In this document: piece by piece, positions 1 through 64,000 of the stretch
Layout of the letters: each line of letters starts with the position of its first letter
How positions within the stretch are numbered: position 1 is the stretch's first letter
Assembly: GCF_006345805.1 (NCBI RefSeq)
Contig: NC_043000.1
Location: 47,492,001 to 47,556,000 of the forward strand
Direction of reading: 5' to 3'
DNA from: Octopus sinensis
Lineage: Eukaryota
Length of the DNA stretch: 64,000 bases
The notes under the pieces: generated by a model
Database searches by the model: none
What the model was told of the DNA's origin: nothing
What the model saw: only the letters and a program-made list of their open reading frames with translations
Made by a program: the position numbers and the translations under genes

Positions 1-479
1 ACTTGCCCACCTTCACTGAAGAATTCATCACAGAAGATTCCTGATTTACCAAGCGTAGGAAAACACATGAATGATATGGAGAGTTTGCGTAATTAGAGCT
101 GTTGGAGTGCCCTCGGCAAAATAACTGAAGATTTCTCAACTATAAGTTCGTAATTGGGTTTCATTTATGAACTGAATGGTTGGTTATTTAATACTAGAAA
201 CAATTATAAATTGAATTGTGTTTCACTTACCATGTGTTTTATTTATTCACACCACTTTTGATCCTGCCCGACTGAATCTCCTTCTCTCTCGGGCTCTCAT
301 CTCCTTACCGAACTATTTCTTGGACTACTGCCACCTTTCAAAAACCACTTTACCACCACTCCACCTTCGATTACCACTGGAATTTCATACTTCTCGGATT
401 CTACCTTCAATGGATCTTACCGTACGCTGTTGTTTTATTTATTCTCTTTTAACTATTGTGTATAACTATTAATATGCTT

Positions 480-883
480 TTCCACGAATTTAAAATTTTC
501 CCTCACGTTTATTATCCTAAATCTTTCACTACTTCGCTATAGTAGGATAAACCTGTTTGTCCTATGCCACACGTTTTATATATTCTCTAGGTCCACTATC
601 GTATGTACTGTATCAATGAATTGTAAACAATTGCTCTCAATGGACCAATAAAAATAGTTCTTATTGTATTACGTTCTTTGATGTTATCCTTAATGTCTAG
701 GGCCCTTATGGCCAACAAAAGAAATCACTATTATTTTCTTACTGATGTATACCATATATACCTCTCTTCTTTGTTAATATTGGATACCATGTATACTGAT
801 TCCATTCTACATAAATCCCCACACTTTATGCCTGTCTTTGTATTGTCCCCCTCGTTCATGGTCCTGATGGCAAATAAATGAAA
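480..883 (+). mobile_element. Stacked 3' ends of truncated LINE-like elements, followed by a triplet microsatellite
   Basis: Three similar GG(N)CC..AATAAA/AACAAA-like ends at ~640-655, ~700-728 and ~859-885. They resemble the 3' end of the Tx1-like relic at 59458-59490. Confidence 0.4.
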
Positions 884-988
884 TCATCATCATCATCATC
901 ATCATCATTGTTATTATTATCCTTATCATTATCATTCTTCTTCTTCTTTTTCTTCTTTTTCTTCTTCTTCGTCTCATTATTATTATTA

Positions 989-1039
<51 letters not shown>

Positions 1040-1099
1040 CATTATTATTATTATTATTATTGTTATTATTATTATTATCATTATTATTATTATTATTAT
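884..1099. repeat. Compound (ATC)n/(TTC)n/(TTA)n microsatellite
   Basis: Directly visible; explains the poly-S/F/Y ORF 878..1129. Confidence 0.95.
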
Positions 1100-1722
1100 T
1101 GGTGTTGTAGCACAGTGCCTAATTTATAGCCATATATATTTTTTTTATCAAAATCTTAGCTGAGCCAGCTTTATATATAATCCTGTTGGGGGTGATAAAA
1201 TAACAATTACCTACATTAAAAAAGAGACAGAATCTAATAATTCCGACATTTCTGTCTTCAAAAGAAGAGAATCTATGTGCCATTGAAAAGAATTCTTATG
1301 TAAAGAAGATTGCAATAGTGCATGGTACAATATTGTAATTCATATTTGATTGCTATAGAAACACTCTTTAATATACTTATATGCAGCTATATATGTATGT
1401 GAGAGAGAGAGAGAGAAAGAGAGAGGAAACTGAGATTCTTAATACATTTAGATTGAGGACGCTGCATCTCTTCTTTCATCTTCCTTTCTTTCTCTCTCTC
1501 TCTCTCTCATCCTCTTTATGTGAGTGCACACAAACACACATACAGACAGACAGACACAGACACAGAACGCGCGCGCAAACACACACACACACATATATCT
1601 GCATGTGTTTCTGGACTGTCTGAGGAAGTGACCGGTCTTCATTATGAATAGGTGCACTTACATGATGCCCGGATGGATTACAACACCAGTGTGACACCGT
1701 TTATTACTGAAAACTGAAACAT

Positions 1723-1894
1723 AGGTGTAGGAGTGGCTGTGTGGTAAGTAGCTTGCTTACCAACCGCATGGTTCCGGGTTCAGTCCCACTGCGTAGCACC
1801 TTGGGCAGGTGTCTTCTACTATAGCCTCGGGTCGACCAAAGCCTTGTGAGTGGATTTGGTAGACGGAAACTGAAAGAAGACCGTCGTATATATG

Positions 1895-1948
<54 letters not shown>

Positions 1949-2140
1949 TGTTTGTCGCTCCAGCATCGCTTGACAACCGATGCTGGTGTGTTTAGCTCCA
2001 CGTAAACCAGCGGTTCGACAAAAGAGACCGATAGAATGAGCACTAGGCTTACAAAGAATAAGTCCTGGGGTCGATTTGCTCGACTAAAGGCGGTGCCCCA
2101 GCATGGTCAGAGTCAAATGACTGAAACAAGTAAAAGAGAG
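1723..2140 (+). mobile_element. tRNA-derived SINE, family A (internal TA/TG microsatellite), full length
   Basis: A-box-like TGGCTGTGTGG and B-box-like GGTTCAGTCCC; more than 10 homologous copies in the window; ends GACTGAAACAAGTAAAAG. Confidence 0.85.
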
Positions 2141-2442
2141 AGCATACGTAACAGCTGTAACAAAGAATACCTAGCTCAAACACATATCCTTTTCTCCCAT
2201 TATTGTTGTGCTTTTTATGTATACATATATGTGTACGTGTGCACCTGTGTGTGTGTGTATTCGTCTATCCTTTTACTTGTTTCAATAATTTGACTGTGAC
2301 CATGCTGGAGCATACACGGCCTTGCAGGGTTTTAGTCGAACAAATTGACCCCAAGACTTATTTTTTAAATCTCTTTTGCCTAACCACTAAGTTACAGGAA
2401 TGATTTGGGACAAGGACACGCGCGCACACACACACACACACG

Positions 2443-2480
<38 letters not shown>

Positions 2481-2625
2481 ATAATATAAGAGAGTGGTCA
2501 CTATATGGCTCACTCTAGCACCAATTAATCCAAAAGGTTTCACCACAAAAATACATGTTTCCCATGAAAGTCAGTACGATTGCTAGCTCACACGGACAGG
2601 GCAAATAAAAAATAACAAAAATACA

Positions 2626-2716
2626 GATTATTTTGGGACAATTGTTTCGCTATTAATGAATTAAATGTAATTCAACTTACAACAAAATCCACTTGTAGCT
2701 CGTCAGCCAAAATATC
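2626..2716 (-). ncRNA. Type I hammerhead ribozyme (element A, inverted copy)
   Basis: Minus strand reads GATATTTTGG-CTGACGA-GCTA...TAGC-GAAA-CAATTG-TC-CCAAAATAATC. Confidence 0.8.
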
Positions 2717-3359
2717 TGATGAAATCCACTCAATCACACGCCAGATTTACCATAACGATAAATACGCGTGTGGTTCAATTGATTACATCCGACGTTATAA
2801 TTCAAATGCCCCAACTAACAGCGCGCCAAACTTTCACGGAAAACAAATACAGCATTTAGAAATAAATGCAGCATAATTATAATTAATTAATAGGGTGAGA
2901 GAATTAGATACTATTTAATAGATATCTATTCAACACCAAGTGGCCTAGTGCTCCGAGAAACCTGGATTATTATAATATTTTATAATATATTATAATATTT
3001 TTACAAAATAAATATAAGAGAGTGGTCACTATATGCTCACTCTAGCACCAATTAATCCAAAAGGTTTCGACCACAAAAAAACATGTTCCCATGAAAGTCA
3101 GTACGATTGCTAGCTCACACGGACAGGCAAATAAAAAATAAAAAAATACAGATTATTTTGGGACAATTGTTTCGCTATAATGAATTAATGTAATTTTACT
3201 TATGCTGCATTTATTTCTAAATGCTGTATTTGTTTTCCGTGAAAGTTTGGCGCGCTGTTAGTTGGGGCATTTGAATTATAACGTCGGATGTATCAATGAA
3301 CCACACGCGTATTTATCGTTATGGTAAAATCTGGCGTGTGATTGAGTGGATTTCATCCA

Positions 3360-3450
3360 GATAGTTTTGGCTGACGAGCTACAAGTGGATTTTTTGTAAG
3401 TAAAATTACATTTAATTCATTAATAGCGAAACAATTGTCCCAAAATAATC
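3360..3450 (+). ncRNA. Type I hammerhead ribozyme (element A)
   Basis: Stem I TTTTGG/CCAAAA; core CTGACGA at 3371; stem II GCTA/TAGC with a long insert; GAAA at 3428; palindromic stem III CAATTG; predicted GUC cleavage after 3439. Confidence 0.8.
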
Positions 3451-3714
3451 TGTATTTTTGTATTTTTTATTTGCCTGTCCGTGTGATAGCAATGTACTGA
3501 CTTCATGGGAAACATGTATTTTTGTGGTCGAAACCTTTTGGATTAATTGTGTGCTAGAGTGAGCCATATAGTGACCACTCTCTTATATTTATTTTGTAAA
3601 AATATTTAATATATTATAAATATTATAATAATCCAGGTTTCTCGGAGCACTAGGCCACTTGGTGTTGAATAGATATACTATTAAATTAGTATCTAATTCT
3701 CTCACCCTTATTAA

Positions 3715-3775
<61 letters not shown>

Positions 3776-3934
3776 CCGACAGGCTTCTTTCAGTTTCCGT
3801 CTACCAAATCCACTTTGGTCAGTCCGATGCTATAGTAGAAGACACCTGCCCAACGTGCTACGCAGGGGACTGAACCTGGAAACATGTGACTGGAAGCCAA
3901 GTTTTTTATCACACAACCATACCTGCGCATATAT

Positions 3935-3992
<58 letters not shown>

Positions 3993-3993
3993 C

Positions 3994-4045
<52 letters not shown>

Positions 4046-4440
4046 ATATATATACATATATATACACATATATACAGATAGATAGTTAAATAGATAGATA
4101 GATAGACAGACAGACAGACGGACGGACGGAGACAGGCAGCCAGACAAACATATTGATATATATTTATACGCATATATTTATACATATATGTAGGTATATG
4201 TGCATACATGCCAACACACACTTATACACACAATTATGTATAATTCTGTTGGGGAGCCGTAAAACTCGGAGCTCTAAAAGCGTCTAAATATTGAGCTAAA
4301 AAACCCTTAGAATAGAAAAAAAGGACGGTTTCCAATGGGACGTCACATGTATGTTTGCACACATACATACATGTGTATTAATATAAATATATACACATAT
4401 ATGAACATATATACATACATAAGAATATATATGTATATAC

Positions 4441-4492
<52 letters not shown>

Positions 4493-5045
4493 GTATGTAT
4501 GTATGTATGTATGTATGTATGCATGTATGTAAGTATGTATGTATAGTCGATTTTTCTAGGGAAAAGATGTTTAACCCTTCTCACAATGCTAGCCTTCTAT
4601 GTAAAACTTACCGGTAGTTTGTGTTCTGCCGTAAACGTTTACGGTATATGTGTCTTTTGTTATGTTACGAGAAATTGTAATGTTACTCCTGGATTTAGAT
4701 TAATGTTTCATGGTGTGCCTATTTTAACCTCTTCGAAATAGTTGCTTTTTATTTAAAAAAAAAAGCCGTAACTTCACCTTTTGCCGTTTCCTCACTCCCA
4801 TTGATTTCTATAGTAGTGGTGTTGGAATTAGTTATATTCATGTCAGTCTTTTTGACATATATGCTTTCTACCTCACCATCTTGACTCCTCCAAACCTTCC
4901 AGGAGCTTGTGAAATATCTATTAGTACATATTAATCTCTAATAGTACATATACACGCTTTTACACTAATCAGCTTTTACGATGCTCTCAGGCAAACACGG
5001 GGTATATAAATGACCAACTTCGTTTTCATCTCAATTCCAATCATA

Positions 5046-5347
5046 AAACAATAAACGTCGCCCTTTTGAAGCCTAGCCAGACTCATGGGCCCGGTTTCCC
5101 GGTTTCTGTGGCGTATGTGTTCCCCACAGCTGGACGGGATGCCAGTCTATCGCAGCATTACCCAAGAAAACGGAAGAGAGAATGAGAGAAAGTTGTGGCG
5201 AACGTGTACAACATGGATCGCCACCACCCTCTGCCGGAGCCTCGTGGAGCTTTTAGGTGTTTTCGATCAATAAACACACACAACGCCCGGTCTGGGAATC
5301 GAAACCGCGAGTCCGCTGCCCTAACCACTGGGCCATTGCGCCTCCAC
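5046..5347 (-). mobile_element. tRNA-derived SINE, family C head with an alternative tail
   Basis: Head GGAGGCGCAATGGCCCAGTGGTTAGG..GGTTTCGATTCCC; 14-bp TSD CAATTCCAATCATA at 5032-5045 and 5348-5361. Confidence 0.85.
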
Positions 5348-5808
5348 CAATTCCAATCATAGTCCTACATTATCCATAACTCATAAGTGCGTCCGCAATT
5401 AAATATTTTGTGCGACTGGCAGATTGGTAGACCACAATCCATATTATTATATAGCGACTAACTTCTTCTAATTGCTTGTGTCGTCTCAGCTTTTGAATTG
5501 TATGGGTCCGGGTTTTTTCTTTAATAAGTTTAGGTTTCTTGGCTTCCATCTGTTTATATTGGATAAGAAATTAATTTATCATCTCAAGGAAAATATGTGT
5601 TCAGCTTAATCTGTTCTACGCACAAAAAAAAAAGAATATAAAGTGAGCTGCGGAAATAAGGAGAAACAGATAGGAAAATACCCATTCAATTTAATCAAAC
5701 GTACTTTGAAGAAATATTAATATGAAGAAATACATGTATGCCTATAATATATTAGTGTGCGTGCACGTGTGTATGTATATATAGATATATATATATATAT
5801 ATATATAT

Positions 5809-6444
5809 AGCAATTAAGGACAACTACTTAAAAAGGAAAACTTAACAAGAAATTGTCAGGTAGATAGCGTGAAAACCTCATAAGAGAATAAATTTCGAAA
5901 ATAATTATTTCTTATTGAACATATTAATTTATATATAGAGGGCATTATACATACATGCCAGAGAGCATTATACATACATGCCACACGCTAAGAGGGACAA
6001 TTAGTCATTTCTACCAAAAAATATTACTAATTCCACCGAAACCTTATGAGGTTTTCACGCTATCTACCTGACAATTTCTTGTTAAGTTTTCCTTATTAAG
6101 TAGTTGTCCTTAATTGCTAAATTTTTATTCCGAAAAATCTTTTCCTCTCCCGAAATGCAATTCGTAAAAGTATGCCATTTACAGGATGTAATATATGTAA
6201 ACTCACCCATGTGCTTCGTTGATGTTGATCAGTTAGCTGATCGGCTTAAGCGGGACAGGGTCGTTTATTTATGATACATTCAGGCCTGCTGATGAATACG
6301 TAAGTATGAAATCACTGTGATACAGGTCTATATTTTTTAAATGTCTTATTTTGAAAAATTGCATTCGGTGGGATTAGTAATATTTTTTGGTAGAAATGAC
6401 TAATTGTCCCTCTTAGCGTGTGGCATGTATGTATAATGCTCTCT
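5809..6444. mobile_element. Retrozyme-like element B, left part
   Basis: Inverted piece 5809-6040 followed by a sense segment 6043-6444. Nearly identical to the 477-bp unit at 11361-12112; (TA)n on the left. Confidence 0.8.
6282..6329 (+). ncRNA. Minimal type I hammerhead ribozyme (element B, copy 1)
   Basis: AGGCCTG-CTGATGA-ATAC(GTAA)GTAT-GAAA-TCAC(T)GTGA-TA-CAGGTCT; predicted cleavage after 6322. Confidence 0.88.
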
Positions 6445-6700
6445 TACTTCTTTATTACGATTATACAATCGTTACATAGAAGGACAAATACAGGACATAC
6501 ATGCAAAAAACAGTTAAGAGGTTCGATTAAAAATTTTCCATAACATTTGGATTATTCATTATAAAAATTCGTCTATAAATTGTCCTTTACGTGACCAATA
6601 GAATATTATAACATTTCATAAACTTTCGATCTTACCGAAGTTTTAAACCCCGGCAATTTATAAGGCCCCGCAGCTTTTTTTTCCTCTCCTCCCTCCATAG

Positions 6701-9700
6701 TTAAGCTGGGTTTCTGACACCCACCTTTTTTTCCACTTCCTTCCATCTTTTCTCATACACACCCCGTGGTAAGATCCTCTTTTCCAGCCCCATTTTGCTC
6801 TTCAGATGATATCTGAAGTAAGTGAGCAAGCCGGGGCCCGAGACAAAGGATCCTATCGCGACTCCTTCCATTCTTGTTCGCCACATGCATTCTTTTACTA
6901 CTGCAACCGTGCAGTGAAAACATGCCTCACCTTCCTTCGAGAGTCCAGTTGGCGGTATCATCTTAATCATAGACTCAGCCGACAGCTGTACTCGTCCCAG
7001 ATGCGATAACACGTGTTCTGCGTAACTTATCAAGTCGGACAACTTCCGACAGTGTACAAAAGCGTGCTGGACGGTTTCATCGTCCAACTCGCACCTTGGA
7101 CACGTCGGTGGCACTGAAATTCCGTGCCGCGATAACTTCTCGCGAACAGGTAAAGCATTCCTATAGCACTGCCAGGCCAGGGATCTTTGGAAATTATCCA
7201 AGTACCCCGTCCTGAAAGTCTTTTTAAACAGGTTGGTAAGCTGGTCTTCGTCAACCCCAGAGCCCCTCCTAGGACGTCGTCGTTCTTTGCCTCTACCAGC
7301 CTTCTATAAAATACCGAGGTGGTATTTCCGCAGCCGGCCTTGCCCGCCTTGTGGATCAGCGTGAGTGCCTGTCGGCACTCCTTTTGCCATAAAGTCAGTT
7401 TCCATCTTTTGATGCGACCGGGTTTAAAATTCACTAAGGAGGCCGGTCTCGAGAAAAATTCCCCTGCCAGCGGACTCCACACCTTATCACCCTCCAGGTG
7501 GTGCCAGAGATGCTTCAGCCTCAACGCATGTCTGCGCATCATCAACCAAGGCATTCCTAACCCACCCTTTAACGGTTCCTGGCAGCAAACGGAGCGCCTC
7601 ACAAGTGGCTTTTCCTCCCTTCCACAAAAAGCGGAAAAGGATTCGCTCCAACTTGCTAAGCCATGAATCGGGGCAAGGGACAACGGTCAGGCGGTAAGTG
7701 ATTACAGATGCAATGAACATCTGTACCACCTCCACCCTTCCTTTCAAGGACAGAAACCTTCCGGACCAGGTCCGTACTATGGCCTCCACCTTGCTCGTCA
7801 CCTCACTCACTCCAGTTCCTCTCCGTTTGGGAGTCTGGCCCAAACCAACTCCTAGCAACTTAACAGGGCCATCCGTCCAGTGTCCCACGACACTGGACGA
7901 TATCGACTTGCTCCTCCAGGTGCCGAGGCGCAAGCCACCGACTTGTCCTTGTTAACCTTTGCTCCTGCCACCGCCTCGTATCCTCTGATAGCCTCTTCCA
8001 CACAAGGTAGCTGGGCCTCATTGGACACGATGAGGGTGACGTCATCCGCATAAGCAGTAACCGTCCTCCCACCTCCGATCTCATCCGAGTTACTTCCCAG
8101 CCTCTCCAACTTTCGCAGCAATGGCTCAAGAGCCAACACGTACAAAAGTGGTGACAAGGGGCACCCTTGACGAACTGAACATTCGATCGAAAACGGTTCC
8201 GTTAGGTAACCGTTTATCTGGACGGTGGACTTGATGCCGCTATACATAGCGGAGATCCACCCGCGAAATTCAGGGCCCAGTCCAGCCGCTTCGAGGACCG
8301 TCGCCAGGTACTCATGGTCTACCCTATCGAACGCTTTACTTTGGTCTAAATGGACCATTACCCCGCCCTTGCCGGTTAATTTACCCACCCTATCTAAGGT
8401 GTAGCGTATAAGGTGAAGATTGTCCTGGATCGACCTGCCTGGAATTGCACATGTCTGTGCTCTCCCTACAAGTTTCTCCACGACAACCGTCAACCTTTTT
8501 GCCAACACCTTGGCCAAAATCTTTAACTCTACATTAAGTAGAGTTATGGGCCTGTAGTTACTAATGTTATCCCCCTTGCTCGGGTCTTTCTGGATTAGCG
8601 TCACCACTCCCCGGCTTACAGAACTGGGAATTCTCCCATTCTGCTGCCAGTTCGTGTAGACGCCTGCCAATATTCCCCCGAACAAGTCCGGCATACTTTG
8701 GTAAAACTCGTAGGGCAGACCATCCAACCCCGGCGACTTCTCCCCGGCGCATCCGGCCAGCATCTCCTCTATCTCCGCGGGAGTGATCGCTTCTTCACAG
8801 CACTCCACCTCACGCCCCGAGAGCCGCGGTCCGCCGGCCAGGAAGTCCTTTAAGGTCCTCCCCCGCTCCGGCGCCACACCACCCCCGAACACGCGGGCGA
8901 AATGCTGGTGAAGAAACTTTTGCATCTCCTCCTGTCCATAGATCTTTTGTCCCTGTTCGTCAGTTAAAGACTTGATTGAGGCTTTGTTACCTCCTGACTC
9001 TCTCTCTCACTCGACGGGCCCATCCGGCAACGTTAATACCTTCTCGTTTCCCAGCGCGTAGCTTAGCTCTGACTCTGCAACCTTCGTGTTTGGAGTTAAG
9101 GTGACGGTACAATACCGTCCTTGCCGCCATCACTCCGGATGCAGAGCCAGCTTCCATTGCCTCGTTTAGATTCTTAACTAAATCGTCCTCTATCCTAGAC
9201 CTATCTAACCTTAGCTGATTGCTAAATCTAATGGACTCTGAACGAATGGCTCTTTTGAGGGAGTGCCACCATCTATTGTTAATGATGGTGCCACACAATG
9301 CCCTCTGTACTAACACCTTAATCCGGGTACGGAAGTCTTCACAATTCAAAATAGCCTTGTTCAGCTTCCAGTACCCGGGTCCCTGTCTATGACACTTGTC
9401 TAATTGCATCCTACACGTCACAAATTTGTGATCCGTGTAAGGCACAATGTGAAACTGTGGACAACTAAACGTATCCTTATCTCTTTTCTTAATAAATATC
9501 CTATCTAAATACGATCTGTGTGAGCCGTCGTTGTTACTCCACGTCCACTGTGGAACGCTCAGCTCATCCAGTCGGTAACGGTCCACTAGATCAAAGCTCT
9601 CTAGTAGACCCTTGAGGCTAGGGTTCCCCTTCCTATTGGTTGAGCCAACACTGTCGACCCGCGCTTCAAGGACAGTGTTAAAGTCCCCTACTAGGATTAC

Positions 9701-10095
9701 CGTTTTCGACGTCGCTAAAAAGGGCTCCAGGTTCCGAAAAAACCCGTCTGTCTACTCTCGTTCGGAGCGTAGACAGCTACCAACCTGAAGGACTGTTTAC
9801 TTACGTGGGTCACATCCAGAACAACCAGCCTGCCTTCTGGGTCCAGAAAGACAGTACTTACCTGCAAGTCCAAGCTCTTCCTGATAAGGACTGCCACGCC
9901 TCTGCCTCTTCCTCGGCTAGGAGAAATAAATTTCTCGAACCCATTTAGAAGAGGCGAGAACGCTTGGGCCTCGTTCATCTTGGACTCGGTTGCAATAGCT
10001 ATGTCTACTCCATGTGTCGTGAGGTCGTCCAGGAAGCAAATTTGTTTCCATTCCGACCCCATTCCACGTACATTCACACAACCCAGCTTAGCCAT
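6701..10095 (-). pseudogene. LINE ORF2 (APE endonuclease, reverse transcriptase, C-terminal zinc finger), split by several frameshifts
   Basis: Endonuclease motifs VNVRG, SYLDRIF, TDHK. RT motifs KSPGLDGLP, NYRPITLLN, LDQSKAFDRV, RQGCPLSP, YADD. C-terminal CPRC..H..HC. Spread over ORFs 9715..10095, 8987..9586, 7852..8925, 7487..7933, 7030..7683 and 6701..7201. Confidence 0.92.
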
Positions 10096-10122
10096 TGTCG
10101 GTGAGAGAAAAAATAAATGAAC

Positions 10123-11364
10123 TTACGGTTGAGAAAGGGAGCATGACAGTTTAAATCTGCCCGCCTCCCCTTCTTCCTCCCTTGTGGTCGTAGCTGCAGG
10201 GCTCTTAACCGGCGTTGCCACCGGGCTCTGGGTAGGTGTGGTTGCCGGGGTTATAACAAGTTTACCCTCCAGTACTTCTTTTGTTACATCTCTAATCAGT
10301 CTATTCTTTAGATGTTCCTGCAGTACTTCCTCCTTCCACCCGTCTTCCCCCACTTTTGCGAAGCGAGTGGTTGCTTTTATGTCTGTAGCCTTGCTAAATA
10401 GTTTAAATTTTGAAAATTTATAGTATTTATATACCCTTTCGTTTGTTTCATCAAAAGCAATGATCTTATCATTTTTTTTTAAAGACTTTTTCACATCTTG
10501 TTTTATGGGGAGGGGCTTGGCGAACTGTTTCCCAATGAATACAGTGCCATGGGGGTAGGGCTGGGGAATTTGCTTTGTGTGTATGTCTGCGGTGCTTGCT
10601 GATTTTTTCCTTGTTTGGGGAGGGGAGTCCAGGGTTTTGTCTTTTTTTCTTTTGTGTGTCACCTGTGTGTAATCCATTTGTTCGGTACAATCCGTTTCTG
10701 TTTCTTTGCTTGTCGTCGTCTTGTTTTCTTTTTCCGCCTTCTCCCCTTCAGTGTTAGAAGCACTTTGAGGAGGGGCTTCATTGGTTTTCTTTTTTTTTAA
10801 GCAGTTCGAGCGGACGTGACCCTTCTCGCCACATTTAAAACATCTAGGTCTGCGCCCCTCCACTGACACTCTCATGGACGTTCCATCTTCGTTAAATATC
10901 CTATCGGGCAGGTTCTCCAATATCTTGTTCTCTGCCTGAACGAGGAGTTCCAGCGTCTGTCCCTTCCAGCGTACCTCCTCTTTCCTTCTCATCTGCAGAA
11001 TCGAAATTTCCCGCTCTACATTGTGCAGGACCGCCGCTGCTACCCACATAATATCATACCCTCTCGGTATGTCCTCTACCAGCAGTTTAGCTGTTCTTTT
11101 TCCCATATACGAGGGTAGCAGCATGATATCATCATTTTTCAGGGTCAATGATGACACCTCTCTTGCTACCTCAGCCGAGTCAAAATGTGCTTCAACAGTA
11201 GCGCTGCGAGCACCTCGAACGACATGGCGAATTTTGTCCCACACCGCGGACAAGCACTTTTCGACAATTTCGTTTCTGACGTCCATAATTTTCTTTTCTT
11301 TGTAGCTATACACTTTGTATATAACTGTTTTTTCCTTTATTTCTTGTACCTTCGCTTGTACCAT
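10123..11364 (-). CDS. LINE ORF1, gag-like nucleic-acid-binding protein (413 aa)
   Basis: Uninterrupted ORF; CFKCGEKGHVRSNC zinc knuckle; basic low-complexity C-terminus; ends 28 bp before the ORF2 start. Confidence 0.88.
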   Translation of the reverse strand: MVQAKVQEIKEKTVIYKVYSYKEKKIMDVRNEIVEKCLSAVWDKIRHVVRGARSATVEAHFDSAEVAREVSSLTLKNDDIMLLPSYMGKRTAKLLVEDIPRGYDIMWVAAAVLHNVEREISILQMRRKEEVRWKGQTLELLVQAENKILENLPDRIFNEDGTSMRVSVEGRRPRCFKCGEKGHVRSNCLKKKKTNEAPPQSASNTEGEKAEKENKTTTSKETETDCTEQMDYTQVTHKRKKDKTLDSPPQTRKKSASTADIHTKQIPQPYPHGTVFIGKQFAKPLPIKQDVKKSLKKNDKIIAFDETNERVYKYYKFSKFKLFSKATDIKATTRFAKVGEDGWKEEVLQEHLKNRLIRDVTKEVLEGKLVITPATTPTQSPVATPVKSPAATTTREEEGEAGRFKLSCSLSQP

Positions 11365-11435
11365 GTGCTTCGTTGATGTTGATCAGTTAGCTGATCGGCT
11401 TAAGCGGGACAGGGTCGTTTATTTATGATACATTC

Positions 11436-11483
11436 AGGCCTGCTGATGAATACGTAAGTATGAAATCACTGTGATACAGGTCT
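11436..11483 (+). ncRNA. Minimal type I hammerhead ribozyme (element B, copy 2)
   Basis: Identical to 6282-6329. Confidence 0.88.
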
Positions 11484-11912
11484 ATATTTTTTAAATGTCT
11501 TATTTTGAAAAATTGCATTCGGTGGGATTAGTAATATTTTTTGGTAGAAATGACTAATTGTCCCTCTTAGCGTGTGGCATGTATGTATAATGCTCTCTGG
11601 CATGTATGTATAATGCCCTCTATATATAAATTAATATGTTCAATAAGAAATAATTATTTTCGAAATTTATTCTCTTATGAGGTTTTCACGCTATCTACCT
11701 GACAATTTCTTGTTAAGTTTTCCTTATTAAGTAGTTGTCCTTAATTGCTAAATTTTTATTCCGAAAAAACTTTTCCTCTCCCGAAATGCAATTCGTAAAA
11801 GTATGCCATTTACAGGATGTAATATATGTAAACTCACCCATGTGCTTCGTTGATGTTGATCAGTTAGCTGATCGGCTTAAGCGGGACAGGGTCGTTTATT
11901 TATGATACATTC

Positions 11913-11960
11913 AGGCCTGCTGATGAATACGTAAGTATGAAATCACTGTGATACAGGTCT
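11913..11960 (+). ncRNA. Minimal type I hammerhead ribozyme (element B, copy 3)
   Basis: Identical to 6282-6329. Confidence 0.88.
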
Positions 11961-12107
11961 ATATTTTTTAAATGTCTTATTTTGAAAAATTGCATTCGGT
12001 GGGATTAGTAATATTTTTTGGTAGAAATGACTAATTGTCCCTCTTAGCGTGTGGCATGTATGTATAATGCTCTCTGGCATGTATGTATAATGCCCTCTAT
12101 ATATAAA

Positions 12108-12180
<73 letters not shown>

Positions 12181-12182
<2 letters not shown>

Positions 12183-12716
12183 AGTTTAACATTAAGGATA
12201 ATCTCTTAATAAGGGATCTTAACAAGAAATTATCGGGTAGCTAGCGTGAAAACCTCATAAAAGAAAAGAATCCGAAAATAATTTTTTTCTTTTGAACAAA
12301 TTAATTATATCTATATTGTATAGAGGGCATTATTACACATAAATGCCTCACACTAGGAGGGACAAAGTCATTACTACCAAAAATTATACTAATCATACCC
12401 AATGCAGTTTTTCAAAGCAAGACTTTAAAAATGAATTATGTTCTGTATCACCGTGATTTCACATACAACTTGCGTCTAATGATCGTCAGCAGAACTGATT
12501 CTGAATACATCATAAATAAACTACCAACCTTACGTAGCGGAGACGAACAGACAACTGTTCACTCCGGCCAAGCACATGGAATGTTTATAAATCATATATC
12601 CGGTAAATGGCGGGCTTTTTACGAACTGCATGTCGGGTAATGAAAAGTATTTCGGAATAAGTTTAACAATTAAGGATAATCTCTTAATAAGGGATCTTAA
12701 CAAGAAATTATCGGGT
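12181..12716 (-). mobile_element. Retrozyme-like element C, a diverged relative of B (477-bp period, ~58-bp terminal redundancy)
   Basis: TAAGTTTAAC..TTATCGGGTA at 12181 and 12658; colinear similarity to element B; (TA)n on both sides. Confidence 0.8.
12440..12495 (-). ncRNA. Type I hammerhead ribozyme (element C)
   Basis: Minus strand: GTTCTG-CTGACGA-(imperfect stem II with GAC-GCAA-GTT)-GAAA-TCAC(G)GTGA-TA-CAGAAC. Confidence 0.75.
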
Positions 12717-13259
12717 ATATATATATATACACACACAGAAACATACATGCATATATATATTTATATATATTTATGTATATATATATATGTGTATATATAA
12801 TATATATATTTATGAATATATATACACACATATTCACATATATAATACAAATAATATATATATATAATATATATATATATACATATATAGATAATATATT
12901 TATGTATTTATATATATATATATATATAATATATATATATATATATACATATATAGATATATATATTTATGTATATATATATATATGTATATACATATGT
13001 ATATGTACATACATCTATACGTATATTATGCATATGTAGGCACAGGACGTCACGAAACGTGTACAACAAAAAATACGAAGCACGAGTTCATGGAATATGA
13101 ACTATTTATTCGAACAACGAAAGACACAAATGGAAAACAAGACAAACAACATAAAGAACGACCCTTCATCAGCTGTTGGCTGTTTTTCTACTCTCGTATT
13201 TCGAACATATATACACATATATATATATATTACACAAACACACACACATATATACATAT

Positions 13260-13555
13260 ATCTTTTATCGTTTACTTGTTTCAGTCATTACAATACGATC
13301 ATGCTGGGGTACCGCTTTGAACAATCTTTTAAACATCTGGTACTTATTCTGTTGGTTGGTTTCTTTTGCTGAACCTCTAAGTCACATGAATAGATACAGG
13401 CTTCTTTCAGTTTCTATCTACCAAACACACTCACAAGGCTTTGGTCAGTCGGAAGGTATAGTAGAAACACTTGCCCAATGTGTCATGCAGTAGGACTGAA
13501 CCTGGGAACATGTCGTTGAAATCAAACTTCTTACTACACTGCCACACCATGCGTA
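13260..13555 (-). mobile_element. Family A SINE, degenerate and internally deleted
   Basis: Similarity to both halves of 1723-2140. Confidence 0.65.
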
Positions 13556-13815
13556 CATTTTTTTTAATATAGGCTTATGCATGAGTATGTGCATATGGGT
13601 GTACACGCAAAATATTACTCAATAGTAGGTTGGAGCTTATTCTTATTGTTTTAAGAAAATATTTCTTTCGTTTCTGTTCCAGAATATCGCGTTTCTAGAA
13701 GGTGATTCAAGATGACTGATTTGTAGTCTATTTTAAAAAAGAATTGATATTGTACGAGGCAAAATTCATCTAGTGTCATGGCATTGTTCAGTGTTTGGAG
13801 TATAAAAATCAGCAT

Positions 13816-13977
13816 GGCGCAGGAGTGGCTGTGTGGTAAGTAGCTTGTTTACCAACCACATGGTTCCGGGTTCAGTCCCACTGCGTGGCACCTTGGGCAA
13901 GTGTCTTCTACTATAACCTCTGGCCGACCAAAGCCTTGTGAGTGGATTTGGTAAACGGAAACTGAAAGAAGCCCGTC

Positions 13978-14031
<54 letters not shown>

Positions 14032-14250
14032 GTGTGTGTATATGTTTGTGTGTCTGTGTTTGTCCCCCTAGCATTGCTTGACAACCGATGCTGGTGTGCC
14101 TATGTCCCCGTTACTTAGCGGTTCGGCAAAAGAGACCGATAGGATAAGTACTGGGCTTACAAAAAAATAAGTCCCGGGGTCGAGTTGCTCGATTAAAGGC
14201 GGTGCTCCAGCATGGCCGCAGTCAAATGACTGAAACAAATAAAAAGAGTA
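13816..14250 (+). mobile_element. Family A SINE, full length
   Basis: High similarity to 1723-2140. Confidence 0.85.
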
Positions 14251-14391
14251 AAAAAAAGAGTAAAAAGAGAAAAAGAGTAAAAAAAAATTGTTATTATCTT
14301 AGATGTTATAAAGACACCCTAGCATCAGCAAGTTACTTCTTCAGTTGGATATCTAGTTTTTCTTTATTTGGGATGTTGTTTTATTTATATG

Positions 14392-14695
14392 AAGGCGCAT
14401 GGCTCAGTGGTTAGAGCGTGGATCTTACAATTGTGAGGTTGTGAGTTCGATTCCCGGACCGGACTGCGTGTTGTGTTTTTGAGCAAGACACTTTATTTCA
14501 CGTTGCTCCAGTTCACTCAGCTGTAGAAATGAGTTTCGACATCACTGGTGCCAAAATGCATCAGTGATGTGGAGAGGGGAGGCAGGTATGCATGAGCGAC
14601 TGCTGGCCTTCCACAAACAACTTTACCCGGACATGTTCCTCAGAGGGTAACTTTCTAGGTGCAATCCCATGGTCATTCATGACCAAAGGCAGGGG
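14392..14695 (+). mobile_element. tRNA-derived SINE with a CORE-like central domain (family D)
   Basis: A box TGGCTCAGTGG; B box GTTCGATTCC; TTGAGCAAGACACTT..CTCAGCTGTAGAAATGAG. Confidence 0.75.
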
Positions 14696-15827
14696 GTTGT
14701 GTTTTATTTATTCATTTATTTATTGTTAGTATTGTTGCTTTTTATAAATTGGAAAGGCAGTGTGAACGTTTCTGACATCATTTGCACCAGAAAAATGAGA
14801 TAACGTTTTGGCCCATTAGCATATTGTTAGTGATTTATATTTCATTGCCTCCAAATGACCTGTTGCGACAAAACCAAGGACATAAGTTCGTTGACCTAAA
14901 GCTGCTATGAAATGCGTTACACACTCAGCTGTCATACGCAGAATATACGATAAAATTATCTACTTATTTGCAAAAACAACAGATTATTTTATTATATCTT
15001 CAATGTCATACACCTTAAACAGTCAAACTCAAGCAAAGTGGTTACTGTTAATGAAGTTTGTTTTAATGCTGACGGATAAACGAGTTACCACTTCCTTTCA
15101 TATTACCATTTTTCATTCTATGGAAGATTAATAGTGTAGGAAATAATTTATTTTATCGCATTTGTAAGGATTGACCAATTCCGAAATTTTATTCGAAATT
15201 CCAAAATCCTATAATAGGAAGATATATTTCTCTGAGATTCAAGAACAGCATCTTAAGTAACTATAGAAGAAAGAGAATGAATGTTCTAATAACAAACGGA
15301 TCAATTTCATAGGTGTTTTAAAATAAGACTTCCATCTCTGTCGCTTTTCAATTACTTGCCCTTTTTCTATGAAGCAATCGGGATAATTTTGCAGATTTCA
15401 GGGTTCCATCTCTATCTACTGAAGATCTATTAGCGGCGTGTGCTCAGTAAATTACGGGAAAATACCCGAAGTATATATATATATATACACAGATGCATTT
15501 CTGTATGATTTTCTATTTTTATTCAGTAGATATTACAAAGTTACTCGAGGGCCTAAAGTTTCGGGCATGGCACTTATCAAGCGGTTCAGTGGCATGCACG
15601 AAATTCTCGGCCCTTGACTCGTTTTTAACTTCTGCCGATTTGGCATAAAGAATTTTATACACACTTAGGTGTTTAGTGTGTTCCTGTTTTTACTACCTGA
15701 TTTTCTCTCTCTCTCTCTCTTTCTTTCTTCATGCACACATACACGCAGACACACACATACATGCATACATATATAAATATATATGCATACATACATATAT
15801 ATATATTTATTCTTAAACATGAATAAT

Positions 15828-16055
15828 TGCTTCTTTACTACCCACAAGGGGCTAAACATAGAGAGGACAAACAAGGACAGAAAGGGGGATTAAGTCGATT
15901 ACATCGACCCGAGTGCGAAACTGGTACTTAATTTATCGACCCCGAAAGGATGAAAGGCAAAGTCGACCTCGGCGGAATTTGAACTCAGAATGTAACGACA
16001 GACGAAATACCGCTAAGCATTTCGCCCGGCGCGCTAACGTGTCTGCCAGCTCACC
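15828..16055 (-). mobile_element. SINE family B
   Basis: GAGCTGGCAGA..GAGTTCAAATTCCGCCGAGGTCGACTTTGCCTTTCATCCTTTCGGGGTCGAT; matches the copy at 25029-25260. Confidence 0.8.
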
Positions 16056-16561
16056 GTTGACTGTGACTTCGAAATTTTAGCCAGTAATGCTATTGTCGGA
16101 CTGTCAGCGATATTCTTGCTCCATAAAAAACTTGACCTGTACAAAAGTTTAGAGTAACTCCTCAGATTAATCAAAATTTGGTTTTTAATATAACTAAACA
16201 TAAATACTATTAACATAAAAACACGCATTAACATACTTACATATATTATGCATATATGTATATGTGTGTGTGTATGTGTGTACTCATATATTTATACATA
16301 CATACATATATATTCAATACGTGATCGGCTTGACAACATTTTTTAATATTACGATAAGTTTCTTAACATGAAACCAATAGTATCTTTAATATACAAATAA
16401 AGAAATTTTATCCACCAATGAAGTGTTGATGGCCTATTCTCGTCGTTCAACGTTTACGTGTGTGTGTGTGTGTGTATACACACATATTTATATATACACA
16501 CACACATATATACATACAATATTTATATATCTATATCTATCTATTTACACACACACACACG

Positions 16562-16664
<103 letters not shown>

Positions 16665-19179
16665 GACGGCTCAAGTCGAAGTTTTAAACGGTCCATTTCT
16701 GTAGAGCAGATTCCAGTGGTTCTACCAGGACCATATTAAGTATGTTCCAGCTGTCTTAGGCAATTACATAGAAAACTCTCGCATTCATTTTTTACCTACG
16801 ATCAGCAAAACAGACCTTTAGCTAAGGATTTATCTATATCAACTGCTTTTTGAACTCAAAAGTTGACGAGTCTGGTCAAGGATTACATGGTCTACTGTCT
16901 TACAAGCGAATTGCAAGGAAGTAACTTACCCATGGGATGGACTAGAGAGTAAAACAGACGACAGGAAATGATAATCGTTATTAACAGTTTAAAACTTAGA
17001 GGGACATTGTTTAAAAAGAAAAATATATCCAAATATAACTTCTGTTTAACATGATTCAATGTGAGTGCCTCTACCTAGTCGTTTAAATTGCTAGAAATAG
17101 CACATATCTCCATCAAATTAAATTTTTTTCTCTTTGAAAAATAAACTATAAACTGGATAGTATTGAACCAGATACGCGATACTCGAAAATAACACAGTTG
17201 GTTTGAATGAGTAGAACGCTTAACACTAAATACTAAGCACTAAACAAATATGGGGAAGCATAACAACACCGACAGATTCTGCTTATCATTGATTAATGTG
17301 TGTAATATACCATACTAAATGAAAACTTCCTTGCTACCCAACAATCCAGATTGCATTTCAGACATAATTATTACTTTCGCTGTTGCCTTCATTAGAAATT
17401 CTTATTTATCAAGCCTGCATCTATTGACTTCTGTAAGTAGGAGCAAGAAGGATACCCAAGACATTAAGAACTTTGTGAAATTGAGAAACTAATTACATTG
17501 CTAAAGTAAACTTCAATGAATGAAAAGCTGCAGAAATGAATTATTAAAAGCCTGTTTGTTGAGCTGGTAGCAAAAACTGGAACTAATTACCAATTGTAGC
17601 TTACAGCAATCAATAGCAGTTGTACAATTGAGAAAAGTTTCCAGAAACCAAATATGTCATTATGACTATTTTGGTTTTTATTATTATTTATATTTTTAAA
17701 TGTCTGGGTTGTTTTTTTTTTCCTTTTAGTTTTAAAACGAATTTCGTATTGTATCTGCTGCATGTTATGATATGATGAATAGATGAATAAATAAATAAAT
17801 GAGAAGTGGTTTCTACATGCTACGGGATATATCATACACACATAAATAAAGAAATACACACACACACGCAAGCACACACACATAAATATATACATATATA
17901 TGCATAGGTATATGTATGCATGTGTATATATACATATATGCGTATATATATATACATATATATATATATACACATACATATACATATATACACATAAACA
18001 TATGTATTTGCATATGTATGTATATATGTGTGTGTGTGTGTATGTATATATATACGCATTCTGAATATGCATCCAAACGTACATACATAAAGATATACGT
18101 GCATACATACATTCATACGTACATGCATACGTACATACGTACGTTGGTACGTACGTATGTCTATATGTATGTGTATTTGTATGTATTTATATGTATGCAT
18201 ATGTTTGTCTATCTGTATGTGTATTTGTATGTATTTATATGTATGCATATATGTTTGTCAATCTGTATGTATGTACGTATGAATAGAATAGATAAGAGAT
18301 GTGAGTTAGAGAAAACACGCTTTTTCCTTTCGCTTACAGCTGTTTCATAATCCTGTTAGTTATATAATAGGCGCTACATCAACATTTACACCTATATTAA
18401 ATATTCATATAAATGTATGTGAGTGTGTACACCCAGATATACAGGGCTGCTGAGGAGTAAACTAGTAGAATAATCTAAAGAAAGATGGAAACTCTACTTC
18501 AGAGAGCAAGCTGACTAGTATATGTTACACACACGCACAAACACACATTTGTGTGTGTATATGTGTATACATATATATGTATATGTATGTATACAACAAA
18601 TATGTGCGTGTAAACGCGAACAGCTTAATGGTTATGGTGTTGCACTTTTAAACAAGTCTCTTTATTTTTCATTCGTCCAGTTCATTCAGCACCAGCTTGG
18701 TCACTTTATGCCCCGAAAACTGGGTAACCGGCCTCTGTGAAGTCTAGGACTCGAGACTGTAATGTCCAGGGTTTATTTTCATACACACACACACACACAT
18801 GCATATGTTTATGTATATACTTATACATGTATATATATATATCTTAAGTTGACGAAGAAAGGATGACCTCCCTTTGCAAATGGCACACAAAGTGCACACA
18901 AAGTGTGTCAAGGGCACACAAAGTGTGTCAATAGCCAGCTGGAGAAGATATTCGCCTGAGGCTACAAGTTACAGTAACATCCACCCTTAGTGGTTAGCCA
19001 TATTCAGTTGGCAAATATACTTCACATTGTCGTGCAGTTACTGTCTATACCTCGTTCAGAGATTTATTATTGCGTATATATTTACACATACATACTCTTT
19101 TTTTTTATTCTTTCATTCCTGCACCGGTTTCAGCCAGAGACTGGAGCCAAGCTGAACCACCGCCTTTCAGTGTTTTGGG

Positions 19180-19670
19180 GTCTCCGTTCGGTACTGTTTT
19201 TGATGAAGAAGTGAAGTAAACGAAGTTGCTCTTCTTTGCCCTCCTGCCGCGAATTAGGCTCATCTGGGATTTCGGATAGTAATTTGTCCAGGTAATTATT
19301 TAACGTTTCCACATCTACACCTTGCATATCTCTTGGCAGGTTGTTTAACAGACGTAGTCCCATGAAACCCAAGCTATTGCAATACTGGGTCCTTGTCTTT
19401 GGTATTATGCAGTACCGACCACTTCGGTGGTTGGTATAGCTATTAATTCCAAATTTGGGAGCTAGACGTTCCGGGGTCTTACATATGTATATCACTGCAA
19501 ACCTTTCTCGCCTTCTCTCCAGGGATTAGAGCATCAGTTCTTGTGGCCTCTCCCAGTAGCGCATCTGTTTCACTGAGTCAATATTCTTTGTGCAGTGGGG
19601 CTGGATAGCCTCAAGCTCGGCCACCAATTTGACGATCTGCGGCGGCCACATTTGGGAGCAGTAACTACCG
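19180..19670 (-). pseudogene. Decayed CR1-like LINE ORF2 C-terminal fragment
   Basis: Remnants YCSQMW..ELEAIQ..YWER..L..RRRER..IYI.K, typical of the CR1-group ORF2 end. Confidence 0.65.
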
Positions 19671-19759
19671 AGGGCAAATTTCCTTCTGTTTTTGAATGAT
19701 CTAAGGATCAAGCCACCTCCTCGTCTGCATAGTGTACTCGCCTGCATATATATATTATT

Positions 19760-20075
19760 CTTTTACTTGTATCAGTCATTTGACTGCGGCCATGCTGGAG
19801 CATCGTTTTTAGTCGAAAAAATCGACCCCCATGCCTTATTCTTTGTAAACCTTCTTTGTAGCAGAAGAGCGAGAGTGTAAAAGTGAAAGGCAGACGAGTG
19901 GTCTCAATCATAAAGTGGTAAAAGTCACTTTATTTTTCATTCGTCCAGTTCATTCAGCACCAACAGTCAAATGACTGAAACAAGTAAAAGAATAGGTGTC
20001 TTTGGCTAAGTTAAGGACACGTAAACACACCAGTTTTCAAGTGATGGTGAGGAGACAAACACAGACACACAAACA
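19760..20075 (-). mobile_element. Family A SINE 3' half with an inserted unknown repeat
   Basis: CTTTTACTTGTATCAGTCATTTGACTGCGGCCATGCTGGAGCA..; insert at 19858-19962. Confidence 0.6.
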
Positions 20076-20137
20076 TATATATATTACACACACATATTTC
20101 TATATACGTATATACATACATATATATATACATATAT

Positions 20138-20173
<36 letters not shown>

Positions 20174-20174
20174 T

Positions 20175-20233
<59 letters not shown>

Positions 20234-21285
20234 GAAAGAAGGTTTGAAAATGCAATTAAAAGATGTTTATTTACTTAACGGTTTCACTCTTTGGAAAAAG
20301 ATTGTCAAAAGTAACATAGAATATTATGAATTCAAAAAAGTTTTTTACATAATGGCCACATTACATGTATATATACAATATATACATATAACATATGTTA
20401 TATGTATATATTGTGTATGTGTTTTATATATTATATATATGCTGTGTATGTGTATTGTATGTATATATGTGCTACGTGTATTTGTGTTGTATTTATATTA
20501 TGTATGTATGTGTGCGTGTGTTGTGTGTGTGTTGTGTGTGTTGTGTGTGTGTTGTGTGTGTTGTGTGTGTGTTGTGTGTGTTGTGTGTGTGTGTTATATG
20601 TGTGTATATTATATATAAATATATGTTATATTTGTGTGTTGTGTGTGTATATTATATGTGTGTGCGTTGTGTGTGTTCTGTGTGTGTGTGTGTTGTGTGT
20701 GTGTGTTGTGTGTTTGTATATTATGTGTGTGTGTTGTGCGTGTGTGTGTGGTGGGGGTGGGGGTTATGGGGATCAGATATGTGTGTGTGTGTGGTGCGTG
20801 TGTGTATGATGTGTGTGTGTGTGTATGTATGTATATGTAGTGTGTGTGTATGGCCCGCACACACGCGTAGACGCGCAAGGCGCACGCACGCGCGTGCATA
20901 CGGGCGGGCACGCATATATACACACACCATCCTACACCAAAAAATTCTTTAAACAACACACATCTATTTTCGCCACCCTGGAACCATTCAAAAACAGCCC
21001 CCACACACACGCAGACGCTTGTATACGTGTGTGTGCACGCACACAGGGGCACGCACACTCACATCAGTCTCACCTCCATACAGGCACATATATACACACG
21101 CAGCACCATGTCAAATGCCATCCACACTCATGCATGCGTATACACGCACGCACACATGCACGCACACACACACGCACACACAACACCATGACAACCACAC
21201 ACACTTGACAAACAGACGCCATCTGACCAAATACTACAGACACACAGACACATCTATTCACACACACGCAGAGAGACACACATAT
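20075..21285. repeat. Complex degenerate TA/TG/CA microsatellite field
   Basis: Directly visible; source of the many Y/I/C/V/H/T ORFs. Confidence 0.9.
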
Positions 21286-21583
21286 TCACCTCATCCTAAC
21301 CCCAAAATCATTGATGCTTGAAGGAAAGCCAAAAACAGAAAAAATGGGTACATCTTTCTCAATTCTACATTTCTGCTAAAACGGACAGGTCAGTAAACAA
21401 GCTCGCCTTGAATTCATAATATTCTGTACTGACCCTGAGATGTATAATATATTTATTTTAATCTTTTCTGCCCATTTTTTCAAATAGGCCATTCACCCAC
21501 TAGAAATAACAGCCAAAGCTTCAACCGCAAAATAACATTAATTCCGCAAACCAGGAGAAAATTTAAAAAACATTTACCCTGTA

Positions 21584-21690
21584 ATTTCTTATACGATGCA
21601 CCGTTTCATCTATTGTTTAATGGTAAACTAACCTGATTAAATTAAATCAAGCCAATCTTCCATAGGCCCTTAGATTCGTCAGTAAGAAAT
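21584..21690 (-). ncRNA. Type I hammerhead ribozyme with a long stem II insert (element D)
   Basis: Minus strand: ATTTCTTA-CTGACGA-ATCTA...TAGAT-GAAA-CGGTGCATCG-TA-TAAGAAAT; perfect 8-bp stem I. Confidence 0.82.
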
Positions 21691-22071
21691 AGCCAGATCG
21701 GAACAGATATTTTCACGAGGCACTTCTGTCCATGCCTCGGCAATATCTGACCTAAAATTTTCAAATCATCGCACTCGCGCCAAATTTATCGGCAGCAAAT
21801 AAATATAAGCCGCCGATTCCATTACGGAATCAACCAGAAAATTCATAATTAATCAATATAGGGTGGCAAAAAAAATTTTGTAGAATTTTTTTGCCACCAG
21901 CGGCCTAGTGGGAAAAAATTAAATAGTCATAGACCATTTAAGTTCAACATCACAATCAAGGAGCGGCCATAATAGGCCATTCACCCACTAGAAATAACAG
22001 CCAAAGCTTCAACCGCAAAATAACATTAATTCCGCAAACCAGGAGAAAATTTAAAAAACATTTACCCTGTA

Positions 22072-22177
22072 ATTCATATACGATGCACCGTTTCATCTAT
22101 TGTTTAATGGTAAACTAACCTGATTAAATTAAATCAAGCCAATCTTCCATAGGCCCTTAGATTCGTCAGTAAGAAAT
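22072..22177 (-). ncRNA. Second hammerhead copy in element D, stem I partly mutated
   Basis: Same core, stem II and stem III; the 3' strand of stem I reads TATGAAT instead of TAAGAAAT. Confidence 0.65.
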
Positions 22178-22448
22178 AGCCAGATCGGAACAGATATTTT
22201 CACGAGGCACTTCTGTCCCTGCCTCGGCAATATCTGACCTAAAATTTTCAAATCATCGCACTCGCGCCAAATTTATCGATGTTGAACTTATAAATGGTCT
22301 ATGACTATTTAATTTTTCCCACTAGCCGCTGGTGGCAAAAACATTATATAAAAATTTGTTTTGGCACCCTATATGATTAATTATATAATATATATAGATA
22401 TATATATATATATCATATATATACATAAATATATTCATATATATATAT

Positions 22449-22677
22449 GACGAGCTTCTTTCAGTTTCGTCTCCAAATCCATTCACAAGGCTTTGGTCTG
22501 CTGGAGGCTATAGTGAGGACACTTGCCAAAGGTACCACGCAGTGGGACTGAATCCGGGACCATGTGGTTGGGAAGCAAGCTTCTTAGCACACAGTCACGC
22601 TTGCGCCTATATACATACACGTATACAGAGAAAGTGAGAGAGAGGGAGAAAGTTATTGGGCAGGAGAAATAGCCCTA

Positions 22678-22716
<39 letters not shown>

Positions 22717-23110
22717 TATATATTCTTTTATTCTTCAATTTGTTTCAGTCGTTTGACTGCAGCCATGCTGGAGCACCGCCTTTAGTTGAACAAATCGATC
22801 CCAGGCTTTATTCTTTGTTAGCCTGGTACTTATTCTATCGATGTCTTTTGCCGAACTGCTAAGTAACGGGGACGCAAGCACAGCAACATCGCTTCTGCAG
22901 CGATGGTGGGGGGACAAACGCGGACACAAAGACACACAATCATGTGTATACATACACACACACGCACACAGACATACACATATACGACGGTCTTCTTTCA
23001 GTTTCCGTCTACCAAATCCACTCACAAAGCTCTGGTCAGCCCGAGACTGTAATAGAAGACAATTGCCTAAGGTAGCACGCAGTGAGAGTGAACCTAGAAC
23101 GATGTGGCTG
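22449..23110 (-). mobile_element. Family A SINEs (5' half at 22449-22608; second copy at 22725-23110)
   Basis: Similarity to 1723-2140. Confidence 0.75.
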
Positions 23111-24809
23111 TTGTGTAGTTTAATCTTTAATTATCAAATATCTTTTGTTACATTTTCTTATCAGTTCCTTGCGCTTTGTTTGTAAAAATGTAATTTCAAA
23201 TTCAAGCTTTAAGTTTTCTACTTCTTCACAGGCACATCACTGTGATGATATGCTCCTTGTCTCCTCATACTAAATGGAGCTGACAGGACTGATGTATAGT
23301 CTTCCCTCGGTATCTCGATATCGACTGCTAGATATATTGTTTTGAATTGTAGGTTTGTTGTAGTACAGTGCTGTAATATAGGTATTGTTTCCATCATTAA
23401 CCCTCTATTTTTGTGGGAAATTCTACAGAGTACAAATGTTTACCCATTAATGTTTAACAATGTTGATTTTCTTTAGTATGCGTGATGTAATGAATTTCAT
23501 ATTGCTCCTCGTTCTATGTGCATGGGGAACGGGAGATAGTGTGTTGTACATGTGTTAATTGTGAAGTTTATAGCTTTCACATTTGCAATCAATTTCATAA
23601 ATCACGTCGGTATTCTAAGAAATGAGTAAACTAAGCACCATATAGTTATAAGAAATATACAGCAACAAATATACCACACATCACACTTATCAAACATACA
23701 AACACTTGAAGTATTATATAAATCATATGCATACTAATTATTAAAGAAATGAATGCTTCATCATGCATTATCAAAAATAAGCACCTATAAAATAAATACG
23801 GATATGAATACACTAATGACATATTGCAAAGACTTTAAGATAGAAAAGGCACGAATCAGAAAGCATTTAAAAACAATTAACAAGCTACTAATGACTAATG
23901 AGATTTATAAACTCGATTGTAGAGTTGAACGTTATAAACTTCCCGACTCTAACTGTTATATCAGCCACACAAATACGATACTATAGTAGTGGCTTGCCAT
24001 GCTCTTACAACGAAGAATAATTGTATTCCAATATGCCACACAAGCAAGACATAAGTGTAAAGGAAAACAGTAGTAAGTAACAAATCTATGTCCTATAGGA
24101 TTCTTTCGAAGAAAAATACACTGTTAAATGACAAATCACTGCCTACTATGGAGACAGCAAAATATACCATCCCACATCACTTTGGCGATGCTATTGTGAA
24201 AATCTAGGAATATGGAAGATGGATTTTAAAGGTTTGGTGTTGCAACAACTGCAATGGTCTTATGCGAAAATATGGAAAAAATAAACTCGATAACAAAATA
24301 AAAATAGAACACGTTCGAGTATTCAATGCATCGCAAACACATACACACAAACACACACACACACATACACACATATACACACACCAACAACCACACATTA
24401 GCAAAAGCACAAACGCATGTATGTGTGTGTGTGCGTGTTTGTGTGTGGAGAGAGAGAGGGTGAGATAATGCATAAATATAAGCTCTAAGTAATATTTTAA
24501 TATTAACAGAAATCTCTTGGTTTTACTATACATTGCGCACGCAGTGAACAACAAAACTTTACACATTAGCCTAGGTACATTACTGGTATTTGTTTTCCCG
24601 AACCAGAAGGATTGAAATATAAAAGGAATAGCGTTAATATACACGATCTGTACATAGAGGTAAAGTACCTGGGCTTTTAATTTTACACTTTATAACTTCT
24701 GACACTCAACTGCCTTTTACCACTTTATTATTGAGAACACTCGTCTGCCTTTCACTTTACACTCTCGCTCTTCTGCTACAGTTTACCACTGTATTAGTCT
24801 TGCCGTTTC

Positions 24810-25440
24810 AAGGCGGCGTACTTGCAGAAACTTTAGCACCCCGGGCGAAATGGTTAGTAGTATTTCGCCTGTCTTTATGTTCTGAGTTCAAATTCCGCCG
24901 AGGTTGACTTTGCCTTTCATCCTTTCGGGGTCAATAAATTAAGTACATGTTGCATACTGGGGTCGATCTAGTCCCCCAAAATATTGTGCCTTGTGCCTAG
25001 AGTAGAAAAGAATATTTCATTATGCCGAAGGCGGCGAGCTGGCAGAAACGTTAGTACGCCAGGCGAAATGCGTAGCCGTATTTCGCCTGCCGTTACGTTC
25101 TGAGTTCAAATTCCACCGAGGTCGACTTTGCCTTTCATCCTTTCGGGGTTGATAAATTAAGTACCAGTTACGCACTGGGGTCGATGTAATCGACTTAATC
25201 CCATTATCTGTCCTTGTTTGTCCTCTCTGTGTTTAGCCCCTTATGGGTAGTAAAGAAATAGGTATTTCGTTTGTCTTTACGTTCTGAGTTCAAATTCCGC
25301 CGAGATTGACTTTGGCTTTCATCCTTTTGGGGTCGATATACTAAGTACCAGTTGCGTACTGGTGTCGATCTAATCTACTTGCCCCCTCCCCCAAAACGTC
25401 GGGCCTTGTACCTAGAGTAGAAAAATAATATTTCATTATG
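24810..25440 (+). mobile_element. Cluster of three tandem or nested family B SINEs
   Basis: TTCTGAGTTCAAATTCC..CCTTT(C/T)GGGGT(C/T) repeated at ~24880, ~25098 and ~25282. Confidence 0.8.
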
Positions 25441-26283
25441 TCGATTCCGTAATAACGAAATGTTAATTTGACTAACACCGGATTTGAAAACACAACAGAA
25501 AGGGCCGTAACTAAACATTGCATTAAAGTTTTCACAGATCTCTAACGGTTCAGCCATTCCTCACCCTTATTAACAAGTAAGAAGTAAGAGGCAGGAGATT
25601 CTACATAATTAGTAACAGTCAATGTCTCCATACTGTAAAAGAAATGTGTGCTTAAGCAGCAATATAACAAAGAAGAACGTAGATTATCTAAACACTGAAT
25701 CAACCATATTTACTACGAATACTTTTGGGACCTTATTTCACCAAGAAGAATTCTTAACTGAGATAAATAAAAGGAAACAAGAAAAAGTGAAAGAGAGAGA
25801 AAGAAATTTTACTTGTGTAGTCTTCATTAGTTCTGGACTAACAGATTTACTGCATATAGAGATAGCAAATTTAATGCCAGCGAACTTGTAAAAGATTTAA
25901 CTATGCAAGATAGAATCAGTACCGTTTATCGCTCGAATGCCGCTGGCATTTATTTATCTACACCAATTGTAGATGAAAAGTAAAAATCAACCCATAACAG
26001 GGTCTTATCTAAAATCTTAATACCAGGCGAGATGACCGAGTAGATACAGAAAATTTGACTTATTGTTCATAGGCTATAAGTTCAAATCCGGTGCAAGTTA
26101 TTTTCTATTGTCAGAGGAGACAGAACACTTTATTCTGCAGTTTTAATTCATTTACTCCTGTGCAGAAATCGTTACTTGATTATTCGTCTCTTATAGATGT
26201 GACTTGCTACCAAGGAACAGATTTATCAGTCATCTGCTCTATTAGGTGAAAGTGGAAATAACTACCACTGTCACCATCGTAAC

Positions 26284-26338
<55 letters not shown>

Positions 26339-26469
26339 GTTCAACTGCTTTATCTAAAAGACAGTCACAACCATTTAAGACCTATTGCAGCTTTTAAGAT
26401 TTATAATCATACCATGAACACATGTAGGCATACAAATATCCTGCCGCTGGACAGGATTTGTATTCGCAG

Positions 26470-26657
26470 CAATTTTGGAAAGAGAAAAGTCGATTACATC
26501 GATCCCACTAGTCAACTGGTAATTGTTTTTATAGACCCTGAAAGGATGAAAGGCCAAGTGGACCTCGGTGGAATTTGAACTCAGAACGTAAAGACGGACA
26601 AAATGCCACTAAGCATCTTGCCCATGTGTTTACGATTCTGCCAGCTAACTACCTTAG
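26470..26657 (-). mobile_element. SINE family B, degenerate
   Basis: GAAAGGATGAAAGGC..GGAATTTGAACTCAGAACG. Confidence 0.7.
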
Positions 26658-27584
26658 CCTCGCTTATTAATTGAAATCAATTAATTTCACTAAGTCTGCT
26701 TCCACTACAACTGCTGGTGCCATTGTGAAATGTAGAAAATATATAATCTAAAAGAATCTCTTCCAGTAATGATATAGATATTGGTCTTTCGTGTTCAGTC
26801 TGAGGAAACCAATATGTAAAGAGGAGAAACAACAATCTCATTTCTCTAAAACGTACTAGGCTAACTTGTGTGTGTATGTGTGTGTGTGTGTGTGTGTAGA
26901 TACACATTTACATATACATATAAACTAAAAGGTTTGTGTCTATGACCTTTGCAGACTCCCGAGTTTAACGGGATTTATGTAGCTAATGTTCTTTGATTGC
27001 AAGTAAAATACGAACAAGAAGGCTGGGAAACAGGATTGACATTTTAAGTGGGGATAGGTTGACAGTATGTGTTGTTGTTTTTTTGTTGTTGTTAAGCAAC
27101 AAGACGGGTAAGGGTGATTAGGTGATGGTCTAGGGCTTAGGGGCGAGAGACCCCAGACCTTGGAAAAAAAACTTTGATCATCTTGTAGTCGATGGCTCTT
27201 CGTTGACGCCCGACACAACTGAGAGGTGGCCCTCGAAGTCTCTGGAAATGGAGATCTCCAGGTTCAAATTCTTGAACGGCTGACAGTATGTGTGGAAAGA
27301 GAAAAGGAGAGGCTTGTGTGTTGGGTAAAACTATGGGTAAATACTGCAAAACTATCAACCAGTTCTCAGACACAACTGTCTCTTTGCTTTTTCTCCTACT
27401 TTTAGTGAAAGAAATAACACAGACAACAATTCTGTGGATCAGCACTTGGAGCATGTCAAGGAGTGGCACGAAGCCAATAAGTCGAGGAAACTGGAGAACC
27501 TTACCAAATGATATTTGCCCACATATACCACAAATAGTTTTCTTGAACTCTGATTTTTATTTCCTGTCGAGAAAATCAAATTTT

Positions 27585-27922
27585 GTATTAAATGAAGGAA
27601 GAAGAATACCAGACAGTAGAATTTTTTCTTTGCAAATTATATTATTGATCTTTTGGTATTTCGACATGAAAAATTGCTCTTTTTAAAGTCTGAAGAAATT
27701 GGCCTCAGAGGGGGAAAGCAATATCTAAGCAAGATTTTAGTTGTAGAATGACATTCTGAGGACAGAAAAGTTATCGTTTTGATTGAATTTTGTTTGTAAT
27801 TTTTCTTCCAAACTTTGAAAAGAGCATTTTTTCATGCCGATAAATCTCAAGATCGGTAGTATAAATTGTTTACATATATTTGAAAATAATTGTTCTGTCT
27901 GGCGTTCTCATTTCATTTAAAT
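27585..27922. repeat. Old imperfect inverted repeat (MITE-like)
   Basis: Arm pairs CCAGACAG/CTGTCTGG and CATGAAAAATTGCTCTTTT/AAAAGAGCATTTTTTCATG. Confidence 0.55.
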
Positions 27923-28720
27923 ATATATAACTGCTTTAATAATGCCCATCAAACCATTTTACGTATTGTTCCGATTATTTATTATCAAAGTTTTAACCGG
28001 GCTCTTGGGTAACTTCATGTAGACATTTTTATGAAGGAAACTAATTGTGCAATTTTGTATTTTCAGAGGGTTTTAAGCAATAATCACGATGCCTTTCTTA
28101 TAGAGATTCACATATAACAGTGATTTACGTAAGTATAGACAATGGTATAAGAGCCCGACGTACCCGGCTTTTTATTTCATTGTCAAAGCTCGGCTGGTGA
28201 GCGAGAGAAACACTAAAAGGATAAGCAAAGAGCCTTTCCATGAAATACTAATTGTACCACACCAAGACAGCTCCAAAGGGAAAGAGATCCATTTGAGAAT
28301 GTTGGGGAGGACAAACAGAAGACAGAAAATCCGAGCTAGGAGAGAGCAGTCATGAACCCACCATTACTAGTTCAACCACTTTAATATATATATAAAGAAA
28401 AGAGAATTTAAATAAACAGAAAATGGAGAAATATTGATGAACAGCAATTGACTTACATCAATTAATATTTATTAATTAACACAAATAGATTGCATCCCAT
28501 CTAACACCTGTTTCTGCTTCTAATGTTGTATGGTAGAGCCATTGATAAGATGTTCTTAGGAGGGATAGGTAATATACCGGTAGTGTAGTGGATACTTCTA
28601 TTCCTTAGACGGGTTTTTAACCTCTAACTTAGCTAACCTATACACACACACTCACACACACACGCACACACACACACACACACACACCACACACAACTAT
28701 ATAAATATATAAATGCCCTT

Positions 28721-28937
28721 TAAGGCGACGAGCTGGTATAATCGTTCGCATGCCGAGCAAAATGCTAAGCGGCATTTCGTCCAACTTTATGTTCTGAGTT
28801 CAAACTCTGCCGAGGTTGACTTCGCCTTTCATCTTTTAGGTGCCGATAAAATAAATACCAGTTGAGCACTGGGATCGATGTAATCGACTTGCCCCTTTCC
28901 CGAAATTACTGGCCTTGTACCAAAATTTGAGACCAAT
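28721..28937 (+). mobile_element. SINE family B
   Basis: AAGGCGACGAGCTGG.. head and conserved body. Confidence 0.75.
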
Positions 28938-28959
28938 ATATATATATATATATATATAT

Positions 28960-29319
28960 ATAACGAATATAAGGGTAGATAATTATTAATTTAAAATTAA
29001 TAAATTTTACCAAGTAGTTTCGGTATGTAAAGAGAATCATTATCGGTAGGAACATTAACAAAGAGTCAAAGAGTCTTTTTATATATAAATATAATTAAGG
29101 GTTCAGCAACAAGTTGCTTAACCACATGCCGAATTTAGACAGTTTATTCCTTTTAACTACAGATATTACTCCTCAGATAACAATACTTGTAACTTCTTTT
29201 GCCTATGTGAGTTACAAATATTATCTGTGGAGTAATATCTGTAGTTAAAAGGAATAAGTTGTATTTGGCTGCTATTTCTAAATTTTCGGTATATGGTGAA
29301 GCAACTTGTTGCTTAACCC

Positions 29320-29330
<11 letters not shown>
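28960..29330. mobile_element. Fold-back remnant F in (TA)n, with Penelope/retrozyme-type termini
   Basis: Palindrome 29090-29327; ends ACCCTTAATTAT(AT)n; homologous to 35471-35790. Confidence 0.6.
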
Positions 29331-29359
<29 letters not shown>

Positions 29360-29916
29360 CACACCTGCATGGAGTTTGAGGGGCTGTAGGAGAGGATCAG
29401 CCATCAAATTCGTCATCGGATCTCGATAGACAACCAAGAGATTTTGGTGCATGCATATATTTATATGTGTATACAAAGATATGTACGTCTCTATGTATTA
29501 ATTTATGTATTAATCTCATTATATGTTATCATCTACAAAAACGTGTTCTCTTTGACATAGCTAACAAGGAATTTATTCGTTATTATAATTCGTTTGAACT
29601 CTAGCAAGAATACTTCATAAAATATCAAACTCTTCCTAACGGTTAATTTGGAACTAATTAGAATATATCTATAACAATTGATTAAAGGAAAATCTATGTT
29701 AATATACATGATCAAATTAATCAATCACGCAATACCATATACATTTTGGTGCGCCGAAAGTAAGTAGCTATACGAATTCTATATATAAAATAGTTTTATA
29801 TTTTACATATTTTTCTATATATAAAATAGTTTTATATTTTACATATATCTTTACTTTGCAGCACATGCATATTGAAAACACTACACACACACATACACAT
29901 TGACACACACACATCC

Positions 29917-30057
<141 letters not shown>

Positions 30058-30444
30058 CAGACACATGCATACATACATATGAATTATGCATTAAGAACTA
30101 CAGCTTTAGTTATTGAAATAAAGAATAATTTAGAAACAGCTTAGAAACACCTGGTTTAATTTCTGTTGGAATATTTACTTGATTTTAATTCCAAAGAGTT
30201 GTTTAGGAACGCATATCATTATCCACACACACACACACTAAAGCACATATAATTAAGCTATCATGTTACATAGTATTCGGAAATGGATACGACGTGTTTT
30301 GAATATAGTTTATAAACTCTGACAGCAATAATAGAACAACACTTTATGCTATATGGCACATTTCACTAAGAAAATATTTTCATCAGAGATATCTCAAACG
30401 AACTATTTCTAGTAGTAGAAATGAAATATATATATGTGTGTGTG

Positions 30445-30517
<73 letters not shown>

Positions 30518-30665
30518 AAATGTAAAAAAATATAAACTGGGACAAGAACGTGAAACATTTAGAAGACGATACAAAAAACACGGACGGGACATTCAAAGCC
30601 TTCAATCTTCAGTCAAGAACCGGATCATCTTCGCAATTTCGGCTGATTAATCTTATATATATATA

Positions 30666-31130
30666 CAGGCTGCGTAAGGTATTTGAGGACAGATTTATGT
30701 TTATAAAAATGACAGTTATATAATAACAGCTTTATTCATCAAAAAATGCTATGAAGATAAAAATAAACCTTGTTTTCTATAATGTTATTCAATAAAGCCA
30801 CCTTCAACTTCAACAACTGCTTCTATACGAGATCTAAATCATCTACATGCTCGAATCAAGTGATCTTGAACTTTAACTATGGCAACGCTCCACTCATAAT
30901 AGTCCAATCGAGTGAGATCTGGGGAATTAAGAGGTCAAATATTAGGCGTTATGTAATCATGAAAATTTTCAACCATCCATTCCTGAGTTACTATAGCCAT
31001 GTGTGATAGTACAGAGTCTTTCTGAAACTCATATGGCCTTCCAATGCAAATACTGTCTATCCAGGGCTGAGCAATTATTTCCAGGACCTCAATGTAGGTG
31101 GCAGAGTTAACTCAAAGGCCTTATGGAATG
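30666..31130 (-). mobile_element. Tc1/mariner (maT/DD37D-like) transposase 3' remnant
   Basis: Minus-strand remnants GRPYEFQKDS and *PLNSPDLT (compare FQQD.AP.H and WPPNSPDLNP); TA-CAG terminus. Confidence 0.6.
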
Positions 31131-32410
31131 ACGTAATATATATATACATGCATACATAAATACATACATAAATACACACACACATATGTCAGCAAACAAA
31201 TGAAAGGAATTAGCGTTCAATATATTTGGTTAAAGTTCTATGTATATAATAACAGTCTTTAGACTCTAGTCTGCGCAGGACATGTCAATATCATCAGATG
31301 TTTGGAATCATCATGAAGAGAATTTAAAAGAAATTTAAAATGGCATCTAGTTGAGAAAATATTTAAGTCTCTATTGGTCAGTTCAGGTCTTGAGAAGGGG
31401 CAAGCACAATGTTGGCGTCGCTTTGCTGACATTTTTCAAGATGTGATATTTCATCGATATCACCACTTTGCAATGAATATTGCACGAAGTTGGACAGATT
31501 AGATTTTTCTGTAAGATAATCGTAATTCTATATAATGTCACATTCCAAAATAACCAATTTGATATTATGGGTTTACATTGATTTCGCTTGAGCAGCCATA
31601 AATTTCTTCGTGCACCAGGATGTATAGAACTCACCGTTGTGTGGGCCAGTTAGGCCTAGGATCGTGTATCCTGTTTATCAATGGTCAATATTATGAAGTT
31701 CATTAACAGGGCGTACTTCTGTTGGCAACAAAAATATTGATCATTTTACAGTTGATGGATAATGCGTGAGTGTGGATTATGTGCAGTTTCTTAGAGTCGG
31801 AATTCGTAATTACAAATCCTTCTCTATGTAATGTTGGGGAAGTCGTTTCCATATCCATAGGATCTCCAGATGAAGAGGAGCAAGCAGGTGAAGTATTCCT
31901 ATCGCTAAACCGAATGGAGTATTTAGTTACATATATCTTCCTCAAAAATTAATTTGCTATAGTGTCTCTTGATATCATCGAATAGTATGAGTCAAACATA
32001 GGCCACAGACTTTCCGATTCAAACACTTTCCAGTTGACAGCTATTGGTTAACACGTAGGATGAAGACAACGTGGGTGTGTGTTTGCGTCTGATGTAGCTT
32101 GCAATGTTTGTTATTATCAAGTACTGCGTCTGTTATAGCGTGTATTCTATGCTTAGATATCATCTAACCATTAATAGCTGACATTGACGTTATGGGAATA
32201 AAAGATGTAAACGGTATCTATGGCCTCCTAGGAAATGCTTTATAATTTGCTTCAGGAAGGTCCTAATTATAGTAGCAGAAACATTTAGAGTGAATAGAGA
32301 TTAAACCACATCACATTTTTATTTGTAATTCTCGTCATATCTCATGATGTACACCTGCCATACGCCCACGGGAAGTTAAATAATGCAGAGACTAATCAAA
32401 ACTAAACTGG

Positions 32411-32615
32411 TTTCAAATTTTGGCACAAGGCCAGCATTTTCGGGGGAGGGGTAAGTCAATTTTAACGACCCGAAACTGGTACATATTTTAGCGACCCTGA
32501 AAGGATGAAAGACAAAAGCAACCTTAGCAGAATTTGAACTCCGAACGTATGAACTGGTGAAATGCCACTAAGCATTTTGCCCGGCATGCTAACGATTCTG
32601 CCATCTCACCGTCTT
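32411..32615 (-). mobile_element. SINE family B, degenerate
   Basis: Similarity to the other family B copies. Confidence 0.65.
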
Positions 32616-32788
32616 AATAATAAATCAAAATAATGTTAAAAATAAAGATGTACTCATACGTGTATGTGACTGGTGCTAATGTATAAACCACAGTAAAACA
32701 CTAGGTATAGATATAAATTTATACAAGTATATTTAGCCACGCATACTACCAATGGTATATTTATATATATATATATATATATATAAAG

Positions 32789-33107
32789 ACTCCGCCGGTT
32801 ACGACGACGAGGGTCCCAGCTGATACGATCAACGGAACAGCTTGCTCGTGAAATTAACGTGCAAATGGCTGAGCATTCCACAGACACGTGTACCCTTAAC
32901 GTAGTTCTCGGGGATAATCAGCGTGACACAGAGAGTGACAAGGCTGACCCTTTGAAATACAAGTACAACTCATTTTTGCCAGCTGAGTGGACTGGAGCAA
33001 CGTGAAATAAAGTGTCTTGCTCAAGGACACAACGCGTCGCCGGGAATCGAACTCACAACCTTACGATCATGAGCCGAATGCCCTAACCACTAAGCCACGC
33101 GCCCTCA
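32789..33107 (-). mobile_element. SINE with family D head and CORE-like domain plus family C tail
   Basis: The head resembles the 14392 copy. The tail AAGGGTACACGTGTCTGTGG..CCCTCGTCGTCGTAACCG matches the 58053 copy. Confidence 0.8.
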
Positions 33108-33134
33108 CTTCGTATATTTATATAATGACACATA

Positions 33135-34400
33135 CGAGAGGTGCTGAAAAGTTCCTGGCTTTAAGGGTATCACGAAAGGGTAGAGCTGTTACCATTACAG
33201 AGGAGGTAGGATAGCTGTTTAGGAGAAGATATGCAAAAAAATAATGATGATATACATTATAGTTTTTTTTTTTGCAGATTTAACGCATGATGACAGCTCC
33301 TACAGTGGATTTTGGTAAAATTGAAGCACAAACGGTCATGAACTTCCTCATTTTGCAAGGCAAAGAGCGACTGAAATCCATGGAGTTATAAAGGAAGTCT
33401 TGAAGTATGGGTTCCTATCTTACTCTACAGTGAAACCCTGGGTTTCAAGGTTTAGGGTCGGTCATTTCGGGGTCGCATATGAACCCAGGTCAGGGCTGCC
33501 AACTTCAGCGACCAGAGAGGACAAAGCCGACTCTGTGCACGTCATGATTTTCAAGGATCGCTGGATTTTAGCTAAAGTCATAGCTGAGACTCTGGTTATT
33601 TCCAGTGAAAGAGTCGGCCGCATCATACACAACATTGTGGACATGAGAAAGCTTCCAACAAAATGAGTGCCGAAATACCTGAACGCAAATTAGAAGCGCC
33701 TCAGAATGACGACATCATAGGCGATTTTGGACCGGTTTTCACTGGGGGGAGGTCGATTTTATGGCTAGTTTAGTCGCCATGGATGGAACTTGGCTTCATC
33801 ATTACGATCCTTAGACCAAGCAACAAGCAATTGAATGGCATCACAGCGGTTCATCGCGGTCTAAAAAGTTTCGGACCCAGAGTCAGCTGGAAAGATTTTG
33901 GTTTCAATGTTCTGGAACTAAGACTGAGTTCTCATAAAATACATATCAAATTGTCGCAACATCAACGCAGAATAATACAATACTCTATTGGGCGAAATTG
34001 TTAAAGCTTTGAAGCAGAAACACCGTGGGAAACTGTGCCGTAGTCTCCTGTTTTCGCAGGACAATGCACCAGCACACAGTACATGAAAGTATACGGAAAA
34101 TACGCAGCTTTGGCTTCGAATCGGTAGACCACCCACCTTATTCTCCTGACTTGGCCACCTCCGACTGTCACTTCTTTCCACAACTGAAGAAACATCTCAA
34201 GCGAACGAAATCTCTCTCCGATTTGGAAGTGAGCACTGCTCACAGAGATCAGGCTGCAGGCCCAACCTTCCGATTCTTTTTACAGGGCTCAGAAAAACTG
34301 AACGACTTTTGCTATAGTGCGTGAATTTGAGAGCGCTATATGTTCAATAAAATCATATTTAACTGTTCCTTCTCTATTTTCCATTACCCTAAGTCAAGGT
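33135..34400 (+). mobile_element. Decayed mariner transposon
   Basis: TA-CGAGAGGTGCTGAAAAGTTCC terminus; EPRSGLP, *VPK, DGTWLHHYDP, QDNAPAH, HPPYSPDLATSD; interrupted by stops and frameshifts. Confidence 0.88.
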
Positions 34401-34623
34401 ATAAAAATTATTTCTAATGTTAATACAAGGGTTTGAAATTTAGTGGGAGAGGGCTTGTTGATTCTATCAGTGCCAGTACTCGCATTTATTTATTTTATCG
34501 ATCCCGAAATGTTGAAAAGCGAAGACTACCTAGAAGGAATTTGAACTCAGTACGCAAAGAAATACCGCTAGCACTTTGTGTGACACGCTAACGCTTCTGC
34601 CCTATCGTCGACTTTCATATATA

Positions 34624-35400
34624 CTGGGTGTTCAGTCTAAATTTGCTACTTTGCATAAAAAGAAGAAAAGAAAACACAATATCCTAATCAAAAATTAAAA
34701 TATTTAAAAAGTCAAAAATATATCAACTAGATTATGACTGAGAGATAACAGTTTGCTCAAAGTATCCGGAGTCAGCCTTCACCACGGCCTCAAGGCAGGT
34801 TCATAATTTGGCGCATGCTTTCCTTACAATGCCACTGGGAAGATATACAATCACCTTGATTTTGGCTACCAGCTCAGCATCGGTGTTGCAGGGAGAGCCC
34901 TACATATAGTAATATATAGTATTAGTTGGTCAGAAATTAGACCTGAGGAAGTCATAGAAATTACTTGACAACCACTTCTGACTCTTTCGGAGGTATAGCA
35001 ATAAGCCGAATCCTGCCGCCTTTCAACATCAAGCCCCTCCAGCCAGGGTTTGACCACGCTCAGCAGTTTCACATAGCCACCTAGACCGAGACCAAGATCC
35101 TGTTCAAAGATGTGAGGATAAATCTGGCATTCAGACGCAATCAGAACGCCAACTGTGTGTCTGCTTGCTGGCCACAGCTTTGTAGTCTCCGTTGCAGCAG
35201 TCAATGCTTGCAGTGTTCACAAGGTATTGAGCAGCAGTCATAATATCGGGATTTTGATACCCGGCACGAATCCTCATGAATAAGGTAACTCACTTCCAAT
35301 ATTCACATGATGTCCAGTGGTCCAGGTCACCTAAATTTTTCTCAGCTACAACTTTCATCTTTATACATTCCAACACCTTTGGGTATTTCTTCATTACATC
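34624..35400 (-). mobile_element. Highly decayed Tc1/mariner (maT-like) remnant
   Basis: VVKPWLE..QDSA.. remnant in ORF 34866..35204; TA-CTGGGTG terminus. Confidence 0.45.
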
Positions 35401-35404
35401 AATT

Positions 35405-35470
<66 letters not shown>

Positions 35471-35472
<2 letters not shown>

Positions 35473-35790
35473 CGGTATATAATTAGGGCTCAGTAAAATA
35501 ATTTACTTGGCCACATACTGAAATTTTTAGAAATAGCAGCCATTTCTACTACTTTAAGAAAAGTTTCCCAGATAGTGTTTACTCAAAAATAATTCACGTA
35601 GATATGGAGGGAAAACAGCAAAATATCCCATGTACAAAGTATGTGGCAAAGTAAATTATTTTACTGAGCCCTAATTATATAACGTAATATTTTCAATATG
35701 CCTTGAATGGTCCTTTTACATACTGAACACTACTTGGTGAAATTAATTAATAATTAATTGATTTTACCCTTTATTATTGATAATATATAT
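35471..35790. mobile_element. Fold-back remnant G in (TA)n, same family as 28960-29330
   Basis: Inverted arms 35476-35519 / 35639-35680; shared CTACTTGGT and TAGAAATAGCAGCC motifs; ACCCTTTATT..(TA)n end. Confidence 0.6.
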
Positions 35791-35797
35791 ATATATA

Positions 35798-36194
35798 CTC
35801 TTTTACTTGTTTCAGTCATTTAACTGTGGCCATGCTGGAGCACTGCCTTTAGTCAAAGAAATCGAGTCCAAGACTTATTCTTTATAAATCTAATACTTAT
35901 TCTATTGGACACTTTTGCCGAAAGGGTAAGTTACGGAGACGCAAACACACCAGCACCGGTTGTCAAGCGACGTTGCGGAGACAAACACAGACACAAAAAC
36001 ATATACACACACACACATATATATATATACATATATACGACGGGCTTCTTTCAGTTTCCGTCTACCAAATCTACTCACAAGGCTTTGGTCGGCCGAAGGC
36101 TATAGTAGAAGACACTTGCCCAAGGTGCCACGCAGTGGGACTGAACCTGGAACCATGTGGTTGGTAAGCAAGCTATTTACCACATAGCCACTCC

Positions 36195-36197
<3 letters not shown>
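35798..36197 (-). mobile_element. Family A SINE, full length
   Basis: Reverse complement of the 13816-14250 type. Confidence 0.85.
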
Positions 36198-36237
<40 letters not shown>

Positions 36238-36249
36238 TGTGTGTGTGTG

Positions 36250-36289
<40 letters not shown>

Positions 36290-37256
36290 ATGAGGGCGCA
36301 TGGCATCGTAATTAGGCTGTTGTACTCACGATCACGAGATCTTGGTTTCAATTTCTAGACCGGATACTGCGTTGTGCTCTTGAGCAAAACACTTCATCTT
36401 AAGTTCTTCTGCTTGTGTAGTCGTTCGGCAAAATAACTGAACACTCATACGTCATTTTCGACGGGAGAGTCCTGCCCTTTATACTTCCTATACCCATCTT
36501 TTTCCCAAATAATATCTTATACTGAACTCTACTGTTTCCCTCTTTTTAACTCCCTCATGTCGTCTCTGGTAAGACTAACTTTCTCTTTATAAATGTCCAA
36601 AAAGTCTACACAGCCTTGGCTTCGTTGTCTCTGCTATTTAACATATTATATACATATATGTATATATACATGCATTATAAACATACACATATATGTGTGT
36701 GTATGTATGTGCGTGTGAGTCGGAGTGTATAGAGAGATGGCGGGGGTCAACAGAATTCATTTTCCATTAACTCCTAATACGTTAAACGAAATAGTACTTG
36801 TATTACTCATCAACATCAATGTTGATGAGTAGTTCACCTCCTCAAGCAAAAACATATATTGTTCACAATATTTAGAAAATATCACTCCTATTAACTCTTT
36901 CTAGTGAGTATAATTGGGAATCCTGAAAATATTGGTAATACCTCTTCTGTGCAGAAAGGATGTATTTAAATATTATTCCTGCACCACCTAAAACTAGAAT
37001 GCAAACAAGTATAGTTTTTGTAAATTAAATTTACGAGATTGAATTCTTCACTATTTTACTTTTGTTGATTTTCTCTATGTCTCTATTTAACTACTTATCT
37101 ATGCTACCGTCTAGCTAACTACTTATGAATATAATTTTCTATTAATATAATATATAAATTCTATGGATGTGCTTATTACTATTTCTAGGTAGTTATGTCT
37201 GACTTCTTTATTTCTCGGTCTCTATCATTCTCCTTTTGGCACTCTTCCGTTTCACT

Positions 37257-37320
<64 letters not shown>

Positions 37321-38059
37321 GACTACTATTTCTGTAATCTAACCTTAGATGTACTAAACACAATCACTGTAGGTTTAAGTTTCTGAACTAATAATATCAT
37401 ATTATGGGATCAAACGTTTCTACAACAAATTATAATTTTCTCAGGGTACTTTAGCGAACTTTTCAGAACATGAGTTACCTTTCCTTTGCTGTTGTAATAT
37501 ATGATGAATAATTTATGTGGCTTTTGTATATGTTGTCCCCCTACTCACACCACTAAAATTTTTATCATTTACTGCTTTGGATAAACTAACAATATTTCAA
37601 CAACTGGTAAAATTCTGTATTTATATATATGCTTATATATGTATTCAATATATTTACATATGCATCTTTTGTATTTAATGTATTAAATATTCTTTGTATA
37701 TCGACCTGCCTAAATTGCTTGTCCGTACACTTACTTCTCTACCCACTCAAGTTTAAACCTCAGGAGAACTACTAAGTGTATTCTGTACTGAGAATATCTG
37801 ATTCTCGTCTATGGTGGGGGAAAGCATTATGGAATTAAAATGAAAGCCCAAGAGCTGATATTGCAGCAAGTCTCCTTTCCCCTAAGGAAATGTAAGTGTT
37901 GTTAGTTTCGTCGCAGTTAAACAGTATTTGAGCGCAGATCACGAAGAGATAAAAAAAAAAGAGTACTGCAAAGAATTGTAATCCTTGCCCTAACGACTCT
38001 ACCAATAAGAATAAATATCTATATGTCTCAAGTACTGCTACAAGAGATATCGTTGTTTC

Positions 38060-38345
38060 ACACACTTTGCGGCATTTTGCCCATCTTTACATTCTAACTT
38101 CAAATTCCGCCGCGGTAGACATTTTCTTTCATACATTTGGGGTCGATAAAATAAGTACCAGCTGAACATAGGAAGTCGGTGTAATCGACTTGTCCCTTCA
38201 CCCGAAATTACTGGCCTTATGCTAAAATCCGAAATCAATATTTCGCAGATTGAGTATTCTTTTTTTTCTTTTATTCTTTTATTTATTTCAGCCATTTGAC
38301 TGCAGCCATGCTGGAGCACCGCCTTTAGTCGAGCAAATCGAAACC
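38060..38345. mobile_element. Family B SINE fragment (+) and family A 3' fragment (-)
   Basis: Similarity to other copies. Confidence 0.6.
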
Positions 38346-40246
38346 CAAGTCTGCATATTTTGGAAGTTAGGTACATAGCTCTGTAATTAATAGGTTCGGT
38401 TCATAACCTCGTGGTTTCATGTTCGATCACTTTGTGCAGCAAGTAGAAGTGTTTTCTATCATTTAATCAAGACTAAACAAATTAAATTTCGTAAAGCCAT
38501 CAGAGGTACCATTTCTATTGCTGTGCTGGTAGAATTAATCTGCCACGCGTATTAAACCTATATACTTCATGTGCGCCTTACATAGAGTCCACATTAACGC
38601 AAGTATCGGGACTCTAGTCTAAAGCTAAATACTTTCCCTTCCCTTCCTTGTTCCAGGCACGAGGCTCTAACAAAAGCTTGTACACCTGCCCTTTCAATTC
38701 CAAAGAATAAAACGATAAATAAACACAAAATCTGAAATTTATTGACTGCATTATCTTTTGAGGAAATATAAGTGAACATCGAATGAGGATTTGAACTCAC
38801 AACTCATATGTTGATAATTAAACAGATTGAAGTGACTCGGTGATTTTGTCTCTACCACACGTGATTAATTTTGAATGAATGCAATCCCAAAAGACAAAGA
38901 AATACCAAAAATAAACAAGCAAGCGAGGACAAAATAAATCAAATATACAAACAATACAAATCGTGCAGTGTTTGTTTCTTCGAGAGTGAATTATTAGAGA
39001 TATCAATAAATCAGCATAAATTAGCATTAATTAGCATAAGATCTGAAATAAATATTACAGTTATATAATGGATTGCTTCTATTGGTTGATGGATGAATTT
39101 TATCTTCAGCTCCAGATTTTTGCCAAGTATAACATTCCAAAATTATCATTCATTTTGGGTTACATTTACTGAAATCTTGCCGATTCTTAAAGTTTTTGTC
39201 ATCATTCATACAATTATTTATTGATAACTTTCTTTAAAATTCTCTCTTTCAATCATAAACAGCATTACTGTCATTAGTGAAGCTGTTTGAGAATGAATAC
39301 ATGTAAAATTTATGATAATGCATTCAATGATCAAATTATCAACTTTAAGTTTTAATGTGGAATTTCTTTAGCCTTATCTAAGAAACACTTTATAGAGTTT
39401 CGGATCTTTTTTCGTCCTTTCAATATTTTCCGTTATAACTTCATTAGTACAACAACAAACATAACAACAACAAAATCTAATTAAAACTCCCTGTTTTATA
39501 TGTCTTTTACACTATTTTGTTAACATCCCCAATTTTGTGTGGGCAGTTGTTTAGCCTCTGATTGGCCTGGTCGATAAAAAGACGTTGGCAACCATAATGG
39601 TACCATCCCACTTTTATTTTTATTTTTCTATTCATTTATTTCATATTTATTTATTTATTTTCTGCAGATTACACTTTCTCGTGTTCTCATGAGTCATTCC
39701 TTTTTTAAGACGATAATATACAGGTTGAAGGATACTTGCCTTCTATTTCAAGCAATTAAAGAGAGTTTTTTTAAGGAATCCTGCTCTGCTTGTGTGCATG
39801 TATATGTTTCTGAGTGTGCAGGCGCATGCGTGCATGAGAAATCACTGTCGTTATAGTATTAGATAGAATGCCTTGGGGTATATGCTTCGGCTCTATTCCT
39901 GTTTTCTCTGACAAAGTTTTCTACCTTAGGCCGATCAAATATCTTGTTAGGCAGATGTGGTAAACGAAGATTGTGGTGAGAGCCTCTGAATATATACCTT
40001 TAATAGATAACAGGTAAATCTCGCTACATACATACATGCATACATACATACATACACAGCCTCGACTGCGGACGACTGTCTTATGGGGTCAGCATTTGTG
40101 AGGGACGTGATGAACTCGGTCGGAGCCAGCTAATATGCAAAACGAACGGTTGGTCACTATAAGCAAGTCATTTGTGCTGGTTGTTCGGCAAAAAATACTG
40201 AACTCATATATACATACATACTTACATACATACATACATTCATACA

Positions 40247-40282
<36 letters not shown>

Positions 40283-40307
40283 TGTATATATATCTTTTAC
40301 TCTTTAC

Positions 40308-40575
40308 TTTTTTACTTGTTTCAGTCATTTGACTGCGGCCAAGTTGGAACACCGCCTTGAGTCGAGCAAATCGGCCCTAGGACTTATTCTTTGTGAGCCT
40401 AGTACTTATTCTATCGGTCAATTTTGACGAACCGCTAAGTTATGGGGAGGTAAACACACCAGCATCGATTGTCAAGCGACATTAGGGGGACAAACACAGA
40501 CACAAAAACATATACACACACATACACGACGAGCTTCTTTGAGTTTCCATCTATCAAATCCACTCACAAGGCCTT
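40308..40575 (-). mobile_element. Family A SINE, 5' truncated
   Basis: Similarity to 35798-36197. Confidence 0.75.
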
Positions 40576-41603
40576 GAGAAAAATTTTTCTCTGTGTGTAT
40601 TTCATACAAATTATGTGATGTTTACTAAATTTTATTCAAAAACCTGGCATCGTATTGAATGTAGGCCGAATACAGGGTTCTTGGTGACGTGGCTAACAAT
40701 AGCAGGTTTTCAGTCGCTACGTTGATTGGAACAACATATCTTTGGCATCACTAAGGACATGCAGATGTTGCACAAAGTGATAAAAATGCGAAAACAAATT
40801 TTTATTTACAAAGTATTTTCTTTCATTTATTTAGTAATGTTCATTTTTATTAAATGTTTAGTTTTACTGCAGTCCTTGTATTTATTTTTTTAATGAAGCA
40901 ATGAATCATATTTTGTTGAAATATTTTTCAGTATAATGCGTATTCAAATAACTCTACTTGAGACATTGTAAGTCGTCTTAAAAAACGTTGTTTTGGTGAT
41001 AGAGAGCTTTAACTCTTATCACTGCAGCAAGCTGGTATATAAACTAAACGTATCTGTAATATTCACCCACAGGTAAATATATGTATGTTTATATAAATAA
41101 ATATGCGTATGTCTACGTGTATATGACCATGTAAATATTCATTTTCTGCTTTTCTTTTAATTTCAATAACCTATATTTTTAAAACCGAATTCATTTATTT
41201 TACTTTTTTCTGTTTTAATGTATTAAATAATACATATTTTACGCTAAAACTACCTAAATTAAAACATTTTTTATAAGAATTTCTTTTGAATGTTTGTATG
41301 TGATAACTCAAACATATTTTCTCTTTTTCAATATTTTTGTTTATCGGCGAACTAAATTATAAATTATTTTTCCCGCTTTATAAAATATATTTCATCTCTT
41401 TGTAATAGAAAACTTACTTCTCACAAATTTCATGTTTACTAAGAAATAAGATTCGTAACAAATTTCCTTTTTTTTTTAAATTCTAAAATATCTTACTTTT
41501 TATACGTTTCATACAGATGTTTTTGTTTAGAAAACATCTTTTTGCTTGTTTCCTCCAGACAAAACCATATTTTACGTTTAATTCCTCTTATTACTTGTTA
41601 TCA

Positions 41604-41706
<103 letters not shown>

Positions 41707-42177
41707 TGTAAGTATGTATGTATATATATATATATATGTAAGTATGCATGTATGTATATATATATTAGTGATTTGAAAATCTTGTATGTCTCAATTAATT
41801 TTTACAGTGGTACGATTTTAGGAAATCCCACGTACGTTACACTTCATAGTTTATATCATATAATAGTCACCTTTTGGGTTTCTTCATCTATAAAGTAATT
41901 TCCCGAGTCAAAGAATGAGTCTTCATATGAACACTATTTGATTATGCGATCGCCTACATTACCTGTGAGAAACAGCAGCTACATCTGATCTCAATTCGCA
42001 TCCTATAATATTAATAAAAAAAAGTAGTAAGGCCATATTAAATAATGTACTCTTAGATATACAGCTTAATAAAAGATTAGATGGTCATGGCTAGAACCTC
42101 GTTTATCATTAGATTTGTTCAGTCAGAACTGATCTAGTATCAACCAGGTATTAGAACAGCATAAATTCATTCTTAAT

Positions 42178-42620
42178 AATATACTACCCGATGGCGGCGA
42201 ACTCGCAGAAACGTTAGCATGCCGGCTTAGAGAATTTTCGTCTGTCTGTACATTCTGAGTTTAAATTCCGCCGAGGCCGACTTTGCCTTTCGTTTTTTCA
42301 GATTCGATAAAATATAAGTGCCAGTTAAACACTGGGGTCGATCCAAGTGACTTACCCCCTCCTCTGAGCTAGCTGGCCTTGTGCCAAAATATACTACCCG
42401 TAAGGTGGCGAGCTGATAGAATCGTTAACATGCCGGGGAAAATGCATAGCAGTGTTTCCTCCGCTTTCACGTTCTATGTTCAAATTCTGCAGAGGTCGAC
42501 TTGCCTTTCATCCTTTCGAGATCGATAAAATAAGTACTGAACACTGGGATCACTGTAATCGGCTTATCCTTGCCCATCAACTGGCTGTTTTTCTGCCAAG
42601 ATCTTAAACCAATAATATAA
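42178..42620 (+). mobile_element. Two tandem family B SINEs
   Basis: Each is preceded by AATATACTACCCG (42178 and 42388), a TSD-like duplication. Confidence 0.7.
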
Positions 42621-45600
42621 TAGCCTGAAATGGTGGTTGGAAAATTTGTTACACTATGGGACAAAATTGTTTAAGATACCACTCTTTACGTTATGATTTC
42701 AAATCTTCTCGAAGTCAAATTTTTCCTGTCATCCTTCCAGGATCAATAGTATAATGAACCAGGGAATTAATTCAACCGACTATACATACAACTCACTAAA
42801 TTATGACCTTGTGTTAATATTTGAACTTAATTTGGTATCACCTTAGCTACGTTGTCTTAACAGCATTAAAGTCCTCCAAGCAAGTCAGCCGCTGGGCCCC
42901 GTAGTATTTATTTACTTGAGAGCTGACCATAGCATACATAGAACAGAATTGGGTCCCTACAAGCGTGCGTCTCATGTGCAACTGCTCAATGCTCCTATAT
43001 CTTAAGATAGCAATGACCATGACTGAATGGGTAATATTTCCTCCATAATCAAGGGGTTTTGGATTCGATCTCTCTTCGTAACATCTTGGCTGTCTTTTAT
43101 CGGTTCTTGAAATCTATTCAAGCCCTGTGAGTGAAACTGGAGGACAAAAAGGGATTAGATGCCTGTCGATTCTTTCTTTGTCACACATTGTTATACAGTG
43201 ACTCTCTACGAAATGCTACGTAAAGTACACCTGTCAGAGGAACATATAGTCTATTTATATGTTAATGAGTGGGTTGTCTTTTAGTTCAAACACTTGGAAC
43301 ACTTATCGTAAAAGCAACAGATATCCACTCAGTACGCTCAGTCTATTTGGCAAAACTGTTTCTCTGTACAAAACTAGTTTTGTACGAGTGGACAGAATTT
43401 TTAATAATTATATTTGAAAAGTGGTGAACAGGATAGAAGCATGTAGAAATTAGATTCCTCTTTCTGGATTTTCTAATTAAATTCTGCAAAATGATACTTT
43501 CCTTTTCATCTCTCTGCAACTGATGAAAAATAGCAGTTGAGTAATAAACTCGATTAAATCAACAACACATTCTCTCTAAATAAAGTTATTCTGGTATTGA
43601 ATTAAAACTAAACTCACAACAGTTTATATATCTGTAAAGAATGTAAACATCTCATAAGCCCTGGGGATACTGTTTTCGAAGACTGCTGCTCATTCTAAAT
43701 TTAGAGCATTAACCCATTAACTTCTAAATTTTTTTATTTATTTTTTTGGCTTTGCCAGGTGTCTTAGAAGTTAAAATAATATATAGTATTTGAATTTTCT
43801 TAATATGTGAATTATTTTGGAAATTATGATAAACTTTTCAAAAAGTCCTAAATGGGAATCGCGGAAATAAGGCATATGTATCCTTTTCTATTCAATTACA
43901 ATAATAAACATTTTAGTTATGTCTTGAAATTATAGCATCAAATGCGAATGTGTATGAAATATCAACGAATGATATAGATAGGAAATGCAAAAACAAAAAA
44001 GTTTTCAAAACAGTCAATATTTTTGTAGTTTAAAAATAGCGATTTATAACATGAAATGTCCTCTAGAATTAGCCAGAATTAATAATTACAAACGTTAACT
44101 ACTAAATATTGTTAAACACACCTCTGCAAATGCAATGTACATAAGCAATTCCCTTTAAATACAACGAACAACCGGCAGTGAGACTGTTTGTAGCAGATCC
44201 CCAAATGCGGCTCATGGCAGGCAATGGGTTCAGAAGATAAGATAGTGACGATCCCCAAGTAAATTGAACGCCAGACTACTGTAGCGCTTGTCATCAGATT
44301 TTGTCATCATAAATTTCACTGATGAAAGCGTTTCTTTTAGTCGCTTTTGTTTTGTATGTTTTTTTTTTACTTTTTCGAAATAGAAAAAATAAAGTACCAG
44401 TCACTTGTTGGGGTAAGCATAATCGGTTACTGCTTCCCACAAAAATTAATGTCATTTTATCTGCATCGATATCATTATTACATGAGATATTAATTACATG
44501 TAAAATTAGACTAGACTAAGGTGTACAGATGTAAATGTATTTCCAGAATAATTGAGGTAATCGTAAGCAATCGAAATTCAAATGCCATTTCCCTCAAAAA
44601 TGACAGCTAGTCTTCTCTCAGATTATAGAATATTGGCTTAAAATGGGACGATCACATTAGATAATCTAATCCTAGAAAGCCTTAAGGCAAGGATGGTTAA
44701 ATTTGGAATGATTTTGATCATAACACTGCTTAATCAGGGTTGATTTGGAGCTAAACAACCATTTCGACAATAACATTAATTCTCTTTCTTTCCACCTCTC
44801 TATCTCTCTTCCCCGCCTCACTCTCTCTTTAAGGAACATCAGAATAAGATGTTCATAGCGACAGATGAACTGGAGACTTGTTTTCATACTTTATTCACTT
44901 CTGGTCTCTCATCTTTGAAAGCTTCAACGAAATCAATGTTATCTTTGATATCTACAATGTTTTAGATCGTAGTTATTAGAAGACACTTCTTACTAATCTA
45001 TCCAGTCATAAGCTCCTTCCATCTCTTATTTCTTGGAGCATGAGTTCCTAATCCCATTCTTACGATAATGAACGTATCCAAAGTACAAAATTGACAAGCT
45101 AGAATCCTTCAGTTGAGCAACTTAATTATTTGGAACTTCAGTATTCCACAGGAGACTATTGATTCGCTTCTGGAAATTTTACAAAGGTGCATGGCTGGGC
45201 AAGGTTCTTTTTGTAGAGAATACCAGTGGTTGCTGATGCGCGTAAGCTACATCTCTACACATCAAAAACAGAAGAAAGGCCCAATACAGCTTGGCATAAT
45301 TTCGCCACAGGTGTTGCGGTTACAGCAGCAAAAATCTCCAAAGAATCTTATCGAACATACTAACAAATCTACCAATCCATGACCCAGGGCTAAATACCCT
45401 TGTAGTTGATTTATCGACCTGGAAAGATGAAAGCATAGCTGACCTCAGAAAGGTTTGAAGTGGAGCAAATTATATCCGATGCTCTAACGACTTTTTTTAA
45501 AAAAAGACACGTTTACATCACCTTTCCGTTCATAAAACATATACTATATATTTTCATTGTCGCTATACATATATCTCTCTTCTCACTTTGCCTTACTTTC

Positions 45601-46620
45601 TATATCTCTTACATTTCAGATTTCACACTAGATACGTTTCTTGATTATACTTCATCTGAGATGCGACACGCAGAAATATGTTTATGCAAATCATTTTTAA
45701 GATACAGACATCGATCTAGACATCATCGAACTCAACATCAACCACTTCAATCATGCTGCTCTAGGATAGCTTGCACATGTTACAATCATTGTCTTTTTTC
45801 CGTTGAATACCCTCTTTTTTTCTTTTCTTTAAATGGTCTAGACAGTGGCTTGTGGCCATGCTAATTTTTTAAATTTATTTATTCATTTATTTGTCGTTTT
45901 ACTGGTCAACTGTACTCAGATATTTTAGCATGCATCTACAGTGTCGCATTCTTGTATATGCTTATTTACCTAATATAGTCGTTTGAACTTGCGAGAAACA
46001 ACAGCTAAATTTTGCCTTAATTCACATTTGATTGAGATGATGATGTAGTCCAAGGAAAACAATTCCTAAAAATTCGATGGGAATGTCATGGTTTGAATGA
46101 CTGGGTTTTGCATTACTTACACCACTAACTTCTGTCAGCCAAGGCTGACCAGGTGCCTCTGCACACGAATCAACAGCATTGAACGGTGTCCTTTTGTAAA
46201 AAACTAGCTGTTGTTCATGTATGCAAGTCTCCTTTTATTACAATATCTATGTTTATCAAAGGGAAAAGCCGCTGCCTTGAGATGCAGATTAGCTCCAGTG
46301 TCGTCGCATTGAACCAGAGCAGATGCTGTAAGGTATCTCACCTTTGTTGTAATCGTTCCGCCAGCCCACTATCTTCGATTGGTATTTCTTTTATTAACCT
46401 GATAGGCAAATTTGAGCTCGACAGGAGCGCAGACTGTTAGAACAAACACTGCAAGGTATTCTAGCCATCGCTCTAACGAAAAAGCTATTTCATTACCTTA
46501 TCCTTGTGGGTGTTTTTCGCATTTTTTTCTTTTAATCAAGTGTACCTAGTTAAGTTCGATGAGAAAGTTTTATTTGAGGCAACCGATTTTTTATAGCTGG
46601 ATATGTCAATAAACAATCAA

Positions 46621-47012
46621 CGCAGGAGTGGCTGTGTGGTAAGTAGCTTGCTAACCAACCACATGGTTCTGGGTTCATTCCCACTGTGTGGCACCTTGGA
46701 CAAGTGTCTTCTACTATAGCCTCGCGCCGACCAACGCCTTGTGAGGGGATTTGGTAGATGGAAACTGAAAGAAACCCGTCGTATATATGTATATATGTAT
46801 GTGTGTGTATACGTTTGTGTGTCTGTGTTTGTCCCCTCAACACCGCTTGACAACCGATGCTGGTGTGTTTACGTCCCCGTAACTTGGCGGTTCGGCAAAA
46901 GAGACCGATAGAATAAGTACTAGGCTTACAAAGAATAAGTCCTGGGTTCGATTTGCTCGACTAAAGGCGGTGCTCCAGCATGGCCACAGTCAAATGAGTG
47001 AAACAAGTAAAA
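46621..47012 (+). mobile_element. Family A SINE, full length
   Basis: High similarity to 1723-2140. Confidence 0.85.
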
Positions 47013-47539
47013 AAGAAAAAGAGTAACTTCTTCAGCAATAACAATCACCTTGAATGATTTCATAGCTTGATACTTTAAATGCATAAAGTGATTAACTACC
47101 AGACATATCGGACTAAAATTATTGTGCTAATTGATCCAGATCTTTACGTTCTAGGTTCAAATTCCATCTCGTTCAATTTTACCTTTTATCCTTTCGAGGC
47201 CGATAAAATAAATGCCAGTCAAGTCTCGAATTCTTAATTTAATTGTGTAATCCCTCCCAACAAAGTTTTAGTCATATGTCTACCAAATAAATTATTAAGG
47301 ATGGTAGACTGGCAGAAACTTTAGAAGGCTGAACAAAATGCCACGCGGTATTTCTTCCGTCTCTTTAAATTCGGAGTTAAAATCCCAAATAAATTAACTT
47401 TGTCTCCTTACCTTTCGGGATCAATAAAATAAAGTGCCCCTCTAGAACTGGAGTCAATTTAATCGATTATAACTTTCCCGCTGATTTTATGGCGTTATAC
47501 CGATGGTGGGAACAATTATTTCATATATTTTATCTTTTA

Positions 47540-47890
47540 TCTTTTACTTGTTTCAGTCATTAGACTGCGTCCATGCCGGGGTACCGCATTGAAGTATTTT
47601 AATCGAATTTTTAAATTTGAAAGTTTAATATTTATTCTATCGGTCTCTTTTTTGCAGAACCGCTAAGTTACTGAGATGTAAAAAGACCAACACCGGTTGT
47701 GAAGCGGTAGTTAGGGTGGGGACGAACACAGACGGAAAAACTCAGATGCATATATATATATACATATATAACAGGCCTCTTTTGGTTTCCGTCTACCAAA
47801 TCCACTCGCCTGACTTTGGTCGGATTGAAGCTATAGTAAAAGACACTTTCCTGAGGTGCCATGCAGTGGGACTAAACTCGGAACCATGTA
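47540..47890 (-). mobile_element. Family A SINE, degenerate
   Basis: Similarity to other copies. Confidence 0.7.
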
Positions 47891-49630
47891 GGTCCGGATT
47901 GAGTCCCAATATTACTATCATTTCTCAAATCATCCAAACAGCAAAGAGTTTGAGAATTTGGGATTGATTTTCATGAGACTTTAAAAGAAAATTTTAAGTG
48001 AAGCAGATGGCAGTCCCAATTTGAACATGAATTTGTATATTCTATTACAAGAATTTAAGAGACAAGACGGGGTATTTCGATTGAATGATAGCGCCATGAA
48101 AATTTTATTCAATGACATCCAATAACTGCCCGTCAAATTATTTGAATGACGTCAGCAAAAAGGTAAACAATCGTGTTCGTTTGTAAACATCATGAAATAT
48201 TTAAAACACTAGTAGGTGTGATGACGCCTTGATAAATTTAACCAGTTATGTGTACGTAAAACTCTTTGGATGACGTAAACAAGAAGATAACCAATCATCT
48301 TTGTTTGTAAACATCATGTCATGTTTAAAACACATGAACACACACTCTTTTTCTTTATATCTTATTTTCCATCTACACACAACAATAATCGTATTGGTTT
48401 TATTCCATTTGGTTCGTTTCATTTGGATCTGACGTGTTCCAGTCCTATACAAATGACAATAAACAAACTGAATTTGATCAACGAAACATCTGATTTCTTT
48501 TTTTTAATCTTTTTCTTCACCTGGCTACGCCATTATCTTGCAACAGAAGATTGAAAATAGTTTCAACACATTTCGCAGAAATTTCCTTACAAGGATTATG
48601 ATAAATACGCTTGTGTATTGACTCTGATGTGCAAATTCTATGTCACGCTGTATTACTAGAATATATAGTAATACAGAAGTAATTGCAGATCCTTGTTCTG
48701 ATATGCGCAACGAAACTAACTGTGGTATGAAATGAACTTGCAACTATGCACTCAGTTTTCTAGCACTTTAATCACGACACCATTTTGACACAGCGGGTAC
48801 GACCGACCAATGTGAAAATTTCTCATCATGTAAACTTAATGGCGGTGGAGTGGAATAGCTATGTATTGGCAGAATCGTTAGAGCGTCAGAATAAATGCTT
48901 TGTATCATTCGTAAACCGACTCTTTGCGTACGAAGTTCAAGTCCAAACGAAATAAACTTTGCCTTTCATCCTTTCAAGCTCGATAAAATTTGTGCCTAAA
49001 TTAGAATCTATTTTCATTTAAGTTTCAGTGTTTATCGTCACTAGAGAATTAGAGGTCTCGTTGATTCCTGAATTTTATATATTCTCTATCAAATATTTCC
49101 AAATAAACGATTATCATTCACTTATAGTTTCCTTTTTGTATTCCAATCTAGTTCTTAGTTATTGATTTCTATCCTTTTACACCTTTTTATGGGAACTAAG
49201 TATATTTCGACTTCGTCTTCTTCACTACATTATCCATTTATACTTTTTACCATTTTGCTGGTATCTATCATTGATCTGTGATCGTGCTGGTGTATTGTCC
49301 AGTATATACGGTTAGTTTCAAGGATAGGAGATTAAAAAATGGGAGTTTCAAGGATAGGAACGGAAAGCAAACCCACTTTGTTGGTATTGAAGGCAGAACA
49401 TAAAGAGATGATAGACTTAATGTATAATAAGAAAAAATGCTGTAAGGTAAGATTAAATATTTATTCGTTCTATCATATCTATTAATTTCGCTGCTAACAA
49501 CCACTCTGCTTGATCCAAAGAGGAAGGCCACAAAGAAACCAATCGATCTTCTAGAAATAGTAGCCTAATCTCCTGAATATAACACCCTATTTTCATAATA
49601 TATAGATACATTGCGCCATGTGGTTCCACG

Positions 49631-49674
<44 letters not shown>

Positions 49675-49850
49675 TGTGCATGTGTACATATATAAATGTA
49701 TGTAGGTACGTCAATAATGGGATGGCCATTTCTGAAATGCTTTTAATCATAGATTTGCCCTCAGGTACATTGCCTGCTTGGTGTATTTTTATTAGTCATA
49801 TTTTTTTATATACAAACTGGGAGATGGATAAAATAGACATCAACACGCAT

Positions 49851-49934
<84 letters not shown>

Positions 49935-49985
49935 CATACACCCCCTACATATATATATATATAAGGATAGGTGTATATGTATGTA

Positions 49986-50033
<48 letters not shown>

Positions 50034-51254
50034 ATTCTATCCCGAGCTTTCTAAGCAATAACGGTTTTTCTTTTAGTTCGGAAAACATCTGAAAACATGA
50101 AAATAATAGAACTAAAAAGTACATTTTAACTTTGAAAAAAAAAAAAAACCTAATTAGCTTTGGTGAACAGTTGTTATTCATGGCGAAAATGTACATTTAT
50201 AAATATAGTGAGATCATGAAATATATACAGGATAATAAAAACATCAATTACGAAGCTAAACATTGCACTAAGATGTTACTTGTCAGTTAACGTGTTAGTG
50301 TTATTCTTCTTTTCCGTCTGAAGACATTAATCAATATTGTGCATCATAAACATTCTAAAGCAATAGCTTAAGTTAGTATCCCTTGTTGCATTATATATAT
50401 ATATACGCAAGCACACACACTCATACACACACCCATGCACGCACCTGGTACGGGAGTCTCTGAATATATGTATTTATGGGGGAATTTAATGCAGAGCTAA
50501 CCATTATTCACTATTAAATTTTCTTCAATCATGAAATCAGAAACAGATTCTATATTCAATGGTAATGTGGATCGAAGCGACTGAGAATTTTGATTTGAGA
50601 TTGAATACTAAAATGGTTAAGAAGTAATGATGTACCACACCAAATTTCTTTCTGTGCTAAGGTCTCTATCTTTACATTTTGAATACAAAACACGGTTGTG
50701 TAGATTCTCGCCTTTCGTCAATTCCACACACTGTAGTCATGCCCAACAAAATTGAGATTTTGTGTAATGTAAGGAAGCTGTCGAATCGTTTCAATTGTGG
50801 GGAATTTCTCCAACAAGCGGACAAAATAACTGTCATTACAAATGTGTAAGTTATAAACTTCACTAAAGTTGTATCGGCTACACATAAACGGCACTTTACC
50901 GCCGGCTCACTATGAGATGTACAAAGAGAATTATTTCAATGAATTTCTACTCAAAATAAACCTAGTTACGAATACGAAAAACTAGATGTTTAAACACTAC
51001 AGAGGTTCCCCGCAGAAATAGACGAGTGAAACGGGGTCAATATTGAAAACACAGCACAACATTTACAGAACACACGTGTATCAAATATAATAATTTCAAA
51101 CAAAAGAAAACATGCAACAGATACATAAATTTAACAGTTAAAAATTCAATTTGAGCAGTCATGATTACACCAATCACATTCACACAACGTACTACAGGGA
51201 AGCGGTACTGCACGCCATCACTGCTTCATCTCAAACAGAAAACTGCCATTGTGC

Positions 51255-51319
<65 letters not shown>

Positions 51320-51326
51320 CGTATAT

Positions 51327-51733
51327 GGAGTGGCTGTGTGGTAAGTAGCTTGCTTACCAACCATACGGTTCCGGGTACAGTCCCACTGCGGGGCAACTTC
51401 TGCAAGTGTTTTATGTTATAGCCTCGGGCCGACCAAAGCTTTGTGAGTGGATTTCGTAGACGGAACCTAAAAGAAGCTCGTCGTATGTGTGTGTGCGTGT
51501 GTGTTTGTGTGTGTGCATATGATTGTGTGCCTTTGTGTCGGTGTTTGCCCCACCACCACCATCGCTTGACAACCGGTGCTCGTGTGCTTACGTCCCCGTA
51601 ACTTAGCGGTTCGGCAACGAAACCGATAGATTAAGTACTAGGCTTACAAAGAATAAGACTTGGGTTTCGATTTGTCCGACTAAAAGCATTGCTCCAGCAT
51701 GGCCGCAGTCAAATGACTGAAACAAATAAAAGA
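51327..51733 (+). mobile_element. Family A SINE
   Basis: Similarity to 1723-2140. Confidence 0.8.
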
Positions 51734-52062
51734 ATATGTACAGAGAGAGACATATACATATAGAGATTGATATCTATGAATGTATGCATATGTGTATGAG
51801 TGCATAAATGTACGTCTATTTATATATTCACATACATACACAAACGTACATTTGTGCGATTATACACACACACACACACACACATATATATTAATACCGG
51901 CAGAAGAATTATTAATACAAGGCAATCTTGTTGTATTAATGGTGTCAATAGAAATATCATGTTATATATATATATACAAATATACAATAATTTTGATAGC
52001 TCTGATAGGTTTCCGCCAGTATAGGCCTAGGCCATGTCTAACTCAATAGCACCACCTAGTGA

Positions 52063-52129
<67 letters not shown>

Positions 52130-52177
52130 CGTATATATTATGTATGTATGTATGCCGGTAGATATATATATATATAT

Positions 52178-52209
<32 letters not shown>

Positions 52210-52942
52210 AATATATATATATATATATAAACTTCACTAAGGTTAAACGGAAGCAAAATGAAACTGCAGAAAACAAAATTTTACATTTTTGCATTAACAG
52301 TATCATTCCACACTCATTTTATTTCCACCACTGTGAAAAGACCACCAAAAATATTTCGATGGTTTTCTTCCCCACCAATAATCTGAACATTGATTTTTTT
52401 AACGTCTCGTTATTTAGAGTTTAGAAGAATATATCCTAAAAAATATATCAGGAAATATATATAATGTTAAAATTGCTACAGGGTCATACATATTCCCTAA
52501 GGCAATCGTTTAAATATTCATCATTAGAATTTAAATTATGAGTTCTCACGATCACTGCTATGAAGATGTCATTTTATTTTTCTCCAAATTAATCCATTAA
52601 ATTTAATGCTCAGGGTGAAAAATATTTATATCATTACTTTCTTCTTTTCTGAGTTATTTACGTGAAAAGTCGTGCTCCATTTTTTTTCTTGTTTTTTTAA
52701 CAATTTCATGCGTAAAAGCCTCGGACCTACAATGTTGTTCGTGCGTGTGCGTGTGTGTGTGACTGTGTGTGAGTGAGAGAGTACATGTGTTTGTATGTAT
52801 GTATGTATGTATGTATGCATGTATGTATAAATGTATGCTGTGTGCACATGTATATATATATACATATATCTATACACAGTAAAAATATAAAAATATACAA
52901 GGAGCAAAGATACTGAAGATTCAGTATACATATATACATATA

Positions 52943-53009
<67 letters not shown>

Positions 53010-53056
53010 CACCTATATGTATGTATATATATATATATTTATAAATATATATATAT

Positions 53057-53095
<39 letters not shown>

Positions 53096-53125
53096 TACAT
53101 ATATACATATATATACATATATATA

Positions 53126-54150
53126 TTGTGTCATCCCATAAATAATGCGGTTTTTTAAATTCTATTTTTCAAAATTAACATATACACAGTTTTATTTTAT
53201 CTAAAATATTCTCTCCTTCATTTTCTACAATGCTCTTCAATCTATCTGGTAGACTTGCAAGGCTCCTCTTCCGAAATTTCCTAATCTGTGACGAAAATAC
53301 TCCTCTAGTACTGTTCTGACTTCATCTACAGACTTCATATTTTTGCTGTCCAAATGATTTTCAAACCTGCGGAATAAATGATATTCAGATGGGGCGACGT
53401 CTGGTGTGTTGGGCATCGTTTCTCATTCAAATTGCTCGAGCACTTGGAATGTCATCTCCGATGTATGTGGCTGAGCATTATCCCGATGGAAGAACATCTT
53501 TCGTCTTGAAACCAAAGATTGTCGTTTTTCTTCTGGCGTTGACTTAAGCCCTCAAGCTGCTCGCAGTAGATCTTGGTTATCGTTTGGTCGGAGTTTAAAA
53601 GCTCAAAGTGGAGTAAACCTTTCATATCCCACCAAAGAGATGACAACACCTTACGTGAGTGAAGACCTTCTTTAGCCTGAGGTGCCAGTGTTTCTCCTTT
53701 CTCTACCCATTGTCTTCCGCGCTTGACATTTTTATAGAGAACCCATTTCTCCTCAACAGTCACTATTCGGTCAAAAGGATTCATTCGTTAGATATGACAG
53801 CAAAGAAGAGCACACATTTACTCTCTGCGTGTGACTAGGAACGGGAAGTTTGTGAGGAACCCATTGACCCAATTTGCTGATTTTTTTCCGATGGCACACA
53901 GGTGTCGGTGAATGGTTGACTGACCAAATCCAAGCTTATCCGCTAGTTCCGTGACAGTTACGATGTAATTTTGTTCCACCAGAATTTGCAGGACGTCCTC
54001 GTCGAGCTCTGCAGATCTTCCAGGACGAGGCTCGTCTTCTAGGCAGTAGTTTCCGTCTCGGAATTTCTGGAATGACCGTTGACACTGGCTTACACTTATT
54101 GCCCAGTCCCCATATATTGCATCAATATGCCTCGCATTTTCCGTTGCGTT
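53126..54150 (-). mobile_element. Decayed mariner transposon (different subfamily from 33135)
   Basis: DEPRPGR, WVPH, RIVTVEEKWVLY, RKVLSSLWWD..HFELL; terminus next to (TA)n; 5' end lost. Confidence 0.85.
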
Positions 54151-54820
54151 GTACAGTAGATATTTATATTTCAGCTTTCTATAAACAGAGAATATTTTAA
54201 TCTTAAAAAAAAATTTTTAAGTGAATTACATTGCAAAAATTTTGTGGCGTGCATATTCAAAAAATATCTTTAAATGAAAATGACTTCGAAAATACGGTAA
54301 ATATTTTGTAAAAGATCCGTTCGTAACCTCGGTGTGAAATTATATTTTTTCCATAGTTTTTTCGAGCGCATTCAACGTATCTCACTTCCAAAGATTTGGC
54401 TGCCATTTCTGGCACGCCCTGCCACCACATAACAGTTATTTGCGATAAAGGACTGAAACAGCTGCTATGTGGTATCAGGGAGTGCATGAAATAGCTGATG
54501 AACCTTTCCTTTTCTGGGGAAAGGAGCCGTTTACACGTGATTTCGATGTCACATTCGTTGAAAGTATGCGAAATAACCTGGAAAAAAACCCCAGAAAACC
54601 CACGAAATAAATTCCGTTGGTGGGAAACTCGGAGTTTCCAAGGATACTCCGAGGTCTCCACCACTCCGCTCCCCTTTCTGTTCCGAAAGAATGTGGCTTG
54701 CGGAGGGTTTGGAGGTGAGTTACGTTGAATGCACTCGAAAATACCCGTGGGAAGTACGAACAGGTCCTTTACAAAATATTTAACCAGGATCGGGACAGTC
54801 GTGCAAATACAAGGATCGAA

Positions 54821-54931
54821 TACACGTGTCTGTGGAGTGCTCAGCCACTTACACGTTAATTTCACGGGCAGGCTGTTCCGTTGATTCGGATCAACCGGAA
54901 CCCTCGTCGTCGTAACCGACGGAGTGCTTCC
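54821..54931 (+). mobile_element. 5'-truncated family C SINE tail
   Basis: Near-identical to 58326-58437. Confidence 0.8.
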
Positions 54932-55290
54932 ACTCCACAAGGATCGATGAGACTGGTAAAGCAAGGACTAAGCATCTGGCGGAACAGAGGGAAAGAGACA
55001 AAGCAAGAGACGCCATGAATCGGATGCTTATGTGAATAGAAACGGAATAAAGCAAATTTCACGTAAATTGGACCAAGGATTTTTTCGGATATCTTTATAA
55101 ATAACCAAACCGGCGTATAATGGGGGAAATGCTTTTAAAATAAAGTACCATTGAAATTTGAATACACACCGAATAACAGAATTTTCGCGTAAATCGGAAC
55201 ACGGATTCCCGGAGACAAGTGTTTTTTTCGGGTACCTTGAACCATTGGTGACCCATGAATATACATATGTATGTATGTATATATACATAT

Positions 55291-55335
<45 letters not shown>

Positions 55336-55565
55336 ATATGTATGCATGTGTATATATAAACATATATATATATATTATATATATATATATATATAAATGT
55401 ATGTATATATATGCATATATATATGTATATATGTATGCATGTGTATATATAAACATATATATATATATATGCATATATATACGTATGTATATATCTATAG
55501 GTGTATATATGTGTATGTATATATATATACATGCATATATATATATACATGTGAGTGTGTGTGTG

Positions 55566-55616
<51 letters not shown>

Positions 55617-55619
<3 letters not shown>

Positions 55620-56035
55620 AACTATTAATATCAAGTACCGATGCCGTAGTCTCATTTAGCGAGACTTAGAAATATTAATATTTCTATTTTTGAAAACCAG
55701 TGGATGTATTCCATTGAATTGAGGTAAATTATCCTTCGAACAGACGGTCAGTAGCGACGCCTGCTGGGTTCGGCAGCCCTACGTTGATAAGGGGAAAATA
55801 CCCTGAAACTAGTCTTTAGATGCCTACCCAACAAGGAAAAGCGGCTGACCTAGCCTGTTCGAAGGTTATAATGGGCATAGGTTCGTGTTTCACGTAACTC
55901 GCTAGAGGTGATTGCCTCTTGGAGTTAATCAACGGCAGCATTCGTCCTGTTTTTCTAGACTGCCATGTTAGCTTGGTGATAACTATCAATATCCAGTACC
56001 GCTACCGTAGCCCCCTTTAGAGAGACTTAGAAATA

Positions 56036-56040
<5 letters not shown>
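55617..56040 (+). mobile_element. Retrozyme-like element E (period ~360 bp, ~63-bp terminal redundancy)
   Basis: TGATAACTAT..GAGACTTAGAAATATTAAT repeated at 55617 and 55977; (TA)n on both sides; structured interior. Confidence 0.7.
55779..55819 (+). ncRNA. Degenerate minimal type I hammerhead (element E)
   Basis: CTACG-TTGATAA-GGGG(AAAATA)CCCT-GAAA-CTAG-TC-TTTAG; two core substitutions relative to CTGATGA, probably inactive. Confidence 0.55.
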
Positions 56041-56075
<35 letters not shown>

Positions 56076-57504
56076 TGCATGTGTGAGTACATGTAAATGT
56101 CTGAATGTGTGAGTACTTTTATAATTGTATGAATATCTTTGTCAAAACCACAAAAATAAAAATAAAATGTATATATCAAATATAATTCTCCTTGATTTTT
56201 ATTTTGCTGTGGTTATGAAAACTTTAGCAAATGCATTTTTGCGTCACTTGCAAATGATTTAGTAAAATTCTTTAATGTTTCTACTGTTCTTTGACTGTGA
56301 AATTTAGAACCTATAGGCAAATTTTAGCTGAATTCCTCATTAACTGTTGCATGATTCAAAATGTAAGGCAGCGATGTGAAATAATGTTTCTCATTATTAT
56401 TCACAGATTAGAGGTTTAATGGGTTTGTTTTTAATATTTTCTCAATTTTTTTTTAAAGTTTTTAAAAACATTTTTCTCTTATCAAATAATTTTACTTCTT
56501 TCCCAAAGAAGAAATTGCTTCATTTATTTTATCGTATCACTTAAGCAGTTTTATAGTATGTATGATTCTTATATCAATTTATATTAATATTAATAGTAAT
56601 AGTAATAATAATATTATTGATTTCTATCATCGAAAGTGCAAAGGCCTCTAGTTTAAAGGAAAGGAACAGTCGATTTTATCGACCCCAGTGTTTGTATGCT
56701 TGACTTGTGCATTATTTATCGACCTCAGAATGGCAATTTTGACCTTTTCGGTACCGGCACGCAAAAAATAAGAGGAGGCCGATAAACACTGCAAAGCATT
56801 CTGTACGGAACTTTCTCGATTTCTTCTTCTCCTTCTCCTTCTTCTTCTTCTTCTTCTTATTATTATTATTATTATTATTATACTTCCGCTGGAAGGTCAG
56901 AACGTCGGTGCAAGGTTGACAGGAATTTTTGTTATCAAAGCCACTGTCTTGGTTGATATTATTGTTTAAAGGAGAGTATACGATAATAGTCTTTGTCACC
57001 AAAAGAAAAAAAAAAGAAGAACTAAATAATATTTGGGCCTTGCTCCCAAATATTTGAATTTGCGAAAATGTTTACACGTTCGCAAGCGGAAAATGACGTG
57101 GGGTGGAGGGCGTAACTTTCTAACGCAAAATAAACCAGTTTGTGACAGCAGGAAAAGTCACGGAAATATAATTTTCGCTGACACAAGTAACAGTTTCGAG
57201 GACAAAATTGATAATGAATTTAAAACATCACAGATTCTAAGTACGGTGGTAAAATTAACCGGAAAGAACAAAGAAGTATTACAACAGAGAAAAGCGAGAC
57301 AATGGAGTTCACGCAATCACTCGATAGTCGAACAGACAACAAAAATGTAACTGCCAACTCTCCAAACAGAAATAATGTAGAAAATACCATAACTGATAAC
57401 AACACAGAAAATAACAACTCCAACAACACGGAGCAGAGAAGCTTAACAGAAAACAATAACAGATCGATTAACGACAACAAAAGCATCGATGAGAACACAA
57501 GCAA

Positions 57505-57889
57505 TGGAAGCACTCCATCGGTTACGACGATGAGGGTTCCGGTTGATCCGAATCAACGGAACAGCCTGCTCGTGAAATTAACGTGTAAGTGGCTGAGCAC
57601 TCCACAGACACGCGTACCCTTAACGTAGTTCTCGGGGATATTCAGCGTGACACAGAGAGTGATAAGGCCGGCCCTTTGAAATACAGGTACAACAGAAACA
57701 GGAAGTAAGAGTGAGAGAAAGTTGTGGTGAAAGAGTACAGCAGGGATCACTACGATCCCCTGCCGGAGCCTCGTGGAGCTTTAGGTGTTTTCGCTCAATA
57801 AACACTCACAACGCCCGGTCTGAGAATCGAAACCGCGATCCTATGACCGCGAGTCCGCTGCCCTAACCACTGAGCCATTGCGCCTCCAC
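57505..57889 (-). mobile_element. Family C SINE, young full-length copy
   Basis: Near-identical reverse complement of 58053-58440. Confidence 0.88.
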
Positions 57890-58052
57890 GGAAGTAATAA
57901 TAGTAGTAATAACGTGAACAATTCCACCACCACTATCAACAGTGAGAGCGGAACAGGTACTTTTGAAGCAGCAACTGCGAAATGCCAACAAAGGTACTAT
58001 GAGATAGACATAGATGTCTATCTCATATGTTAGCCCCAGTCCACAATCTCAT

Positions 58053-58440
58053 GTGGAGGCGCAATGGCCCAGTGGTTAGGGCAGCGGACTCGCGGTCATA
58101 TGATCGCGGTTTCGATTCTCAGACCGGACGTTGTGAGTGTTTATTGAGCGGAAACACCTAAAGCTCCACGAGGCTCCGGCAGGGGATGGTGGTGATCCCT
58201 GCTGTACTCTTTCATCACAACTTTCTCTCACTCTTACTTCCTGTTTCTGTTGTACCTGTATTTCAAAGGGCCGGCCTTGTCACTCTCTGTGTCATGCTGA
58301 ATATCCCCGAGAACTGCGTTAAGGGTACACGTGTCTGTGGAGTGCTCAGCCACTTACACGTTAATTTCACGAGCAGGCTGTTCCGTTGATTCGGATCAAC
58401 CGGAACCCTCGTCGTCGTAACCGACGGAGTGCTTCCACCA
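58053..58440 (+). mobile_element. Family C SINE, young full-length copy
   Basis: tRNA-like head; 12-bp TSD CCACAATCTCAT at 58041-58052 and 58441-58452. Confidence 0.9.
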
Positions 58441-58549
58441 CCACAATCTCATAAAAAGAGAAAAAACCTGAGCAAACCTTGCAATCCCATCCGAAGTGGA
58501 GGTAGAAATTAAGAAAAGTTCAGTAAATTATAGGTGCGTCTCGGTGCCC

Positions 58550-59490
58550 TTAGAGCTTTATATTCCCATGAAAGACTTCCTTGGTGAACTTTTGCGAGGT
58601 GTCTACCGCAACTGGCAGCAGAACGGTAGAACACCCGAGTCTGTGAGCCGAGGTGTAGTGGAGCTTCTAAAAAGGAGGGATCAACTGGCTGGTCCCTTCC
58701 AGAGGACTTTCGGACCAGCCCAACATCACTTCTAGAAATCCTTGGCCTGGCAGGGCTACCGGGAGGCGGAGGTTCTGTCGGTTCGTAATAAGCTTTACAG
58801 GCACGGGTGTGCAGTCAGACAGGCTTGTCCGTGATGCACGCGGAGCGATGAAACCGTTCTGCATGCTTTCGTACAGTGTCCACACATTGCTGACTAGTGG
58901 AGCTTTGTCGAACAGTTATTGTCTCGTGTAGGACGGATCTGGTTATCATCCGAGTCCATCGTGAAGATCGCCCCTCCTCCTTCCTTTGGTCAGGAAGGAC
59001 AGGCAGTTTTTCTCTGTCTGGTGACTATAGCGACAGAGATTGTGTGGTGGATGCGATTGAAGGGTTGAAGGCAGGTACCTTCCTCTCCGGTCAAGATTTC
59101 ATTGACTTTTTCAGGTTCCACCTGAAAAGGAATGTGAGGTTGGAGAGGGAGGTGCTGTCACCCAGTAAGTTTGTTGAACGGTGGATGAATGTGAAAAAAA
59201 TGGCCCGTGTGAATAGGCCTACTCTAAGTGTGCACCTACAGGCCGGATGGAATGAGAAGAGAGTGCCTACCTGAGATGCCTTTGGTGTTAGGGTTCCAAA
59301 ATGTGTGAGGTTCCTTTAGGCACCTCTCGATGGAACTCCTCCCCCCTATTGCGGAAGTACACTGTTGGTTTAATCCCCTTGTTAATTGTGTTTTCTATTC
59401 TGTTTACACGTTTAACCCCACTGTTCCTCGTCTTTGTATCGTCCTTTATGATTTGTGTTCGGGCCTAGTAGCTAATAAAAAAAGTATCAT
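58550..59490 (+). pseudogene. Decayed, internally deleted Tx1-like LINE related to 6445-11364
   Basis: GVYRNWQQNGRTPESVSRGVV matches GVYTNWQQNGRIPSSVSRGVV; FFRFHLKRNVRLER matches YFRYHLKSKMGLEK; AATAAA followed by (TAC)n. Confidence 0.8.
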
Positions 59491-59502
59491 TACTACTACT
59501 AT

Positions 59503-59551
<49 letters not shown>

Positions 59552-59567
59552 TCTTCTTCTTCTTCTT

Positions 59568-59607
<40 letters not shown>

Positions 59608-59615
59608 TACTACTT

Positions 59616-59658
<43 letters not shown>

Positions 59659-59667
59659 CACTACTAC

Positions 59668-59709
<42 letters not shown>

Positions 59710-59718
59710 CATTATTAT
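59490..59718. repeat. Compound (TAC)n/(TTC)n/(TTA)n microsatellite
   Basis: Directly visible. Confidence 0.95.
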
Positions 59719-59719
59719 T

Positions 59720-59860
59720 AAGGCGGCGAGCTGGGAAAATCGTTAGCCCGTTGGGCGAAATGCTTAGCGACATTTCGTCCGTCATTACGTTCCGAGTTCA
59801 AATTCTACCGAGGTCGACCTTGCCTATCATCCTTTCGAGATCGATAAATTAAGTACCAGT
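59720..59860 (+). mobile_element. SINE family B, 3' truncated
   Basis: AAGGCGGCGAGCTGG head. Confidence 0.7.
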
Positions 59861-60117
59861 GAAAATAACATGATGTCAATGTCAGGCAAGTTGGAGTTAA
59901 CATAAATTTATCAACTCAAAGCAATGGAATTTCGTGTTGTTGCTATGATGACAACACCTGCAAAAATACAAACAGCAGCAACAACAGCAGTAGAAACAAC
60001 AATGACAGCAACAGTATCAGCAACACCACCCCCACCCCCACCACCACCAACAACAACAACCGCGTGAACTAGAATAACTGCAAAACGAAAACAGAAATGT
60101 TTTTAGGCAACAGTAGT

Positions 60118-60500
60118 GGATGGGAAGCACTCCGTCGGTTACGACGACGAGGGTTCCGGTTGATCCGAATCAACGGAACAGTCTGCTCGTGATATTAACG
60201 TATAAGTGGCCGAGCACTCCACAGACACGTGTACCCTTAACGTAGTTCTCGGGGATATTCAGCGTGACACAGAGAGTGACAAGGCCGGCCCTTTGAAATA
60301 CAGGTACAACAGAAACAGGAAGTAAGAGAAAGTTGTGGTGAAAGAGTACAGCAGGGATCACCACCATCCCCTGCGGAGCCGCGTGGAGCTTTAGGTGTTT
60401 TCGCTCAATAAACACTCACAACGCCCGGTCTGGGAATCGAAACCGCGATCCTATGACCGCGAGTCCGCTGCCCTAACCACTGGGCCATTGCGCCTCCACT
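60118..60500 (-). mobile_element. Family C SINE, full length
   Basis: 11-bp TSD GCAACAGTAGT at 60107-60117 and 60501-60511. Confidence 0.88.
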
Positions 60501-62999
60501 GCAACAGTAGTAATAACAAGAACAGCAACAATAACAACATAAAAATGGCACTCCAACAGCTTCTTGCCATTTTTGAAGTCAGTGGACCATACATTCTGTG
60601 CCAGATCTGAAAGGTAAAGCCCTCCAATACGAAAATGATATTATAAAACAAGGTGTTATATCCCTTAGTGAGGAGGCAAAAACTAACTCTGAATAAAAAT
60701 GATGGTATATAAATAAGTTTTTCGCCAGGAGAGGAAACTTCAATTTTCTACTTCGGTAGAAAGAAGAAAAGGCTTCCAAGATCTCCGTGCTACACATATA
60801 TAAAGGAAAGTAATACAAGACAGTTGCTGCTATTTGCATTAGCGAGCAAGAAGTAAAAAGAATGACAACAATTACTTTTCACGTCCCAGACCTTAATAAT
60901 GATACCCCATTATATGGATAAAATGTTCACTCGAATTCTAGTCAAGTACGTACCGGTTCATCGAGATCTGGCAAAAGTCTAAGCCATTCTGGGGGACCAT
61001 GGGAAGATTGTAGAGGTGAAGTCCACCCCACAACTCAAGAGCACTGGAATTCTTATGGAATTCCTGATACTAGTTTCTTCAGAAAAAATAAATTGGATAC
61101 CCGATTTTTCTCTGTTTAAGGGAATACAAGTAGACGTTGGTGTTTATAGAGGAAATAAAATCACAAAGTCTGTTACTTCGGGGTAGAGAAAGTACTATGC
61201 TTTCCGACATTACTACTAACATCACAAGAAAAATCCCTGCCTACAACATTAGGTGAGAACACTAAAACTAGCTCAAATCTGCCTCTTTCCTCCGACTCAG
61301 GCCTCACAAAAGCAAAGGCCTCATTTAGAAATGAAGGTCCGTTGAAATTGCTCCAAAGGTCTTCGTCAGAGATAAGAAAACTCAAACACAAATAAATAGA
61401 GGCCAGCCTAAATTGAAGGTCTTAAGACATGAGAGTAATATTGAAAATCCGTCACAAAAGTCAAATACCAAAAGCATTAAAACCTTCATGACAAGAAAAC
61501 TATATTTTACAAATACTTTCACGAGAACAAACAGAGAAAAAAATCACAAAAACAAAAAAAAAAGAACACACGAATAACAAAATTATCAATAGTCACACAT
61601 TCATGTACTTACTTCCTTCATCAACTTCAATGTTGTTCAGAAGAGCAATATTGAGTTGATCGTGGAAGTAATTGACAACAAAAACATTCTGACAATTGGG
61701 AAGGATTTTGCTGAACTGCAAACACTATTTGGGAGAATAATAATTCAAACAGTTGTGAATATGTATGTGGATCTAAACTGAAATCTTTCTGTTCTTCATA
61801 TTTTGTTATTACATTGTACTGAGGATTTTACAGACAATTCGTACTGAACTTAAACGTTTTCTACATTACATCAACTCCAAGGTTAATAGAAAGAGTCTCA
61901 AGATTTTTCCCAATTGTTTTTCTGCAGTTCATCATTTTTGAAGACTTTTGTATCCATTTTCACAAAATATTTATAGCTTTTTTTATGCAAGCAAAACGAA
62001 ATTTCCTGCAAAAATTCCAGCTTATCATTCCAGGTATGTTATCATTCCAGCATACTTTATTATTCCTTCTGAGATAATTGTGGACATTTCGATACAATGG
62101 GTGCTATGGCTTCATGTGAATTATCTGATATTCTGCATTTGGGTGAGTAGTCTTGCTAATCTATTATCCTTTTGACCCGGATCAACCCTAAGACATGTTC
62201 CTGTGCTCCCATGATTAATTTCTCGGGTTCGTTCCTCAGAACCACTTTCCTTCCCACGGCCCACTGCCTTTATCTCTTGTGTTTTTGAAAAGCCTCGAGT
62301 GAAGCTCCATTCCTTCAAATTTTTATTTCCTTTATCCTACATTTCTTCGTTTTCTCTTTTTGGGGTCAAAACAGTATGTAAATAGTCCTTCAATAGTCCT
62401 CTATTTGGAGATTTTCTTCTTTAATTTTGCTACTGCTTCGCGACTTAGTAAACATCTACCTCCTACTGCTCTTTTCCAGTATGACAGATCTACATTAGAA
62501 TTGGAGTACAAGTTTCTCTCTATGGAAAGCTGTTTCTTCATTTTCTTCTACATGTCGTTCAGTCATCATTTCTAAGTTTATATTGGGAATATTTAGCAAT
62601 CAGATCGCTATATCCGATGTCGCGATTCGCTAGAACATTACCCACGTCAACGAAAATATCTGACCGATCAAGGATGTCGCGTGGAACTGACTCCAACAAC
62701 AATTTCATCTTTAGTCGTGTTTCTTTCTGAGCCTAATCACCATTATATATTCAGCGCATCTTAGCTATGGTGCGGAGACGACAGACAGACAGCAAAGGAA
62801 CGGCGGACAGCAGCTGACCCAAGCTGACAACACGAAAGCAATGAACAGACGGCAAACGAGAGACATTAGAAGACCAGCAGCTAAGCTGCTGCAATCACTC
62901 TGAACCCTATAAATGTTTTGTCGTTCAAGGTAATGACTTGTCTTTTGTTTGTTTGTTTTTCTACAGAAAGAATATTTTGTTTATCAAGACTCTCCATCA

Positions 63000-63305
63000 C
63001 AGGGTTCCGGGTTCAATCCCATTCCCGACAAAAGCCTTGTAAGTGGATTTGATTGACAGAAACAGAGGAAGCACGTCATACAAATGTGTGTGTGTGTGTG
63101 TGTGTTCCCCACCACCGCTTGACAACAGGTGTTGGTGTGCTTACGTTCCCGTAGCCTAGCGGTTCAGCAATAGATACCGATAGAATAAGTACAAGGCTTA
63201 TAAAAGAAAAAATAAGTACTGGGCTCGACCCATCCGACTAAAAATTCTTTAAGGCGGTGCCCCAGCATGGCCACAGTCTTATTACAGAAACAAGTAAAAG
63301 ATAAA
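63000..63305 (+). mobile_element. Family A SINE, degenerate
   Basis: Similarity to other copies. Confidence 0.7.
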
Positions 63306-63768
63306 AAGCAGTGTTCTTCTTCGTAACATATTCAATAATTACTGCCCCATGCCTTATTAATGATACTGCCCTCAGGTTAATTGCTTGGTTGGATATTGCT
63401 CATATTCAATTCAGATATTAGAAGCGCCATTCAACGAAAATATTCTTTACTCGGTGTTTCCGTCATTTCTATATCTTCGACCTTGTTCCTTTTCAGTATA
63501 CTCAGATATTTAGATGTTACTTCTCTGTTTAATGACTTTTATATTTTTTATCAATACGCAGATCTATTCCAATACCTTTTTAACGATTTCCTTTTTCTTT
63601 ATCTCTGTCATTGGATATTTAGGATTTCGAAAGTCATCCTAGTGTTGTAACTACACATTCTTAAAATTTGCACTAAGAAACCCATTTGATTCTTCTTGTA
63701 ACCATAAAGCTTTAAATCATCCGTAAATAAAAAATGCTTTTATTATTATGTTTTTGTAATGTTGCATA

Positions 63769-63803
<35 letters not shown>

Positions 63804-63894
63804 GTCATTCGATTTTATGTAACTGTCAAGCACTTTGTACCTATCTTTATATCGTACCTCTCATCTTTCGCTCTGGTGGCAAAAAAGTATTCTT

Positions 63895-64000
63895 TTCTTC
63901 TTCTTCTTCTGTTCCTTCTTCTTCTTCTTCTTCTTCTTCCTTCTTCTTCTTCTTCTTCTTCTTCTTCTTCTTCTTCTTCTTCTTCTCTTCTTCTTCTTCT
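63895..64000. repeat. (TTC)n microsatellite
   Basis: Directly visible. Confidence 0.95.

What the first reader, a model, noticed from the sequence alone, without database searches (positions are those of the whole stretch)
2483..3722. Element A: 1.36 antisense units plus one exact sense monomer, hammerhead with an enlarged stem II
Seen: 3200-3722 is one complete permuted monomer whose ends match the internal junction at ~2877. The upstream 2483-3200 is inverted, so the locus can fold into a duplex of about 500 bp. Stem II encloses a ~42-nt AT-rich insert that standard hammerhead searches could miss. A third hammerhead is cut by the inversion breakpoint (3151-3200). Inference: produced by reverse transcription of a circular or multimeric RNA with a 5' inversion.
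Basis: partly seen in the sequence, partly recalled or inferred. Interest (0 to 1): 0.7.

Follow-up and report, generated by a model that had tools for sequence, protein, structure and literature searches.

The report
Retrozyme with strict Penelope two-end rule
This is one copy of a young, protein-less 534-base tandem repeat that carries a predicted self-cutting hammerhead RNA; its mirror-image insertions always join one long end to one short end, the signature of Penelope-type jumping genes, so it is likely a known kind of element (a retrozyme) pasted in by a borrowed Penelope enzyme, possibly from a circular RNA.

Summary
The anatomy is real. Window 2480-3722 holds about 1.35 antisense units and about 1 sense unit of a 534-bp non-coding repeat, joined head-to-head at 3200-3202 and inserted into a (TA)n tract. 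Each unit carries a type I hammerhead whose stem II is extended to about 17 bp; the fold covaries across three diverged families, yet Rfam misses it. The family is young and dispersed (405 exact 24-mer hits; arms up to 17 units). All intact 3' ends fall at two sites 129 nt apart. Of 50 independent inverted loci, 49 pair one long with one short end and none pairs like with like. This is the Penelope 'tail' rule with a tail 3-4 times the published length. 5' breakpoints are scattered and ignore the cleavage site, so the 'exact monomer' is coincidence; the longest duplex is about 410 bp, not 500. Best reading: a non-LTR retrozyme mobilised by a Penelope-type enzyme priming twice at internal sites. 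A circular template is favoured by shared variants within arrays but not shown. No partner element, cleavage or expression was demonstrated. The scan has noted similar elements in other genomes.

The parts
2480..3722 (.). Whole insertion: head-to-head array of a 534-bp non-coding unit (short end B on the left, long end A on the right)
2480..2878 (-). Terminal antisense unit, reference positions 1 to ~400, ending at short terminus B
2879..3202 (-). 5'-truncated antisense unit, reference positions 204-534
3200..3202 (.). Inversion junction, 3 nt shared by both arms
   Evidence: 34 of 48 tallied junctions share 0-6 nt
3200..3722 (+). Sense unit, reference positions 3-534, ending at long terminus A
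3358..3452 (+). Type I hammerhead: core 3371-3377, stem II 3378-3381/3424-3427 with paired extension 3382-3423, 2-bp stem III with palindromic loop, predicted cleavage after 3439
2625..2719 (-). Second complete hammerhead (core 2706-2700, predicted cleavage after 2637)
3150..3202 (-). 3' half of a third hammerhead, core removed by the breakpoint
3596..3722 (+). 'Tail': segment between terminus B (about 3595 in this unit) and terminus A; 129 nt in the reference unit
   Evidence: modal ends 405 and 534/535
2462..2479 (.). Left (TA)n target tract
3723..3772 (.). Right (TA)n target tract
2270..2461 (-). Distal half of an older composite repeat split by the insertion (matches 1887-1942 and 2053-2136)
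3755..3932 (-). Proximal half of the same older repeat (matches 1721-1905, 79%)

Best explanation
The element is a copy of a young, non-coding, hammerhead-bearing tandem repeat (a non-LTR retrozyme) whose insertions have two fixed 3' ends 129 nt apart, and it is likely mobilised in trans by the reverse transcriptase/GIY-YIG endonuclease of a Penelope-like element (PLE). Shown: unit structure, hammerhead fold with covariation, (TA)n targets, two fixed termini, one-long-one-short pairing in inverted copies, scattered 5' breakpoints, shared variants within each insertion. Inferred: the enzyme nicks both strands of a (TA)n tract; one DNA end primes reverse transcription at internal site A and the other at site B of same-sense RNA; each cDNA runs a variable distance (0.05 to 17 units) through the unit junction and the cleavage site; the two are joined at 0-6 nt of shared sequence, giving a head-to-head array with the tail on one side only. 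Inferred, less firmly (about 0.55): the template is a monomeric circle made by hammerhead cleavage and ligation.
For: Ends: 52 of 70 clusters are inverted; 51 are A+B, 1 has an interrupted end, 0 are A+A or B+B. Without two duplicated loci: 49 of 50 (one of the 49, L077, has its B end broken by other sequence). In the 32 loci picked by hammerhead pattern alone, 29 are inverted, 28 A+B. Modal ends 405 (31 of 68 motif hits, which include interrupted and junction copies) and 535 (46 of 64); (TA)n follows 50 of 68 and 53 of 64. Two sister families (536 and 523 bp) show the same two ends, tails of about 104 and 110 nt. PLE literature describes inverted 5'-truncated copies, a tail at only one end and (TA)n targets (PMC8557442; PMC3846280), and a purified PLE nicks and extends both strands of AT-rich DNA from two internal start sites that bound the tail (PMC11167929). 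Intact RT + GIY-YIG ORFs of 775-781 aa are in this genome and also end in (TA)n, one family with two alternative ends. Template continuity: breakpoints within 10 nt of the cut 5 of 118 (4.6 expected); differences at the two positions of the cut 1 of 232 and 0 of 232. Monomer bottleneck: alleles seen in one locus only are fixed in all covering units in 10 loci plus the window (e.g. L051 7/7, L062 10/10, L074 17/17, window 3/3 across both arms); for alleles in 3 or more loci, 86 locus cases fixed, 35 mixed. One circularised unit folds at z = -8.7, 68% paired (0 of 30 shuffles).
Against: No autonomous partner with a homologous terminal repeat was found: the unit has only low-complexity similarity to the PLE families examined (20 + 14 loci). 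No cleavage, circle or transcript was shown. Some arrays have mixed or staggered variants (L077, L089, L074) that fit later local duplication or assembly error; the alternating pattern in L089 is not continued in its other arm. Private alleles may come from unsampled source loci (68 loci examined, family larger). A sister family with a U4C core in 52 of 57 exact hits spread equally well, so cleavage may not be needed for insertion, as also reported in vitro (PMC11167929). The hairpin before end B is not more stable than shuffles in this family (z = +0.25). No contig listed spans this locus's junction.
Confidence: 0.8

Rival explanations
1. Same PLE-driven insertion, but the template is an uncleaved linear read-through transcript of an existing array; long homogeneous arrays arise from homogeneous parents or later local duplication, and the hammerhead is a passenger.
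For: PLE insertion in vitro does not need cleavage and uses unprocessed RNA (PMC11167929); only 1 of 9 Xenopus retrozyme dimers cleaved in vitro (10.64898/2026.07.22.740005); U4C sister family is abundant; staggered variants in L077, L074, L089.
Against: Many distinct haplotypes each fill whole arrays and both arms, which needs repeated regrowth from one unit; linear copying can only shorten arrays. The core and stems are kept by compensatory change across three families, and the common core variant sits at the free N7 position.
Confidence: 0.35
2. L1-type twin priming or DNA fold-back (self-priming) on one linear molecule produced the inversion.
For: Short shared sequence at junctions (34 of 48 have 0-6 nt); 11 of 50 junctions have the two breakpoints within 20 nt (3.8 expected, p = 0.001, window chosen after seeing the data); self-priming was proposed for rotifer PLEs (PMC3846280).
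Against: Twin priming predicts the A-arm to stop near site B: 5 of 49 do, 4.2 expected. Fold-back predicts matching breakpoints and a second arm no longer than the first: 39 of 50 do not match, and either arm can be the longer (L045 0.19 vs 7.65 units; L074 0.41 vs 17.3).
Confidence: 0.08
3. The fold-back is a chimeric-read or assembly artefact.
For: Excess single-base indels in the window's units; no listed contig bridges the junction.
Against: The arms are unequal and stop at different conserved termini; the flanks are not mirrored but are two halves of an older repeat split at its (TA)n tract; 51 other clusters share the architecture with other breakpoints.
Confidence: 0.03
4. The units are the truncated terminal repeats of an autonomous PLE rather than an independent non-coding element.
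For: PLE insertions are often 5'-truncated to the terminal repeat (PMC4209133).
Against: In 69 fetched stretches the sequence 5' of a unit is another unit, an inverted unit or unrelated flank; arrays of up to 17 units carry no coding segment; the window has no ORF of 150 aa at the locus.
Confidence: 0.05

Closest known systems
Metazoan non-LTR retrozymes (PMC7229834: passages and Discussion read; bioRxiv 10.64898/2026.07.22.740005: parts 1-3 of 5 read, supplements not seen)
   Same: Non-coding tandem units, one type I hammerhead per unit, low GC (32%), highly self-paired predicted circle, dispersed arrays, PLEs in the same genome; PLE mobilisation is proposed in both papers.
   Different: Unit 534 nt (170-400 nt RNAs in the first paper, 51-972 bp in the second); stem II extended to about 17 bp; in the parts read, neither paper describes head-to-head arrays or two fixed ends. 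Circular RNA not shown here.
Endonuclease-bearing Penelope-like element insertions with inverted pLTR and tail (PMC8557442 and PMC3846280: passages; PMC11167929: parts 1-2 of 4)
   Same: Partial tandems, inverted 5'-truncated copy, extension at one end only, AT-rich or (TA)n targets, two internal start sites, hammerhead in the repeat.
   Different: No ORF; tail 129 nt (104 and 110 in sister families) against 30-40 bp; the one-sided tail is 'often' or 'optional' in print and exceptionless here among resolvable inverted copies; arms reach 17 units.
Non-autonomous Chlamys elements such as MRC1 (PMC8557442: passages)
   Same: Non-autonomous PLE derivatives with multicopy head-to-tail insertions.
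   Different: Those resemble their autonomous families at the 3' end and the clade lacks canonical hammerheads; here the partner is not identified and the hammerhead is canonical in its core.
PLE minimal hammerheads (PMC4209133: passages)
   Same: [quoted passage not shown]
   Different: Here helix II is about twice as long, with two internal loops and a near-invariant apical hairpin; helix I is 6-7 bp plus 5 bp.

Membership tests
Type I hammerhead ribozyme | Core CUGANGA / GAAA / NUH with three stems, stem I open | tested here: met
   core positions nearly invariant in 216-232 units except N7
Type I hammerhead ribozyme | Stems kept by compensatory change | tested here: met
   12 of 27 pairs change on both sides across 11 sequences of 3 families; 90.9% of cells paired against 30-41% for slid controls. 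Only three lineages; structure was drawn from family 1.
Type I hammerhead ribozyme | Self-cleavage at the predicted site | not testable with these tools
   No bench assay; no raw RNA reads available
Non-LTR retrozyme | Tandem non-coding units, each with a type I hammerhead, two or more consecutive | tested here: met
   Family arrays up to 17 units; at this locus no arm has two complete consecutive hammerheads
Non-LTR retrozyme | Low GC, highly self-paired monomer | tested here: met
   GC 0.32, circular fold z = -8.7 (one natural unit)
Non-LTR retrozyme | Expressed as linear and circular monomer RNA | not testable with these tools
   Only assembled contigs of runs guessed to be RNA
Penelope-like element (non-autonomous) | Partial tandem plus inverted 5'-truncated copy | tested here: met
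   52 of 70 clusters inverted
Penelope-like element (non-autonomous) | Tail at one end only, two fixed 3' termini | tested here: met
   51 of 52 inverted clusters A+B, none like-with-like; length 129 nt instead of 30-40
Penelope-like element (non-autonomous) | AT-rich or microsatellite target | tested here: met
Penelope-like element (non-autonomous) | Terminal sequence shared with an autonomous PLE | tested here: inconclusive
   No significant match to 34 fetched PLE loci; only a small part of 5029 GIY-YIG candidates was examined
Autonomous PLE | RT + GIY-YIG ORF | tested here: not met
   No ORF of 150 aa or more at 2480-3722

The most novel reading that the evidence does not exclude
These arrays are a genomic record of two Penelope reverse transcriptases starting together at two fixed sites on one ribozyme-made RNA circle and rolling around it independently, which would explain in one model the Penelope tail, the head-to-head inversion and the tandem arrays of animal retrozymes; the conserved extended stem II and long tail would be the enzyme's loading signals.
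Probability: 0.4. Interest if true: 0.65.

Novelty: new variant of a known kind. Interest (0 to 1): 0.38.

Why it matters
That animal retrozymes are copied from circles by Penelope enzymes has been proposed from co-occurrence and sequence relatedness, and the origin of Penelope's inverted, one-side-tailed insertions is stated to be unresolved (PMC7229834, PMC8557442, PMC11167929). A young family with a strict two-end rule, a long tail that is easy to score and hundreds of copies gives a compact test substrate: one 534-nt RNA, two predicted start sites, one predicted cut. The locus itself is an ordinary copy, and the class is known.

Tried and rejected
Rfam at gathering score and at E<=10: no hammerhead. 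First covariance model on an automatic structure was wrong and was dropped; the second found the family copies and only weak distant hits in 46 sources; it could not be run on the whole genome. Breakpoints at the cleavage site: not enriched. Twin-priming prediction: not met. Idea that an impaired hammerhead goes with short arrays: loci with same-strand versus opposite-strand neighbours were 16:17 in this family, 0:4 and 2:8 in the sisters (Fisher p = 0.12 and 0.15; sister counts read by hand, the C27 cluster left out); family 3 has a mostly intact core and short arrays, and age confounds it, so rejected as unsupported. Dimeric circle at L089: the alternating pattern is not continued in the other arm. 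Partner PLE: none found. Expression: no RNA holder on record; contigs of two runs guessed to be RNA cover parts of the unit but show neither strand, ends nor level. Junction support: no listed contig bridges 3200-3202 in four runs; this proves nothing for a possibly individual-specific insertion. Terminal hairpins: predicted before both ends in most of five families, z from -4.4 to +0.25, so only a weak common feature. Literature searches listed no paper on this family or on a strict two-end rule in retrozymes; subscription papers, Repbase entries and supplements were not seen.

Full report
Observation. The window is animal DNA rich in microsatellites. I take it to be octopus-like from the look of its repeats (recalled) and from other notes of this scan; I did not test this. 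BLAST of 3200-3722 against the window gives two minus-strand matches, 2465-2876 and 2879-3202, at about 95%. Against a natural 534-nt unit (L056) the plus arm covers positions 3-534 and the minus arm 204-534 then 1-~400, with 3 nt shared at 3200-3202. The longest nested duplex predicted is 405-414 bp. The flanks match the two halves of an older composite repeat seen intact at 1721-2136, split at its (TA)n tract, as expected for a true insertion.

Hammerhead. 3358-3455 folds as a type I hammerhead (z = -5.2): stem I of 6-7 + 5 bp, core 3371-3377, 4-bp stem II continued by an 8-bp and a 5-bp helix and a hexaloop, a 2-bp stem III with palindromic loop, cut predicted after 3439. Rfam misses it. 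Two sister families were found through a partial match beside locus L060 and one in L151. On 11 sequences from the three families 12 of 27 pairs change on both sides, including three of the four stem II closing pairs and two pairs of the extension; the apical hairpin hardly varies; slid controls pair at 30-41% against 90.9%. This rests on three lineages and a structure drawn from family 1. The first stem II pair is G-C here and mostly U-U in the sisters; U-U there is a known tolerated variant and U4C is reported to lower activity in vitro (PMC3088659, passages). Other long-stem-II hammerhead-like motifs lie in unrelated flanking repeats, so the feature is not unique to this family.

Family. 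A 24-nt core pattern hits 405 places in G000 (first 100 listed, 42 loci). I fetched 36 loci from the best DNA matches (biased to full units ending at A) and 32 further loci from the pattern list. With the window these give 70 clusters: 52 inverted, 18 not (15 ending at A, 3 at B). Of the 52, 51 have one A and one B end, one (L084) has an interrupted end, none is A+A or B+B. Dropping the second copy of L039 and L082 as duplicates leaves 49 of 50; L077's B end is itself broken. Arm lengths run from 0.05 to 17.3 units and either arm can be longer. Read by eye, family 2 has 7 A+B, 1 possible exception (L109) and 4 unresolved among 12 inverted loci of 20; family 3 has 9 A+B and 4 unresolved among 13 inverted loci of 19.

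Template. 118 5' breakpoints do not depart from uniform and show no excess at the cut; the cut site carries no excess of differences. Substitutions per site: 0.010 within an arm, 0.007 between arms of a locus, 0.015 between loci (281 units, 68 loci; sequencing error included). Shared alleles are usually fixed within a locus (86 fixed, 35 mixed), and single-locus alleles fill whole arrays in 10 loci plus the window, often across the inversion. This fits repeated copying of one monomer. Against it, L077, L074 and L089 show staggered or alternating variants, and unsampled parents could carry the 'private' alleles.

Driver. GIY-YIG search gives 147 matches among 150 scored of 5029 candidates. Several are intact 775-781 aa ORFs with RT, a cysteine linker motif and C-terminal GIY-YIG, the layout given for Neptune/Nematis PLEs in PMC8557442. 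They end in (TA)n and one young family shows two alternative ends about 45 nt apart. None shares more than low-complexity sequence with the unit, so the partner is unidentified.

Comparison. The element works like a non-autonomous PLE and meets the sequence criteria of a non-LTR retrozyme; expression, circles and cleavage could not be tested. Inverted copies and one-sided tails are textbook for PLEs, two internal start sites bounding the tail were shown in vitro, and PLE mobilisation of retrozymes has been proposed. What differs is the 129-nt tail, the exceptionless pairing among resolvable copies, the multi-unit arms and the extended, conserved stem II. Searches listed no description of these, within a library that lacks most subscription papers; supplements were not read and may hold related hammerhead drawings. 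Earlier notes of this scan describe similar elements in other genomes; my reading was written before I saw them, and they are not independent evidence.

Verdict. Real, largely explained by known biology, with a clean quantitative footprint that makes the Penelope-retrozyme mechanism testable. New variant of a known kind, interest 0.38.

Noticed in passing
window 6701-11382, minus strand: A frameshifted LINE with ORF1 (zinc knuckle), AP-type endonuclease and RT frames, L1/Tx1-like by layout (label recalled); unrelated to the element.
   Followed up: partly
G000:C27:12.50-12.96 Mb: At least 48 of 108 exact hits of the family 3 hammerhead pattern lie in one 460-kb cluster at about 1-25 kb spacing, switching strand once; likely carried in a larger segmental repeat.
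   Followed up: no
L102-L121 (family 2): Abundant older sister family (2906 candidates) in which 52 of 57 exact hits have a U4C hammerhead core, yet with the same two ends.
   Followed up: partly
L081:1305-1418, L084:1960-2076, L095:575-689, L096:215 and 1088, L144:6916: Further type I hammerhead-like motifs with long stem II in unrelated flanking repeats.
   Followed up: no
L142-L150, 3' ends: The 781-aa PLE family has a degenerate hammerhead-like motif about 75 nt before its (TA)n end; one family 1 array (L051) sits in the (TA)n tail of such a PLE.
   Followed up: partly
L182-L196: Young PLE family with near-identical intact 775-aa frames, partial tandem and inverted copies and two 3' ends; a candidate driver, no hammerhead looked for specifically.
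   Followed up: partly
runs X1-X20: The unit is held at 43-59% of sampled words by runs under eight coded organism labels, so close copies may be shared among related species or samples; not examined.
   Followed up: no
window 5799-6444: Another pair of inverted repeats (86 nt at 95%, 81 nt at 99%) beside the LINE's 3' end.
   Followed up: no

What the first reader, a model, noticed from the sequence alone, without database searches (positions are those of the whole stretch)
5809..12112. Tx1-like LINE nested in a hammerhead array, flanked by identical 238-bp ribozyme-bearing direct repeats
Seen: 6207-6444 equals 11361-11598 (offset 5154), and each contains a hammerhead. The LINE is antisense to the ribozymes and has no poly(A) tail. 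Its 3' end joins within a 22-bp tandem duplication of the monomer. 238 bp is half of the 477-bp unit, so this is either an unusually long target duplication or a 239-bp deletion in a tandem array. Established: many Tx1-clade LINEs are target-specific, some for other repeats. Inference: this LINE may target the retrozyme family, or a plus-strand transcript cut at 6322 and 11476 could release a ~5.15-kb RNA carrying the antisense LINE as cargo.
Basis: partly seen in the sequence, partly recalled or inferred. Interest (0 to 1): 0.75.

Follow-up and report, generated by a model that had tools for sequence, protein, structure and literature searches.

The report
LINE lands 30 bases behind TATA
A sub-lineage of a jumping gene (LINE) sits at the same base of a ribozyme-bearing repeat at nine separate places in this animal genome, 30 bases behind a TATA motif as in many of its relatives' landing sites, so it likely homes to transcription start sites, with two changed residues of its cutting enzyme likely choosing this particular repeat.

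Summary
The 238-bp identity is real but is not a special LTR-like pair. All units of this locus are near-identical, and the repeat is likely a 239-bp target deletion in a tandem array; 5 sister loci can only be deletions. The LINE 3' end joins the same base of the hammerhead unit, antisense, at 9 loci. Each locus has private unit alleles on both flanks, so these are independent insertions, not a moved composite. Two endonuclease substitutions (K15E, N23D) are the only fixed lineage markers among 29 copies, and all 8 genome-wide carriers are these loci. Sister lineages, 95-99% identical, use other repeats. The common cue is a TATA motif at exactly -30: 10 of 21 held-out targets (one mismatch allowed), 0 of 2000 shuffles. 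Best reading: start-site targeting refined by endonuclease alleles; tethering and causality are inferred. Earlier notes of this scan report start-site targeting for sister families here and in other genomes. The antisense target and the allele-target match were not in the notes I saw. The 5.15-kb cargo-RNA idea is not supported.

The parts
5772..5809 (.). (TA)n tract, left flank of the retrozyme insertion
5809..6040 (-). Inverted arm of the 477-bp unit (unit 374-477 and 1-138, with unit base 1 = window 11622)
6043..6444 (+). Partial unit (53-454); ends at the LINE insertion site
6282..6329 (+). Type I hammerhead motif, predicted cut after 6322
6445..11358 (-). LINE, lacking the first 379 bp of the 5289-bp full-length form; no poly(A); 3' end at 6445
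6701..10095 (-). ORF2 (APE endonuclease, RT, zf-RVT), split over several frames in this copy
10027..10053 (-). Endonuclease codons 15 (Glu) and 23 (Asp), the two markers of the hammerhead-targeting lineage
10123..11358 (-). ORF1 remnant with CCHC zinc knuckle, start missing
11359..11360 (.). Two bases at the 5' junction that match neither LINE nor unit
11361..12114 (+). Tandem arm: unit 217-477, 1-477, 1-16, with hammerheads near 11436-11483 and 11913-11960; 11361-11598 is the '238-bp repeat'
11622..11628 (-). TATA motif at -30..-24 of the empty target site 11598|11599, read in LINE direction (repeats at 12099-12105)
12098..12182 (.). (TA)n tract, right flank
12178..12721 (-). Older relative of the unit (about 73% identical) with its own hammerhead motif

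Best explanation
A sub-lineage of an L1/Tx1-type LINE has inserted independently at one base of a hammerhead retrozyme at nine loci, 30 bases behind a TATA motif on the retrozyme's antisense strand, likely because the family is steered to TATA-defined transcription start sites and two endonuclease changes likely tune it to this target. Shown: the fixed 3' junction and orientation; independent insertions; TATA at -30 in many unrelated targets of the family; a perfect match between the Glu15/Asp23 allele and this target; 13-19-bp duplications as the family norm. Inferred: the TATA is bound (TBP or a preinitiation complex, or ORF2 itself) and positions the nick near +1; endonuclease residues 14-23 select among start sites; full-length copies with an intact upstream TATA are transcribed from the borrowed start. 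In this window the 5' end was likely joined 239 bp further along the tandem arm, deleting the upstream TATA and leaving what looks like a 238-bp direct repeat. The copy is 5'-truncated with a broken ORF2 and is probably inactive.
For: Junction search: 9 of 41 rows span the junction, on 8 contigs. 9 of 128 distinct 3' ends touch the unit, all antisense at base 454, none in sense. Only 531 empty sites match the target pattern (166 + 365). Private unit alleles lie on both LINE flanks or in the inverted arm, e.g. 414A at C6:14.96M, 326G/353A at C5, 443G/445G at C13. In 5 loci the piece on the 3' side is too short for a long duplication, so their junctions (unit 151, 41, 41, 41, 17) are deletions; 2 loci have 13-14-bp duplications. 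In 29 aligned copies only two columns are fixed in the 8 lineage members and absent from all 21 others, codons 15 and 23, both non-synonymous. A genome-wide pattern for that allele (1 mismatch allowed) gives exactly 8 hits, all composite loci. The window and C13 copies match the zinc-finger-cluster lineage at all majority sites over columns 2400-4800 but differ at 4 in the endonuclease start. TATAWAW at exactly -30: discovery 5 of 5 (<=1 mismatch); held-out 10 of 21 (<=1 mismatch) and 4 of 21 (exact), 0 of 2000 shuffles each. It also appears beside short truncated copies of 319-1229 bp, where selection for expression is unlikely. The equivalent L1 patch (Asn19, Lys23) binds the DNA backbone at -4 to -6 (PMC8565326, passages; alignment).
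Against: 11 of 21 held-out targets lack TATA at -30. No transcription start was measured, and the target TATA is also the AT-rich end that the retrozyme needs for other reasons. Allele and target are confounded with common descent, and counter-examples exist for other lineages: Ser-Lys-Trp occurs with TGGAG, ACTA and CCTTA targets. The endonuclease as a whole has no excess of non-synonymous change (17:22 against 45:43, p 0.45), and the loop enrichment (12 of 17) uses loop bounds set after seeing the sites. The L1 alignment is weak (E 0.13) and that patch contacts backbone, not bases. In the window alone a 238-bp duplication remains geometrically possible. The window's own 5' junction has no independent read support. 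Tx1 placement was not tested by phylogeny.
Confidence: 0.68

Rival explanations
1. RNA-guided homing: the tail-less LINE is transcribed through into its flank, the read-through RNA anneals to the nicked target, and so each lineage returns to the repeat its parent sat in; the endonuclease changes merely travel with the lineage.
For: No poly(A) tail. Dispersed copies often begin their flank with the lineage's 3-5 bases. All four copies of one subclade sit in the AGATGG unit subtype, which is 166 of 531 empty sites. Three related copies share one 5' junction at unit 41 in different unit haplotypes. 5' heads carry relics of other targets. Known for R1Bm (as cited in PMC7265360, passage).
Against: It does not explain TATA at exactly -30 in unrelated, upstream, non-homologous DNA. 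The 3' half of the window copy groups with another target's lineage while the endonuclease start groups with this target. It may act together with the best explanation.
Confidence: 0.2
2. The composite moves as a unit: a plus-strand RNA cut at the two hammerheads carries the antisense LINE as cargo and is copied by Penelope-type enzymes.
For: The same overall layout recurs ((TA)n, inverted arm, partial unit, LINE, tandem arm). The LINE is in the first unit after the join in 9 of 9. Three loci share both junctions.
Against: Each locus has its own unit haplotype on both flanks, including the three that share junctions. Only 2 of 9 have whole hammerheads on both sides. 109 of 141 LINE-free sites are also first in their arm, so 9 of 9 has p about 0.10.
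Confidence: 0.06
3. Sequence-only endonuclease specificity as in classical Tx1L: the enzyme reads a short motif and the TATA association arises afterwards, because only copies at promoters are transcribed and multiply.
For: Allele-target match. Established for Tx1L and R1Bm (PMC1950540, PMC1919474, passages).
Against: Short truncated copies at dispersed sites also have TATA at exactly -30 (L002, L023, L320, L327, L331). Their targets were not checked for being single-copy.
Confidence: 0.06

Closest known systems
Target-preferring Tx1-clade LINEs: Tx1L in Tx1D, Tx1-Mar in Mariner-N4_AMi, Tx1-8_Crp and Tx1-4_AMi in LTR elements, Keno in U2 (Kojima 2015, PMC4494074; passages and section 15 read)
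   Same: APE-type LINE that inserts at a fixed place in another repeat; duplications or truncations of the target; possible transcription from the flank.
   Different: Here the target is a hammerhead retrozyme hit on its antisense strand. Near-identical sister lineages use at least six unrelated targets, unified by TATA at -30, and single endonuclease alleles track the target.
Ty3 and Dictyostelium TRE5-A (PMC5911963; passages read)
   Same: Position-specific insertion at a fixed distance from a promoter element; Ty3 within 1-4 nt of the start, TRE5-A a non-LTR element whose ORF1 binds TBP, Brf1 and Bdp1.
   Different: Those target Pol III genes through TFIIIB. Here the cue is a TATA at -30 typical of Pol II promoters (own knowledge), the LINE faces away from the TATA in the direction of transcription, and no host factor is shown.
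Metazoan non-LTR retrozymes (PMC7229834, passages; bioRxiv 10.64898/2026.07.22.740005, first fifth of text)
   Same: Non-coding, low-GC tandem unit with a type I hammerhead, dispersed in many young copies.
   Different: Unit is 477 bp, just above the 150-450 bp quoted. Two-armed inverted insertions in (TA)n. It serves as a LINE landing site, which the passages read do not mention.
R1Bm and SART1 target annealing (PMC7265360, passages; PMC1919474, passages)
   Same: Site-specific APE LINE; downstream target sequence in the RNA may aid priming; R1Bm residues 18-19 in the same loop affect one strand's cleavage.
   Different: One fixed target per family, no promoter-spacing rule.

Membership tests
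Tx1-clade LINE | ORF2 with APE endonuclease, RT and C-terminal zinc motif; ORF1 with zinc knuckle | tested here: met
   PF03372, PF00078, PF13966, PF00098; shared with other L1-group elements
Tx1-clade LINE | RT groups with Tx1 references in a phylogeny | not tested
Tx1-clade LINE | Target preference (over 20% of flanks in one repeat, Kojima's criterion) | tested here: met
   8 of 8 for the Glu15/Asp23 lineage; for the wider family only 9 of 128 ends touch this unit
Non-LTR retrozyme | Type I hammerhead core with three stems in each unit | tested here: met
   Motif and fold; core kept in 182 regex matches over overlapping loci, two compensatory stem I pairs in older relatives; no Rfam hit
Non-LTR retrozyme | Short, low-GC, non-coding tandem unit in many dispersed copies | tested here: met
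   477 bp, 33% GC; no ORF of 80 aa inside; 1118 candidates, arrays on many contigs
Non-LTR retrozyme | Self-cleavage and circular RNA | not testable with these tools
   Only contigs of guessed-RNA runs; one goes back 481 bases, which a tandem array also gives
Position-specific elements (Ty3, TRE5 type) | Fixed distance to a promoter element across unrelated targets | tested here: met
   TATA at -30 in 5 of 5 discovery and 10 of 21 held-out targets
Position-specific elements (Ty3, TRE5 type) | Dependence on a bound transcription factor | not testable with these tools
   Needs binding and mutant-promoter assays
Position-specific elements (Ty3, TRE5 type) | Targets are Pol III genes | tested here: not met
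   No tRNA or Rfam family at the targets checked; one target lies in a C2H2 zinc-finger gene cluster
Ribozyme-flanked cargo element (LTR-retrozyme or Terminon-like) | Copies share flanking ribozyme repeats and junctions by descent | tested here: not met
   Private haplotypes, six kinds of 5' junction, hammerheads on both sides in 2 of 9

The most novel reading that the evidence does not exclude
An animal LINE family is tethered to TBP-bound TATA boxes and inserts at the Pol II start site, and it switches among promoter-bearing repeats (retrozyme, zinc-finger genes, satellites) by one to three amino-acid changes in one endonuclease loop: a natural allelic series linking residues to target choice, with the retrozyme's antisense TATA as one captured promoter.
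Probability: 0.4. Interest if true: 0.88.

Novelty: new variant of a known kind. Interest (0 to 1): 0.72.

Why it matters
How target-specific LINEs change targets is an open question; published loop grafts and point mutants changed specificity only partly (PMC1950540, PMC1919474). Here copies 95-99% identical use different targets and differ at a handful of endonuclease residues, which makes the question directly testable. A base-precise rule tied to TATA would extend position-specific targeting from Pol III (Ty3, TRE5) to Pol II-type promoters in an animal LINE. It would also explain repeated hits in a zinc-finger gene cluster and show a three-layer parasite chain (Penelope-type enzyme, retrozyme, LINE). 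I found no paper describing it in searches. Subscription papers (e.g. Kojima and Fujiwara 2004), Repbase and supplements were not seen.

Tried and rejected
Long target duplication: possible only in the window; impossible in 5 sister loci. Composite mobilisation and a bridging read-through RNA from another locus: rejected by locus-private haplotypes. 'LINE always in first unit after the inversion': 9 of 9, but 109 of 141 LINE-free sites are also first (p about 0.10); a hand count conditional on array size gave about 0.005 (no call), so it is left open. Monophyly: one search gave a 100/100 clade of the 9 plus one non-composite copy; (30 rows, the C6:14.96M copy dropped by a split hit) gave 2 label changes against 7.3 shuffled but no starred clade; the element is mosaic. 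Positive selection on the whole endonuclease: not seen. Rfam for the hammerhead and for other targets: nothing relevant. Sequencing runs: no RNA holder listed. Contigs of 4 DNA or unlabelled and 4 guessed-RNA runs covered both elements, but no listed piece bridged either junction, and the guessed-RNA contigs at codons 15 and 23 showed the Lys/Asn allele; none of this is used as evidence. Named Tx1 references were not retrieved. Structure prediction was not run.
Full report
Observation. The stretch 6207-6444 is identical to 11361-11598. The locus reads (TA)n, an inverted arm of a 477-bp unit, a partial unit (53-454, with unit base 1 = window 11622), the LINE on the minus strand, a tandem arm (217-477, 1-477, 1-16), (TA)n, and an older 73% relative. 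Units within the locus are nearly identical, so 238 bp of identity is expected. The hammerhead is type I by motif and fold, with a palindromic stem III. Older relatives show two compensatory pairs in stem I; Rfam does not detect it. The LINE has APE endonuclease, RT, zf-RVT and an ORF1 zinc knuckle, lacks the first 379 bp of the 5289-bp form, and has a broken ORF2. Nearest named homologs are from cephalopods, so the host is likely one. The Tx1 label was not tested by phylogeny.

The unit is a young dispersed family (1118 candidates). Many copies show the same two-armed layout with ends at fixed AT-rich points, as expected for Penelope-mobilised retrozymes (PMC7229834 passages; bioRxiv 2026.07.22.740005 first part).

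Recurrence. A junction query gave 9 spanning rows of 41, on contigs C4, C13, C6 (twice), C5, C11, C3, C1 and C8. Of 128 distinct LINE 3' ends in all fetched loci, 9 touch the unit, all antisense at base 454. Exact patterns count 166 + 365 empty sites. The 5' junctions vary: unit 217 (window), 151, 41 three times, 441 and 442 (13-14-bp duplications with full-length LINE), 17, and one unrelated flank. In five loci the piece on the LINE's 3' side starts after the 5' junction point, so only a deletion fits. The window's 238-bp repeat is therefore most simply a 239-bp deletion, though a duplication cannot be excluded there alone.

Independence. Each locus carries private unit alleles shared by the LINE-adjacent piece and the arms. 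The three copies with the unit-41 junction form a clade (100/99) yet sit in different unit haplotypes. So the LINE entered different arrays separately and the composite did not travel. Only 2 of 9 loci have whole hammerheads on both sides. The first-unit position (9 of 9) is not clearly beyond the 77% background.

Sister lineages. Copies 95-99% identical use other targets: a repeat in a C2H2 zinc-finger cluster, a 725-bp dispersed and tandem repeat, further repeats, and dispersed sites, mostly with 13-19-bp duplications. Trees cluster the labels but are mosaic.

Endonuclease. Among 29 aligned long copies, only two columns are fixed in the 8 hammerhead-lineage copies and absent in the other 21: codons 15 (Lys to Glu) and 23 (Asn to Asp). 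The zinc-finger lineage's only near-marker is codon 14. A genome-wide 32-letter pattern over both codons, one mismatch allowed, returns exactly the 8 composite loci; the ninth is truncated before this point. The window and C13 copies equal the zinc-finger lineage over columns 2400-4800 and differ from it at the endonuclease start. These residues align, weakly, between L1 Asn19 and Lys23, a patch that binds the backbone at -4 to -6 (PMC8565326 passages). Against: no domain-wide excess of non-synonymous change, post hoc loop bounds, and one allele class shared by several other targets.

TATA rule. Earlier notes of this scan described sister families at predicted start sites. That led me to re-read the flanks, where five targets had TATA starting at -30. 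I then tested 21 further non-redundant targets with a readable duplication. Left out were copies without one, stacked copies whose upstream DNA is another LINE end (L104, L146, L190, L263, L270, L307, L308, L319), and repeats of a target already counted. TATAWAW stood at exactly -30 in 4 of 21 (exact) and 10 of 21 (one mismatch), against shuffle means of 0.03 and 0.35, 0 of 2000 reached. A sister family gave 4 of 6. Short truncated copies (319-1229 bp) follow the rule, which argues for the insertion step and not later selection; their targets were not checked for copy number. In the window the TATA is 11622-11628 on the minus strand for the empty site at 11598. It plausibly explains why the neighbouring 23-bp copy is never used. 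Full-length copies carry 5' heads that look like relics of earlier targets, which fits transcription from +1 of the target.

Mechanism. Shown: fixed site, independence, allele match, TATA spacing. Inferred: a TATA-bound factor or ORF2 itself positions the nick near +1; the endonuclease loop picks among start sites; RNA read-through may help priming and may explain the shared unit-41 junction. No expression data bear on it.

Comparison. It works like Ty3 or TRE5-A in position specificity (PMC5911963 passages) but not at Pol III genes. It works like Tx1L or Tx1-Mar in landing in another mobile element (PMC4494074 passages and section 15). Searches (listings and abstract starts) showed no report of a LINE at -30 TATA spacing or in a retrozyme; an octopus repeat annotation mentions Tx1 only in a table (PMC13282606 passages). 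Subscription papers, Repbase and supplements were not seen. The scan has noted start-site targeting on other DNA; no note matched this sequence. Verdict: new variant of a known kind, interest 0.72.

Noticed in passing
G000:C28:4.3-5.5 Mb and C2:195.34-195.38 Mb (L097, L108, L109, L145, L218): Dozens of copies of the same LINE family sit at one site (TGGAG, TATA at -30) of a repeat; on C28 it lies in a C2H2 zinc-finger gene cluster. A second site 21 bp further on is also used.
   Followed up: partly
G000:C2:87.307-87.317 Mb (L217); L147, L182, L183, L190: A 725-bp non-coding repeat, dispersed and tandem, bounded by (TA)n, with a duplicated TATA module; target of another sub-lineage. No hammerhead regex, tRNA or Rfam match.
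   Followed up: partly
L303-L342 (ends ATCG...): A sister family with the same 3' end inserts in sense just before a CTGATGA motif of other repeats, with TATA-like sequence at -28 to -30; likely the system of the earlier notes.
   Followed up: partly
G000:C1:74.18-74.20 Mb, C2:49.40-49.41 Mb, C2:157.23-157.24 Mb, C10162: Head-to-tail stacks of the LINE at 5.3-kb spacing, separated by one target duplication, as expected if new copies land in front of old ones.
   Followed up: partly
L094 (G000:C1:154.83 Mb): One hammerhead-lineage copy has an uninterrupted 1129-codon ORF2; the other 12 copies checked are interrupted, some possibly by assembly indels.
   Followed up: no
L103 (G000:C3:18.017 Mb): Composite whose LINE lacks about 117 bp at the 5' end and is followed by unrelated DNA, with no tandem arm within the fetched stretch.
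   Followed up: no
all 9 composite loci: The LINE always sits in the first unit after the inversion join, even in arrays of 6-10 sites; background 77%, so weak and unexplained.
   Followed up: partly
window 12178-12721: Older relative of the unit in the same (TA)n tract, opposite strand, with a longer hammerhead stem II.
   Followed up: partly
window 57505-58437, 60123-60328, 58574-58660: A 385-bp 97% inverted repeat with a further partial copy, and a short 72% match to the LINE's RT; possibly another two-armed insertion.
   Followed up: no

What the first reader, a model, noticed from the sequence alone, without database searches (positions are those of the whole stretch)
6282..11960. Three identical 48-nt minimal hammerheads with a 1-nt stem III loop
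Seen: a perfect core, a 4-bp stem II with a GTAA (GNRA) tetraloop, a 7-bp stem I, stem III TCAC-T-GTGA, and an AUA cleavage triplet. A 1-nt loop cannot close as a monomer without fraying. Established: such motifs cleave as double hammerheads. Inference: the copies at 11436 and 11913 would cut out a 477-nt monomer. Copy identity implies a recent insertion.
Basis: partly seen in the sequence, partly recalled or inferred. Interest (0 to 1): 0.7.

Follow-up and report, generated by a model that had tools for sequence, protein, structure and literature searches.

The report
Ribozyme repeat invaded by TATA-seeking LINE
The three identical hammerhead motifs belong to one copy of a scattered 477-base repeat that is likely a self-cutting 'retrozyme', and the 4.9 kb between the first two is a LINE jumping gene that sits at the same base of this repeat at nine places in the genome, likely because it inserts about 30 bases behind TATA boxes.

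Summary
The three 48-nt type I hammerheads are real and identical. They lie in a 477-nt non-coding unit of a genome-wide tandem family (3,169 related motifs). The family is inserted Penelope-style in (TA)n as two back-to-back arms: a non-LTR retrozyme, a known kind. Folding favours a double hammerhead; cleavage and expression are untested. Its 3' end joins unit base 237 at nine loci on eight contigs. Each locus has its own retrozyme variants, so the LINE landed there at least five times independently; only one locus shows the pair copied together. The site lies 30 bases behind a TATA box. Sister LINE lineages sit about 30 bases behind TATA-like boxes in front of zinc-finger genes, a Penelope end and other targets (5 of 8 target classes, tested after the fact). 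Two endonuclease residues track the retrozyme target (8 of 8 against 0 of 21). The scan reported LINEs targeting retrozyme starts before, in other genomes and in this one. The antisense site, TATA spacing and residue pair are new here.

The parts
5786..5809 (.). (TA)n microsatellite, left target of the retrozyme insertion
5799..6040 (-). Inverted, 5'-truncated retrozyme arm (unit bases 157-398); its fixed end at base ~398 merges with the (TA)n
6043..6444 (+). Start of the sense arm: unit bases 313-477 then 1-237, broken off at the LINE 3' junction
6282..6329 (+). Hammerhead copy 1; predicted cut after 6322
6445..11358 (-). L1/Tx1-type LINE, antisense to the hammerheads; lacks about 385 nt of its 5' end; ORF2 is in several frames in this copy
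6701..10095 (-). LINE ORF2 span: AP endonuclease, reverse transcriptase, zf-RVT
   Evidence: intact sister copy L083 has 1,129 aa; best solved match human L1 ORF2p, E 1e-69
10029..10053 (-). First codon positions of endonuclease residues D23 (10029) and E15 (10053), found only in retrozyme-embedded copies
10123..11358 (-). LINE ORF1 (zinc knuckle), 5'-truncated
11359..11361 (.). LINE 5' junction; the retrozyme resumes at unit base 477, so bases 238-476 of that unit are missing
11362..11838 (+). One full 477-nt retrozyme unit (U1-477), the reference for unit numbering
11436..11483 (+). Hammerhead copy 2; predicted cut after 11476 (U115)
11477..11953 (+). Predicted cut-to-cut monomer, 33% GC; folds as a circle at -124.7 kcal/mol, z -6.0 against 40 dinucleotide shuffles
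11575..11621 (+). Two tandem 23-mers; the LINE always joins the end of the first (U237 = 11598), never the second
11621..11628 (-). TATATATA box; on the minus strand it starts 30 bases ahead of the LINE insertion site
11839..12114 (+). Last partial unit (U1-276) ending at the second fixed end
11913..11960 (+). Hammerhead copy 3; predicted cut after 11953
12112..12182 (.). (TA)n microsatellite, right target
12178..12721 (-). Separate insertion of the sister retrozyme subfamily (about 78% identical); its hammerhead at 12440-12495 has two compensatory stem I changes and a GCAA loop

Best explanation
The three hammerheads are part of one insertion of a 477-base, protein-less tandem repeat that is likely a self-cutting retrozyme copied by a Penelope-type enzyme, and a LINE sits in it at a fixed base, likely because this LINE cuts DNA about 30 bases behind TATA boxes. 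Step 1 (inferred): the repeat is transcribed, and neighbouring hammerheads pair through their palindromic stem III and cut out 477-nt monomers that may circularise. Step 2 (architecture shown, enzyme inferred): a Penelope-type RT/endonuclease inserts it in (TA)n as two back-to-back arms, one ending at U276 and one at U398. Step 3 (shown): a LINE sub-lineage entered such arrays repeatedly at U237, antisense to the ribozyme. Step 4 (inferred): the site is chosen by spacing from a TATA box, probably a start site or TBP-bound DNA. Which promoter family a lineage keeps using is likely inherited through target-derived RNA ends, possibly helped by two endonuclease residues (E15, D23). Step 5 (shown for one locus, L085): the LINE-plus-retrozyme unit can itself be copied by the two-arm route.
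For: Family. 185 matches to the unit, 39 of 1,082 candidates scored, with tandem arrays; 3,169 motif matches, control 0. In all 15 of 32 plain arrays and 7 of 9 LINE-bearing arrays where both ends were seen, one arm ends near U276 and the other near U398; this matches the published Penelope geometry (PMC8557442). Stem I shows two compensatory changes between subfamilies. Fixed site. 9 loci on 8 contigs span the same junction (8 by exact pattern, control 0). All 9 use the first of two near-identical 23-mers. Independent landings. Each array has private variants shared by all its units, including the LINE's left flank (L081, L083, L084, L086). Three retrozyme subtypes host the LINE. L084 pairs a LINE and 5' junction of the L082/L083 clade with another subtype. 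The window and L081 differ by 0.6% in the LINE but 2.4% in the retrozyme. TATA spacing. 5 of 8 target classes have TATWWAW starting at -33 to -28; background 4.8%, P 1e-5. A related ORF1-only element with the same 3' tail sits at U14 in 4 loci, 29 bases behind TATATGTAAA on the sense strand. Inherited ends. The 5'-side 'duplication' often differs from the 3' flank but recurs within a lineage. Residues. E15/D23 occur in 8 of 8 embedded copies with an endonuclease and 0 of 21 free copies. Genome-wide, all 8 E/D matches among 14 pattern matches are the embedded loci. The window and L081 copies match the zinc-finger lineage across most of ORF2 yet carry E15/D23, while L095/L096 share the embedded lineage's ORF1 but have K15/N23 and another target.
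Against: No cleavage, expression or start site was measured. The TATA motif and window were chosen after looking at the flanks. Of the 3 misses, one has TATAAAG at -32, one TATATAT at -35 and one (L259) nothing. One hit (L271) is a (TA)n run. The two zinc-finger classes are paralogous. Copies without a resolvable 5' flank (e.g. L088, L090, L102, L111, L272) were left out. Some zinc-finger-lineage copies join about 25 bases further downstream (L106, L107, L269). The LINE is always at the U237 site nearest the arm junction (P 0.005 for 9 loci; 0.015-0.044 with one related group collapsed), which simple targeting does not predict. Only 2 of 8 scorable loci have a 13-14-bp duplication; 6 have lost 39-239 bp of target. 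The residues co-segregate with the RNA ends, so their effects cannot be separated, and the copies are related. No autonomous Penelope element with a clearly homologous end was found. Placement in the Tx1 clade was not tested by a tree.
Confidence: 0.68

Rival explanations
1. Cargo: the LINE landed once in a retrozyme, and the 5-6 kb composite was then spread as one unit by the Penelope route.
For: The 9 embedded LINEs fall in one clade of 11 rows (100/100). Three loci on three contigs share one 5' junction at U301. In L085 both arms contain the same LINE 5' end, identical over about 150 nt, and end at U276 and U398. The LINE always lies within 402 nt of the start of the sense arm.
Against: The retrozyme flanks belong to three subtypes and carry locus-private variants up to 10 nt from the junction. 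The window, L081, L082 and L083 retrozymes are closer to plain arrays than to any other composite. No further copies truncated inside the LINE were found with either known 5' junction. Two free copies nest in the clade. The reading holds for L085 and possibly its three closest relatives only.
Confidence: 0.12
2. Co-integration: the LINE captures the retrozyme while it is being inserted. The growing strand switches to LINE RNA at the first U237 it reaches and rejoins the other arm further on.
For: It explains the innermost position, the large variable target losses in 6 of 8 loci and the locus-private flanks.
Against: It does not predict the -30 TATA spacing shared with ordinary targets, the canonical duplications in L085/L086 or the use of only the first 23-mer by spacing. 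No precedent was seen in the papers read.
Confidence: 0.13
3. The LINE recognises a short DNA sequence (…CTC) or is steered only by read-through RNA homology, and the TATA spacing is a by-product of AT-rich DNA.
For: Many 3' junctions share CTC. Endonuclease specificity is the textbook determinant for Tx1 (PMC4494074). The TATA test was post hoc.
Against: The second, near-identical 23-mer is never used (0 of 9). Targets L095/L255/L256 (…AAGG) and L091 (…CTGTA) lack CTC yet keep the -29/-30 spacing. The background rate is 4.8%.
Confidence: 0.12
4. The hammerheads are inactive or irrelevant relics, and the arrays are satellites grown by unequal crossover from Penelope ends.
For: 8 of 9 Xenopus dimers did not cleave, and that paper discusses satellite growth. 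Neighbouring units in L081 share variants, as local duplication would give. Many arms run uncut through hammerhead sites.
Against: Dispersed two-armed insertions with two fixed ends, a strongly folded monomer (z -6.0), and a conserved core with compensatory stem I changes across subfamilies about 25% apart.
Confidence: 0.08

Closest known systems
Metazoan non-LTR retrozymes (Cervera and de la Pena 2020, PMC7229834, part 2 of 6 and passages read; Li et al. 2026, bioRxiv 10.64898/2026.07.22.740005, parts 1 and 3 of 5 read)
   Same: Tandem, non-coding, low-GC units, each with a type I hammerhead; dimer cleavage in amphibians; proposed Penelope partners.
   Different: The unit is 477 nt (published 150-450). 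Helix III is an 11-nt palindrome rather than 1-2 bp. Two fixed arm ends and an inserted LINE are not described in the parts read.
Penelope-like elements (PMC4209133, part 1 of 4 read; PMC8557442, passages read)
   Same: Tandem plus inverted 5'-truncated copy, a tail at one end only, (TA)n targets, a hammerhead in the repeats.
   Different: No RT/GIY-YIG ORF; the tail is 122 nt rather than 30-40; the hammerhead is not the min-HHR type. The ORF between the repeats here is an unrelated antisense LINE.
Target-specific Tx1-clade LINEs: Tx1L in Tx1D, Tx1-Mar in Mariner-N4, Keno in U2 genes (PMC4494074, passages read)
   Same: AP-endonuclease LINE inserting at a fixed place inside another mobile element, also in opposite orientation; that paper proposes transcription from the flank.
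   Different: The target is a retrozyme. Near-identical lineages (about 1-3% apart) use different targets whose common feature is a TATA-like box at about -30.
Ty3 and Dictyostelium TRE5-A (PMC5911963, passages read)
   Same: Insertion at a fixed distance from a promoter. Ty3 inserts at the Pol III start site and needs TBP and Brf1; TRE5-A ORF1 binds TBP, Brf1 and Bdp1.
   Different: Those target Pol III genes in fungi and amoebae. Here the targets look like TATA-type promoters in front of zinc-finger genes and mobile elements in an animal, and no protein contact was tested.

Membership tests
Non-LTR retrozyme | Type I hammerhead in each tandem unit | tested here: met
Non-LTR retrozyme | Short tandem, dispersed, low-GC units of about 150-450 bp | tested here: met
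   477 nt (slightly above the range), 33% GC, arrays on many contigs
Non-LTR retrozyme | No protein-coding ORF | tested here: met
   no stop-free frame of 80 aa or more lies inside 11362-12114
Non-LTR retrozyme | Highly self-paired monomer | tested here: met
   circular fold z -6.0 against 40 shuffles
Non-LTR retrozyme | Self-cleavage | not testable with these tools
   folding only
Non-LTR retrozyme | Accumulates as linear and circular RNA | not testable with these tools
   only contigs of runs not on record as RNA were available
Minimal hammerhead (min-HHR) of Penelope elements | Helix II 7-8 bp, helix I 4-5 bp, no helix III | tested here: not met
   helix I 7, helix II 4, helix III 4-5 bp against PMC4209133
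Autonomous Penelope-like element | RT plus GIY-YIG ORF between the repeats | tested here: not met
   the enclosed ORFs are zf-CCHC and APE-RT-zfRVT on the opposite strand
Non-autonomous Penelope derivative | Penelope-type insertion structure (inverted arm, one-sided tail, microsatellite target) | tested here: met
Non-autonomous Penelope derivative | Homology to the end of an autonomous element | tested here: inconclusive
   68 loci (65 places) of 147 GIY-YIG matches checked; best hit 71% over 73 AT-rich nt, E 0.008, out of register with the ends
Target-specific Tx1-clade LINE | ORF1 zinc knuckle; ORF2 APE-RT-zinc finger | tested here: met
Target-specific Tx1-clade LINE | Repeated insertion at one site of a multicopy target | tested here: met
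   9 loci at U237; other lineages at fixed sites
Target-specific Tx1-clade LINE | RT tree placement with Tx1L, Keno and Kibi | not tested
   no named Tx1 reference came back; the label Tx1 is recalled from architecture, and only L1-group likeness is shown
Target-specific Tx1-clade LINE | Target-site duplication | tested here: inconclusive
   13-14 bp in 2 of 8 scorable embedded loci, target loss in 6; 14-21 bp duplications in most full-length free copies

The most novel reading that the evidence does not exclude
An animal LINE that homes to TATA-box start sites, with heritable 'target memory'. Lineages only 1-3% apart each keep to one promoter family (zinc-finger gene cluster, another multicopy gene, a Penelope end, the antisense TATA of a retrozyme). 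They switch family by capturing new RNA ends and swapping two residues next to the endonuclease active site. In the retrozyme it may enter during the retrozyme's own insertion and ride along afterwards.
Probability: 0.35. Interest if true: 0.78.

Novelty: new variant of a known kind. Interest (0 to 1): 0.52.

Why it matters
The hammerheads themselves are a further member of a known class. The LINE is the useful part. How site-specific LINEs change targets is an open question, and here near-identical natural lineages use different targets, with recombinants that narrow the candidates to the RNA ends and two endonuclease residues. That is directly testable. If the TATA rule holds, the element inserts at the start of zinc-finger cluster genes and could be changing their expression. 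It would also be an animal, TATA-promoter counterpart of Ty3 and TRE5-A targeting. The arrays record how Penelope enzymes build two-armed insertions.

Tried and rejected
Rfam: no hammerhead match; its models miss this variant. Expression: no RNA holder listed. Contigs of runs guessed to be RNA cover parts of the unit, the LINE and a zinc-finger target flank, but cannot show strand, starts, cuts or levels; no splice joint from the target site to the zinc-finger exon was listed. Penelope partner: an intact 781-aa RT/GIY-YIG family in (TA)n exists, with its own U3-A8-type hammerhead, but its end is only weakly similar to the unit; only 150 of 5,029 candidates were scored. My first reading, a single insertion spread as cargo, was dropped. 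Shared ORF2-disabling lesions among embedded copies: none common to all, and L083 is intact. Arm starts clustering at the cut site: starts near U90-113 also occur in plain arrays, so this says nothing. Naming the LINE clade by homolog names failed. Two papers were not held, so stem III thresholds for monomer cleavage are not cited. A search on R2 5'-junction homology did not run; that point rests on one passage of PMC4494074. Supplements of the bioRxiv paper were not seen and might list this family. Searches for prior descriptions: Tx1 + retrozyme 0 papers; Tx1 start-site terms 1 paper, PMC4494074; LINE/TATA/start-site terms 1 unrelated paper; Penelope cargo terms 3 papers; two searches showed nothing on point. 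These last were seen as listings only.
Full report
Observation. The three 48-mers are identical and have the described anatomy, with predicted cuts after 6322, 11476 and 11953. A generic descriptor finds only these three in the window. A fourth hammerhead, of a sister subfamily, lies on the minus strand at 12440-12495. Rfam gives nothing. I number the unit U1-477 = window 11362-11838; the cut is after U115.

The repeat. The window lies in G000, a 2.72-Gb animal genome; earlier scan notes call it an octopus, which I did not determine myself. The unit gave 185 matches from 39 of 1,082 candidates scored, in tandem arrays at 92-100% identity. A core-plus-stem-III pattern gave 3,169 matches, control 0, in two subfamilies among the 100 listed. 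Insertions are two back-to-back arms in (TA)n. Counting ends between U250 and U470, all 15 of 32 plain arrays and 7 of 9 LINE-bearing arrays with both ends visible have one end near U276 and one near U398. Inverted 5'-truncated copies, a one-sided tail and microsatellite targets are described for Penelope-like elements (PMC8557442, passages). Tandem type I hammerhead units are the non-LTR retrozymes (PMC7229834), proposed to be Penelope derivatives (bioRxiv 10.64898/2026.07.22.740005). An intact 781-aa RT/GIY-YIG family sits in (TA)n in this genome, but no checked element has an end clearly homologous to the unit. The partner therefore stays inferred.

The ribozyme. Alone, the 48-mer forms the hammerhead with 0.9% probability; the core mispairs in the best fold (-12.1 against -9.7 kcal/mol). 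Two copies fold best as the double hammerhead (-31.1). The cut-to-cut monomer folds at z -6.0 as a circle. Between subfamilies stem I has two compensatory changes, the GNRA loop is kept, and the palindrome keeps its arms while the middle base differs. The stem sizes fit canonical type I motifs, not the min-HHR. A 4-bp stem with a 3-nt loop is possible, so the 1-nt loop does not force a dimer. Activity is unmeasured, and only 1 of 9 Xenopus dimers cleaved.

The LINE. Window 6445-11358 is a minus-strand LINE with a zinc-knuckle ORF1 and an APE-RT-zfRVT ORF2, closest to human L1 ORF2p among solved structures. 'Tx1' is my recalled label and was not tested by a tree. This copy lacks about 385 nt at its 5' end. 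Nine of 46 matches (40 of 1,211 candidates scored) span the same 3' junction at U237, on eight contigs; an exact pattern finds 8, control 0. The 5' junctions vary: a 13-14-bp duplication (L085, L086), resumption at U301 (L082-L084), U407 (L081), U477 (window) or U277 (L097), and no retrozyme on that side in L087.

Cargo or repeated targeting. In a tree of 30 copies the 9 embedded ones lie in one 100/100 clade with two free copies, which first suggested cargo. The flanks contradict this. Three retrozyme subtypes are involved, and the window, L081, L082 and L083 retrozymes are closer to plain arrays than to other composites. Private variants are shared by all units of a locus, including the LINE's left flank, and not between loci. 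L084 combines the LINE and U301 junction of L082/L083 with another subtype. I count at least five independent landings. The exception is L085, where both arms hold the same LINE 5' end and finish at U276 and U398: a composite RNA was copied there, or a double insertion collapsed. Searches on both known 5' junctions found no further copies.

Why U237. Free copies also have fixed targets. Most sit in a cluster on contig C28, with zinc-finger ORFs downstream in 3 of 10 flanks read. Five sit at another multicopy site, one at the 3' end of a Penelope element (flank matches L206), and several are one-offs. Read in LINE orientation, 5 of 8 resolvable target classes have TATWWAW starting at -33 to -28, including the retrozyme at -30; background is 4.8%, P 1e-5. 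I chose the motif and window after seeing the flanks. One hit is a (TA)n run, two misses are near-misses (-32 TATAAAG, -35), one has none, and unresolved copies were left out. An internal control agrees: the 23-mer at the site is duplicated, and only the copy 30 bases from the box is used, 9 of 9. An ORF1-only relative with the same 3' tail sits at U14 in sense orientation at 4 loci, 29 bases behind TATATGTAAA. That these are real start sites is inferred. I tested this idea after reading earlier scan notes on start-site targeting.

What keeps a lineage on its target. The 5'-side copy of the 'duplication' often differs from the 3' flank but recurs within a lineage, as expected if the RNA starts in the donor's target and carries it along. 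PMC4494074 cites such co-transcription as strengthening specific integration. Two endonuclease residues, E15 and D23 (aligned to L1 A21 and S29), occur in 8 of 8 embedded copies that retain the domain and 0 of 21 free ones. Genome-wide, 8 of 14 pattern matches carry them and are exactly the embedded loci; the other 6 show no retrozyme within the 10 kb fetched. The pattern misses the zinc-finger lineage, which was read from alignments. Recombinants cut across ancestry: the window and L081 copies match the zinc-finger lineage over most of ORF2, and L095/L096 share the embedded lineage's ORF1 but have neither residue nor the target. RNA ends and residues co-segregate, so neither is proven.

Unexplained. 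The LINE is always at the U237 site nearest the arm junction (P 0.005; 0.015-0.044 with related loci collapsed), and 6 of 8 loci lost 39-239 bp of target. Capture during the retrozyme's own insertion would explain both and is the main rival.

Comparison and verdict. The retrozyme is a new member of a known kind. Tx1 LINEs that target other transposons, and promoter-anchored Ty3 and TRE5-A, are known. My searches found no paper joining Tx1 and retrozymes or TATA-anchored LINE insertion, within the library's limits. The scan's own notes report LINEs at retrozyme start sites in other genomes and in this one. New here are the antisense site, the -30 TATA spacing across unrelated targets, the residue pair and one re-copied composite. 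New variant of a known kind; interest 0.52.

Noticed in passing
window 12178-12721 (-): A second retrozyme subfamily insertion in the same (TA)n, with a long bulged stem II; it forms arrays of up to 14 units elsewhere (L167).
   Followed up: partly
L151:3072-4772; L275-L278: A 1.7-kb ORF1-only element (473-aa frame, 38% identical to the LINE's ORF1 over 177 aa) with the LINE's 3' tail, inserted at U14 in sense orientation at 4 loci; 23-bp duplication at L151.
   Followed up: partly
G000 C28 about 4.3-5.5 Mb (L098-L109, L264-L274): The main LINE lineage sits at one site in front of C2H2 zinc-finger cluster genes, about 32 bases behind TATAAAG, sometimes in tandem or with an ORF1-only element; an effect on these genes is untested.
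   Followed up: partly
L095, L096, L255, L256, L258: A LINE lineage with K15/R16 inserts at one site of an unidentified multicopy sequence, 30 bases behind TATAAAA, on several contigs.
   Followed up: no
L199-L213: A young Penelope family (781-aa RT/GIY-YIG, upstream 479-aa frame overlapping it) in (TA)n, with a U3-A8 core hammerhead near its 3' end and a short tail at one end.
   Followed up: partly
L091 flank; L206 3' UTR: One free LINE copy sits in the 3' end of a second Penelope family, 29 bases behind TATTTAAA and upstream of that element's hammerhead-like motif.
   Followed up: partly
L081:6512-9820: Neighbouring units share variants in a sliding pattern, which suggests local duplication or conversion after insertion rather than pure single-circle copying.
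   Followed up: no
window 57505-58437 and 58231-60328: Young inverted repeats (385 nt, 97%; 206 nt, 97%), with a further related arm at 32828-32969; possibly another two-armed element.
   Followed up: no
window 1724-1945, 13816-14037, 35981-36205, 46619-46840, 51321-51542: A dispersed repeat of about 220 nt next to (TG)n/(TA)n runs, 80-91% identical, on both strands.
   Followed up: no
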